Positions 1-64,000 of a stretch of DNA of 64,000 nt are shown in pieces. The position numbers were made by a program, and so were the translations under genes. The notes below the pieces were generated by a model. It was given only the letters and a program-made list of their open reading frames with translations, had not been told where the DNA came from and made no database searches. Numbering within the stretch: position 1 is the stretch's first letter; each line of letters starts with the position of its first letter. Location: contig CM075987.1 of the NCBI GenBank assembly GCA_038087875.1, positions 18,230,001-18,294,000 of the forward strand. Reading direction: 5' to 3'. The DNA comes from Malacoraja senta. Lineage: Eukaryota.

Positions 1-458
1 CTACCCATATCGATTCCACATCCTCCAAGCTAATGTCCTTCCTTTCTATTGCGTTAATCTCCTCTCTAACCAGCAACGCTACCCCGCCTCCTTTTCCTTT
101 CTGTCTAACACTCCTGAATATTGAATATCCCTGGATGTTCAGCTCCCAGCCTTGGTCACCCTGGAGCCATGTCTCCGTGATCCCAACTATATCATATTCA
201 TTAATAACTATCTTCACATTCAACTCATCCACCTTATTACGAATGCTCCTTGCATTAAGATACAAAGCCTTCAGGCTTGTTTTTACAACACTCTTACCCC
301 TTATACAATTATGTTGAAAAGTGGCCCTTTTTGATTTTTGCCCTGGATTTGTCTGCCTGCCACTTTTACTTTTCACCTTGCTACCTATTGCTTCTACCCT
401 CATTTTACACCCCTCTGCCTCTCTGCTCTTGCACCCATCCCCCTGCCACATTAGTTTA
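1..458 (-). mobile_element. CR1 LINE fragment (ORF2 N-terminus, APE endonuclease start)
   Basis: Near-identical to 35135-35560 of the long CR1 copy, which encodes ...CLNARSIRNK...YDIVGITETWLQ...; runs off the window edge. Confidence 0.9.
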
Positions 459-459
459 A

Positions 460-1031
460 ATGCTCCCCGACAGCGCCAGCAAACACATCGGCGTCTGGTG
501 TTGGGGTTACAGCCGCTCCCGCCCGGCGACGGGAGGACGGTCTCCAGGTCGCCTAACTGGCCGTTGGTGATGCACCGATGCCGCGGATGGAATCGCTGGA
601 CTGGGCGGGCGGGCAGACACCGCAACCCCCCCCCCCCCGGCACCGCGGATGGAATCGCTGGACCGGGCGGGCGGGCAGGCGGGCAGACGCCGTGCTGCAC
701 CGCACCCCCCCCCTACTGACCTGGAGTAAATGCGAGGCATCGAGCTTAATGGGTGAAGCACAAATGGCAGTCTGATCCCGCCCGGACCCACTGCGCACGC
801 GCGGAGAGATGGCGTCATTTTGCGTCGCTTCCCCAACTGCGCAGGCGCGTATGGGCGCATTTCTTTCTCCCCCATTGGCCGGAACCAGAATTTCGGACGA
901 TTTCCCACAAAGTGGAAATGCTGATTGTACTTCGATTTTTAAAAAAAATTCTGGGGATTTTTTCTTACTCTGGGGAAAATAAGGCGGGTGCGGTCGCACC
1001 CCGTGCACCCCCCCCCCTTCGGACGGCCATG
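460..1031. mobile_element. GC/CpG-rich segment ending in a probable DNA-transposon terminus (hAT-like, non-autonomous)
   Basis: Ends GGGTGCG-GT-CGCACCC (hairpin 986-1001), C-run, TTCGGACGGCCATG, a layout typical of hAT-type MITE ends. Internal direct repeat CCGCGGATGGAATCGCTGGAC at about 581 and 643. No partner TIR or TSD found. Confidence 0.4.
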
Positions 1032-1159
1032 ACTCACTCTGCCTCTCACTTTGTCTCTCTCTCTCTCTATCTCTTTCCCTCACTCTCTCTCTGTCTTTCT
1101 CTCCCTGTCTCTCTCTCTGTCTCTGTATCTGTCTCTCTCTGTTTTTCTTTCTCTCTCAC

Positions 1160-2278
1160 AACAGACAATAGACAATAGGTGCAGGAGTAGGCCATTTGGC
1201 CCTTCGAGCCAGCACCGCCATTAAATGTGATCACGGCTGATCATCCCAATCAGTACCCCGTTCCTGCCTTCTCCCCATATCCCCTGACTCCGCTATCTTT
1301 AAGAGCCCGATCTAGCTCTCTCTTGAAAACATCCAGGGAACCTACCCGCACCGCCCCGAGGCAGAGAATTCCACAGATTCACAACTCTCTGTGAGAAAAG
1401 GTGTTTCCTCGTTTCCGTTCTAAATGGATTACCGCTTATTCTTAAAATGTGGCCCCTGGTTCTGGACTCCCCTAAAATCAAGAATATGTTTCCTGCCTCC
1501 AGCGTGTCCAAACCCTTAACAATCTTATGTTTCAATAACATCCCCTCTCTTCCTTCTAAACTCCAGAGTGTACAAGCCCAGCTGCTCCATACTCTCAGCA
1601 TATGACAGTCCCGCCATCCCTGGAATTAACCTGAACCTACGCTGCACTCCCTCAATAGCAAGAATGTCCTTCCTCAAGTTTGGAAACCAAAACTGCACAC
1701 AATGTTCCAGGTGTGGTCTCACTAGGCCTCTGTCCAACTGCAGGAGCTCTTTGCTTCTATACTCGATTCCTCTTGTTATAAAGGCCAACATGCCATTCGC
1801 TTTCTTCACTGTCTGCTGTACCTGCATGCTTACTTTCATAGACAGATGAACAAGAACCCCTAGATCCCGTTGTACTTCCCCTTTTCCCAACTTGGCGCCA
1901 TTTATATAGTAATCTGCCTACCTGTTTTTGATACCTAAGTGGATAACATCACATTAATGCGCATTAAACTTTATCTGCCATGCATCTGCCCACTCCACCA
2001 ACCTGTCCAAGTCACCCTGCATTCTCATAGCATCCTCCTCACTGTCCACACTGCCACCTAGCTTTGTGTCATCTGCAAATTTGCGAAGGTTACTTTGAAT
2101 CCCTTCATCCAAATCATTGATGTATATTGTAAATAGCTGTGGTCCCAGCACCGAGCCTTGCGGTACCCCACTAGTTACTGCCTGCCATTCTGAAAGGGAC
2201 CCGTTAATTCCTACTCTTTGTTTCCTGTCTGCCAACCAATTTTCTATCCGTGTCAGCACTCTACCCCAATACCATGTG
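1160..2278 (-). mobile_element. CR1 LINE 3' fragment (RT C-terminus and 3' tail)
   Basis: ORF pieces [36 protein letters not shown]; (CTATTGT)n-type tail at 1160-1177. Confidence 0.93.
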
Positions 2279-2279
2279 C

Positions 2280-2903
2280 CCTCTCCCTGTCTCTCTCCCA
2301 CTCGCTGTCTGTTTCTCTCTCGCTCTCTGTGCCCCTCTGCCTTTCTGTCTCTCTGTCTGTCTCTCACTGTCTCTCTTTCTCTCTCACTGTCTCTGTCTCC
2401 CTGTCCCCTCTCTCTGTCTCTCTCTGTGACTCTCTGGCTGACTCTCTCTCTCCCTCTGTCTCGCTCTCTCTGTGTCTCTATCTCTCTCACCCTGTCTCTC
2501 TCTCTCACTGACTCTCTGTGTCTCTTTCTGTCTCTCCCTGTCTCTATCTCTCTCCCTGTCTCTCTGTGTGTCTCTCTCTCTCTCTTTCTGTCTCTCCCTG
2601 TCTCTATCTCTCTCCCTGACTCTCACCGTCTCTTTCTGTTTCCGTTTCTCTCTCCGTCTCTCACTCTGTCTCTCTCTCTGTCCCCCCCTCTCTCTGTTCC
2701 TCCATCTCTCTCTATCTCCCTGTCTCTCTCCCTCTCTGTCTCTCACTCTGCCTGTCTGTCTCCGTTTCTCTGTCTCACTCTCTCGTTTTGTGTGTCTCTC
2801 ACCCTGTCTGTCTGTCTTTCTCTCTCTCTCTCTGCCGCTCACTGTCTGTCCCTCTCTCTATCTCTCTCTCTCTGTCTCTCTCTCTCCGTCTCTCACTCTC
2901 TCT
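2280..2903. repeat. Degenerate (CT)n/(CTGT)n low-complexity tract
   Basis: Pyrimidine-rich simple sequence read directly. Confidence 0.95.
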
Positions 2904-3309
2904 GTACACATGGGGCCGCGAACACACAGGGCCATAAACCCTGCAACATCCCCGTCAGCTGCAGCAGAGGGGAAGTCTGGTCCGGCACCACGACCTCCCT
3001 ACCAAGGTGATTCACCGCCCCCCCCCGACCCACCAACCGGGGTGATTCACCCCCCATACCCCCACATGGGGTGATTCACCCCCTGGACCCCCATATGGGG
3101 CGATTCGCCCAGGTGGTGGGCTGCCTGTTGCCCCACCGCCACGTTTCAGCTGCCAAACACCAAACGAGATTACCGTGCAGGAACTATCTTTCAAGTAGTG
3201 GGGAGGTGTCCGACTGCCCTACGACTACAGATATGCATGGGGTCGAGAATAATTTCTTATCATTTCTGGAGATGGTTGGCATTTTCTTTCATTATTAATA
3301 GTACAACAT

Positions 3310-3484
3310 TGTTACAGGTAAACCAAAGCAAATCTTTTAATCAATTTGTCAGACAGGATTGGCGAGATCTACAAAGAGCACACACGTTGCTCAGTGCTTC
3401 TCGGACTCCACTCAAAGACTTTCCGATTTTCAGCAAATCATTTTTAATTTAAGAAACCAAACGTGACCAAATGAAACTCTTTCA
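3310..3484 (-). mobile_element. Internally deleted ERV LTR copy
   Basis: Minus strand starts TGAAAGAG at 3484, matches 39850-39905, then jumps to the GAGTGGAG...GATCTCGCCA block shared with 3943-4050 and 40347-40448. Confidence 0.7.
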
Positions 3485-3890
3485 GTGAGGACAGGATAAA
3501 CTTGCTTTATTTCTTACGTAAGGCACAAATGCGTCAAAACCTTAAAAAAAAAAACACTTTAAAATGCCTTTAAGTTTTTGGGCCAGTGGCAGCCAGCTGG
3601 TACTTTGAGCAGTCGGCTGTGTGTAGCTTAACTCACTTTTGGCATTTTCACTTGGGTACAGTATGAATGAGAAGATGCTGGTACTGTTGATTATCTGCTC
3701 CTCGACGGGCAAGAAGGGCTTATATTAGGAACATTCCTCAATCCGTTTTCCACCACGGATGGTTGATCTGCTGAGTTCTACCGGCACTTTGGAGAGGAAT
3801 GGACAGACGATGTGTCGGGTCTGGACACTGCTGTTCCGCCAGCTTATAACCATATAACCATCTCGGCCCTTCTAGTCCGTGCCAAATACT

Positions 3891-4433
3891 TGTGTGTCAC
3901 CTTGCCAAAGTTCGTCTCCTAAAAAGAAAATAGCAACAAAATTGTTAAAGGTAAACCATGAAAATCTTTAATTGATTCATCAGACCGGAGTGGCAAGATC
4001 TACAATGAGCACAAACGTTGCTCAGTGCTTCTCGGGCTCCACTCTCAGAACAAAGGAAAGTTAGCACAATTATACATTTTTCTTCTCAGTAAAACACTCC
4101 TACCAAGTCTGAACATGGCAGACTGAAAGATTCTGTAGCCTTTCAGAATATAGGAAAAGCTGGGTCCAAATCAAGCTCATCCAATAACAAGTTATTACTT
4201 ATGTCTGGAGCGTCAGCTACTTTTTTCACTTGGCTTCTTTATGGCCTTGAAAGAAGCACATGTTATTACGCAGGGCTCCATCTTAATGTCTTTATTAAAA
4301 AGACACCCTGTCCTCCATATTGTGTTCCATATAATTTGCAAAGTCATTCCCACTTGGCACCAAGCCATTCTTTTGTTATACTAGACCATGCTTTTGTAGA
4401 ACTCCATTTTAGATTTGACTATTAGCTCTTTCA
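3891..4433 (-). mobile_element. ERV LTR copy
   Basis: Minus strand starts TGAAAGAG at 4433 and contains TATA-like TGTATAAT, an R-like hairpin block and ATTAAA; homologous to the LTR following env/PPT at 39533-40448. The 3' boundary is uncertain. Confidence 0.7.
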
Positions 4434-4575
4434 ACCTGACTGGCAATGGAGGAGGCCCAGGATAGAAACATCAGTGTGGGAGTGGGAAGGGGAGTTAAAA
4501 TGGTTGGCAACCGGAAGATCCAGCAAGCCTTGGCGGACTGAATGCAAGTGTAGGGTGAAATGCACGCCTAGTCTA
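4434..4575 (-). mobile_element. Penelope-like element fragment (GIY-YIG endonuclease C-terminal part)
   Basis: Translation LDLPVANHFNSPSHSHTDVSILGLLHCQS, typical of vertebrate Penelope ORF ends; homologous to 62480-62590. Confidence 0.75.
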
Positions 4576-4579
4576 GATA

Positions 4580-5270
4580 CAAGGAGAGAGAGCGTGTTTG
4601 AGGGAAAGAGCGTGTGTGTGTGTGTGTGTATGAATGTGTGTGTGAGTGTGAGACAGCGTGTGTGCGTGTGAGAAGATGCTTGTGTGAGTGAGCGTGTGTG
4701 AGAGAGCGTGTGTGAGTGCATGTGTGAGAGAGGATGTGTATCTGAGAGAACAAGAGACAGGGAGTATGTGTGTGCGTGTTAGAGAGAGGGACAGAGAGGG
4801 TGTGTGTGAGAGAGAACAAGACAGAGAGGGAGTGTGTGTGTCAGAGAGAGTATGTGTGAGAGAGGGACAGAGAGAGGAGGTGAGGGAGAGGGACGGAAAA
4901 GATGTGGGGAGGGGGAGAGGCTATTTATTTCTGCATGGGAGAGGCACCGGAAGGAAAGGGTGTCGAGGTTGTGTTTGAGGGACAGGGAGCGAGAGAGGGA
5001 GTGTGTGAGAGAGACAGGGAGCGAGAGAGGGAGTGTGTGAGAGAGGAGGGGGGCACGAGACGGAGTTTGTGAGAGAGACAGGGAGCGAGAGAGGGGGTGA
5101 GAGACAGGGAGCGAGAGAGGGAGTGTGTGAGAGAGACGGAGAGAGGGAGTGTGCGAGAGACAGGGAGCGAGAGAGGGAGTGTGTGAGAAAGGAGGGGGCA
5201 CGAGAGGGTGGAGTGGAGAGAATTTGTGTACGTGAGGGGGAGAGTGGAGAGAGGAATGTATATGTGCAGC
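4580..5270. repeat. (GT)n/(GA)n low-complexity tract
   Basis: Purine- and GT-rich simple sequence. Confidence 0.9.
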
Positions 5271-5676
5271 TTTAAGAGACATTAGTCAGGTAGCATTTGG
5301 AGTATTGGACAGTTCTGGTCACTCCATTACAGGACTGATGTGGAGGCTTTGGGGAAGGTGCAGAGATGGTTAACCAGAATGGTTTAAAAACAAGGAACTG
5401 CAGATGCTGGTTGACAAAAAAGGACAGAAAGTGCTGGAGTAACTCACAGGACAGGCAGCATCTCTGGAGAGAAGGAATGGGTGACTGAAGAAATGACCCT
5501 GAAGCGTTACCCATTCCTTCCAGCATTTTGTGTTTACCTAAACATCGCGTATCTATCCACGTGGCGGTGTGCCAGCAGGCTGGGGGAGCAGGTGAAAACC
5601 TTGCCACTCAGCGCACACAAAGGGTCTCTCTCTGATGTGTATCCGCTGGTGCTCCCGCAGCCCCCGTGCTCTCTTG

Positions 5677-7287
5677 TCACAGTGGGAGCAGCTGTTCGCC
5701 GACGTGGGCACGCCGGTGCTGCCGCAACCCCCGCGAGCTGTCAAACGCCTCACCGCAGTACAGGCAGTTGTAGGGCTGGCCACTGGTGTGCGCACGCTCA
5801 CCACACACCGGGTTGGGGATGGGACGGTCGCAAGCGTGCACCCGCTGGTGGTACAGCAGTTTCGTAGAGGTGGTGTAGCCCTTGCCGCACTGAGTGCAGG
5901 TGAAGGGGCGCTCGCTGGTGTGGGTGCGCTGGTGCTTCATCAGCTTGGTGGAGTGGGTGAAGCCCTTGCCGCATTGGGCGCAGGAGTAGGGCCGCTCGCC
6001 GGTGTGGGTGCGCTGGTGCTTCAGCAGGCTGCTGGATTGGGTGAAGCCCTTGCCGCATTTGGCGCAGATGAAAGGGCGCTCGCCGGTGTGGGTGCGCTGG
6101 TGCTTCAGCAGGCAGCTGGATTGGGTGAAGCGCTTGCCGCATTGGGCGCAGGTGTAGGGGCGATCACCAGTGTGAGTGCGTTCATGCACCAGCAGATGAC
6201 TGGAGTGGGCGAAGCCCTTGCCGCAGTCGCTGCAGGTGTAGGGACGCTCGCCGGTGTGGGTGCGCTGATGCACCAGCAGGTTGCTGGACTGGGTGAAGCC
6301 CTTGCCGCACTGGGCGCAGGTGAATGGTCGCTCCCCGGTATGGGTGCGCTGGTGGGACAGCAGGCTGCTGGGGTGGGTGAAGCCCTTGCCGCACTGGGCG
6401 CAGGTGTAGGGGCGCTCCCCGGTGTGGGTGCGCTGGTGCTCCTGCAGGTGACTGGAGTGGGTGAAGCTCTTGCCGCAGTCGCTGCAGGTGTAGGGGCGCT
6501 CGCCGGTGTGGGTGCGCTGGTGCTGCAGCAGGTTGCCGGACTGGCTAAAGCCCTTGCCGCACTGGGCGCAGGTATAGGGGCGCTCGCCGGTGTGGGTGCG
6601 CTGGTGCAACAGCAGGCTGTTGGAGTGGGTGAAGCTCTTGCCGCACTGGGCGCAGGTGTAGGGGCGCTCACCGGTGTGGGTGCGCTGGTGGGACAGCAGG
6701 TGACTGGACTGGGTGAAGCCCTTGCCGCACTGGGCACAGGTGTAGGGGCGCTCCCCAGTGTGGGTGCGCTGGTGCTTCTGCAGGTTGTCGAAGCGGGCGA
6801 AGCCCTTGCCGCACTGGGCGCAGGTGTAGGGGCGCTCCCCGGTGTGGGTGCGCTGGTGGGACAGTAGGTGACCAAACTGGGTGAAGCCATTGCCGCACTG
6901 GGCACAGGTGTAGGGGCGCTCCCCAGTGTGGGTGCGCTGGTGCTGCAGCAGGCTGTCGAAGCAGGCGAAGCCCTTGCCACAGGTGGAGCAGCCATAGGGC
7001 CTCTCGCCCGTGTGGACCTTCCAGTGGATCTTCAGCTCATTCGCCGACTTGAAGTTCTTGCCACAGTCGGAGCAGGTGAAGGGCCTCTCGCCGGAGTGCA
7101 AGTGGTTGTGCTGCACCAGGTTGCTGTAGCTGGCGAAGCTCTTGCCGCACTCCGAGCAGTTGAAGGGGCGTTCTCCCGTGTGCACCCGCCGGTGGATCTC
7201 CAGATGGCTTGGGACCCGCCAGGCCTTGCCACACACGTCGCACTCATAACGCTTCTCCTTGTTGTGCCCCGTCATGTGGTCCTCCAT
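5677..7287 (-). CDS. Tandem C2H2 zinc-finger protein (536 aa, 18 intact fingers)
   Basis: Uninterrupted ORF: 17 consecutive CX2CX12HX3H fingers with TGERP(Y/F) linkers, one broken finger, then one more intact finger. Splice acceptor (...CTCCTGCAG|G) ends at 7380 on the minus strand; an in-frame TGA lies 3 codons upstream of the ATG. Confidence 0.93.
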   Translation of the reverse strand: MEDHMTGHNKEKRYECDVCGKAWRVPSHLEIHRRVHTGERPFNCSECGKSFASYSNLVQHNHLHSGERPFTCSDCGKNFKSANELKIHWKVHTGERPYGCSTCGKGFACFDSLLQHQRTHTGERPYTCAQCGNGFTQFGHLLSHQRTHTGERPYTCAQCGKGFARFDNLQKHQRTHTGERPYTCAQCGKGFTQSSHLLSHQRTHTGERPYTCAQCGKSFTHSNSLLLHQRTHTGERPYTCAQCGKGFSQSGNLLQHQRTHTGERPYTCSDCGKSFTHSSHLQEHQRTHTGERPYTCAQCGKGFTHPSSLLSHQRTHTGERPFTCAQCGKGFTQSSNLLVHQRTHTGERPYTCSDCGKGFAHSSHLLVHERTHTGDRPYTCAQCGKRFTQSSCLLKHQRTHTGERPFICAKCGKGFTQSSSLLKHQRTHTGERPYSCAQCGKGFTHSTKLMKHQRTHTSERPFTCTQCGKGYTTSTKLLYHQRVHACDRPIPNPVCGERAHTSGQPYNCLYCGEAFDSSRGLRQHRRAHVGEQLLPL

Positions 7288-7480
7288 TAAAGCTCAGCCC
7301 ACACACGAGCAGATGGGGGGGGGGGCTCACCGGCCGCTCATGTCCCTGTCTCTCCGTCCACAGCAACAGCCCCTAAACCCTGCAGGAGGCGAACACAGAG
7401 GGTCAACAAGCTGGCAAACAGGACATTACTAGCACATATTTTGTGCTTTTATGGCGGAAGAAACCGTTATATAATTCTGC

Positions 7481-7786
7481 GCAGCACAGTGGTGTAGCGG
7501 TACAGTTGCTGCCTCACCGCCAGAGACCCAGGCTCAATCCTAATTACGGGTGCTCTCTGTGCGGAGTTTGTACGTTCTCCCCTTGACCTGTGTGGGTTTT
7601 TACTCCTGGTGCTCCAGTTTTCTCCAACATTTCAAAGACGTTCAGCGTTGTAGATTAATCAGCCTCTGCAAAATTGTTAAATTATCCCTAATGTGCATAG
7701 GATAGAGCTAGTGTACGGGGTGATCGCTGGTCGGCGCGAACTCCGCGGGCTGAAAGACCTGTTTCCGCTCTGCATCTCTAACCTAC
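7481..7786 (+). mobile_element. tRNA-derived V-SINE (HE1-like)
   Basis: tRNA-like head (GTGGTGTAGCGG A box, GGCTCAATCC B box), V-domain GGAGTTTGTACGTTCTCCCC...TGGGTTTT, CR1-like tail. Confidence 0.85.
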
Positions 7787-8129
7787 ATTAATCCAAAGGG
7801 TCTCGACCCAAAACATCACTCATTCATTCTCTCCACAGATGCTGCCTGACCCGCTGAATTACTCCAGCACTTTATCTCTATCTGCCTCTCTCTCTCTCTC
7901 ACTCTGTGTGTGTCTCTTTCTGCCCCTCTGTCTGTCTGTCTCTGTCTCTCTGACCCTCCCTCTCTCTCCCTCCCTCCCTCACTCTCCCCCCCCCTCTCTC
8001 TCTCTGTCTCTCGGTTTCTCTCTGTCTCTATCTGTCTCACTCTCTCTGTCCCTCTCGCTCTGTCTCTCTCTCTCTTTCACTCTCTCTGTGTCTCTTTCTC
8101 TCCCTGTCTCTCTCTCTCTCTCTGTTTCT

Positions 8130-9570
8130 CGTTATGACCACATATTCTGTTTTCTCTAGGTTGCCAGAATCTCTTCTGTCTTCCTTTTTCAACTGCCAAA
8201 TAGTGGTCACTTAGCCTGTATTTGGTGAGGGTCTGCCTCTGCTTTATGTCTCTAACAGTTGAGAGATAGTCTGCCAATTTATAATCTCTTTTTAGGGCAC
8301 GGTAACATTCTAATCTGCTTTGGCTTTTGGTTTCTTTATCCCAATGTTCCAAATACGTTTCTTTACATTGTTTGATAATTTGGTTCACTCTAACTGGTGA
8401 TTGGGGATCAGTATTGATCTGAGGTTAGTCAGGATTTAACTGGATAGGGTTTAACTGAATAGGGGTAGTTAGTCTCAGTACCAACTGACACAGGGAACTC
8501 TTTTCTGGGCTCCCCTCTTGTGTTTTAAGGGCTTTAAACTGGAGGGTATCTGGTGGGCTAGATATAAGGTGATTCAAAAAATTTAGTGCTCTTTTCTGGA
8601 TATTTATTATCAGTGGGTATCTGCCTAATTCCGCCCTACATGCGTTTGTTGGTGTTTTCCTTTGGATGCGGAGGTTGTCCCGACAAAATTCCGACAACAT
8701 TACACCTAGAAGAGATAAGACTCCTCCTAGCAGGTAAACCAGATCACTTCCACCTGACGTGGTCTGCATTTATAGAATTATTACAAACATAGGGTGCAAA
8801 AGTACTTTAAAAAAAATTGAGGTCAGGTAAGGGGGGATGATAGTTGAAGAGTTGGTATGTCCCATTTACGTAATGCTCATAAAAATATTTGTTTATCTCT
8901 TTTTCCTCTTTCTCTCTCTCTTTCTTTCCTAGGGTCTATTTCTTAACTCTTTTTCTTTTGTTTTTAATTTTGCTCTTATAGGGTCTTCGTCCTTTTTTGT
9001 TGTCACATTTCCTACACTTTCACTTTTTCCTTCACTTTCTTCTTTCTTTCAATCTTTTCCTTTTCTAGTGTAAAAAGATATTTTATTTTTATGGTCAGTT
9101 CTTCCAAAGTAATTGGGAAATCAAGAGGGTTTTGATATTCTTTAATTACTGTTTCTAGTGTTTGGAGTTTTTCTTTGATATGAGAATGATTTGAGTTTAT
9201 TTTATTTATTGGGATGTCTTTATATAGATTTTTGAAATGTGCTCTCCAGATATCACCGTCTTGAATTGATAATGTTTGTAGTTTTGTTGTGCTCAGGTTA
9301 TTCCACATATCCCAAAATTGGTTTTGATTTATGGAATTTTCAATTTCTTCAAGTCTTTGTGAGTGTAATTTTGTCTTTCGTTCCTAATCGTGTGTTTATA
9401 CCTTTTAAGAGTTTCATTATATCTAATGCGTAAGTCTGGATTGTTTGGTTGACGGTGTTTTTGGTTCGATATTTTCCTCAGATCTTTTCTGACACTTTTA
9501 CATTCGTGGCTGAACCATTTTTCATGGTTGTGTTTTTTGATAATTTTTCTCTTCTGTTTCACAGGTCAGC
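8130..9570 (-). mobile_element. Fragmented non-LTR retrotransposon, probably RTE-X clade, split by an L1 piece
   Basis: Peptides CRAELGRYPL, KYRLSDHYLAVEKGR...RENRICGH and LDFPITLEEL. Clade call is from motif memory. Confidence 0.65.
8690..9075 (+). mobile_element. L1-clade LINE 3' end
   Basis: HLEEIRLLLAGKPDHFHLTWSAFIELLQT* resembles fish-type L1 ORF2 C-termini (compare 61630-61810); followed by a T-rich 3' UTR. Confidence 0.65.
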
Positions 9571-9614
9571 TTTGATCTCTCTATCTCACTCTGACTCTTT
9601 CTCCCGTCTCTCTC

Positions 9615-9822
9615 TCGGTCTGCCACAGAGGGCAGTGGAGGCCAAATCACTGGATGGATTTAAGAGAGAGTTAGATAGAGCTCTAGGGGCTAGTGGAATC
9701 AAGGGATATGGGGAGAAGGTAGGCACAGGTTATTGATTGGGGAGAATCAGCCATGATCACAATGAATGGCGGTGCTGGCTCAAAGGGCCGAATGGCCTCT
9801 TCCAGCACCTATTTTCCATGAT
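9615..9822 (+). mobile_element. CR1 3' end fragment
   Basis: LPQRAVEAKSLDGFKRELD plus the conserved CR1 3' UTR. Confidence 0.9.
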
Positions 9823-11359
9823 TCTATCTATTTTCCCTCTGTCTCCCCCTCTCTGTTTCTCTATCTGTCCTCCTCAGCCTCTCTGTCGCTCTCTGTGTCT
9901 TTCTCTCTCTCGCTCTCTATCTATCTCTGTCTCTCACTTCCTCTCACTGTTTCTCTCTATCTCTCTCTGTCCCCCTCTCTCTGTGTTTCTTTCTCTCTCT
10001 CGCTATGTGTCTCTCTCTGACTCTCTCTCTCTCTCTGTGTCACTTGCTCTGTCTCTCTCTCTGTCTATCTGTATCTCTATCTGTCTCTCTGTCACTCTCT
10101 CTCTCTCTCTGTGTCACCCGCTCTGTCTCTCTGTCTCTCACTCTCTCTGCGTCCCTCAGTCTTTCTTGCACTCTGTATCTCATTCTCTCGCTGTGTCTCT
10201 CTCTCTCTCTCCGTCTCTCTGTCACCCTCCGTCTCTCTCTCCCTTTCTCTGTCCGTCACTCTCTCTCTTTCTCTGTCTCTCTCTCGCCGTCTCTCTTTCT
10301 CTCACTGTCTCTCTCTCTCTCCCTGTCTCTGTCCGTCTCTCTCTCCATCTCTCTCTGTCTGTCTCCCCCCCTCTCTCTCTGTCACTCTCTCTCTCTCTCT
10401 GTCTTTGTCTCTCTCTCGCTCCGTCTCTCTCTCTCTCTCTCTCATTGTCTCTCCCTCTCTGGCCCCGTCTGCCTCTGACTCTCTCTCTGTATCTCTCTGT
10501 CTCTCTATCTATCTGTGTGTGTGTGTCGCTCTCTCTTTCTCTTTCACCCTCACTGTCTCTCTCTGTCTCTCTCTCTATCCCACTCTGTCTCTCTCTCTCT
10601 ATCTCCCTCTCTCGCTGTCTGTGTCCGTCTCTCACTCTCTGTCTCTGTCTCTCTCTCTCGCTGTCTCCCTCTCTCTCTCTGTCTCCCTCTCTCTCGCTGT
10701 CTGTGTCCGTCTCTCTCTCGCTCTCCGTCTCTCTCGCTCCCTCTCTGTCATCCTCTGCCTCTGTCCCTGTCTCTCTGTGTCTCTCTCTTCTCTATCTATC
10801 TCTGTCTGTCTCTCTCACTGTCTGTTTCTCTCTCTCTCTCTCTCTCTGTCTCCCTCTCGCTGTCTGTGTCCCTCTCTCACTCTGACTCTCTCTCTCTCCT
10901 TCTCTGTCTCTCTATCTCCCTCTCTCTCGCTCTTTGTCTGTCGCTGTCTGTCTCTCTCCCCGTCTCCCTCTCTGTCCGTCTTTCTCTGTCGCTATCTCTC
11001 TCTCTATCTCTCTCACTGTTTCTCTCACAATCTCTCTGTTTCTCGCTATCTCTCCCTGTCTCTCGCTCTGTCTCCCCGCCTCTCTGTCTCTCTCTCTCGG
11101 TCTCTCTCTCTCCCTCTGCTTTTCACTCTCTCACCCCCTATGTCTCTCACTCTTTCTCTCTCAATCTCTGTCTCTCTCGTTTTGTCTCTCTCTGTCTCTT
11201 TGTCTCTTTCTGTCTCTCTCTCTCACTCTCTCTTAGTATCTCTATCTGTCTCTCTCTCTCTATGTCTCTCTCTCTGTCACTCGCTCTCTGTCTCTCTCTC
11301 ACTGTCTCTCTCTATGTCCCTCTCTATATCTCTCTCTGTCTCTCTCTCCCGTCTCACTT

Positions 11360-11390
<31 letters not shown>

Positions 11391-11400
11391 GTCTCTCCCA
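9823..11400. repeat. Long degenerate (CT)n tract
   Basis: About 1.6 kb of pyrimidine-rich simple sequence. Confidence 0.95.
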
Positions 11401-12055
11401 ATTCAATTCAATTTAAAAACTTTATTGGCATGATAAAAAATACATTGTTATATTGCCAAAGTATAAAACATGACATACATATTTAAAATGCATAAGTATA
11501 AATACAAGTATACAGTGCATGGATAGATATGTCCCTGTACATAAACTCGCAATAGGCCTATAGCCCTTTATTGATTGCTACACGTTCTTGCAGCTGTAAG
11601 CAGTACAACAGGATAGCAAGTTTAGCAATTCAATATTAATTTCTTAGTGTCAGTTAATGTCAATTAGTGTGTGCGTACATATGTGCATATTGGTCATTCA
11701 CCGTCTCTCAGGTCATGGCATGCTGTTACGTATTGTGCACCAAGATGTGCCGTATTTCCTCAGTATATATTCTGTTTTGATGTATCATCCAGTTCTTTAA
11801 AATCAGGGGTTGCCAGACTGAGTTTGTCAAAGTATGTTTTTCTTGTTTTGTCAATTTTTTTGCATTTTAGGAGGAAGTGCACCTCTGTTTCAACCTCATC
11901 TGTCAAACAGTGGCCGCATATTCTATTTTCTCTTAGTTGGCTTCCGTCTGTCTTCTGTCTTCCTTTTTTCAAGTGCCAAATAGTGGTCACTTAGCCTGTA
12001 TTTGGTGAGGGTCTGTCTCTGGTTTATGTCTCTAACAGTCGAGAGATAGTCTGCC
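11401..12055 (-). mobile_element. RTE-X-like LINE 3' end
   Basis: RENRICGHCLTDEVETEVHFLLKC zinc motif, AATAAA and (ATTGA)n tail on the minus strand; same family as 8130-8400. Confidence 0.7.
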
Positions 12056-15000
12056 TGTCACCGTCTCTCACTCTCTCTCACTCTCTGTCTCCCCTTCTCA
12101 CTCTCCTTCTGTCTCTCTCTGTCTCTGTTTCTCTCTCTACGTCTCTTTGTCTCTCTCTCTCTCTGTCTCTCCCTCTCTCTGTCTCTCAATCCGTTTCTCT
12201 CTGTCTCCCCCTCTCTCTCTGTCACTCTCTCTTTGTCCCTCTCCCTCTCCATCTCTCTCTCTCTATCTCCCTGTCTCTCCCTCTCTGTTCCCCTCTGCCT
12301 CTGTCTCTCTCTGTGTCTCTCTCCCACTGTCTCTCTCTCTCTCTGTCACACTCTTTCTGTCTCTCTCAATCTCTCTCGTTTTGTCTCTCTGTCTCTCTCA
12401 CTGTCTCCCTCTCTCTCACTCTGCCTGTGTCACTCGCCCCCTGTCTCTCTCTCTGTCTCTGTCTCTTTGTCTCTCTCTCTGTCTCTATCTGTTACTCATC
12501 TCTGAATCTCTCTCACTGTATCTCTGTATCTCTTTTTTTCTCTCTCTGTCTCACTCTGTCTCTTTCTTCCTGTCTCTCTCTATCTTCCTGTCTCTTACTC
12601 TCTCTCTGTCTGTTTCTCAGTCTCTCTTTCTGTCTCTCTATTTATCTCTGCCTCTCTCTGTCCCACTCTCTCTGTCTCTCTCTCTCTCTCTGTCCCCCCT
12701 CACTCTCTCCCTCTCTCCCTCTGTCTCTCCCTGTCCCCCTCTCTCTGTCTGTATCTCTCTCTGTTCGTCTCTCTTTCTCTCTCCATCTCTCCCCCACTCT
12801 CTCTCTCCCTATGTGCCTGTCTCTCTCCCTATCTGTCTCCCTCACTGTCTGTCTGTCTCTCTCTGTCAATCTCACTCTCTCTCTGTCTCGTCTCTTTTTC
12901 TCAGTCTCTCTCTCCTGTCTCTCCCTCTCTCTCTCTGCCTGTCTCTCGCTCTCCATCTCCCTCTTTCTCCCTCCCCGTTTCTCTCTCCCTATCTGTCTCC
13001 CTCACTCTCTGTCTCTCTCACTCTCTCTCTCGTCTCTTTTTCTCAGTCTCTCTCTCTCTGTCTCCCCCCTCTCTCTCTCTCACTTACTCTCACTCGCTCT
13101 CTGTCTCTCCCTGTCTCTCGCTCTCCATCTCCCTCTTTCTCTCTCTCTCTGTTTCTCTCTCCCTGTCTCCCTCTCTGTCTCCCCCTCCCTCTGTCTCTCT
13201 CTCTCTCTCTTTGTGTCTCTCTGTGTCTCACGCTCTTTCTGTCTCTCTCTCTCCCTCTCTCTCTCTCTCTCCTTGTCTCTCTCTCTGACTGACTCTCTCT
13301 CTCTCCGACACTCTCTCTGTCTCCCTCTCTCTCTCTGCCTCTCCCTCTGTCTCTGTTTCCGCCTCTCTCTCTCTGTCTGTCTCTCTATGTGTCTCTCTCT
13401 GTCTCTCCCTCTGCCCCCTCACACTTTCTCTATCTCTCTCTGTCCCTGTCTCTATGTGTCTCTCTGTGTGTATCTCTCTCTCCCTGTCTCTCTGACTGTC
13501 TCTCACTCTCTGTCTCTGTCTCTCACTCTCTCACACTGTCTCTCACTCTCTCACACTCTGTCTCTCACACTCTGTCTCTCACTCCCTCCCACTGTCTCTC
13601 TCTCTCACACTGTCTCTCACTCTCTCTGTCTGTGTCACTCGCTCTGTCTCTGTATCTCTCTCTGTCTCTCTATTTCTACGTCTCTCTCTCACTCGTCTCT
13701 ATATCTCTCTCACTGTCTCTCTCCGTCTCTCTTCCTCTCACACTGTCTCTCACTGTCTCTCGCTCTGTCTCTCTCTCTGTCTCTCTATTTCTACGTCTCT
13801 CTCTCACTCTCTCTGTCACTCGTCTCTATATCTCTCTCTCTGTCACTTTCTCCGTCTCTCTCACTCTCTGTGTCACTCGCTCTGTCTCTCTCATACTGTC
13901 TCTGTATCTCTCTCTCTCTGTCTCTCTATCTCTATGTTTCTCTCTCTCTCTCGTCTCTGTATCTCTCTCTCTCTCTCTCTGTCTCTGTCTCACTCTGTCG
14001 CTTTCTCCCTGTCTCTCTCTCTCTATCTATCTTCCTCTCTCACTCTCACTGTCTCTGTCAGTTTCTCACTGTCTATCTCCGTCTCTCTCTCCATCTCTCT
14101 CACTGTCCCTCTCTCTCTCTCTCTGTCACTCACCCTGTCTCCCTATCTCTCCCTGTCTCTGTCTCCCTCTCTCCCTCCTCTCACTGTCTCTCTCTTTCTC
14201 TCACTCCGTCTCCCTCTCTCTCTCTCCGTTTCCCCCCTCTCAGTCTCTCTCTATCTCCTTATTTCACTCTCTGTCTCTCTCTCCGTCTCTCTCTCTCCCT
14301 CTGTCTCACTCTGTCTATCTCTGTCACTGTCTCCCTTTCTCTGTCTCTGTCTCTTTCTCTCTCTCTCTCTGTCTCTCACTGTCTCCCCCTCTCTCTATCT
14401 CTCTATGTCTATCTATCTCTCTCTCTCTGTCTCTCACTCTCTCTCTCAATCTTTCTCCCTCTCGGTCTCTCTCTCTGTCTCTATCTCTCAGTCTGTCTGA
14501 CTCTTTCTCTCCCCCCTCTCTCTCTTTCTCTCTCTCACTCTCCCTGCCTTATCTCCCTCTCTCCATCTCTCTCTCCTTCTCTCTCACTGTCTCTGTTTTC
14601 CTCTATCTGTCTCTCTCTCTGTTCCTCCCTGTCTCTCTCTCGCTGTCTGTCACTCTCTCTTACTCTCTCTGTCTCTCACTGTCTCTCTCTGCCTCTCCCT
14701 CCCTCTGTCTGTCTCTCTCTCTCTTTCTCTCTCCCTATCTCTCGCTCTCCCTCTCTCGATCTTTCTCTCTCTCTGTCTGTATCTCTCTCTGTCTGTCTGA
14801 CTCTCTCTCTTTCTCTCTCTCTCACTCTCCCTGTCTTTCTCTCCCTCTCTCTCTCCTTCCCTCCCTCTGCCTCTCTCACTGTCGGTTTCCCTCTATCTGT
14901 CTCTCTCAATTCCTCCGTCTCTCTCTGTCTTGTCTCTCTCTCGCTGTCCGTCACTCTCTCTTACTCTCTCTCTCTCTGTCTCCCTCTGCCTCTCCCTCTC

Positions 15001-15400
15001 TGTCTCCCCCTCGATCTTTCTCTCTCTCGGTCTCTGTATCTCTCTCTGTCTGTCTGACTCTCTTTCTCTCACCCCTCTCTCTCTCTGTCTCTCTCTCTCC
15101 CTCTCTAACTCTCTCCATCTCTCTCTCCTTCCCTCTGTCTCCTCTCTCCCTCTCTCTCTGTCTGTTTCCCTCCATCTGTCTCTCTCTCTGTTCCTCCCTG
15201 TCTCTCTCTCTCACTGTCTGTCACTCCCTCTCTCTCTGCCTCTCTGTGTCACTCTGTTTCTCTTTCTCCCTCTCTCTCCCTCTCTCTCCCTGTCTCTCGC
15301 CTCTCACTCTGTCTCCCTCTCTCTCTCTCCCTGTCTCTCTCCCTATCTCTCGCTCTCCCTGTCTCCCCCCTCTGTCTTTCTTTCTACCTCACTCTCTCTC
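12056..15400. repeat. Very long degenerate (CT)n tract
   Basis: About 3.3 kb of pyrimidine-rich simple sequence; source of the 914-aa and 734-aa spurious ORFs. Confidence 0.95.
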
Positions 15401-15835
15401 CCTACGCTGCACTGCCTCAATCACAAGGATGTCCTTCCTCAAATTAGACCAAAACTGTACACAATACTCCAGATGTGGTCTTACCAGAGCCCTATACAAC
15501 TGCAGAAGACTCTCTACTCCTATCCTGAAATCCTCTTGTTATGAAGGCCAACGTTCGATTAGCTTTCTTCACTACCTGCACGCCAACTTTTAGTGACCCG
15601 TGTACAAGAACACCCAGGTCTCGCTGTACCTCCCCCTTACCTAACCTAACCCCATTGCGATTATAATCTGCCCCCTTGTTTTTGCCGCCAAAGTGGATAA
15701 CCTCACATTTATCTATATAATACTGCATCTGCCACACATCTGCCCAGGTCACACTGCAACCTCCTAACATCCTCTTCACAGTTCACACTGCCACCAGCTT
15801 TGTGTCATCTGCAAACTTGCTAGTGTTGCTCCTAA
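15401..15835 (-). mobile_element. CR1 RT fragment
   Basis: WQMQYYIDKCEVIHFGGKNK...VQRDLGVLVH. Confidence 0.9.
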
Positions 15836-16111
15836 TCTCTCTCTCTATGTCTCTCTCTGTCTCTCTCTATCACTCTCTCTCCCTCCCTGTCTGTCTCTCT
15901 CTGTCTGTCTCCCCCCTATCTCTCTCTCTCTCTCCCTCTCTTTCTGCCTCTCTCTCTCCCTGTCTCTCTGTCTATCTCTCTCTCCTACTCTCTCTCGTCT
16001 CTATGTCTCCCCGTCTGTCTCTTTGTCTTTCTCTCTCTCTCTCCCTCTCTCTCTCTGTTTCTCTCTCTGCCTGTCTCTCTCTCTCTCTGTCTGTCCCTCT
16101 CCGTCTCTCAA

Positions 16112-17050
16112 ATTTAGCAAATTTGCAGATGACACAAAGCTGGGTGGCAGTGTGAACTGTGACGAGGATGCTATGAGAATGCAGGGTGACTTGGACAGGT
16201 TGGGGGAGTGGGCAGAAGCATGGCAGATGAAGTTTAATGCAGATAAATGTGAGGTTGTCCACTTTGGTAGCAAAAACAGGAAGGCAGATTACTATCTAAA
16301 TGGTGTCAAGTTGGGAAAAGGGAAAGTACAACGGGATCTGGGGGTCCTTGTACATTCAGTCTATGAAAGAAAGCATGCAGGTACAGCAGGCAGTGAAGAA
16401 AGCGAATGGCATGTTGGCCTTTATAACAAGAGGAATCAAATATAGGAGCAAAGAGGTCCTTGTGCAGTTGTACAGAGCCCTAGTGAGACCACACCTGGAG
16501 TATTGTGTGCAGTTTTGGTCCCCTAATTTGAGGAAGAACATTCTTGCTATTGAGGGAGTGCAGCGTAAGTTTACAAGGTTAATTCCCGGGATGGCCGGAC
16601 TGTCATATGCTGAGAGAAAGGAGCAGCTGGGCTTGTACACTCTGGAGTTTAGAAGGATGAGAGGGCATCTCATTGAAACATATAAGATTGTTAAGGGCTT
16701 CGACACGCTAGAGGCAGGAAACATGTTCCCGATGTTGGGGGAGTCCAGAACCAGGGGCCACAGTTTAAGAATAAGGAGTAAGCCATTTAGAACGGAGACG
16801 AGGAAACACTTTTCTCACAGAGAGTGGTGAGTCTGTGGAATTCTCTGCCTCAGAGGGCGGTGGAGGCAGGTTTCTCTGGATGCTTTCAAGAGAGAGCTAG
16901 ATTGGGCTCTTAAGGATAGCGGAGTCAGGGGATATGGGGAGAAGGCAGTAACGGGGTACTGCTTGGGGATGATCGGCCATGATCACATTGAATGGCGGTG
17001 TTGGCTCGAAGGACCGAATGGCCTATTCCTGCACCTATTGTCTATTGTCT
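16112..17050 (+). mobile_element. 5'-truncated CR1 (RT C-terminus to tail)
   Basis: [24 protein letters not shown], 3' UTR ending CTATTGTCTATTGTCT. Confidence 0.93.
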
Positions 17051-17610
17051 CTCTCTAACTCTGTGTCTGTCTCTCTTTCTTTCTCTCTCTGTGGCTGTCT
17101 CTCTCTCTCTCTCTCTCCGTTTCTCACCATCTCTCTGTCCGTCTCTCACTCTCTCGCTGTCTCTCTCTTCCTGTCTCCTTCTCTGTCTCACTGTCCATCT
17201 CTATATATATATATCTTTCTCTCACTCTTTCTCTCTCTCTCTCTCCCTGTCTCTTGTCTCTGTTTCTCTCTGTATCTCACTGTCACTCACTCTCTGTCTC
17301 CCTGTCTCCCTCTGTCTCTGTCTCTCTCTCTCTGCCTGCCTGTCTCTCTCTGTCTCCTCCTCTCTCTCTATCACTGTCTCTCGCTCTCTCTGTCTCCCTC
17401 TCTCTCTCTCGCTCCGTGTCTCTCTCCCCGTCTCACTCTTTCTCTCCAGTCTCTATCTCTGTCCCCCTCTGTTTCTCTCTCTATCTCTTTTTATCTCTGC
17501 TCCCTCTCTCCCTGTCTCTCTCTCTGTGTCTCTATCTCTGTCTGAGTCTCTCCCCTCTCTCCGTCTCTTTGTCTCTCTCTCTCTCTGAGTCTCTCTCTCT
17601 CTCTATCTCT

Positions 17611-19807
17611 GAACAAAGGGGACAATGAAGGCATGACAGCGGAGCTCGCCAAGGTTGACTGGAAAGGGATCCTAGCCGGAATGACGTGGAACAGCAATGG
17701 CAGGAATTTCTGGGCATAATCGAAGATGCAGGATCATTTCATTCCAAAAAGGAAGAAAGATTCTAAGGGGAGTAGGAGGCAACCGTGGCTGACAAGAGAA
17801 GTTAGGGATAGAATAAAACTAAAAGAAAAGATGGTATAACACAGCAAAGAGTAGCCGGAAGCCAGAGGATTGGGAAACTTTCATAGGACAACAGAAGGAA
17901 ACAAAACGGGCAATACGGGCTGAAAAGATGAAGTACGAGGGGAAGCTGGCCAGGAATATAAAGGACAGTAAAAGCTTCTTTAGATATGTTAAGGGAAAAA
18001 GAGTAGCAAAGTCAAATGTGAGTCCCTTGAAGGCAGACACGGGTGAAATTAATTATGGGCAACAAGGAAATGGCAGAAGAGTTGAATAGGTACTTTGGAA
18101 TGTCTTCACAAAGGAAGACACAAACAATCTCCCAGAAGTACTAGAGGACAGAGGATCTAATGGGGTAGAGGACTGAAAGAAATTTTCATTAGGCGTGAAA
18201 TAGTATTGGGTAGGGTAATGGGACTGAAGGATGATAAATTCCCTGGGCCTGATGGTCTGCATCCCAGGGTCATCATGGAGGTGGCTCTAGAAATAGTGGA
18301 CGCATTGGTGATCATTTTCCAATGTTCAATAGATTCAGGATCAGTTACTGTGGATTGGAGGATAGCTAATGTTATCCCACTTTGCAAGAAAGGAGCAAGA
18401 GAGAAAATGGGGAATTACAGACCAGTTAGCCTGACTTCCAGGGTGGGGAAAGATGCTGGAGTCAAATATTAAAGAGGTAATAATGGGCATTTGGATAGCA
18501 GTAAAATGATTAGTCCAAGTCAGCATGGTTTTATGAAAGGAAAATCATGCTCGACTAATCTTCTGGAATTTTTTGAGGATGTGACAAGCAAAATGGATGA
18601 AGGGGAGCCAGTGGATGTAGGTGTATCGAGACTTTCAGATGCCTTTGATAAGGTCCCGCACGGGAGACTGGTGACTAAAATTAGAGCACATGGTATTGGG
18701 GGCAGGGTGTTGACATGGATAGAAAATTGGTTAACACACAGGAAGCAAAGAGTAGGAATGAACGGGTCCTTTTCAGAATGGCAGGCAGTGGCGAGTGGAG
18801 TGCCGCAAGGCTCGGTGTTGGGGCCACAACTGTTTATCATATATATTAATGATTTGGAAGAGGGAATTAGTAGCAACACCAGCAAGTTTGCGGATGACAC
18901 AAAGCTGGGTGGCAGTGTGAACAGTGAAGAGGATGGATGTTAGGAGGTTGCAGGGTGACCTCGGCAGGTTGATGTGTGTGGGCAGATGCAGTATAATATA
19001 GATAAATGTGAGGTTATCCACTTTGGTGGCAAAAACAAGGGGTCAGATTATTATCTCAATGGGGTTAGGTTAGGTTAGGGGGAGGTACAGCGAGGCCTGG
19101 GTGTCCTTGTACACCGGTCACTGAAAGTTGGTGTGCAGGTACAGCAGGCAGTGAAGAAAACTCATGGAATGTTGGCCATCATAACAAGAGGATTTCAGTA
19201 TAGGAGTAGAGGTTCGTCTGCAGTTGTATAGGGCTCTGGTGATACCACATCTGGAGTATTGTGTACAGTTTTGGTCTCCTCATTTGAGGAAGGACACCCT
19301 TGTGAATGAGGCAGTGCAGCGTAGGTTCACGAGATTGATTCCTGGGATGGCGGGACTGTCATATGAGGAAAGATTGAAAAGACTAGGCTTGTATTCACTG
19401 GAGTTCAGAAGGATGAGGGGGATCTTATAGAAACATAAATATATAAAAGGACTGTACAAGCTAGATGCAGGAAAAATGTTCCCAATGTTGGGCGAGTCCA
19501 AAACCAGGGGCCACAGTCTTAGAATAAAGGGAAGGTCATTTAAGTCTGAGGTGAGAAAAAACGTTTTCACCCAGAGAGTTTGTGAATTTATGGAATTCCC
19601 TGCCACAGAGGGCAGTGGAGGCCAAATCACTGGATGGATTTAAGAGAGAGTTAGATAGAGCTCTAGGGGCTAGTGGAGTCAAGGGATATGGGGAGAAGGC
19701 AGGCACAGGTTATTGATTGGGGACAATCAGCCATGATCACAAATGAATGCCGGTGCTGGCGCGAAGGGCCGAATGGCCTCCTCCTGCACCTATTTTCTGT
19801 TTCTATA
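17611..19807 (+). mobile_element. Degenerate CR1 ORF2 (RT) with 3' tail
   Basis: [45 protein letters not shown]; multiple frameshifts. Confidence 0.93.
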
Positions 19808-20105
19808 ATTTCTGTCTCTCACTCTCCCACTGTCTCTCTCTGTCTCCCCCTCTCTCTCTCTCTTTATCTCTCTCTGTCTCTCACTCTCTCTCTATTTCTC
19901 TCTCTCTGTATGTCACTCTCCTCCTTACTCTCTCTGTCGCTCCCCGTCTCTCGCTCTCCTTCTCCAGTCTCCGCCTCTCTCTCTGTTTCTCTCTCCCTCC
20001 CTCTCCCTGTCTCTCTCTCTCTGTCTCTTGCTCTGTGTCTCTCGCCCTCTGTGTCACTGGCTCTGTGACTCTCTCTCTGTTCCTGTCTCTCTCTATCTCT
20101 CTCTG

Positions 20106-20148
<43 letters not shown>

Positions 20149-21211
20149 GTCTCTCGCTCTGTCTCACTCTCTGTCTGTCTGTCTGTCTCTCTCTCTCTGT
20201 CCGCCTCTCTCTTTGTGCCTCTGTCTGTCTGTATCTCTGTCTCTACCTCTGTCTGCCTGTCTGTCTCTCTCTCCCTTCTGTGCCTGTCCCTCCCCTTCTC
20301 TGTCTCTCGCTCTGTTTCTCTCTCTCTCTCTCTGTCTGTCTCTCTCTGCCTGTCTGTCTCTTTCTCTCTCTCTCCCTGCCTGTGTGTCTCTCTTTCTCTG
20401 TCTCTCTGTCTGTCCCTCACTCTCTCTGTGTCTGTGTGTCTTTCTCTCTCTCTCTCTGTATCTCTCTATCTGTCTCACTCTCTCTCTGTCCCACTGTTTG
20501 TGTCTCTCTGTCTGTCTGTCTGTCTCTCTCTCCCACCGTCTGGCTGTTTCTCTCTGTATCTCTCTCTCTATGTCTCTCCCCCCTCTCTCTCTTTGTCTAT
20601 CTCTCTGTCTCACTCTCTCGCTCTCTCTCTTTCCCTGTCTCTCTCTCCCTGTGTCTGTCTGTCTCTCTCTCTCTCTCTCTGAGTGTCTCTCTCTCTCTCT
20701 CTCTGTCTCCCTCTCTCTCACTGTCTCTCTTTTTGTCTCTCTCACTATCTCTCTCTGTCTCTCACTCTCTCTCCTCACTCTCTGTGTCTCTTGTTCTCTA
20801 TGTCTCTCTCACTGTCTCTCTCTGTATCTCTATGTCTCTGTCTCTCTCCCTCTATATCTCTCTTTCTGCCTCTCTCTCTCTCCTCTCTCTCCTCTCGCTC
20901 TCTGTCTATCTCTCAGTCTCTCTCTTTGTCTTTATCTGGCTCTCCCTCTATGTCTCTCTGTCTCTTTCTCTCTCTCTCCCTCTGCCTGTCTCTGTCTCTC
21001 TCCCCTCTGTTTGTGTGTGTGTGTGTGTCTCTCTCACTGTCTCTTTTTCTGTCTCTCCGTCTGTCTCTCTCTCCCTCTGCGTCCGTCTGTCTTTCTCTCT
21101 CCCTCTCTCTCTGTCTCTCCCTGTCTCTCTATCTATCTCTGTCTCTCACTCTCTCTCTGTCTCTCTCCATCTCCGTCTCTCTCTCCCCGTCTCTCTCACT
21201 ATCCGTCTCTC
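19808..21211. repeat. Degenerate (CT)n tract
   Basis: Simple sequence. Confidence 0.95.
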
Positions 21212-21602
21212 ACTAGGCTTGTATTCAGATCTTGTAGAAATATATAAAATTATAAAAGGACTGGACAAGCTAGATGCAGGGAAAATGTTCCCAATGTTGG
21301 GCGAGTCCAGAACCAGTGGCCAGTCTTAGAATAAAGGGGAGGCCATTTAAGACTGAGGTGAGAAAAAAACTGTCACCCAGGGAGTTGTGAATTTATGGAA
21401 TTCCCTGCCACAGAGGGCAGTGGAGGCCAAGGCACTGGAGGGATTTAAGAGAGAGTTAGATAGAGCTCTAGGGGCTAGTGGAGTCAAGGGATATGGGGAG
21501 AAGGCAGGCACGGGTTATTGATAGGGGATGATCAGCCATGATCACAATGAATGGCGGTGCTGGCTCGAAGGGCCGAATGGCCTCCTGCACCTATTGTCTA
21601 TG
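21212..21602 (+). mobile_element. CR1 3' fragment
   Basis: YKIIKGLDKLDAGKMFP and CR1 3' UTR. Confidence 0.9.
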
Positions 21603-21694
21603 TTTCTCACTCTCTCTCTGACTTTATCTCTCTATCTCTATCTCTCTCTGTCTCTGTGTCTCTCTCTGTCTCTATCCATCTCTCTCTATCAATC

Positions 21695-22225
21695 TCCCGC
21701 CCCCCTCATCCCACCATCAGCCCCGAGATCGTGTTGTTGCGGCCCCGGCCCCGGCCCCGGCCCGGCCCGGCTCCCCGCTCCGCCAAACCCAACCCCAGGC
21801 CCGGTCACTGTGAGTCTCCCGGTGCGAGGCCGGAGACTGGAGCCGCCCCCGGCACCGAATCCCAGCGCATGCGCCCTCCCTCCCTCCCTGATCCACCGGA
21901 GCCTCTCACCGCGCCTGGCCCCGCCCACCCGGGTACTCACGGCTCACTCACCCCGCCCGCCCGCCCGCCTGGAGGACCGGCCCGGAGGACCGAGAGAGAG
22001 AGAGCGCGGATGGAGCGTTGACCCTCCCGGAGAGAGGATCGTTACCTATTTCCTTCGCTCCATAGATGCTGCTGCACCCGCTGAGTTTCTCCAGCATTTT
22101 TGTGTACCTTGGAGCGTTGACTCTCCCGGAGGAAGACGAGACCAGACCGGAAGTGACCGCACAGCACAGTGCCACGGCCCGGAAATGACGTCACGACCTT
22201 CCACAAGCAACCTTGCGACGTCACC
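21695..22225 (-). promoter_or_regulatory. CpG island, probable promoter and first exon of the zinc-finger gene
   Basis: CpG-dense; CCGGAAGTGA (22147-22156), CCGGAAATGACGTCAC (22179-22194), NRF1 palindrome GCGCATGCGC (21865-21874), GC boxes; minus-strand donors GTGAGT starting at 21951 and 21940. The link to the ZNF exon is inferred. Confidence 0.65.
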
Positions 22226-22294
22226 AGCCCCTCCCACGTCACTAGCCCCTCCCTTGTCACCAGCCCCTCCCATGTCACCAGCCCCTCCCATGTC
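22220..22294 (+). repeat. 18-bp minisatellite (GTCACCAGCCCCTCCCAC), left part
   Basis: About 4 imperfect units; the same unit resumes at 29808. Confidence 0.85.
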
Positions 22295-22497
22295 TCTCTA
22301 TCTGTTAGCACTTTCATATGAAGAAAGACTGGATAGACTCGGCTTGTACTCGCTAGAATTTAGAAGATTGTTTGTCATGTACATCAATGATCTGGATGAT
22401 GGTGTGGAAAATTGGATTAGTAAGTATGCAGATGATACTAAGATAGATGGTGTTGTGGATAATGAAGTAGATTTTCAAAGTCTACAGAGAGATTTAG

Positions 22498-24269
22498 TAG
22501 CAATGTTACAAAATTTTGAGATTTAAAAAATAAAGTCTGCAATTTATCCCATCAGATAAAGCATAAAAATAAATTTAATTTGACACCTAATTCACTTTCA
22601 TATCTTCAGTATTAAAAAAGTTATGGCCATTTTCATACTCGGAAATTAGCATCTTGTTCCCAATTGCTTTTCCATTGACAACACAAAAGCTGTGATCGAG
22701 GACAGTCAAAAGCCCATAACTTTCTTAAAAATTAAGAGAACTGAAAGAAATTTTCAGTTATTATAGATTGAAGCATTCTGAAACAAATATGAAACAATCT
22801 TACTTAGATGACATGAAATTAAAGCATATTGTATTGTATTGTATTGTATATCTTTATTGTCATTTCCTGAGTATTCGCATACCCAGAGGAAACAAAAAAA
22901 CGTTCCTCAACCAGTGTCCATTTCAGTGTGCAATAAAAAATAAATAGAAGTAAAAATACATATATCATGAACAAATTAACACTCTACTCTATTAAACATC
23001 CACAGGCGTTCCGATCGGCAGCGGCACGACAGTGGCTCTGCTGCAGTGTGTCCAGGTTGGTGGTTGGTGCACGATACTTTGGCAGGGGACAAAGTCCGTT
23101 TATCAGTCTTATAACCTGCGGGAAGAAGCTGAGGAGCATCCTGCTGGTTTTGCACCTAATGCTCCGGTACCTTCTTCCCAGATGGCAGGATGGAGAATAT
23201 GTGATGCGATGGGTGGTAGGGGTCTTTGATGATGGAGATGGCTCTGCTGATACATCTCTTCCTGTATATGTCCAGCAGGAAAGGGAGTGGAGCACCAATA
23301 ATCCTGCTGGCGGTCTTCACATCCTGTCTAGGTTGGTGCCGTTCGTACGCCTTGCAGCTCCCGAACCAGGAAGGATGCCGTAGCTTAGTGTGCTCTCGAT
23401 TGTCCCCCTATAAAAAGTTCGTAGGTGTGTAGTGGGGAGACCTGCTTTACGTAGTCTTCGGAGAGGGTGTAGTCACTGCTGGGCTCTCTTGACCAGTGCT
23501 GTGGTGTTGGTCGTGGACGTCAGGTCATCTGACAGGTGGAGTCCTAGGAACTTCACGCTGTTGACCCTTTCCACATCAGCTCCATCGATTAGTTAGTTAC
23601 TCCATAATTAGTTAGTTACCTAATTGTAGCTAATTACAAAATTCAATTACTAGATCTAAACATCTATCAATTTCTTAAGAATAGATTAACATTTTAAATA
23701 GCCTAAGTGTCCAAATAACATTCACACAAGAATTCACAATATAACATAATTTTTAAATCTCATTGTCATGAATTTACAGGCCAAATGGAAGGAATTGAAT
23801 GTTTAATACCTGTTAAATTAATGGCCATTTAAATCATTTTGCGAGTGAGGTTTTCTGGAACGCGATCATTTGGAACGTTGATTTGCGGTGAATTTAACCC
23901 CGGTATCGACATGAAAAAGTCTGCCGTTAGTTCTGGGGAAAAAATCACCGTTTCGCATGAAAAATATGAAATTAAAGGCTTCTTAAGAAACACTTTTATA
24001 CATTAAAATTAACTACTTTCGTTTACCTGTCCCGTGTGGAATCCGTCCCCGTTGTCGGCGTGACGGCTTCAGAAGCTGATTTTAAAATGACTCCAGCGCT
24101 GACATTGTCGATATAATTTCAGCAAAAGGTTGCACTCCAACGAAATATAATTCAGGCAAGGTAGGAGAAACCCGCGTTTTACCCCGCCCCCCCTAAAGGC
24201 GCCAAAATCGCGCACACGGCCAGTGGCAGAATTGCAGAGCCGCTGAAGGTAAGTATTGTAACATACCTA
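22498..24269. mobile_element. Non-autonomous DNA transposon with imperfect TIRs
   Basis: Left end TAGCAATGTTACAA versus reverse complement of right end TAGGTATGTTACAA; duplication GATTTAG (22491-22497 / 24270-24276), 8 bp if the A at 24269 is counted as target. Confidence 0.8.
22828..23589 (-). mobile_element. Rex1/Babar LINE 3' fragment nested in the DNA transposon
   Basis: GRRYRSIRCKTSRMLLSFFPQVIRLIN C-terminal motif; AATAAA plus (CAATA)n tail on the minus strand. Confidence 0.8.
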
Positions 24270-25415
24270 GATTTAGGCCATTTGGAAGAGTGGGCTGAAA
24301 GATGGCAGATGGAGTTTAATGCTGATAAATGTGAGGTGCTACATCTCGGCAGGACAAATCAAAATAGGACGTACATGGTAAATGGTAGCGAATTGAGGAA
24401 TGCAGTTGAACAGAGGGATCTAGGAATAACTGTGCATAGTTCCCTGAAGGTGGAATCTCATGTAGATAGGGTGGTAAAGAAAGCTTTTGGTGTGCTGGCC
24501 TTTATAAATCAGAGCATTGAATATAGAAGTCGGGATGTAATGTTAAAATTGTACAAGGCATTGGTGAGGCCAATTCTGGAGTATGGAGTACAATTTTGGT
24601 CGCCTAATTATAGGAAGGATGTCAACAAAATAGAGAGAGTACAGAGGAGATTTACTAGAATGTTGCCTGGGTTTCAGCAACTAAGTTACAGAGAAAGGTT
24701 GAACAAGTTAGGTCTTTATTCTTTGGAGCGCAGAAGGTTAAGAGGGGACTTGATAGAGGTCTTTAAAATTATGAGCGGGTTAGACAGAGTTGACGTGGAT
24801 AAGCTTTTCCCATTGAGAGTAGGGAAAATTCAAACAAGGGGACATGACTTGAGAATTAAGGGACAGAAGTTTAAGGGTAACATTAGGGGGAACTTCTTTA
24901 CTCAGAGAGTGGTAGCTGTGTGGAATGAGCTTCCAATGGAAGTGGTGACGGCAGGTTCGATTTTATCCTTTAAAAATAGATTGGATGGGTATATGGACGG
25001 GAAAGGAATGGAGGGTTATGGTCTGAGTGCAGGTAGATGGGACTAGGGGGAAGTATTTATTTTTAAAAAATAAAAAATAAAGTGTTTGGCACGGACTTGA
25101 AGGGCCGAGATGGCCTGTTTCCGTGCTGTAATCATTATATGGTTATATAGATTGAGGGGAGATCTTATAGAAACGTACAAAATTCTTAAGGGGTTGGACA
25201 GGCTAGATGCAGGAAGATTGTTCCCGATGTTGGGGATGTCCAGAATAAGGATAAAGGGGAAATCCTTTAGGACCGAGATGAGAAAAACATTTTTCACACA
25301 GAGTGGTGAATCTCTGGAACTCTCTGCGACAGAAGGTAGTTGAGGCCAGTTCATTGGCTATATTTAAGAGAGAGTTAAAATGTTATGTTAAAATTGTACA
25401 AGGCATTGGTGAGGC

Positions 25416-28400
25416 GACTTGACAACTTAACAACACCAAGGGAGGACGTTTATTATTTCCTCCTGTGTCTTATTTAGTATTCTCATTTATCGCGATTTTC
25501 CTTCTTTTTTTAAAAACTAGTAAAGCGGGGTTTTTAATCTTTTAAAATCTTTTATCGCACAAGGAAATCTCTGTGCTACCAACCAAGATCAATTTTATCG
25601 TGACTTTCTTTTTAAACTAGTAAAATAGCGTTTTATCCTGTCATCGTGCATTCCGTGCTGCCAGCCGAGACCAATTTTGTGATCTTCGCTGGTAACTTAC
25701 TGCTTTTAACTGTTTTTAACATTGAAGATTTTACTACCACATAGCCCAATTGCAATATATGACATAGAATACTGTAACCTCGCTCGTGCCGTATTGGATT
25801 TCTAAAATCGAAGATTGAATTAGTACCATGCTTGGATCTGGAAGAATACGAAACACATCAACACCAGTGTTGTATTTGGTTCTGTTGATTGCCTTCTCCC
25901 AACTGGGATTGAGGATTTTCCATGAATGGGACCATGGTCCGTCAAAAATTAGTGTCCAGAAGACATACGTAAATACGTTTCGTGGAAATGGGTCGAAACA
26001 CTCAGCTACCCCCTTTCTAGGCTACCCTAGAGGTCGCCTACCATTGTTCATTATTGTCAATTTACTGGCTGGGGACATCAACCTCAACCCTGGCCCAAAA
26101 GGTCAGCACCGTGGACGTAAACCAAAGTACCCGTGTGGTTTGTGCTCATTTGCTGACAAAGATTCTGGCATTCAGTGCTCGATGTGCACAAGTTGGTTTC
26201 ACCTGAACTGCTCCAATGTGTCAAACGACACTTTTGGTTTTCACTCCAAAAATCCAAATGCCATCTGGTTATGCCCATTGTGCGATGTCATCAACCTTGC
26301 CAGCTCATTTTTTGACTCGTCAAGTGACCTTACAAGTATGCTCAACTTGAGCAATTCATTTGAAAGTCTCACATCTCTGAGTGATGACCCTGATTGTGAC
26401 GTATGGAATCATGAGAATTTAAGATCATCCAGCCCAAATTGTGCTGGCCACTTACCAAAAATAACACTTTAAAAAACTGCTCCTGAGTGGCTTTGTGGAA
26501 CGACATCCAAAGCAACACCAACATCCAAAGCAGAGAAAAACCCTCTGCTGAAATGTGCGAAGACAAAGGATGGCTGGACCGTTGTTGGGAAAGATGGTAA
26601 AAGTAATACCCCTGATGATGACAATCCTCCATCCTCCCCCTACACCAGCTATCACACCCGTCAACATGTTAATGGACAAAGAAATGCGTGTAATGGTGAT
26701 GCTCAAAAGGAGATTCATGGTACCAACAAAGATATTGATCGCAATGATGTCAGCAATGAACATGGGATCAAAATCGCTGTTATAAATTGCCGCAGTATAA
26801 GAGGAAAATGTGCTGTGATCAATTCATTTATTGAAACTGAAAACCCTGATATCCTTATTGGGTCTGAATCTTGGCTGGACCCATCAATCAAATCTGCTGA
26901 GATTTTCCCTCCTCACCTTCAAATTTTTAGAAAGGACAGAAACTCGCATGGAGGCGGTGTCTTCATCGGAGTTAACAATACCATTCCTTGTTTTGACCGT
27001 ACAGACTTAAACAGCGACTCTGAGCAAATCTGGTGTCAAGCTACACTCGAGGGTCAGTCGTTACAGATCGGAAGCTTTTACCGACCACCTGGCATGAAAA
27101 CGGAGCCTCTTTTAGACCTTGGATCAATCATCTCCAAAATTTATGCCTCGTCACGCTCTCCATTTATCATCCTGGGGGGCGATTTCAATGTCCCAGGTGT
27201 AGATTGGTCTGACGGCATACAAAGTGAACCAGAAGGAGCTCTCCAGGAAGCCCTAGCTGACCTTACTCTGGAAAATCACCTGTCCCAAAAGGTCACTTTC
27301 CCTACCAGACGTGATGAGACAAGTGGCACCGAAAATACTCTAGATTTATTGTTCACTTCTCACCCAGATTTAATTTCGGAAATTTCATCGTGTGCTGGAA
27401 TTAGCGATCATTATATTATCCAAGCAAAACTGCACACAAAGCTTAAAGTTCCTTCAAAGCCACCGCGTAAAATTTCCCTCTGGAGAAAAGTGAACAGCGA
27501 GGAATTTAAAGTCTTAGCAAAAAAACTGGGAAAAGATTTCTTCAACCTGCAACCAGATAAAAGATCCGTAAATGACAACTGGGTGTGGCTGAGAAACTCT
27601 TTAAATAATATTGTTACAAATCATGTTCCTCAAAAACTCATTAAGGGCCGTATGTATGCGTCCTCCTTGGTTTTCGGCAAAACTGAAACGTCTCTGCAGT
27701 AAGAAAGAGAAGTCTTATATCCGTACCAAAAAAAGGGGTACAAAACTGGACTGGGACAATTTTACTAGAATGCAAAAGCAAGTCGATCGTGCTATTAGGA
27801 GTGCTCATAGACAACATGTTTCTTCTATTCTTGGGGGAGAGCAACCCAAGGCTTTTTGGAGATATGTGAAATCCAGACGGACAGACAACACAGGTGTCCA
27901 GATGCTTAAAGTGAACAACTGTCTGATCACTGATGACCAGGCGAAAGCAGAAGCTCTTGCAAACCAATTCCAACACGTTTTCACCCGGGAAGATATGGAG
28001 CCTTCATCATTTCCAGTTCTACCGCCCAGCCCGTATGCTGATATGCCTGCTATTAAAATTGAGGTTGAAGGTGTCAAGAAGTTATTGCTCAACATCAATA
28101 CCACAAAAGCTATTGGACCAGATCAGATACAGAATCAAGCCCTCAAGATCGCAGCCGAAGAACTGGCTCCAGTTTTGCAGTTCATTTTCCAACAATCGCT
28201 TGACTCAGGTGAAGTTCCGCTGGATTGGAGGAAGGCTAACATCACTCCTCTCTTTAAGAAGGGTTCAACCACCAACCCAGCGAATTATCGTCCTGTTTCA
28301 TTAACAAGTACTTGCTGCAAATTACTGGAGCATGTAATTGATAGTAATCTGATGCGACACGTGAGCAAACATAATATTCTTGCTGACAACCAACATGCAT

Positions 28401-29645
28401 TTAGGAGGCATAGATCATGTGAGTCTCAGCTTATCCTGACGACAAATGACCTGGCCAAACATCTTGATGGTAATGTCATCACGGATTTAGTAGTGCTGGA
28501 CTTTTCTAAAGCATTTGATGTCATCCCACACCAGAGACTGCTTCGGAAGCTTGACTTCTATGGTATTCGTTCCAACACGAAACGATGGATTTCCAGTTTC
28601 CTGACAAAACATCTTCAGCGTGTGTGTGTGAACGGAAAGAGCTCCAATTGGCATCCAGTGTTGAGTGGTACACCTCAGGGCACAGTACTTGGCCCACATC
28701 TGTTTTTGCTTTATATAAACGACATCCATGAAAAAGTCGCAAGCACGACCAGACTATTCGCTGATGATTGTTTGCTGTACCGTCCAATTAAGTCAGCTGA
28801 TGATGAAGATGCTCTCCAAAAGGACCTCGATACAATGGTTGAGTGGTCACACCAATGGGGCATGCAGTTCAACCCTTCCAAATGTGAAACCATGCGTGTC
28901 ACCAGAAAGAAGAATCCAGGCAAAACATCGTACAATATACTTGGTACCACCCTTGAAGAATCCAAACAAACCAAGTATCTTGGCATCAAATTGCAGAATG
29001 ATCTGCGTTGGAATGGTCAGACTCATCATGCAACGGTGAAAGCAACAGGTGTCCTAAATTTTCTGAGGCGCAACTTTCATCATTGTTCAACTTCTGTCAA
29101 GGAGAAGCTATACTTCACCCTCGTTAGACCTCATTTGGACTACGCAGTTGCAGCATGGGACCCATACACAAATAAAAACATTTCTTCCATCGAACGTGTC
29201 CAAAGACAGGCAGCTCGATTTGTTACTAACACCTATGAGAGCGAAGCGAGTGTTACCAAACTTCTGAATTCTCTGGGGTGGAACCCTCTCCAAGACAGAC
29301 GTGAAGCTCACCGTTTGACCTGTTTTTACAAAATGTTAAATGGTCAGCTCAACATAGATTACAAGACCTACACCAAACGCAAACCAATTAGGAGCAGACG
29401 AGGACATTCGATCCAATTTGAGATTCCAGCTACCAAGACAGATGTGTACAGCAATTCATTCTTCCCCCGCACAATTAAAGCATGGAATAATCTTCACCCT
29501 ACCATAGTTACCCAACCAGATGCAACTAAATTTAAGGTAGCTCTTTCTTCCCAAAAACCCTTTCTGGCTTAAGTCCTCCCTCCACCACCTCCAGTTTAAA
29601 TTCCATTTGGAATATTTTGGAGGACCAAGAAACCAAGAACCAAGA
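25416..29645 (+). mobile_element. Near-intact single-ORF CR1-group LINE (hydrophobic leader, 2A-like motif, PHD, APE, RT)
   Basis: One frame 25828-29572 broken only by TAA at 26470-26472 and a TATG duplication at 27651-27658. Motifs GDINLNPGP, C4HC3 PHD, INCRSI/ESWL/GDFN/SDH (APE), GTPQGTVLGP/LFADD (RT); (ACCAAGA)n tail; 9-bp TSD. Confidence 0.92.
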
Positions 29646-29807
29646 AGAGAGTTAGATGTGGCCCTTGTGGCCAAAGGGATCAGGGGGTATGGAGAGAAGG
29701 CAGGTACAGGATACTGAGTTGGATGATCAGCCATGATCATATTGAATGGCGGTGCAGGCTCGAAGGGCCGAATGGCCTACTCCTGCACCTATTTTCTATG
29801 TTTCTAT

Positions 29808-29952
29808 GTCACCAGCCCCTCCCACGTCACCAGCCCCTCCCACGTCACCAGCCCCTCCCACATCCCAAGCCCCTCCCGCGTTACCAGCCCCTCCCACGTC
29901 ACTAGTCCTTACCACGTCACTAGCCTCTCCCACGTCACTAGCCCCTCCCACA
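29808..29952 (+). repeat. 18-bp minisatellite, right part (about 8 units)
   Basis: Tandem GTCACCAGCCCCTCCCAC variants. Confidence 0.9.
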
Positions 29953-29954
29953 TC

Positions 29955-31050
29955 CACACATTGCACCCCGACTGCCAACACCTTTTTGCCTTTACGTATG
30001 AAGGACAGCAATACACATGGACACGGTTACCCCAGGGCTTTGTACATTCACCTACAATCTTGGCAGACCAGTTAAAGACTCTTGCCCCACCAAAAGGTTC
30101 AGCCATTGTCCAGTGCGTGGATGACCTGCTATTGGCCAGTAGTGATGAGGCTAGCAATGCCGAATACACGACCACTCTATTAAAAGCCTTAGACAAATGG
30201 GGACATGTGATACCTAAGCGAAAAATCACTGAGGGGCAGAAAAAAGTAACATTTCTCAGGGTGATGATTAGTGCCACGGAAAGTGCCCTCACCCCTGCCA
30301 GAGTGGACCCCATTGTCCACCATCCAAAACCAGAGACCTCTAAACAAATTAGAGCATTCCTGGGGTTAGTAACTTTCTGCCGACAATGGATCCCAGATGT
30401 AAGTAAGTAAGTAAGTAATTTTTATTTATATAGCACTTTTAAATCAAATCACGTTGAAGCCAAAGTGCTTTACAGAGAAGAAATTAGATTTCCATACATA
30501 AAGATGTGGCTCTTTACACCAAGCATCTATCACCATTAGCCTCCGCTAAAGCAGCACGGCAGTTCACACTTACTGAGGAGCAAACAAAAGCCTTCGCAGC
30601 TTTGAAACAAGCACTGGTTTCGGCACCCGCTGTGGGACGCCCACTGTATGACCGACCCTTCCAGCTATATGTCACCATAATCCAAGACTGTGCATCTGTG
30701 GTTTTAACACAACACCACGGCGATGTTAAGCGACCAGTGGCTTATTTCTCTGTCAGGTTAGATGCTGTAGCTCGCGGCTATCCACCGTGTACCCAGATCT
30801 TGCCTGGCATACATGCTGCTATCTCTATGACCACCAACATTACATTGCATCAACCAGTAACTGTGTTTACAACTCATTGTGTTGCCGTGCTGATGAATGC
30901 AGGCCAAACCAAATATCTCACCCAGGCACGATTGGGTCTCTTAAATACTCTCTTAATAACTCTCTTAGATAACCCCTACTTGACTTTTCAGCACTGTTCT
31001 ACAATTAATCCATCAGCATTTTTAACACAGCCACCAGAGCTATGTAATGA
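29955..31050 (+). mobile_element. ERV pol fragment 1 (class I RT and tether), defective
   Basis: LFAFTYEGQQYTWTRLPQGFVHSP, VQCVDDLLLAS (YVDD mutated), FLGLVTFCRQWIP, RPVAYFSVRLDAVARGYPPC. Confidence 0.9.
30401..30501 (-). mobile_element. Short LINE 3' tail (L2-like) inserted in ERV pol
   Basis: (AAGT)n followed by TTTATTTATATAGCACTTT; TSD AGATGT at 30395-30400 / 30502-30507; removing it restores WIPDVALYTK. Confidence 0.75.
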
Positions 31051-32518
31051 ACCGGATTTGATAAAGGACCTCGAGGTTAATGAGCCATTAGGAGGCAGTG
31101 ACCATAACATGGTCAGGTTTCATCTACAATTGGAGAGGGAAAAGAGTAGATCGGAGGTGTTAGTGTCACAGTTGAATAAAGGGGACTATGGGGCCATGAG
31201 GGAGGAGCTGGCCAAAGTTGACTGGAAAGATACACTAGACAGTGGAACAAAAATGGGAGGTATTTATAGGAATAACACAGAAGGCGCAGGATCAGTTCAT
31301 TCCTAGGAGGAAGAAAGATTCCACGAGGAGTAAGGGGCGACCATGGCTGACTAGGGACGTCAGAGACAGTATAAAAATTAAAGCGAAGAAGTATAACGTA
31401 GCAAAGATGAGCAGGAAGCAAGAGGATTGGGTAATGTTTAACGAACAACAGAAGATAACTAAAAAGACAATACGGGGAGAAAAGATGAGGTACGAAGGTA
31501 AGCTAGCCAAGAATATAAAGGAGGATAGTAAAAGCTTCTTTAGGTATGAGAAGAGGAAAAATTAGTTACGACCAAAGTTGGACCCTTGAAGACTGAAAAA
31601 GGTGAATTTATTATGGGGAACAAGGAAATGGCAGATGAGTTGAACAGGTACTTTGGATCTGTGTTCGCTAAGGAGGACACAAACTATCTTCCTGATATAG
31701 TAGGATCTGGGGTGACGGAGGAACTGAAGGAAAATCCACATTAGGCAGGAAATGGTGTTGGATAGACTTATTTATTAGGACTGAAGGCTAATAAATCCCC
31801 AGGGCCTGATGGTCTGCATCCCAGGGTACTTAAGGAAATCGTGGATGCATTGGTGATAATTTTCTAATGTTCTATAGACTCAGGATCAGTTCCTGTGGAT
31901 TGGAGGATAGCGAATGTTATCCCACTTTAAAAAAAAGGCGGGAGAGAGAAAACAGGGAATTATAGACCAGTTAGCCTGACATCAGTGGTGGGGAAGATGC
32001 TGGACTCATTTAAAAAAGATGAAATAGCCGCACATTTGGATAGCAGGAACAGGATTGGTCCGAGTCAGCATGAATTTACGAAGGGGAAATCATGCTTGAC
32101 TAATCTTCTGGAATTTTTTGAAGTTGTAACTAGGAAAATGGACAAGGGAGAGTCAGGGGATGTGGTGTACCTGGACTTTCAGAAAGAATTTGATAAGGTC
32201 CCACACAGGAGATTAGTGGGCAAAATTAGGGCACATGGTGTTGGGGGTAGAGTGCTGACATGGAGTGAAAATTGGTTGGCAGATAGGAAAGAAAGAGTAG
32301 GGATTAATGGGTCCCTTTCAGAATGGCAGGCAGTGTCTAGTGGGGTGCTGCAAGGCTCGGTGCTGGGACCGCAGCTATTTACAATATACATCAATGATTT
32401 GGATGAAGAGATTCAAAGTAACATGAGCAAATTTGCAGATGACAAAGGTGGCGGCAGTGTGAACTGTTAGGAGGATGCTATGAGAATGCAGGGTGAAGTT
32501 GGGAAAAGGGGAAGTACA
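31051..32518 (+). mobile_element. CR1 ORF2 fragment, continuing at 36254-36675
   Basis: EPLGGSDHNMV through KFADD; GGGGAAGTACAAC|GGGATCTGGGGGTCC is split by the antisense CR1. Confidence 0.88.
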
Positions 32519-35500
32519 ACATAGAAACATAGAAAATAGGTGCAGGAGTAGGCCATTCGGCCCTTCGAGCCTGCACCGCCATTCAATATGATCATGGCTG
32601 ATCATCCAACTCTGTATCCCGTACCTGCCTTCTCTCCATACCCTCTGATCCCTTTAGCCACAAGGGCCACATCTAACTCCCTCTTAAATATAGCCAATGA
32701 ACTGGCCTCAACTACCCTCTGTGGCAGAGAGTTCCAGAGATTCACCACTCTCAGTGTGAAAAATGTTTTTCTCATCTCGGTCTTAAAGGATTTGCCCCTT
32801 ATCCTTAAGCTGTGACCCCTTGTCCTGGACATCCCAAACATCGGGAACAATCTTCCTGCATCTAGCCTGTCCAACCCCATAAGAATTTTGTAAGTTTCTA
32901 TAAGGTCCCCTCTCAATCTCCTAAATTCTAGCGAGTATAAGCCAAGTCTATCCAGTCTTTCTTCATATGAAAGTCCTGACATCCAAGGAATCAGTCTGGT
33001 GAACCTTCTCTGCACTCCCTCTATGGCAATAATGTCCTTCCTCAGATTTGGAGACCAAAACTGTACGCAATACTCCAGGTGTGGTCTCACCAAGACCCTG
33101 CAGTAGAACCTCCCTGCTCCTATACCCAAATCCTTTTGCTATGAAAGCTAACATACCATTCGCTTTCTTCACTGCCTGCTGCACCTGCATGCCTACTTTC
33201 AATGACTGGTGTACCAAGATACCCAGGTCTCGCTGCATCTCCCCTTTTCCTAATCGGCCACCATTTAGATAAGTCTGCTTTCCTGTTTTTGCCACCAAAG
33301 TGGATAACCTCACATTTATCCACATTATACGGCATCTGCCAAACATTTGCCCACTCACCTAGCCTATCCAAGTCACCTTGCAGTCTCCTAGCATCCTCCT
33401 CACAGCTAACACTGCCCCCCAGCTTAGTGTCATCCGCAAACTTGGCGATGTTGCCTTCAATTCCCTCATCCAGCTCATTAATATAAATTGTAAATAGCTG
33501 GGGTCCCAGCACTGAGCCTTGCGGTACCCCACTAGTCACTGCCTGCCATTGTGAAAAGGACCCGTTTACTCCTACTCTTTTCTTCCTGTTTGCCAGCCAG
33601 TTCTCTATCCACATCAATACTGAACCCCCAATACCGTGTGCTTTAAGTTTGTATACTATTCTCTTATGTGGGACCTGGTCGAAAGCCTTCTGAAAGTCCA
33701 GATACAACACATCCACTGGTTCTCCCCTATCCACTCTACTAGTTACATCCTCGAAAAATTCTATAAGATTCGTCAGACATGATTTACCTTTCGTAAATCC
33801 ATGCTGACTTTGTCCAATGATTTCACCACTTTCCAAATGTGCTGCTATCCCATCTTTAATAACTGACTCTAGCAGTTTCCCCACTACCGATATTAGACTA
33901 ACTGGTCTGTAATTCCCCGTTTTCTCTCTCCCTCCCTTCTTAAAAAGTGGGGTTACGTTTGCTACCCTCCAATCCTCAGGAACTACTCCAGAATCTAAAG
34001 AGTCTTGAAAAATGATCACTAATGCATCCACTATTTCTGGAGCTACTTCCTCAAGTACTCTGGGATGCAGCCTATCTGGCCCTGGTGATTAATCGGCCTT
34101 TAATCCATTCAATTTACCCAACACCACTTCCCGACTAACCTGGATTTCACTCAGTTCCTCCATCTCCTTTGACCTGCGGTCCCCTGCTATTTCCGGCAGG
34201 TTATTTATGTCTTCCTTAGTGAAGACGGAACCAAAGTAGTTATTCAATTGGTCCGCCATATCCTTGTTCCCCATGATCAATTCACCTGTTTCTGACTGCA
34301 AGGGACCTACATTTGTTTTAACTAATCTCTTTCTCTTCACATATCTATAAAAACTTTTGCAGTCAGTTTTTATGTTCCCTGCCAGTTTTCTTTCATAATC
34401 TATTTTCCCTTTCCTAATTAAGCCCTTTGTCCTCCTCTGCTGGTCTCTGAATTTCTCCCAGTCCTCTGGTATGCTGCTTTTTCTGGCTAATTTGTACGCA
34501 TCATCTTTTGCTTTGATACTATCCCTGATTTCCCTTGTTATCCACGGATGCACTACCTTCCCTGATTTATTCTTTTGCCAAACTGGGATGAACAATTTTT
34601 GTAGTTCATCCATGCAGTCTTTAAATGCCTTCCATTGCATATCCACCGTAAACCCTTTTAGAACTAATTGCCAGTCAATTTTGGCCAATTCACGTCTCAT
34701 ACCCTCAAAGTTACCTTTCTTTAAGTTCAGAACCATTGTTTCTGAATTAACAATGTCACTCTCCATCCTAATGAAGAACTCAACCATATTATGGTCACTC
34801 TTGCCCAAGGGGGCACGCACAACAAGACTGCTAACTAACCCTTCCTCATTACTCAATACCCAGTCTAGAATAGCCTGCTCTCTGGTTGGTTCCTCTACAT
34901 GTTGGTTTAGATAACTATCCCGCATACATTCCAAGAAATCCTCTTCCTCAGCACCCCAGCCAATTTGATTCACCCAATCTATATGTAGATTGAAGTCACC
35001 CATTATAACTGTTTTGCCTTTGTTGCACGCATTTCTAATTTCCTGTTTGATGCCATCCCCAACTTCACTATTACTGTTAGGTGGCCTGTACACAACACCC
35101 ACCAGCGTTTTCTGCCCCTTAGTGTTTCGCAGCTCTACCCATACCGATTCCACATCCTCCAAGCTAATGTCCTTCCTTTCCACTGCGTTAATTTCCTCTC
35201 TAACCAGCAACGCTACCCCACCTCCTTTTCCTTTCTCTCTATCCCTCCTGAATATTGAATATCCCTGGATGTTCAGCTCCCAGCCTTGGTCACCCTGGAG
35301 CCATGTCTCCGTGATCCCAACTATATCATAATCATTAATAGCTATCTGCACGTTCAACTCATCCACCTTATTACGAATGCTCCTTGCATTGAGACACAAA
35401 GCCTTCAGGCTTGTTTTTACAACGCTCTTCCCCCTTTTACAATTATGTTGAAAAGTGGCCCTTTTTGATTTTTGCCCTGGATTTGTCTGCCTGCCACTTT

Positions 35501-36250
35501 TACTTTTCACCTTGCTACCTATTGCTTCCGCCCCCATTTTACACCCCTCTGTCTCTCTGCTCACACATTTAAGAAACCTACCACCTCTTATTCTCTGTTT
35601 ATTATTGTTTTCTTCTTCCCCCCTACATGTTGGGTCTGAGTGCTTTCCTTCTCTGCCTCCAGCCTCACACACTGTCTAATAGCTTTCTCTATTTGAGTCC
35701 CTCCACCAACCGTTCTAGTTTAATGTCTCCCCAGTAGCCTTAGCAAATCATCCCGCCAGGATATTGGTCCCCCTCAGGTTCAAGTGCAACCCATCCTTTT
35801 TGTACAGGTCGCACCTTCCACAAAAGAGGTCCCAATGATCCAGAAATTTGAATCCCTGCCCTCTGCACCAGTCCTTCAGCCACGCATTTATCCTCCACCT
35901 CACTCCAGTCCTACTCTCACTGTCGCGTGGCACAGGCAGTAATCCTGAGATTGTTACCTTTGCGGTCCTCCTCTTTAACTCCCCTCCTAACTCCCTAAAT
36001 TCTACTTTCAGGACCTCTTCTCTTTTTTTACCTATGTCATTGGTACCTATATGTACCACGACCTCGGGCTCCTCTCCCTCCCCTTTCAGGATATCTGGGA
36101 CACGTTGAGACACATTGGTACCTATATATTTTGACACGTTGAGACACATCACAGACCCTGGCACCAGGGAGGGAAACTACCATCCGGGTCTCCCGACTGC
36201 GTCCACAGAATCGCCTGTCTGACCCCCTAACTATAGAGTCCACTATTACT
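32517..36250 (-). mobile_element. Long CR1 copy: ORF1 SGNH-esterase part, ORF2 APE-RT, 3' tail
   Basis: ORF1 DSIVRG...HIGTND...DGLHLN; ORF2 pieces 34089-35672, 33120-34031, 32602-33129; (TTCTATGT)n tail. Confidence 0.95.
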
Positions 36251-36253
36251 AAT

Positions 36254-38507
36254 GGGATCTGGGGGTCCTTGTTCAGCAATCTATGAAAGTAAGCATGCAG
36301 GTACAGCAGGCAGTGAAGAAAGCGAATGGCATGTTGGCCTTTATAACAAGAGGAGATCAGTATAGGAGCAAAGAGGTCCTTCTGCAGTTGTACAGAGCCC
36401 TAGTTAGACCACACCTGGAGTATTGTGTGCAGTTTTGGTCCCCTAATTTGAGGAAGGACATTCTTGCTATTGAGGGTGTGCAGCGTAGATTTACAAGGTT
36501 TACAAGGTTAATACCCGGGATGGCGGGACTGTCATATGCTGAGAGAATGAAGCGGCTGGGCTTGTACACTCTGGAGTTTAGAAGGATGAGAGGGTATCTC
36601 ATTGAAACAAATAAGATTGTTAAGGGTTTGGACACGCTAGATGCAGGAAACATGGTCCCGATGTTGGGGGAGTCCAAAAAGGGCTATTTTTCAACATAAT
36701 TGTATAAGGGGTAAGAGTGTTGTAAAAACAAGCCTGAAGGTTTTGTGTCTCAATGCAAGGAGCATTAATAATAAGGTGGATGAGTTGAATGTGCAGATAG
36801 CTATTAATGACTATGATATAGTTGGGATCACGGAGACATGGCTCCAGGGTGACCAAGGCTGGGAGCTGAACATCCAGGGATATTCAATATACAGGAGGGA
36901 TAGACAGAAAGGAAAAGGAGGTGGGGTAACGTTGCTGGTTAGAGAGGAGATTAACGCAATAGAAAGGAAGAATATTAGCTTGGAGGATGTGGAATGTGGG
37001 TAGAGCTGCGAAACACTAAGGGGTAGAAAGCGCTAGTGGGAAATAGTGGATGCATCAGTAATAATTTTTCAAAACTCTTTAGATTCTGGAGTAGTTCCTG
37101 AGGATTGGAGGGTAGCTAATGTAACCCCACTTTTTAAAAAGGGAGGGAGAGAGAAAACGGGGAATTACAGACCAGTTAGTCTAACATCGGTAGTGGGGAA
37201 ACTGCTAGAGTCAGTTATTAAAGATGGGATAGCAGCACATTTTGAAAATGGTGAAATCATTGGACAAAGTCAGCATGGATTTATGAAAGGTAAATCATGT
37301 CTGACGAATCTTATAGAATTTTTCGAGGATGTAACTAGTAGAGTGGATAAGGGAGAACCAGTAGATGTGTTATATCTGGACTTTCAGAAGGCTTTCGACA
37401 AGGTCCCACATAAGACATTAGTATACAAACTTAAAGCACATGGTATTGGGCGTTCAGTATTGATGTGGATAGAGAACTGGCTGGCAAACAGGAAGCAAAG
37501 AGTAGGAGTAAACGGGTCCTTTTCAGAATGGCAGGCAGTGACTAGTGGGGTACCGCAAGGCTCAGTGCTGGGACCCCAGCTATTTACAATATATATTAAT
37601 GATTTGGACGAGGAAATTGAATGCAACTTCTCCAAATTTGCGGATGACACGAAGCTGGGGGGCAGTGTTAGCTGTGAGGAGGGTGCTAGGAGGCTGCAAG
37701 ATGACTTGGATAGGCTGGGTGAGTGCGCAAATGCATGGCAGATGCAGTATAATGTGGATAAATGTGGTGTTATCCACTTTGGTGGCAAAAACAGGAAAGT
37801 AGACTATTACCTGAATGGTGGCCGATTAGGAAAAGGGGAGATGCAACGAGACTTGGGTGTCATCGTACACCAGTCATTGAAAGTAGGCATGCAGGTGCAG
37901 CAGGTAGTGAAGAAAGCGAATGGTATGTTAGCATTCATAGCAAAAGCATTTTAGTATAGGAGCAGGGAGGTTCTACTGCAGTTGTACAGGGTCTTGGTGA
38001 GACAACACCTGGAGTGTTGCGTACAGTTTTGGTCTCTTAATCTGAGGAAGGACATTCTTGCCATAGAGGGAGCACAGAGAAGGTTCACCAGACTGATTCC
38101 TGGGATGGCAGGACTTTCATATTAAGAAAGACTGGATAGACTCGGCTTGTACTCGCTAGAATTTAGAAGATTGAGGGGGGATCTTATAGAAACTTACAAA
38201 ATTCTTAAGGGGTTGGGCAGGCTAGATGCAGGAAGATTGTTCCCGATGTTGGGGAAGTCCAGAACAAGGGCTCACCGTTTAAGGATAAAGGAGAAATCTT
38301 CTAGGATTGAGATGAGAAAAAAAAAATTTACACCAAGAGTGGTGAATCTCTGGAATTCTCTGCCACAGAATGTAGTTGAGGCCAGTTCATTGGCTATATT
38401 TAAGAGGGAGTTAGATGTGGCCCTTGTGGCTAAAGGGATGAGGGGGTATGGAGAGAAAGCAGGTACAGGATACTGAGTTGGATGATCAGCCATGATCATA
38501 TTGAATG
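36254..38507 (+). mobile_element. Adjacent CR1 fragments (RT end 36254-36675; APE start fused by deletion to RT 36676-38507)
   Basis: ORFs 36283-36699, 36641-37003, 37046-37954 and 38147-38476 with CR1 motifs. Confidence 0.92.
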
Positions 38508-39498
38508 GTAGAGATAACTAGAACCATGAGAGATAAAAGGGAGATCTCAGAAACACAGAGGTTTTGGATGATCGCTTTCCCCATGTATGGGAGAGCCAAG
38601 TCAGCTAGGGAGTTGCTCAATATGGCCTCTGCCATAGAAGCAATGGCAAATGCAACTGTCGGAGCCCTAACAGATGCAAAGACAGCCATGATATCTCTTT
38701 CAGCCAAAATGGTTGCCATCCGCACTATGGTCTTGCAAAATCGTGGGACATTAGACTTTATCTTGGCAGAAAAAGGGGGCACCTGTGCTATAATAGAACA
38801 AGAGTGTTGCACCTATATCCCTGATAGATCCTCTAATATCACTGACCTAGCTGCTCACATTTCCCTTGAAATTAAACAGATCCGTAAGGTTAGCAGTGAC
38901 ATGCATGGATATAGATTAGAATAGAAAATAGGTGCAGGAGGAGGCCATTCGGGCCGTTGAGCCAGCACCGCCATTCATTGTGATCATGGCTGATCGTCCC
39001 CAATCAATAACCCGTGCCTGCCTTCTCCCCATATCCCTTGATTCCACTAGCCCCTAGAGCTCTATCCAACTCTCTCTTAAATCCATCCAGTGATTTGGCC
39101 TCCACTGCCCTCTGTGGCTGGGAATTCCACAAATTCACAACACTGCGTGAAAAAGTTTTGTTCTCACGTCAGTCTTAAATGACCTCCCCTTTATTCTAAG
39201 ACTGGCCCCTGGTTCTGGACTCACCCAACATTGGGAACATTTTTCCTGCATCTAGCTTATCCAGTCCTTTTATAATTTTATATATTTCTATAAGATCCCC
39301 CTCATCCTTCTAAACTCCAGTGAATACAAGCCTAGTCTTTTCAATCATATGGTAAGGAATATGGGAACTGGTGGCCTTTCAATTGGGTCGGTGGAATTTG
39401 GGGTACCCTGATACATTATGGCTTCATCTCTCTTGATCATTGCTCTAATTGTCATCATTAAATGCTTGCGACCATTGTGTAAATACCGAGGACTGTGA
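38508..39498 (+). pseudogene. env: ERV env transmembrane subunit (gamma-type), split by a CR1 at 38913-39343
   Basis: Furin site RDKR, heptad region, immunosuppressive motif LQNRGTLDFILAEKGG, CX6CC (CAIIEQECC); resumes with WWPFNWVGGIWG and hydrophobic anchor LIIALIVIIKC, stop 39496-39498. Confidence 0.92.
38913..39343 (-). mobile_element. CR1 3' fragment inside env
   Basis: CR1 tail and RT end on the minus strand. Confidence 0.9.
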
Positions 39499-39519
39499 AG
39501 GTTATGATCACAATGTGAT

Positions 39520-40448
39520 AAAGAGGAGGGAATGAAAGACAATCGGTGCAGGTGTAGGCCATTCGGCCCTTTGAGCCAGCACCGCCATTCAATGTGATCA
39601 TGGCTGATCATCCCCAATCAGTACCCCATTCCTTTTCCCCATATCCCCTGACTCCACTATCTTTAAGAGCCCTATCCAGCTCTCTCTTGAAAGCATCCAG
39701 AAAACCTGCCTCCACCGCCTCTGAGGCAGAGAATTCCACACACTCACAACTCTCTGTGAGAAAAAGTGTTTCCTCATCCCCGTTCTAAAAGGCTTACTCC
39801 TTATTCTTAAACTGTGGCCCCTGGTTCTGGTTCAATTCAAAGTCAAGTAATTTAGTCAAGTTTGGTTCGTAAATCAAAAATGGAGATTTGCTGAACAACA
39901 GAAAGCAGTCAAATTTAAAAGAGAATTTTCCCAGCAGAATAAAGTCTTGGAAAAGCTTGGTTTATATTAATCATTGAAACGATGTATTAACATAGAGATG
40001 TATTGTATGGGCACAGCACCATATTTGATAACTGTTTGAACTGCCTGTTCTAGCTAAGTACAAGGTAGTGGCTTTCATCCAAGTCTTACAAGCTTGTTTT
40101 AGTTCACAGACGGATGCCCATTCTGGAACCAAGATGGAAGTCATTTGAAAACAAAATGGACATAGTTATCCTTCCGGAATGGGCAGCTGTACTGAAGCTG
40201 TGCCAAGATTTGAGAATAAGGCTGACATTGCAAATATATGGGTCCAGCCTCCCTTGTTTCCCTTAGGCTACAGATTTTTCACTCAGATTTAGGTGTGTTT
40301 TATTGATAAGAAAATGTATAATTACACTAACTTTCCTTTGTTCTTTGAGTGGAGCCCGAGAAGCACTGAGCAACGTGTGTGCTCTTTGTAGATCTCGCCA
40401 CTCCCGTCTGACAAATTGATGAAAGATTGCTGTAGTTTACCTTTAACA
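39520..40448 (+). mobile_element. Polypurine tract plus ERV 3' LTR (interrupted by a CR1 tail at about 39537-39830)
   Basis: AAAGAGGAGGGAA (39520-39532) then TGAAAGA; homology to the two LTR copies at 3310-3484 and 3891-4433; TGTATAAT box near 40315. Confidence 0.8.
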
Positions 40449-40581
40449 ATTTTAACCATATAATAACAATAATCATATAACAATTACATCACGGAAACAG
40501 GCCATCTCGGCCCTTCTAGTCCGTGCCGAACACTTGGACTAGAAGGGCCAAGATGGCCTGTTTAGTGCTGTAATTGTTATT

Positions 40582-42140
40582 TTGTTGCTGTCTGCTTTCT
40601 TGCCGGCAGAAGCCGACACCTTTACAGTAATTGACCTATGTTCGGCCTTTTTCTCCATACCCCTGCATAAAGACAACCAGTTCCTGCTTGCTTTTACCTG
40701 GAACAATCTACAATGCATCTGGATTAGGCTGCCTCAGGGGTATACTGAAAGCCCGGCCGTATATGCAGCAGCAGTGAAAAATGATCTGAAGGAATGTCAA
40801 TTATCAGAGAGGTCTACTTTGATCCAGTATGTTGATGAGCTTTTGGTAGCCTCTGTGACAGGTCCTGATTATAAAGAATTCATTAAATTGCTGCAACATT
40901 TGGCAGGAAGAGGGCATAAACTATCCCTGGGAAAATTACAGTTCTACCAGCCTAGTGTACAGTATCTGGGATTCCAGCTGCAGGAAGGCAGGAGACTTGG
41001 AAGTGAGAGAGTAAAAGCAATGGAGAACGTCCAGGTCCCAAAGACAAAGAAGGACATTCTCTCCATCTTAGGCATGGTGGGTTACTGCAGACAATGGATC
41101 CATGACTACAGGGAACTAAATGCAGCATTGTGTTCAGCTACCTTGCAGACTGAGTCCTTCAGAGTAGAATGGACTGCAGAAAGAGACCAGGTGTTTAGAA
41201 ATCTAAAGAACACTTTGGTTACTGCCCCGGTGCTGGGATTGCCAAATTATAAAATTCCCTTTCAACTCTATGTAAATGAATCAAATGGGTTTGCAACTGG
41301 GGTCCTGTCTCAAGAACACGGAGGGGGAAAAAGACCGGTAGCCTATTATTCCGTGGCTTTACCAGCTGTAGTAAATGGCATGCCAGCCTGCTTGCGAGTT
41401 GTAGCGGTGACGGCTACATTGATAGAAAAATCAATCCCCATCGTTCTTGATCACCCGTGTGTAGTGATTGTTCCTCATGCCGTGATGTTATTATTGAATT
41501 CACCAGCGACACATCATTTCACAGCCGCTAGAAGAAGCGGATATGAAGTTATCCTTTTATCACATCTGAACTATACTTATCAATGATCACCTGCTGTAAA
41601 CACAGCTACCTTTGTACCACTGCCAGAAGAAGATTGTGACCATGATTGTCTATTGCTTGTAGAAACTGCTGCCACTCCCCGGCTGGACTTGCAGAGTTAT
41701 CCGATTGATAATCCTGACCTGGTCCTATTTACTGATGGCTCTTCACACCGACCTAGTGATAACAGAATATTACCAGGATATGTAGTGGTCACACCACACC
41801 AAGTGCTGGAGGCGTATGCTTTACCATCCGGAACGTCTGCTCAGGCAGCTGAGTTGTATGCCCTGACTCGTGCCTGCATATTGGCAAAAGATAAAAGTGC
41901 TAATATCTACACCGATTCTTGCTATGCATTTGGGGTTGCACATGGCTTTGGGCAGTTATGGAAAAATAGAGGATTTATCACATCAACAGGAAAGACTATT
42001 AAGCATGATATACTGGCCTTACATTTATTGGATGCTATCCAATTCCCACAGCAAATTGCAGTTATTAAATATGAGGCTCACATCATCGGATGATGATTTA
42101 TCAAAGGGAAACAGATCAGCTGATTATGTAGCCAAACAGA
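40582..42140 (+). mobile_element. ERV pol fragment 2 (RT, tether, RNase H), defective
   Basis: FTVIDLCSAFFSIPL, RLPQGYTESP, IQYVDELL, LFTDGSS, SAQAAELYALTRAC, NIYTDS. Confidence 0.92.
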
Positions 42141-42339
42141 TGGTACCCGGACGGGAGGCTGAAGGACGAGAAGCCGAAACTAATTCGTCATTCCTCTGTC
42201 TTCTCATTGGCGAAGGCGACAGGATTAATCCAGACTCACCGTCTCCCGTCCCCCAGTTATTACATAGTCCCCCCATTTCAGGGCACCATAATGTTAGGGA
42301 CACAGCAATGTCATGTCAATGAAAGTAGTCATATTTAGT

Positions 42340-43510
42340 ATTTTGTTGCATATCCTTTGCATTGCTTGAAGTCTGCGATTCATGGACATCAGCAGTTGAG
42401 TTGCTGGGTGTGGAAATGTGGGCCGTTATCAGAACTTTTAACAGAGGGTAGCCCGAATCTTGGAATAATTTCTCTTAACAATAATGTTACAGTCGTTTCA
42501 GCTTTATTATTAGTGGTTGGTAGAGCTTCAATCCATCTACTAAATAAATCCAGTATAACTAAGCATTGTAGCATTGAGCCTTTGGCATTTCAATAAAATC
42601 AATCTGAATGCACGTGCTGGCATTGATGTTACCCCAGGGGGTATTTTAATGGGTTTGCCCAGGATTACCTTTCTGGCGAATCCTTCATTCGGAGGCCTGT
42701 TTTAGAGCTTCCTGACGAATTTTTGGATGCCACCATGTCTCCTTTGTCATCCTAATCATTACCCCTTTCCAGAATGTGTGAGGGAGTGTATATAGGTTAG
42801 GAGTGTGGGTAAGAATGCATCGGGTACACAAACTTGTCCAAGTGGGGTTAGCCAAAGTCCTGTGGTGGAATCAATGGCGCAACCCTCTTGTTTCCATTTT
42901 TGTTTTTCATGTTCAGAGGCATGTAATTCTTTAACCTCCCTCATGTCTGGCAAGACCGTTCTATTTACTAGCACTGTACTCCCTGGGGGCACCCGGTTAT
43001 GTGATCTATGGGCTGCATCCTTGGCGATCTGATCTGCGTGTGCTCCCATATGGGCATTGGATTTTATAATAGCCAATTGCTTCGGTAGCTTAAGTGCCTT
43101 TCAAAAGTTGCTTACAAAAAAGGCATTCTTAATCAGGGTGCCTGCGGCTGTGCGAAATCCTCTGTGTTGCCAAAGTGCTCAAAAATCGTGGGCTACTCCG
43201 AAAGCATACCTAGAGACCGTATAGATATTAGTGCATTTGTTCTCAGCTAATATACATGCTCTTGTCAGTGCAAATAATTCAGCCTGCTGTGCTGACAGAG
43301 GGTTTTGGAATCGTCCTTCTTCTAGGACCATCTGTGATTAATTTACAATGGAATAGCCTGAGGCTCGTTTACCTGCTTCAGGTACAACCATGGAAGAGCC
43401 ATCCACAAACCATTTAGACTGGACGTCTACTAATGGTACATCAGAAAGTCCGTCTCTGATATTGGGCAGAATGTTGTTGGCTTGTTCGCAATCATGCGAA
43501 GGGTCTTTGC
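42340..43510 (-). mobile_element. ERV pol fragment 3 (RNase H and integrase), defective, opposite strand
   Basis: WFVDGSS, HSLTHSGKG (IN zinc-binding HH), DLFSRWIEALPT, EIIPRFGLP..SSDNGPHF. Confidence 0.9.
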
Positions 43511-44540
43511 AGACAATAGGTGCAGGAGCAGGCCATTTGGCCCATCGAGCCAGCACCGCCATTCAATGTGATCACGGCTGATCATCCCCAATCAGTACCC
43601 TGTTCCGGCCTTCTCCCCATATCCCCTGACTCCGCTATTTTTAAAAGCCCTATCTAGCTCTCTCTTGAAAGCATCCAGAGAACCTGCCTCCACTGCCTTC
43701 TGAGGCAGAGAATTCCAGACTTCAACAACTCTCCGTGAGAAAAAGTGTTTCCTCATCTCCGTTCTAAATGGCTTACTCCTTATTCTTAAACTGTGGCCCC
43801 TGGTTCTGGACTTGCCCAACATTGGGAACATTTTTCCTGCATCTAGCTTGTCCAGTCCTTTTATAATTGTATATGTTTCTCTAAGATCCCCCCTCATCCT
43901 AAACTCCAGTGAATACAAGCCTATTCTTTTCAATCTTTCCTCATATGACAGTCCCGCCATCCCAAGGATCAATCTCGTGAACCTACGCTGCGCTGCCTCA
44001 ATCACAAGGAAGTCCTTCCTCAAATTAGGAGACCAAACTGTACACAATACTCCAGATGTGGTCTCACCAGTCCTATACAACTGCAGAAGAACCTCTTTAC
44101 TCCTATACTGAAATCCTCTTGTTATGAAGGCCAACATCCCATTAGCTTTCTTCACTGCCTGCTGTACCTGTAAGCCAACTTCCAAAAGCACACAAGCTTC
44201 TTGGCCAGATTTATGAATCTGAAGGTGACATTGAAAAAGCCATTGGTTGTTATAAGCGAGTGTACAAGGACGCCCCGGTCTCGCTGCACCTCCCCCTTAC
44301 CCAACCTAACCCCATTGAGATAATAATCTGCCCCCTTGTTTTTGCCGCCAAAGTGGATAACCTCACATTTATCTATATTATACTGCATCTGCCACGCATC
44401 TGCCCACTCACTCAACATGTCCAGGTCACCCTGCAACCTCCTAACATCCTCTTCACAGCTCACACTGCCACCCAGCTTTGTGTCATCCGCAAACTTGCTA
44501 GTGTTGCTCCTAATTCCTTCTGACAAATCATTAATATATA
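43511..44540 (-). mobile_element. CR1 3' fragment carrying a foreign 78-bp insert
   Basis: ORFs 43592-44191 and 44152-44526 with CR1 RT motifs. Confidence 0.9.
44182..44259 (+). pseudogene. RANBP2: Captured RANBP2-like (Nup358 N-terminal TPR) coding fragment
   Basis: Translates PKAHKLLGQIYESEGDIEKAIGCYKR, which aligns without gaps to vertebrate RANBP2 (human, from memory: PKAHRFLGLLYELEENTDKAVECYRR); absent from other CR1 copies in the window. Confidence 0.75.
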
Positions 44541-45755
44541 TGGATGTGTTGTATCTGGACTTTCAGAAGGCTTTCGACAAGGTACCACATAAGAGATTAG
44601 GATACAAACTTAAATCACACGGTATTGGGGGTTCAGTATTGATGTGGATAGAGAACTGGCTGGCAAACAGGAAGCAAAGAGTAGGAGTAAACGGGTCCTT
44701 TTCACAATGGCAGGCAGTGACTAGTGGGGTACCGCAAGGCTCAGTGCTGGGACCCCAGCTATTTACAATTTATATTAATGATCTGGACGAGGGAATTGAA
44801 AGCAACATCTCCAAGTTTGCGGATGACACTAAGCTGGGGGGCAGTGTTAGCTGTGAGGAGGATGCTAGGAGACTGCAAGGTGACTTGGATAGGCTGGGTG
44901 AGTGGGCAAATGTTTGGCAGATGCAGTATAATGTGGATAAATGTGAGGTTATTCACTTTGGTGGCAAAAACGGGAAGGCAGACTATTATCTAAATGGTGG
45001 CCGATTAGGAAATGGGGAGATGCAGCGAGACCTGGGTGTCATGGTACACCAGTCATTGAAAGTAGGCATGCAGGTGCAGCAGGCAGTGAAGAAAGCGAAT
45101 GGTATGTTGGCCTTCATAGCAAGAGGATTTGAGTATAGGAGCAGGGAGGTTCTACTGCAGTTGTACAGGGTCTTGGTGAGACCACACCTGGAGTATTGCG
45201 TACAGTTTTGGTCTCCAAATCTGAGGAAGGACATTATAGCCATAGAGGGAGTGCAGAGAAGGTTCACCAGACTGATTCCTGGGATGTCAGGACTTTCATG
45301 TGAAGAAAGACTGGATAGACTTGGCTTATACTCGCTAGAATTTAGGAGATTGAGAGGGGATCTTATAGAAACGTACAAAATTCTTATGGGGTTGGACAGC
45401 CTAGATGCAGGAAGATTGTTCCCGATGTTGGGGAAGTCCAGGACAAGGGGTCACAGCTTAAGGATAAGGGGGAAATCCTTTAAGACCGAGATGAGGAAAA
45501 ACTTTTTCACACAGAGAGTGGTGAATCTCTGGAACTCTCTGCCACAGAGGGTAGTTGAGGCCAGTTCATTGGCTATATTTAAGAGGGAGTTAGATGTGGC
45601 CCTTGTGGGTAAAGGGATCAGGGGGTATGGAGAGTAGGCAGGTACGGGATACTGAGTTGGATGATCAGCCATGATCATATTGAATGGCAGTGCAGGCTCG
45701 AAGGGCCGAATGGCCTACTCCTGCACCTATTTTCTATGTATCTATGTATCTATGT
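44541..45755 (+). mobile_element. 5'-truncated CR1 (RT open to near its end) with tail
   Basis: DVLYLDFQKAFDKVPH...GIRGYGE*, then (TCTATGTA)n tail. Confidence 0.95.
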
Positions 45756-46230
45756 CTCATATCTTCAAGATGTAGCGTCTCAGACATGCTTGTGATCCAC
45801 ATTTTAAGAGTTAGGGTGGATGCATTTTTCCAAAATTTAAGTATACTTTTTTTTGGCATTATCAGGCCATAATTGAGAAAACGTCTTTGAAATATTGATA
45901 GCTCAGAGCAGGCTCATGTTGTTCCAAAAAAATCAATTCTGTATGGGGGTCCAGATTTGTTTTTAATAATTTTGAGAAGATTTTAAAGATTCCTTTCCAA
46001 AATTTATGGAGTTTTATGCAAGAGGCAAAGGAGTGTGTTATAGTTGCTTCTTGAGATAGACATTTGTCGCAGATAGGAGATACGTTTGGAAATTTTTTGT
46101 TCAATTTAGTTTTTGAGTAATATAGTCTGTGTAGTATTTTAAGTTTGATTAGAATATGTCTTACATTAATCGAACAATTATGTATATATAGGAGATATTT
46201 TTCCCATCTGTCTTTCGACTAAATATTTCT
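45756..46230 (-). mobile_element. L1-clade ORF2 cysteine-rich fragment
   Basis: KILHRLYYSKTKLNKKFPNVSPICDKC...HSFASC...FW. Confidence 0.8.
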
Positions 46231-47460
46231 ACGTGGTTGGCGCGCTGAACCAAGAAACCGCCGCCCGATTGATTCCGTACCTTCAACATCCGCCTGCCGA
46301 CAACAAGTGTGAGGGGCTTAAGGCACTTTCGGGCTCAGCCGCCGCGATCGAGTCACCAGGATCCTGCACATGGATGCCATCAGTGACCACATGTCGGTGC
46401 TGATGAGCGAGATGCTGTCGCTAACGGACGGTAACCGGCCTTTCTCCTCTTCGAGCAGGCTTTCCTCGAGCAGATGCCCGACGACATTGAAACATAGAAA
46501 CTAGGTGCATGAGGCCATTCGGCCCTTCGAGCCAGCATTCATTGTGATCATGGCTGATCATCCCCTATCAATAATCCGTGCCTGCCTTCTCCCCATATCC
46601 CTTGACTCCACTAGCCCCTAGAGCTCTATCTAACTCTCTCTTAAATCCATCCAGTGACTTGGGCTCCACAGCCCTCTGTGGCAGGGAATTCCATAAATTC
46701 ACAACTCTCTGGGTGAAAACGTTTTTTCTCACCTCAGTCTTAAACGACCTCCCCTTTATTCTAAGACTGTGGCCCCTGGTTCTGGACTTGCCCAACATTG
46801 GGAACATTTTTCCTGCATCTAGCTTGTCTAGTCCTTTTATAATTTTATATGTTTTTATTAGATTCCCCCTCATCCTTCTAAACTCCAGTGAATACAAGCC
46901 TAGTCTTTTCAATCTTTCCTCATGACAGTCCCGCCATCCCAGGGATCAATCTTGTGAACCTACGCTGCACTGCCTCAATCACAAGGATGTCCTTCCTCAA
47001 ATTAGGAGACCAAAACTGTACACAATACTCCAGATGTGGTCTCACCAGAGCCCTATACAACTGCAGAAGAACCCTTTACTCATGTACTGAAATCCTCTTG
47101 TTATGAAGGCCAACATTCCATTAGCTTTCTTCACTGCCTGCTGTACCTGTAAGCCAACTTTCAGTGACTGGTGTACAAGGACGCCCAGGTCTCGCTGCAC
47201 CTCCCCCTTACCTAACCTAACCCCATTGAGATAATAATCTGCCCCCTTATTTTTGCCTCCAAAGTGGATAACCTCACATTTATCTATATTATACTGCATA
47301 CGGGCTGCATACGGGATCCGCCTGCTCCTCGCTGCTAGCGACTTCGCCGACCCGCTGCAACTCGCCGAGCAAGCGGACGAGCTGTGCCTCGCCAAGCAAC
47401 AAGATGGCCCTGGAGCGGGTGGAACAGCGTCCGGGCGGTGAGTTTCAAAACGGAGCGCGG
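46231..47460 (+). mobile_element. Ty3/Gypsy-type gag remnant (46231-46488 and 47300-47460) split by a CR1
   Basis: VVGALNQETAARL..YLQHPPADNK, LMSEMLSL, LFEQAFLEQMPDDI|RLLLAASDFADPLQLAEQADEL. Confidence 0.7.
46489..47298 (-). mobile_element. CR1 3' fragment
   Basis: ORF 46568-46912 and CR1 tail. Confidence 0.92.
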
Positions 47461-47544
47461 GGCTTTGTTCCACAGAGGTCCAGGAGCGGCTGGTGCAGCG
47501 TTGCCCACTCTGCAACATTCCATCACACTTCAAAACAAGTGGTC

Positions 47545-50142
47545 TAGAGGAAGCCGCTGATTGGTGGAAGCGGACTAGAGGAAGCAGCTGATTGGGAGTA
47601 ACCCCAGATACTACCTTAATTAAGGTAAGAGGGGAGTATGAGGGCCAGGGCAGTTTACTGTTCTGGATGTCAGATGTGGGAAGTCATGGAGTCTGATAGC
47701 ATTCCAGATGTCCACATCTGCACCAGGTGCGTCGAGATGGGGCTCCTAAGGGTCCGTATTAGGAACCTGGAGCAGCAGCTCGATGACCTCCGTCTGGTCA
47801 GGGAGAGTGAGGAAGTCATAGAGAGGAGTGATAGAGAGGTGGTCACTCCAAGACCACGGGAGGCAGACAAGTGGGTCAGGGTTAGGAGGGGCCAGGGGCA
47901 GAGGCAGGTAATAGAGAGAACCCCGGTGGCTGTACACCTTGGCAATAAGTACTCCTGTTTGAGTACTGTTGGGGGAGACAGCCTATCTGGGGGTAGCGAC
48001 AGCAGCCGGGCCTCCAGCACAGAGACTGGCCCTGTTGCTCAGAAGGGTAAGGAAAAGAAGAGGAGGGCAATAGTAATAGGGGACTCTATAGTTAGGGTGT
48101 CAGATAGGCGATTCTGTGGACACAGTCAGGAGACCCGGATGGTAGTTTGCCTCCCTGGTGCCAGGGTCTGGGATGTGTCTGAACGTGTCCAAGATATCCT
48201 GAACTGGGAGGGAGAGGAGCCAGAGGTCGTGGTACATATAGGTACCAATGACATTGGTAGTAAAAAGGGAAGAGGTCCTGATAGGAGAATTTAGGGAGTT
48301 AGGAAGAGAGTTAAGGAGAAGGACCGCAAAAGTAATAATCTCAGGATTACTGCGTGTGCCATAATGAGAGTAGGAATGGCGTGAGGTGGAGGAATAATGC
48401 GTGACTGAGGGACTGGTGCAGAGGGCAGGGATTCACGTTTCTGGATCATTGGAACCTCTTTTGGGGAAGGTGTGACCTGTACAAAAAGGACGGGTTGCAC
48501 TTGAACCCGAGTGGAACCAATATCCTGGCGGGGAGATTTGCAAAGGCTACTGGGGAGACTTTAAACTAGAACGGTCGGGGGGAGGGACTCAAATAGAGAA
48601 AGCTAGTAGACAGTGTGTGAGGCAGGAGGCAGAGAAGGGAAGCACTCAGACCCAACATGTAGGGGAGAAAGAAGAAAAAGACAATAAACAGAGAATAAGA
48701 GGTGGTGGGTTTCTTAAATGTGTATATTTTAATGCTAGGAGCACTGTAAGAAAGGTGGATGAGCTTAGAGCCGGGATTGACACCTGAAAGTATGATGTTG
48801 TGGCGATTAGTGAAACATGGTTGCAGGATGGCTGTGATTGGAAACTAAATATTCCAGGATTTCATTGCTTCAGGTGTGATAGAATTGGAGGGGCAAGAGG
48901 TGGAGGTGTTGCATTGCTTGTCAGGGAAGATATTACAGTAGTGCTTTGGCAGGATAGATTAGAGGGCTCGTCTAGGGAGGCTATTTGGGTGGAACTGAGA
49001 AATGGGAAAGGTGTAGCAACACTTATAGGGGTGTTTTATAGACCGCCAAATGGGGAGCGAGAATTGGAAGAGCAAATATGTAAGGAGATAGCAGTAAGGA
49101 GTAAGCACGAGGTAGTGATTGTGGGAGATTTCAATTTTCCACACATAGACTGGGAAACACATTCTGTAAAAGGGCTGGATGGTTTGGAGTTTGTAAAATG
49201 TGTGCAGGATAGTTTTTTGCAGCAATACATAAAGGTACCTACTAGAGAAGGGGCAGTGCTGGACCTCCTGTTAGGAAATGAGACAGGTCAGGTGACGGAG
49301 GTATGTGTTGGGGAGCACTTCGGGTCCAATGATCACAATACGATTAGTTTCAATATAATTATGGAGAAGGTCAGAACTGGACCAAGGGTTGAGATTTTTG
49401 ATTGGAGAAAGGATAACTTTGAGGAGATGCGAATGGATGTAAAAGGAGTGAATTGGGACATGTTGTTTTATGGGAAGGATGTAGAAGAGAAATGGAGGAC
49501 ATTTAAAGGTGACATTTTAAGAGTACAGAATCTTTATGTCCCTGTTCGGTTGAAAGGAAAGAGTAATAATTGGAAAGAGCCATGGTTTTCAAGGGAAATT
49601 GGACACAGTTCGGAAAAAGGCCGGTGACTAGTGGGGTGCCTCAGGGATCTGTGTTGGGTCCACTGTTGTTTGTCATATACATCAATGATCTGGATGATGG
49701 TGTGGTAAATTGGATTAGTAAGTATGCAGATGATACTAAGATAGGTGGTGTTGTGGATAATGAAGTAGATTTTCAAAGTCTACAGAGAGATTTAGGCCAT
49801 TTGGAAGAGTGGGCTGAATAATGGCAGATGGAGTTTAATGCTGATAAGTGTGAGACACTACATCTTGGTAGGATAAATCAAAATAGGACGTACATGGTAA
49901 ATGGTAGCGAATTGAGGAATGCAGTTGGACAGAGGGATCTAGGAATAACTGTGCATAGTTCCCTGAAGGTGGAATCTCATGTCAATAGGGTGGTAAAGAA
50001 AGCTTTTGGTGTGCTGGCCTTTATAAATCATAGCATTGAGTATAGAAGTTGGGATGTAATGTTAAAATTGTACAAGGGATTGGTGAGGCCAATTCTGGAA
50101 TATGGTGTACAATTCTGGTAGCCAAATTATAGGAAATATGTC
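47545..50142 (+). mobile_element. CR1 with 5' UTR, ORF1 (CxxC..CxxC, coiled coil, SGNH esterase), APE, internal deletion into RT; runs into the gap
   Basis: ORF 47638-48294 (CSGC..CTRC, VIGDSIVR, HIGTND), ORF 48800-49627 (SETWL, GDFNFP, NDH), deletion junction near 49610. Confidence 0.93.
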
Positions 50143-50342
50143 NNNNNNNNNNNNNNNNNNNNNNNNNNNNNNNNNNNNNNNNNNNNNNNNNNNNNNNNNN
50201 NNNNNNNNNNNNNNNNNNNNNNNNNNNNNNNNNNNNNNNNNNNNNNNNNNNNNNNNNNNNNNNNNNNNNNNNNNNNNNNNNNNNNNNNNNNNNNNNNNNN
50301 NNNNNNNNNNNNNNNNNNNNNNNNNNNNNNNNNNNNNNNNNN
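50143..50342. other. Assembly gap (200 N)
   Basis: Run of 200 N. Confidence 1.
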
Positions 50343-51410
50343 TCCTTCCGTATCTTGCTGGTGTGTAACCATAGGGCATCATGACTTGGTAAACAAACAA
50401 CAGTCAAGATGTCATCATACATCCAACAGTGAAATGTAAATCTTGCTGTTAAGTCCAGCATTTATTACTCTTTCCTGCCATGCCAAATGAGAAAGCGGTG
50501 CTTTGTCGTTTTTATTTAAGTTTCATTTATAAATAATGTTCAGATCATAAGGGCTCTTGATTCCAGTACACAACTCATGCACGGCAGGGCATCTGCATGT
50601 TAGAGAGAATATTTTGCCTCCCATACTAGGATATGACCCATCATTTGTGTCCTCAAGCAATGGCAACATTGCTAGGACTGTTCTGGGCGATCCATAAAGC
50701 ACTCAGCATAGTACATATTTGCTTGCCACATATTTTGCAAGATTGAGGGTTCGGCTCTTGCCCACCTGATCTATGGGGAACAGTTGTAGAAAAATGAAAA
50801 TAGGAGGAGGGAACAAAAAGGCAGCGACGAGAGCTCCCTGCTGGCTAAGGTGCCTCAGACTCTGCAGACCATAATGTAATACCCAGAATCACCACTCAGC
50901 CACACTTCCTGCCTTTATTATGGAGTATTACAGTATCTACTGGCCCACAATAGCAAAATAAATACCAACTCCAGTATAGCATTTTAAACTTGTAAACTAA
51001 AATGGTTGAAATGCCTTACAATCTGGAAAATGAGAGTCTGGAATGTTTTCTAGTCCCAAACCAGATCAATGGCATTTTTACTTGTTCATCTAAATGATGG
51101 ATGTAAGGACCCAAAGAAACCATTATAAATATCTGATTTTCCAAAACAAACTGAAACCTCCTCGCCTTCATAAGTTTTCTTTAGAAAAAATAAACCTTCT
51201 AGTTGTGCCCTCTAGTCTGACATGTCCACTCTTCTTAAACATGTATAAAGAGTGGAAGTATCAAAGACTAGGGGGCATTTCTTTAAGGTGAGAGGGGCAA
51301 AATTTAAAGGAGAGGGTCGGTACAGGATTTCTTTTACATGGGGAATGGTGGGTGCCTGGAATGTGCTGCCAGGGGTGGTGTTAGAGGCAGATATGATAGT
51401 AGTGTTTAAT

Positions 51411-54400
51411 AATAAGATTAAACGAGAACTTACCTAAGTTTGAAGTTTGATCTTTATTTTATGAGGAGTTACGTAGGTGATTACGTGAAGAACCCCGCCA
51501 GTGCGCCTGCGCGTCAATCTTCAAAGCAGCGGTGTGAAATCACAAAAAACAACAACCGAAGTAATATAGTCTCATAATAAAACGAGTAATACAAGAACTT
51601 CCATCTGACCTTTATGATAGAGGGTAGGGTCGTGGCGGGCACGTAATCACCTACGTAACTCCTCATAAAATAAAGATCAAACTTCAAACTTAGGTAAGTT
51701 CTCGTTTAATCTTACTATTTTACTTCGGAGTCACGTGAGTGACTACGTGAAGATTTTAAAGCTTTGTAATTTCATGCCGTGGATCAATCCCGGCTTCTCA
51801 CTGCATTGATTGACTCGGAATGAGAAATAATCAATCATGCATTCATAATAACATTTGTACCACAAATGCAGTAATTCATTTCAATAATGAAATTAATCAG
51901 ATCCCCTTTAAACCAGAGGAATTTACACAGAACTTAAAATAGTTTCTGCAAACAATCCCGCATTAACAATAGGCCGATGGTAAAAATGTTGAAACATCAA
52001 CTCATTGGACCACCCGGCGGCTGCGAGGATATGGTCGACGGGGACGTCTTTTGCCCTGGCCGCCGACGTTTCTGCTGCCCTAGTCGAGTGAGACGTAAAA
52101 ACATAAGTGTTAATACCACCAGCTGTTAAGACTTCTTTTATCCATCTGGAAATAGTCTGTATTGAAACTGTATTGTGGTTTCTTGTGTGTGATCAACAAC
52201 CCAGTTTCCGTATTTCTCAAATTCTTTGTGACCTCAATGTATTGTAACAAATATGTCTTAACACAGAGACAAGGATCATTTGGATATGCTGCTAGCATAA
52301 TTTTAAATCCTGTCACACCTGGCCTAATTTGCTTTAGTAGGTCATAGTTGTCTTCAGTTACTTCCATACTGTCTATTTGTAATTTTCCAAGTGTTTGCAC
52401 TCGTTGTGCTGTCACTCATGCCATAAGCATGAATACTTTCATACTGAGCTTGGCCAAAGGTAAAGACACACTTGGTGACCATTCACGAAGTAGTTTCAGT
52501 ACCACACTTACATCCCAGATTGTCATGTACCTAGGTTTCGGTGGTTTGGAATTAAAGATTCCTTTCATTAGTCTGGAAACAATTGGGTTTCTTTCTGAAT
52601 CCAGAACCTAATATGAGGACAATGCATTTCTGGCTGAATTAATTGCACTACAACTCAGACCTTCATCATAATAAAGTTTTGACAGAAATTCTAAACATTT
52701 GAAATATCTGCAGTACTATATTGCACATTCTTTTGTACACAGAACTCTTCCCATTTCTTAATATAAGAAATGTACTGTTTTTGAGTGCTCTTCCGCCAGG
52801 CTGCCGTAAGCAGGTCCACAGTACGCTCAGACAGTCCTCGCCCCAGAAAAGGCCTTCTTAAGACCTGCAAATCAACAAATCCAAACAATCATATAATGGA
52901 TGTTGTTCCCCTGTTACAGGGTGCAGCAATAAATTACCCCTTTTTGGGACTTTCATCAACATTTGTGTTGTTAATTCTAATATCAACAGATACCATGGCT
53001 GTGTAGGCCAATCTGGTACTACCAATACCCCTGAAGCAGCATCCTGCCTGATTTTAAGCAAACATTGGCTTATGAGGCAGAAAAGTGGAAATATATATGA
53101 AAACATACCACCCCAATGTAGCGAGAAAGCATCAATCGCCACTGCTCCTGGATCTGATTCCCATGAGACATATCTCGATAGCTGATGATTCAGTCTAGAT
53201 GCAAACAAGTCGATGTCGGGCATTCCAAATCTGATTACTATATCATTGAATACCTCTCGATTCAACATCCATTCTTATTATCATGGAACTTCCGTGACCT
53301 GGTGTCTGCTATCGTGTTCATTCTACCTGGTAGATAGATAGCTGAAATCCAAATGTTCTTTTCAATACACCCAGACCAAAGTTGATTAGCCATTTTGTCA
53401 CATGACCCCGACTTGATTCCACCCATATCATTAATATAGGCAACTGCTGTTGTTTATCAATTTGAACTTGAACATGCCTTTTAGTTGTGTTAGAACAATA
53501 AGCTTGGAGTCTATAGAAACATCCTAAAACTCCAAATAGTTAACTCCCCATTTCTGCAGTAACAATGACTCTTCCTGATTCCATCTGCCTCTGCAGCTAG
53601 ATGCTAAGTCAGTTGCACCCCATCCTAGTGCACTGGCATCAGTTTGTAATATCATGGAAGGTTGTTCAATCAGCACTTTGCTGGAACTGTTTGAGACATG
53701 TAGAATCCACCACTGCAGATCAGAAACAGCATTTGTTGTTAGTTGCATGGTTCTATCAAAATGACCAGCATGCATTCTCAGTGCCTGTTCTTTAACTCTC
53801 TGCAGCTGTTGATAATGTAATGGTCCGTATTGGACTGCTGGGAATGCTGCTACTAATTTTCCCTAGTACTCGAGCCACCTGTCTGATTGAGGGTTTTTGC
53901 TCGTTTAACAGATTACTGCAATCTTTAATCAACTCCACCCTTTTTTCACTGGGCAAAGTAATTTTCATTTGGACTGAATCAATTGTGAACCCCAAATAAT
54001 CAATCGAGGTACATGGTGTTAACCTTGATTTCTTTGGATGAATTAGAAACCCCAAACTTTCAAAAGTTGATTTCACAACTGCAACAGATGCTTCTGTTGA
54101 CAGTTTTGTCCTTCCTATAATCAGGACATCATCCAAGTATGCCATTAGTACATGCCCCTGGCTTCTCAGCAACCCCAGAATTGGTTTTAACAATTTTGTG
54201 AATATTCTGGGAGCGGACGTTAACCCATTAGGCAAAGCTTTGAACTGCCATAACTAGTTCATCCATGTAAATCTATAGTTGCCATATGACATGCTTCTGA
54301 AATAAGTTGTTTGGCAGTCACAAATGTCTCCCTTTTAAAATGTTTAAATTAAACAAAAGGATTCAGACTTGTCAAGTCTAGAATAATGCTACATCCTCTA

Positions 54401-56053
54401 TCCTTTTTTGATCGAGGGAATATATTTGACCCAAATTGGTGAATTTGGTAGACTGATTCTTCAATAACACCTTTTATATATAGGGTTTTGAAGCGCAGCT
54501 TGAACCTCCATTACTTCACAAAGTGGAGAGTTCTGCTAGGAACATGCTGGACAGGCAAATCATAATTTGGATTGAATTCAATTCGAAATCCTTGTATATT
54601 ATTCAGAATTACCACATCTGAAGTAATCTTCTTCCAATGTTTATAGAAGAGACGTAATCTGCCTCCAACTTTTGGACTTAATCCAGTTAGTATGTTCCCA
54701 TGAGAACCAGGTCCACCTACCTCTTGAGTCATTTGAGTATTCTGAGATCCCTGGATTCTCCCGGAAGCACCACCACTGGTTCTTACTCCCGCTGCAGGCC
54801 GCCAGCTACGTCCCTGCGTTAATGAGCGACTTGGTCCTGGTCTAGGATCCGTATGACGTCTGAAAGGATACTTCCTCTTTACAGACTTTGCAACCATTGA
54901 TGTTTTTATCAATCCTGTTTTCGCTTCATCTTCCAACTCTTTAATACGTCTCCCGAGATCCTCTCCAAAGAGTAAGTTGGGTAATTGTATATTACTTGGT
55001 TTGCAGAGTGCTGCGAATTGCGGATTCATAGTAGGCCGTATAGCACCTTCCTCATATAATTGATCTCGAAGTGGGTGCTGCATAGCAACCCCAGTGCTTC
55101 CTGATGCAACTTCGTCATCTCTTGGCTGTTATCTGCTATTCTGGTAAAAGCAGTTATTCCAGAACCCAGCAGCTTTAATATTCTCTGCAACTGATTCCAG
55201 ATAATTTGGTTCACTGCTGCTGCTTTCAGCAACCCACAGTTACTTGGGGTCTCCTGCTTTCTTGCAGTCTCATCCATCTCCTGTTGTTCCAGCTGATGGT
55301 AAACCAAGTAATTTATTAAGGAGGCCAGTTCTTCTCCTAATGGCTCTCCTGATCCTGTCCCTGACTGGCAGCTGCCGTTCATCGCCTTGTACAGCCTCAC
55401 CGTCAGAGTCGGGGTCTGAAATCTCATGACCCGTAGCACGCTCCTCATCCCTGAGGGTGCATTCCATCAGCCCTGTGCCAGGTGCTGTTGAGCTGCTTCC
55501 AGCAGCTTGGATTTCAGTACACTCCTTCCTGAGTGAACTTTGCTCCAAGAGCCTATGTAAAATGCTTTCTATTTGGGCAATACGCTCGAAAGCAGTATCT
55601 AGCCCTGGAGCTACTTCCATTGCCTGGGACTCCCTCCGTGGGCCGTTGGGATTTAAACTTCGTGTTTTGCCCGACAGGCGCTGACTGTGTTTTCACCAGC
55701 CCCAGGTCCACAGTCGCTATGCTCACCGCTGGCGACTGTACCGGGGTTTAGAGGCGGTTGGTCGCTAACCGCAGACTCCCGACTTTCCCGACTTTCTGTC
55801 GGCTGTGTCGCTCGCCTCTTCCCCCTGATCCTTTTTTCCCATGGCGTCTGTGGAAAAAAATCCCCATAGACCCACAGTAAACGGACCTTGAAAACATGAA
55901 AAAAGTTTCTACTTACCTTGTAGTTGAAAAACTACAAACCACTGGAGGAGCTCTGCTCCTCACGTCCATTTGCGTCAAGGCGTCTGACGTAATGACGCGC
56001 AGGCGCACTGGCGGGGTTCTTCACGTAGTCACTCGCGTGACTCCGAAGTAAAA
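51411..56053 (-). mobile_element. Full-length but mutated DIRS1-type tyrosine-recombinase retrotransposon
   Basis: ITR core 51482-51516 / 55993-56027; ICR 51640-51753 complementary to both outer ends; gag-like LFGEDL, RT (PNGLTSAPRIFTK, YLDD), RNase H (QTDASALGWGA), MTase-like (DLFAS), YR (AQRVQ, HSTR, GW, FY). Sits inside an old CR1 fragment (51240-51410 / 56054-56190); no TSD seen. Confidence 0.93.
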
Positions 56054-57394
56054 CTGGCTTTTAGATAGACACATGGATATACAAGGAATGGAAGGATACG
56101 GATCACATGCATGTAGAGGGGATTAGTTAACTTGACATATTTTTTAGCGGGGCACTGGGCCAAAGGAGCAGTTCCTGTGCAGTATAATTGTCTGAATGCA
56201 GTACAAATGTCTGAAAGTGCAACTCTCTGAATTCTTCTCTTCTGCAGTTTGATAGTTTGTGCAAAATTAACTATTTTTGATTTTGTCATCCATTGCAATA
56301 AATACAGATTGAACTAGCCATGGGTATTTTTATATGTTTGCATACGTTCACCAGGCAGAATCAAAGAAAGAATGAAGATTGTTCTTGTGTTTGAAAGTAA
56401 ATTTAAAATGACACCTTCACTGTGGAGGTACATTGCTGTGCCAATGCATTTACTTGGGTTGTTCAGACTTTGATGCACGATAAAGTCTTTTTACTGGGTT
56501 GTTCTTGAAGTTCACTGCTGCAGTTGAACTAATGTATTGTGCATGGCATTGTTTAGTGTCAAAAGGGAATTAATGAAAATCCAATGGAAGGTCATCTATT
56601 TTCCCACTGAAATAGAAAATCAATAAATTGACGCTGACAACATAAAATTTGACTCCCTGAGGTGTTACTTTATATTTCTTCCTTCATATAATGTTCATCT
56701 GATTAGCTGCAGATATTTTGTCTTCTCAGGTTTTCGTCCAAACCCCTGGAGTATTTTTAATTTTCCATCTTCTGGATTGCTTTTGTCAGCACTATTCCCC
56801 TTTTGGTGATTAATTGTCAAAACCTTCTCTTGGCTCAGACAGCACCATTTGGATTAATTTCCCTTTTCTTTGATTTTGGCACTGCAATCTGAAATGTTTG
56901 ATCTGACTTAAAGAAGTGATTTTATCCATTGCCCATATTGGTGTTTTGGAAAAAGCTATTAACTCCCTGGCTCAGTGCCTGTACTTCTGTCGTTTTTTAA
57001 ATTTCCAAATATTTATTGAATTCTTTTTTTAGAGATTCTTGATAAGACCTTTCATTCACATTTCAAACAGTAAATTATAGATTATTGAGTAAAATGCAAG
57101 GTGTTGGAGGAATCAGCTGGTCAGGCAGCATCTGTGGAGGGGATGGATGGGTGACATTCTGGGTCGGGATCCTTCTGACAGACCACTGTTACCTGATGCC
57201 TCCTTGGTCTGTGCAGTGTGGAAATGCATTGTTAAGGAGACCATTCAGCCCTTTATATTCATACCAGCCAGAAAACTCCTGTGCCATTAAATCCCATACT
57301 TTAATGTTTAGCTGGTTGTCGACACGGCAGATTACGTGCTGATCAAGTACTTTTAGAAATGTGAGTATTTCCTCCTCTACAACCATTTGATACA

Positions 57395-57930
57395 AATACA
57401 TCTATTGATGCTCCTGAACACATCATCAGTGATGTAACCTGAGGTTATTGGGTGTTTCGGGTCTTTCAACATCAGACATCCTCGCCCTGGTGACCCAGCT
57501 GTAGTTGATCAGACCACGACTTGTGTTCAGGTGGCATTCGCAACTCCCCATGGACCTCCTCTCCTGATCCAGAGCCATCTCGAGGCCTTCTCCGCTGCCT
57601 CAGTGGTGTTCATGATGGCTCTTCTCTCCATTCCCTTGATGCCCAGTGGACTCAAGGCTTTGTAGAGCGATTGCCCTGCAAAAGCTCTGCAACCAACCTC
57701 GATGGGCACACACCTTGCCTTCCAGCCCTGCTTACGGCAGTCTATGACCAGCTCTTCGTACGTGGTCATCTTCCTCTCGTGGGCCTCCTCCAGACGGTCC
57801 TCCCACGGCATTGTCAGTTCCAACAAGACGATATTTTTGGTCGCCGCTGAGACCAGGAGGATGTCTGGCCTCAGGGTGGCTGTGGCAATGTGCTATGGGA
57901 ACTTCAGCTGTTTCACCAGTAATGTCACAC
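57395..57930 (-). mobile_element. HERO (R2 group) non-LTR retrotransposon 3' fragment with restriction-like endonuclease
   Basis: LRPDILLVS...LELTMPWEDRLEEAHERK..Y...PIEVGCR...AEKASRWLWIRR. Confidence 0.8.
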
Positions 57931-57952
57931 CTCACTGAAGTCTGGTGGGTGA

Positions 57953-58417
57953 AGGGTCTGTCCCACTTGGCTATCATTTGCGCGCCATTAACGCGACCTC
58001 CAAAAATGTGGTCATCGCGTTGTGACGCACGGGTAGCGTGTGGGTAGCGCGGGCCGGGCGCATGGAGAGGTGTGGAGTTGCGCACGGTATCGCGCGGCGC
58101 TCCAGGATTTCGTGCTGCACCAAATCCTCGCGCGCCACCTGCGTGACGTATCGCATACGCACGCTGACACATTGGGTACGCACGCTGACGCTTTGCCGTC
58201 GCACTCTGGCGTCCCGACGTCTCACGTATATAGCGTGGTGACGCATGGTTACGTCACCGTGCGTAACCATGCGTCGCCGCGCGCCGCAGGGTATTCTAAT
58301 GACGTCACGCGCACCAGACGGCATGATGACGCGTGATTTGCGCGCAACGTCGCGTCGACCTATTTTACATATGACGCGTAAATGAGGCGCAAATGACGGC
58401 CAAGTGGGACAGGCCCT
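57953..58417. mobile_element. PIF/Harbinger-like MITE (465 bp)
   Basis: TIR AGGG(T/C)CTGTCCCACTTGGC; 3-bp TSD TGA (57950-57952 / 58418-58420); CpG-rich interior. Confidence 0.85.
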
Positions 58418-58532
58418 TGAGGTTACATCTCATATGGATGCTGTCGACGGTGGGGAGGGTGTATGAGACTGTCCACCACTCTCTGCAGCCTCTTGCATTC
58501 TTGTGTGTTGGAATTGCTGTATGATGCCTTGA

Positions 58533-58901
<369 letters not shown>

Positions 58902-59264
58902 TGACCATAATTGTTGCTGTCATAAAACTGACCAGCTTCAGTTTTTATAACAGATGGTATTATCAAACAGAACTTTTACAGAACACTCAGTAATGCAGTG
59001 TCGTAACACACCATGCAGAAACAACTAGAAGGACTTCACACGCAGTTAGTTATTTTGTGAAAGTACAACAGCTATATATTGAGCAGAACAAGATCACAGA
59101 CAGAACTGAGAGTCTGGAGTGTGTGGCATAGAATGCAGAATGAGTAACAGTCTCCTGAAGGCTTTGCTTATTTTTGTTTCTGGAAGTTATTCTTTGTCGT
59201 TGCTGTGAGGAGGGGATGTATGTTTGTACATGTCATGATATCTCATGTTGCACAAATGCAGACA

Positions 59265-59720
59265 CAAAGACACAATAAACTGCAGTTGTTGGAGCCTTGA
59301 GCCAAGAACAAGCTCAGCAGGTCAGGCAGCATCTGTGGAGGAAATGGATGGACATCATTTTGAGTCAGGACCTTTCTTCAGGTTGATAGCATAGGGTGGA
59401 GAATGCTGGAAAAGAGAGGTGGGGTGGGTAAAGCCTGGCAATGGGGAGGTGGACACAGGCGAGGGTGGGTGATTGGAAGTTGGGTGGAGTAAGTGGCAAA
59501 GGCTAGATGTGAAATTGAGACAAAAGTTGTCAGATAAAGAAGGAAGAGGAGAGTAATGTGAAGCCTGAATGAGGATGTATATGGGTGAAAGGGGAGAAGG
59601 GAAAGTGGGGGCAAATATGGGACTGGGATGGAAGGTGGGGAAAGGGAGCAGAGTGATGGGGTGGAGGGAGCTGCTGGGAGAAATGTCTGGGGGTGAGGGG
59701 TGGCAGGGAAAGAGAGTTGG
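59265..59720 (-). mobile_element. Old Penelope-like 3'/pLTR remnant
   Basis: CTGAAGAAAGGTCCTGACTCAAAATG...CAGATGCTGCCTGACCTGCTGAG on the minus strand, with a pyrimidine-rich region upstream. Confidence 0.6.
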
Positions 59721-60344
59721 GTTATTGCATAAAATGCAGATGCAGGTTGACTTAACTGATGGCTTTACTTCCAGATTTGGTTCTTTGATGCTGTTATTTA
59801 ATTCGTTAAGTTCCCCCAACTTGAAAGATCTCTATGCTTTGTTTCCTGGAAGAATCTATGGAGTGTTTTATACTTTTGGGGGAAATCCATGAGATTAGTA
59901 GGAGAAAAATACAAACTGCTGGAGGAACTCAATGGACATTTGGGGTCGAGACATCAGCGTATGCCGTCTCTTATGTCTCCAGATTAATGGGTGACATTTA
60001 TTCAACATGACAGTGGCAATGCAGATGAAATTGGATGAAAAGTTGTTTCGTGAAAATAAGATGCAAATGTTCTTCCTAGAACTATAAAATCGATTTGTTA
60101 CAGTCTTCCATGATAGGACAGTCAGGAACAATGTCAGGGAGGACTTGAAGAATAGGTAAACAAGCCAAGAAAAATGATGCATTTGGTTACACGTACAGAT
60201 GTCACAAAGAGATTTGCAACCATTGTGTTACCTTTTTAAGTGGCTACTGGTTGTAGGCTACCGAACCTGGCTGTAACATTAACTTAACTCAGGACTCCAA
60301 GTCAATCTTTTTATAATTCTTTGGGATCCTTTATGTACTAGTGA

Positions 60345-60555
60345 AGGGCCTGTCCCACTTGGGCGTTATTTGCGCGTCATTTACGCGACATAATTTACGC
60401 GTCACGACGCATGGCGCGCGCATGGCGCATGGTGAGACGTGGTGGCCTAGGCAGTGACGCACGGTAGCACGCGGCGCCCCAGCATTTGGGGATTCTCAAA
60501 ATCCTTGCGCGCCACCTGCGTGACGCGCAAATGACGCCTAAGTGGGACAGGCCCT
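60345..60555. mobile_element. PIF/Harbinger-like MITE (211 bp), same family as 57953-58417
   Basis: TIR AGGGCCTGTCCCACTT; TSD TGA (60342-60344 / 60556-60558). Confidence 0.85.
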
Positions 60556-61304
60556 TGAACATTCAACATGTTGTCAGAGCACCCGCATTGCTGAAATTGG
60601 GAGCACTGCTTTTTGGACACTGCACTCAAGTGTCAATTTACATGAAAACATAAAATGCTTATCATTTGGACAGAGACATGGATAGGAAAAGTTTTGGGTG
60701 ATATGGGCCAAATGGGACTAGCTTAGATGGGGCATCTTGGTCGGCATGGACGAGATGGGCTAAAGGGCCTGTTCCTGTGCTGTATGGCACTGACTCTATG
60801 CTGGAAAAACTCAAAGTCAGACCATGTCTGAGAGGAGAGAAATTAAGTTACTTTTCAGGTCGAAGATCCTTCATCTGAAATGTGAAGGAGAGGAAAGAAG
60901 CAGCAGAGAGGGTGGGGGTGAAAGGGAATATTTTAAAGAATTCAACCATTTACATTTTCTGTTTGTTTTTCAGTTTGCATAATGTGCTCAATTCACAGAG
61001 TGCACTTGAGCCCACAACCTTCTGACTCAGAAGGAAGAATGTTAGCAGCTAAGTCACGGCCAACATTTAAAATCAGTGAGACTGGCAAATTTTCTTTCAG
61101 AGAATCTTTCTTAAAGACATGATTCAGAATCTGAAACATACCAATTAAAGCACACTTCCATCCTCAGTCAAGGATTTGGGTCAGTTGGCCACAGGCCATG
61201 TATTCTGTGGTCCATTCTGAAGGAGCTTGTATTGATGTTGCTTTGATGTTACCTGGGCCGGTTTGAGCCACTTTGGTACCTGTGGGAGCCTCCTTGTCTT
61301 TTTT

Positions 61305-61820
61305 TAAAAAAATCATTTAATTATTTATTTTTATTAGAAGTAAGTACAATTGTATACAATCATATTTTCATAATACATTTTATGTACAGCTTCTTATTTT
61401 TTTAATTTTGTAATAAAGAAGAAAAAGAAAAAGAAATTAGATAATGAAGAATAGAAAAATGTGAGATATATAGTGTGTGAAAAAGAAAAATAGAGAGTGA
61501 AAGAAGAAAGTTAAGAAATAGAAAATAGAAGAAAAAGAGTAAAAGAAGAAAAGAGAAGAAAAAGAAAAGAGAAGTAAGGAGATCGTATTTATAATCTTGA
61601 CCATTCCTCACCCAGTCACGGATTAGCTTTTACACTTGTGTAGCACCATATGTTTCCAAAAAGACGACAAATGGAGACCAACTCGTTATGAATTGGTCAA
61701 ATTTATCTATTAGGAGGAATCGCATTTCCTCAAAATGTGCGGTATCCAACATACTTGCAATCCACATTTTGAGCGTTGGTATTGGTGTATTTTTCCAAAA
61801 TTTCAATATTAATTTTAATT
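61305..61820 (-). mobile_element. L1-clade LINE 3' end
   Basis: KLILKFWKNTPIPTLKMWI...HFEEMRF...SWSPFV, T-rich 3' UTR, AATAAA and A-rich tail. Confidence 0.8.
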
Positions 61821-61967
61821 GGTGGCTTCTTTGAGATGCTAGGTTGGGTGCTGCTGGATCCATTTGATACACTGAAGCAGGGGCCACCATGTGTCCGTTT
61901 GGGCAGATATTACTGTCGACCATTTGGGGACAAGGTAGTAGAGATTGTTTTGGGACAGCCAGGCTGG

Positions 61968-62670
61968 TGTTAGAAACAAAGGACTGTAGATCCTGGTGAA
62001 TACACAAAAGGACAGCAGTGCTGCAGTAACTCAGTAGTTCAGGCTGGAAATCATGGATAGGTGACGTATCGGGTTGAGACCCTTCTTCAGACTGATTATA
62101 GGGGAGAAGAGAAGAAAGCTGGAAAAGGGAGAGGTAGAACGTAAATGGCAGGTAATACGTCGACACAGGCGAGAGAAGGTTGTTTTTGATATGCAGCAGC
62201 TTGGGACAAAAACCACAGGTTTGAAGAGTTGCGGATTATAAAGCCAGAGGGAGGAAATTGGCGGTGGGAAGGCAGAGATTGAGTGGAGGGGAGAAATAGG
62301 TGGGAGTCAAGGTGGGCACAGGAGAGGGGAAGAGAGAAAGAGAAGATGGTGTTTAGGGGAGGGTGTTTTGAGAGGTTACCTAAAATTGGAAAATTCAATG
62401 TTCATACCATTGGGTTGTAAGCTACCCAAGCTGAATATGACGTGCTGTTGTCCAGTTTGTGCGTCACCTCACTCTGGAGGAGGAGACCCAGGACAGAAAG
62501 GTCAATGTGGGAATGGGAAGGGTAGTTGAAATGGTTAGCAAGTAGACGATCCACTTGGCCTTGTCAGACCAAGCGCATGTTCAGCCAAACGGTTGCCAGG
62601 TCTATGTTTGGTCTCACCGACGCACAAAAGGCCACATCAGGTGCAGTAGATGAAGTTAGAGGAGATGCAA
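61968..62670 (-). mobile_element. Penelope-like element 3' fragment with pLTR
   Basis: ANHFNYPSHSH and FSLGSLQPNGMNIEF motifs; pLTR with degenerate hammerhead core at 62061-62090. Confidence 0.8.
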
Positions 62671-63117
62671 GTTTTGTATGATGTATATATAATATCAGTA
62701 TTAAATGTAGTTTTATGAGAGGGATGTGGAATGGAACATTGGGGGAGAATTATTTATTCTGCTTTTGGATTTAGAATAATTCAAGATGAAAAGAGGGCAA
62801 TTTGGAGCCCTATGCACCTCAATGAGGTCAGGGAAAAAAGCTGGATTTTTTTTTTTTTAAACACACAAACTGGGACAAAACCAGAAAGGGTCTCGCAGCA
62901 TTTGTGATTTGTGCATGGATATTTTGGTCTGATATGAAATGATTTTGGAATGCATCTAGAAAGGAAAGAAAGATAATGTTCTGCGTTTAGTACTGGATTC
63001 TCCTTCAGCTGATGTTCAACCAGCTTTCGCTGGTAGATATTTTTGTTTATTGTCAAGCTTTCCCAGTTCTACCAGAACACACACTCAGATGTTCAGGAAT
63101 GACTGTAATCAAGACAT

Positions 63118-63454
63118 TTTTAGTTTAGTTTAGTTTTTAGTTTAGTTCAGAGATACAACGTGGAAACAGGCCCTTTCGTCCCACCGGGTCCGCGCCGACC
63201 AGCGATCCCCGCACATTAACACTATCCTATACCCACTTGGGACAGTTTTTTTTACATTTACCAAACCAATTAACCTACAAACCTGTACGTCTTTGGAATG
63301 TGGGAGGAAACCAAAGATCTTGGAGAAAACCCACGCAGGTCACGGGGGGAACGTGCAAACTCCGTACAGACAGCACCCATAGTCCGGATCGAACCCGGGT
63401 CTCCGGTGCTGCATTCGCTGTAAGGCAGCAACTCTACCGCTGCGCCACCGTGCC
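63118..63454 (-). mobile_element. tRNA-derived V-SINE (HE1-like), full length
   Basis: GGCACGGTGGCGCAGCGGTAGAG head, GGTTCGATCC B box, V-domain, (CTAAA)n tail. Confidence 0.9.
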
Positions 63455-64000
63455 GGGGAGATCAGGAGGTGGGGTATCATCAGGGTGTTCATCATCATCG
63501 TTGAAAACATCAACGGGCATGGTGCCTTACAATGCTGTGTACGACAGTGATCGCAACTTCTACTGAAGTGTGGATGGCCGTTGGCTCGCTAGGAGCTCAT
63601 CTGCCCTTTGACAGGTCTTGTTTCTGGTCCTTCTGGGGGGTCCACAGCCCCCTCCTCACCTGGCAAACCAGGTGGGGGGGGAGACAGCTTAGTCGCCGAC
63701 TATCCGACCATGGAACAGGTAGCACGGGATTACATGGTACCCGTGGCGGGTAGGAACTCCCCCCGACCTGAAGACAGGTTGGGTTTAGTGTTGAAGGTGT
63801 AATTGGTAGGGGATTTGGGGGGTGATGTTGGTGGGTGGGAACAGGAACGGTGCAGTGGGAGATGGCACGTACGGGAAGCAACCTCTTGAAGTTACCAGCC
63901 ATGGGTCTACTCCAAGCAGTGCCATCTGATCTGACATGGTCCAATGGGAACCTCAGCAGACTGCCACCACGTTTCCGGGGCGATGCTCTGAAGCTGTTGT

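What the first reader, a model, noticed from the sequence alone, without database searches (positions are those of the whole stretch)
44182..44259. 78-bp RANBP2-like coding fragment patched into a CR1 element, possibly from spliced mRNA
Seen: a sister CR1 copy reads TAAGCCAACTT-TCAGTGACTG-GTGTACAAG (about 47151-47180). Here those 10 middle bases are replaced by 78 bp with no TSD and no poly(A), translating cleanly as PKAHKLLGQIYESEGDIEKAIGCYKR. Knowledge, from memory: this matches the N-terminal TPR of RANBP2/Nup358, and in human an intron falls right after the CY(R/K) codons. The insert continues AAG-CG rather than AAG-GT, hinting at a spliced template, though only by 2 nt. It is antisense to the host CR1, which fits a templated insertion at a double-strand break better than a template switch during TPRT (inference).
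Basis: partly seen in the sequence, partly recalled or inferred. Interest (0 to 1): 0.72.

Follow-up and report, generated by a model that had tools for sequence, protein, structure and literature searches.

The report
Spliced RANBP2 mRNA patch inside LINE
A 78-base piece copied from the spliced messenger RNA of the nuclear-pore gene RANBP2 sits inside an old jumping-gene copy, most likely as a scar of break repair: a tidy example of a known process.

Summary
At 44182-44259, 78 bp replace 10 bp (TCAGTGAC[C/T]G) of a CR1-like LINE copy. The sister copy and 28 of 28 other genomic copies examined are uninterrupted.

The 26 encoded residues match RanBP2/Nup358 residues 60-85: 24/26 to a canonical RANBP2 representative, and Nup358 in the PDB.

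Laid public contigs give the decisive evidence. A 9,624-nt contig of a probable RNA run matches 44181-44261 without a mismatch and continues as RANBP2 coding sequence on both sides. DNA-run contigs of two organisms match only 44181-44256 and then diverge. So the exon ends after ...TATAAG, and the patch carries CGA from the next exon: the template was spliced.

The junctions show 1-nt and 2-nt microhomology, a 10-bp deletion, no target-site duplication and no poly(A). This fits a class 2 templated sequence insertion, meaning double-strand-break repair with reverse-transcribed RNA.

A template jump during second-strand synthesis of the LINE is not excluded.

Caveats: the canonical RANBP2 gene was not found in the held assembly, and no served run spans the junctions.

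This is a new member of a known kind, of moderate interest.

The parts
44182..44259 (+). 78-bp patch in RANBP2 mRNA sense. It encodes RanBP2 residues about 60-85 (first TPR). The last 3 nt (CGA, 44257-44259) come from the exon downstream of a splice junction.
   Evidence: the RNA-type contig (X3) is identical over 44181-44261; the DNA-run contigs (X6, X9) are identical over 44181-44256 only.
44181..44181 (+). Left junction: 1 nt (T) shared by the LINE (..CCAACTT) and the mRNA (..GGGAT|CCA). Microhomology.
   Evidence: all three gene contigs start matching at 44181; the X3 loose end before 44181 ends ...GGGA. LINE copies.
44260..44261 (+). Right junction: 2 nt (GT) shared by the LINE (GTGTACAAGG) and the mRNA (CGA|GTTGTTGAA). 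Microhomology.
   Evidence: the X3 contig matches to 44261 and its loose end continues TGTTGAACTG...; LINE copies.
43511..44181 (-). 3' portion of the host CR1-like LINE copy (copy A; C-terminal ORF2 and 3' end). 43511-43790 is much more divergent than the rest.
   Evidence: Extent from blastn against 28 genomic copies. The minus-strand ORF at 43592-44296 reads ...LQVQQAVKKANGMLAF...
44260..44543 (-). 5' portion of the same 5'-truncated LINE copy (reverse-transcriptase C-terminal region, ..[18 protein letters not shown]).
47161..47170 (+). The 10 bp (TCAGTGACTG) present in the sister copy, which runs from about 46570 to 47295 on the minus strand. These 10 bp are lost at the patch site in copy A.
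44544..45750 (+). A second copy of the same kind of LINE, 5'-truncated and meeting copy A head to head. It has an RVT_1 domain and a 3' tail of 8-bp repeats (CTATGTAT).

Best explanation
A chromosome break inside an already resident, dead CR1-like LINE copy was mended by end joining, with a short filler copied from the host's spliced RANBP2 mRNA.

Proposed steps (inferred):
1. The break lost 10 bp of LINE sequence.
2. The 3' end of the bottom strand on the right side (...TACAC-3') paired through 2 nt with GU just past the codon CGA of the mRNA.
3. A reverse-transcribing polymerase copied 78 nt towards the mRNA's 5' end. This could be the reverse transcriptase of the abundant young LINE family, or a repair polymerase such as Pol theta.
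4. The new strand was joined to the left end through 1 nt of microhomology.
5. The gap was filled in.

A ready-made cDNA fragment captured by end joining would leave the same scar.

The patch has no function: it is a neutral, heritable repair scar.

Shown: the patch, the 10-bp loss, the absence of target-site duplication and poly(A), the RANBP2 identity, the microhomologies, and the crossing of an exon junction. Inferred: the break, the enzyme, the order of steps, and that the event came after the LINE's integration.
For: Anatomy. 78 bp replace 10 bp with no duplicated flank and no A-tail. 28 of 28 other copies examined are uninterrupted, and the 78 bp occur nowhere else in the assembly except the C900 twin of this locus. 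The patch is therefore private to this copy and was not inherited from a master element.

Source.
- 24/26 residues are identical to canonical RANBP2 representative P0012 at 61-86, which then continues VVELNP.
- Six further multi-RanBD proteins align over all 26 residues (69-81% identity). Five do so at position 60-85 and one (P0045) at 34-59.
- PDB Nup358 matches at 60-85.

Spliced template.
- Run X3 (organism B): a 9,624-nt contig matches 44181-44261 with 0 differences.
- Its loose ends read, by my hand translation, SAYIKEQER-D before and VVELNPMQKD after. That is RANBP2 coding sequence in frame.
- The match starts 305 nt from the contig end, as expected for residue 60 plus a 5' UTR of about 125 nt.
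- DNA-run contigs X9 (same organism B, 514 nt) and X6 (organism D, 506 nt) match 44181-44256 with 0 differences. They then run on for 187 and 172 nt without matching.
- If the template had been genomic DNA, the copy would have to end exactly at the exon end, and 3 added bases would have to equal the next exon's first 3 (1/64).

Type of event. Microdeletion, microhomology, and no target-site duplication or poly(A) are the criteria given for class 2 templated sequence insertions. cDNAs with spliced exons are among their known templates (PMC5110952, passages read).
Against: - No read-level proof of the junctions. In one search no served run held more than 0.33 of the 18 sampled words. In one search no contig of the 4 laid runs bridged LINE and patch. 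Support for the junctions is the assembly alone (C11 and its near-identical twin C900).
- The parent gene was not found in the host assembly. The identity to the host's own RANBP2 and the intron position are therefore taken from other, evidently related, organisms.
- X3 is labelled 'RNA?' (a guess). That it is RNA is my inference from its spliced form and from a 9.6-kb contig at depth 84.5 in a run of 100 million letters.
- Timing is unresolved. Copy A has 14 private substitutions in about 665 bp around the patch (2.1%), so 1.6 would be expected in 78 bp if the patch were equally old. None is seen, P about 0.19.
- The splice-junction evidence rests on 3 unambiguous bases.
Confidence: 0.66

Rival explanations
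1. Retrotransposition-coupled template jump. While this LINE copy was being integrated, the polymerase making the second (sense) strand left the first-strand cDNA. It copied 78 nt of a nearby RANBP2 mRNA and returned to the cDNA 10 nt further on.
For: - Orientation fits. A jump to a sense mRNA during second-strand synthesis puts the mRNA sense on the strand opposite to the LINE sense, as seen (inference).
- The same 1-2 nt microhomologies would serve a template jump.
- The copy is odd in other ways. It is 5'-truncated and abuts another copy head to head, and its 3' 280 bp are unusually divergent.
- The family is young and abundant, so its reverse transcriptase was available.
- Zero substitutions in the patch are compatible with equal age (P about 0.19).
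Against: - 28 of 28 other copies examined have no such internal patch.
- Known reverse-transcriptase template-switch chimeras (U6/L1 type; recalled, not from a call) are joined in the same sense at the 5' end and are not internal out-and-back excursions.
- A first-strand switch is excluded by orientation.
- No direct evidence ties the patch to the integration event.
Confidence: 0.2
2. DNA-templated patch. The filler was copied from, or cut out of, a processed RANBP2 retrocopy (DNA) elsewhere in the genome during break repair, not from RNA or fresh cDNA.
For: It would also carry the exon-exon junction. The assembly is incomplete for RANBP2 sequences, so a retrocopy could be missing too.
Against: No second copy of the 78 bp exists in the assembly. 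The 30 nt that follow it in the mRNA are also absent, with 0 matches at up to 3 mismatches. The RANBP2 N-terminal 760 aa hit nothing but the patch.
Confidence: 0.07
3. Genomic-exon template. The patch was copied from the RANBP2 gene's DNA, ending at the exon end, and CGA is untemplated filler.
For: 76 of the 78 bp lie within one exon.
Against: It needs the copy to stop exactly at the exon boundary, and it needs three random bases to equal the next exon's first three (1/64). The RNA-type contig explains all 81 matched bases without any coincidence.
Confidence: 0.03
4. Assembly artefact, such as a chimeric read holding cDNA.
For: No independent reads could be laid across the junctions. C900 may be built from the same library.
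Against: - The patch is bounded on both sides by the same LINE copy in register, with microhomology and a clean 10-bp loss.
- It is only 78 bp long.
- It is present in two assembled contigs that differ at 2 of 6,278 compared bases.
Confidence: 0.04

Closest known systems
Class 2 templated sequence insertions / polymorphisms (TSI, TSIP; Onozawa et al. 2014, 2015, as reviewed in PMC5110952)
   Same: A short insert templated from a distant transcribed locus. No target-site duplication, no poly(A) and no polyadenylation signal. Microdeletion and microhomology at the junctions. Spliced cDNA is a known template. Heritable, so of germline or early-embryo origin.
   Different: Found in a non-human vertebrate genome rich in young CR1-like LINEs. 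It is a single case. Polymorphism and an intact donor site could not be checked. Only 3 (+2) bases cross the exon junction.
Endonuclease-independent LINE-1 insertion at DNA breaks (Morrish et al. 2002, cited in PMC5110952) and Ty1/LINE cDNA capture at HO breaks in yeast (Teng et al. 1996, cited there)
   Same: Reverse-transcribed RNA used to seal a break, without target-site duplication and often without a tail.
   Different: Here the template is a cellular mRNA fragment of 78 nt taken from near its 5' end, not retrotransposon RNA.
[quoted passage not shown]
   Same: A DNA end is extended on an RNA template with little homology.
   Different: Those systems mostly use homologous transcripts of the broken locus. 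Here the RNA is unrelated to the broken site.
Processed pseudogenes / class 1 TSIPs made by LINE target-primed reverse transcription
   Same: An mRNA-derived copy placed in a new locus.
   Different: No poly(A), no target-site duplication and no 3' end of the mRNA. Instead a 10-bp loss. The defining features were tested and not met.
NUMT or filler-DNA capture at naturally occurring breaks (PMC2567098, listing only)
   Same: Foreign short DNA sealing a break by end joining during genome evolution.
   Different: The source is a nuclear spliced mRNA, not organelle DNA.

Membership tests
Class 2 templated sequence insertion (TSI/TSIP) | Insert is templated from a distant locus, not random filler | tested here: met
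   81/81 nt identical to a RANBP2 transcript-type contig, and 76/76 to DNA-run contigs of two organisms. 24/26 aa identical to canonical RANBP2. The donor was seen in related organisms' runs, not in the host assembly.
Class 2 templated sequence insertion (TSI/TSIP) | No target-site duplication | tested here: met
   The flanks ..AAGCCAACTT and GTGTACAAGG.. are consecutive LINE sequence minus 10 bp. Nothing is duplicated.
Class 2 templated sequence insertion (TSI/TSIP) | No poly(A) tract or polyadenylation signal | tested here: met
   The insert ends ...TATAAGCGA. It has no A-run and no AATAAA.
Class 2 templated sequence insertion (TSI/TSIP) | End-joining marks: microdeletion, microhomology or untemplated bases | tested here: met
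   10-bp deletion. 1-nt and 2-nt microhomology. No untemplated bases.
Class 2 templated sequence insertion (TSI/TSIP) | RNA-derived template | tested here: met
   The patch carries CGA(+GT) of the next exon. DNA-run contigs diverge after 44256 while the RNA-type contig continues. This rests on 3 unambiguous bases and on a run whose RNA label is a guess.
Class 2 templated sequence insertion (TSI/TSIP) | Donor locus remains intact (copy, not cut-and-paste) | not testable with these tools
   Canonical RANBP2 was not found in the held assembly.
Class 2 templated sequence insertion (TSI/TSIP) | Polymorphic or datable presence/absence among individuals | not testable with these tools
   No served run holds the junction words.
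Processed pseudogene / class 1 TSIP (LINE endonuclease + TPRT) | Target-site duplication, poly(A) tail, 3' end of the mRNA | tested here: not met
   None of the three is present. The fragment comes from about nt 305-385 of a transcript contig of about 9.6 kb.
Reverse-transcriptase template-switch chimera of first-strand synthesis (U6/L1 type) | Captured RNA joined in the same sense as the LINE | tested here: not met
   The patch is antisense to the LINE ORF.
RANBP2/Nup358 gene (functional member) | Four RanBP1 domains, zinc fingers, IR1-M, cyclophilin domain, full N-terminal TPR region | tested here: not met
   Only 26 codons are present. The N-terminal 760 aa of P0012 match nothing else at this locus. 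It is a fragment, not a gene.
CR1-type LINE (host element) | Reverse-transcriptase ORF and a 3' end with 8-nt repeats instead of poly(A). The criterion is recalled, not from a call. | tested here: met
   RVT_1 in the adjoining copy. CTATGTAT repeats at its 3' end.

The most novel reading that the evidence does not exclude
The patch was written by the CR1-like element's own replication machinery. During second-strand synthesis of this very insertion, the polymerase jumped onto a cellular mRNA and back. If so, young CR1 copies in this genome would carry many such internal, antisense, spliced-mRNA patches. That would be an undescribed way for non-LTR elements to scatter exon fragments, and a readout of which mRNAs sit near retrotransposition complexes in the germline.
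Probability: 0.2. Interest if true: 0.55.

Novelty: new member of a known kind. Interest (0 to 1): 0.38.

Why it matters
Natural, heritable examples in which a splice junction proves that RNA was the template of a repair patch are described mainly for humans. A clean case in another vertebrate lineage shows that RNA-templated filler synthesis acts in the germline beyond mammals. It also gives a simple search recipe for measuring how often this happens and which reverse transcriptase is responsible: short coding matches without target-site duplication or poly(A), inside repeats whose sister copies give the empty site. For annotation, it warns that a perfect 26-codon RANBP2 match here is a scar, not an exon.

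Tried and rejected
- **Host parent gene: not found.**
  - The 78-bp DNA and the 26-aa searches of the assembly hit only the window and its C900 twin.
  - The PF00638 and PF12185 searches found a gene at C1:274.87 Mb. It proved to be a paralogue with one RanBD plus IR1-M.
  - The 120 kb upstream of it hold no match to the patch.
  - The 30 nt following the patch in the mRNA gave 0 matches.
  - The N-terminal 760 aa of P0012 hit only the patch.
  - P0045 hit only the paralogue, a RanBP1-like gene on C4, cyclophilin exons and the patch, under a stricter first look.
- **The search for homologous proteins.** It found nothing with a 40-residue region in the 220-2000 aa range, and nothing with the paralogue's RanBD in the 1828-5000 aa range.
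- **Sequencing runs.** No RNA holder is listed as such. No run holds half or more of the 18 sampled words, the best share being 0.33. No laid contig spans the LINE-patch junctions. This is no evidence for or against the junctions.
- **Dating the patch against the LINE.** Indecisive, P about 0.19.
- **Twin-priming explanation for the head-to-head LINE pair.** Rejected, because the plus-strand copy overlaps the same LINE region as copy A instead of continuing upstream of it.
- **Earlier scan notes.** None found.
- **125-aa open frame.** The plus-strand frame through the patch (44146-44523) is read-through of antisense LINE sequence and is not taken as a gene.

Full report
**1. Observation**

The window reads ...CTGTACCTGTAAGCCAACTT | CCAAAAGC...TATAAGCGA | GTGTACAAGGACGCC... 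with the middle part at 44182-44259. The sister copy reads ...GTAAGCCAACTT | TCAGTGACTG | GTGTACAAGG... at 47150-47179. A pairwise alignment puts the 78 bp in place of those 10 bp, with about 95% identity on both sides.

The 78 bp translate without a stop as PKAHKLLGQIYESEGDIEKAIGCYKR. No flank is duplicated and there is no A-run.

The element is a reverse-transcriptase-bearing LINE on the minus strand. Its frames read ..[18 protein letters not shown] on one side of the patch and ..LQVQQAVKKANGMLAF.. on the other. An adjoining copy of the same kind has an RVT_1 domain and ends in CTATGTAT repeats. That tail is the CR1 type of 3' end (recalled criterion).

**2. Is the patch private to this copy?**

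- A 200-bp query across the empty site of the sister copy gave 446 first-look candidates in the 1.94-Gb assembly. Of these, 40 were scored (96-100% identical) and 30 loci were returned.
- Two of the 30 are the query's own place and its twin on contig C900. All 28 of the remaining 28 are uninterrupted at the site.
- A third window copy at 19040-19240 is uninterrupted as well.
- The 78 bp themselves occur only in the window and at C900:43875-43952.
- C900 has the same flanks and the same spacing to the sister copy. It differs from the window at 1 of 3,078 and 1 of 3,200 bases. It is therefore the same locus assembled twice, as a haplotig or a duplicate.

**3. What the patch is**

Against PDB sequences, designed consensus TPR proteins score best, because they match several times over. 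The only natural proteins aligned over all 26 residues at one N-terminal place are Nup358/RanBP2. These are 6lk8_S at residues 60-85 (E 2.4e-7), and the human RanBP2 entries 4ga0-4ga2, 7mnl-7mno and 7r5j.

To get full-length relatives I searched 1.84 billion representatives with the RanBD of a host gene and compared the 150 hits with the peptide.

- P0012 (3,210 aa) is 24/26 identical at 61-86.
- Six more multi-RanBD proteins align over all 26 residues at 69-81% identity: P0013, P0014, P0017, P0019 and P0009 at 60-85, and P0045 at 34-59.
- P0012 has 4 Ran_BP1, 7 zinc-ribbon, 2 IR1-M and a cyclophilin domain, and a TPR_1 hit at 61-92. It is a canonical RANBP2.
- After ...CYKR it continues VVELNPVQKD.

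**4. Spliced or genomic template?**

No served sequencing run holds the whole stretch. The best share is 0.33 of 18 sampled words, and 5 of 18 is what the patch alone would give. I laid four runs on 44122-44319.

- **X3** (organism B, 'RNA?', 100 million letters). One contig of 9,624 nt at depth 84.5 matches 44181-44261 with no difference, at contig positions 9240-9320 on the minus strand.
  - It runs on at both sides. My hand translation in the patch's frame gives ..SAYIKEQER-D before and VVELNPMQKD after, which is RANBP2 coding sequence (compare P0012, ..SAYINVQERD and VVELNPVQKD).
  - The match begins 305 nt from the contig end, which fits residue 60 plus a short 5' UTR.
- **X9** (same organism B, 'DNA?') and **X6** (organism D, 'DNA?'). 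Each has one contig (514 and 506 nt) matching 44181-44256 with no difference. They then continue for 187 and 172 nt that do not fit the window.
- **X1** (organism A). A contig ends inside the patch, covering 44181-44245.

So in genomic DNA the exon stops after ...TGTTATAAG, while the transcript goes on CGA GTT GTT. The patch holds CGA (44257-44259).

If the template had been genomic, the copy would have had to end exactly at the exon end, and three added bases would have to equal the next exon's first three (1/64). The spliced-template reading needs no coincidence.

The same data fix the junctions. T at 44181 and GT at 44260-44261 are shared by LINE and mRNA, giving 1-nt and 2-nt microhomology.

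**5. Mechanism**

The features are:
- 10 bp lost;
- 78 bp of unrelated spliced RNA sequence gained;
- 1-2 nt microhomology at the junctions;
- no target-site duplication, no tail and no untemplated bases.

These are the criteria of class 2 templated sequence insertions, which are attributed to end-joining repair of a double-strand break with reverse-transcribed RNA. cDNAs with spliced exons are listed among their templates (PMC5110952, passages read).

The geometry suggests priming from the bottom-strand 3' end on the right side of the break on the GU after CGA. Synthesis would run towards the mRNA 5' end, followed by joining to the left end (inference).

The enzyme is open. Candidates are the reverse transcriptase of the young LINE family, or a repair polymerase with reverse-transcriptase activity (PMC8195485 and PMC12065846, seen as listing and abstract start only).

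**6. Rivals**

- **First-strand template switch during target-primed reverse transcription (TPRT).** Excluded. It would place the mRNA in the LINE's sense, and the patch is antisense.
- **Second-strand template switch.** It gives the observed orientation and cannot be excluded.
- **Dating does not decide between break repair and the second-strand switch.**
  - Copy A has 62 private differences in 943 aligned bases, but 48 of them lie in 43511-43790.
  - The roughly 665 bp around the patch carry 14 (2.1%).
  - That predicts 1.6 changes in 78 bp against 0 seen, P about 0.19.
- **Processed retrocopy as a DNA template.** Not supported by any second copy. The assembly is incomplete for this gene, so this is weak evidence.
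- **Assembly artefact.** Unlikely given the in-register flanks and two contigs, but no reads could be laid across the junctions.

**7. Caveat on the host gene**

The canonical RANBP2 was not found in the held assembly by:
- DNA search;
- peptide search;
- the RanBD profile;
- the downstream 30-mer;
- the N-terminal 760 aa of P0012;
- a 2,217-aa RANBP2 query, run under a stricter first look.

The RanBD/IR1-M gene on C1 is a paralogue. It has a single RanBD, and its representative P0010 is 96% identical with the same two domains. The 120 kb upstream of it have no match to the patch.

Hence the host's own donor sequence and intron position are inferred from related organisms whose exon is 100% identical to the patch.

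**8. Verdict**

The patch is a neutral repair scar of a known kind and has no function. Its value is as a clean, splice-junction-marked natural example outside humans, and as a template for a genome-wide count.

Noticed in passing
whole assembly G000 (no window coordinates): The canonical RANBP2 gene (N-terminal TPR region, multiple RanBDs, zinc fingers) was not found anywhere in the 1.94-Gb held assembly by six different searches. Only the 78-bp patch, a one-RanBD paralogue, a RanBP1-like gene on C4 and cyclophilin exons turned up. The likeliest cause is an assembly gap or a withheld stretch.
   Followed up: partly
G000:C1:274867194-274873945 (L015:1194-4328 and downstream): A gene with a 1,044-aa serine-rich exon ending in a single RanBP1 domain, followed by an IR1-M exon. 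Representatives with the same layout exist: P0010 at 96%, and P0034, P0097 and P0115 at 60-75%. It looks like a RANBP2-derived paralogue without TPR, zinc fingers or cyclophilin.
   Followed up: partly
window 308-64000 versus contig C900: Contig C900 repeats the window's locus almost base for base: 2 differences in 6,278 compared bases, and the same spacing of features. It is a haplotig or a false duplication in the assembly.
   Followed up: partly
window 43511-43790: The 3' 280 bp of LINE copy A carry 48 of its 62 private differences from 29 other copies, while the rest of the copy is ordinary (about 2%). The copy looks like a mosaic of two subfamilies or the product of conversion.
   Followed up: partly
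window 44543/44544: Two 5'-truncated copies of the same kind of LINE meet head to head: minus-strand copy A, and a plus-strand copy running to about 45750 with a CTATGTAT-repeat tail. They overlap in LINE coordinates, so this is not a twin-priming inversion.
   Followed up: partly
window 47296-47600: The sister LINE copy breaks off at about 47295. It is followed by unrelated G+C-rich sequence, and a 213-aa minus-strand open frame (47042-47683) runs from that sequence into the LINE.
   Followed up: no
window 42759-43562, minus strand: Open frames next to the 3' end of copy A (for example ..KQLAIIKSNAHMG....FVDGSSMVV..) look by eye like part of a retroelement pol (RNase H region). This was not tested.
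   Followed up: no
window 44146-44523, plus strand: The patch lies in a 125-codon stop-free frame that continues through antisense LINE sequence. There is no sign that it is a gene, but gene callers may report a TPR-like ORF here.
   Followed up: no
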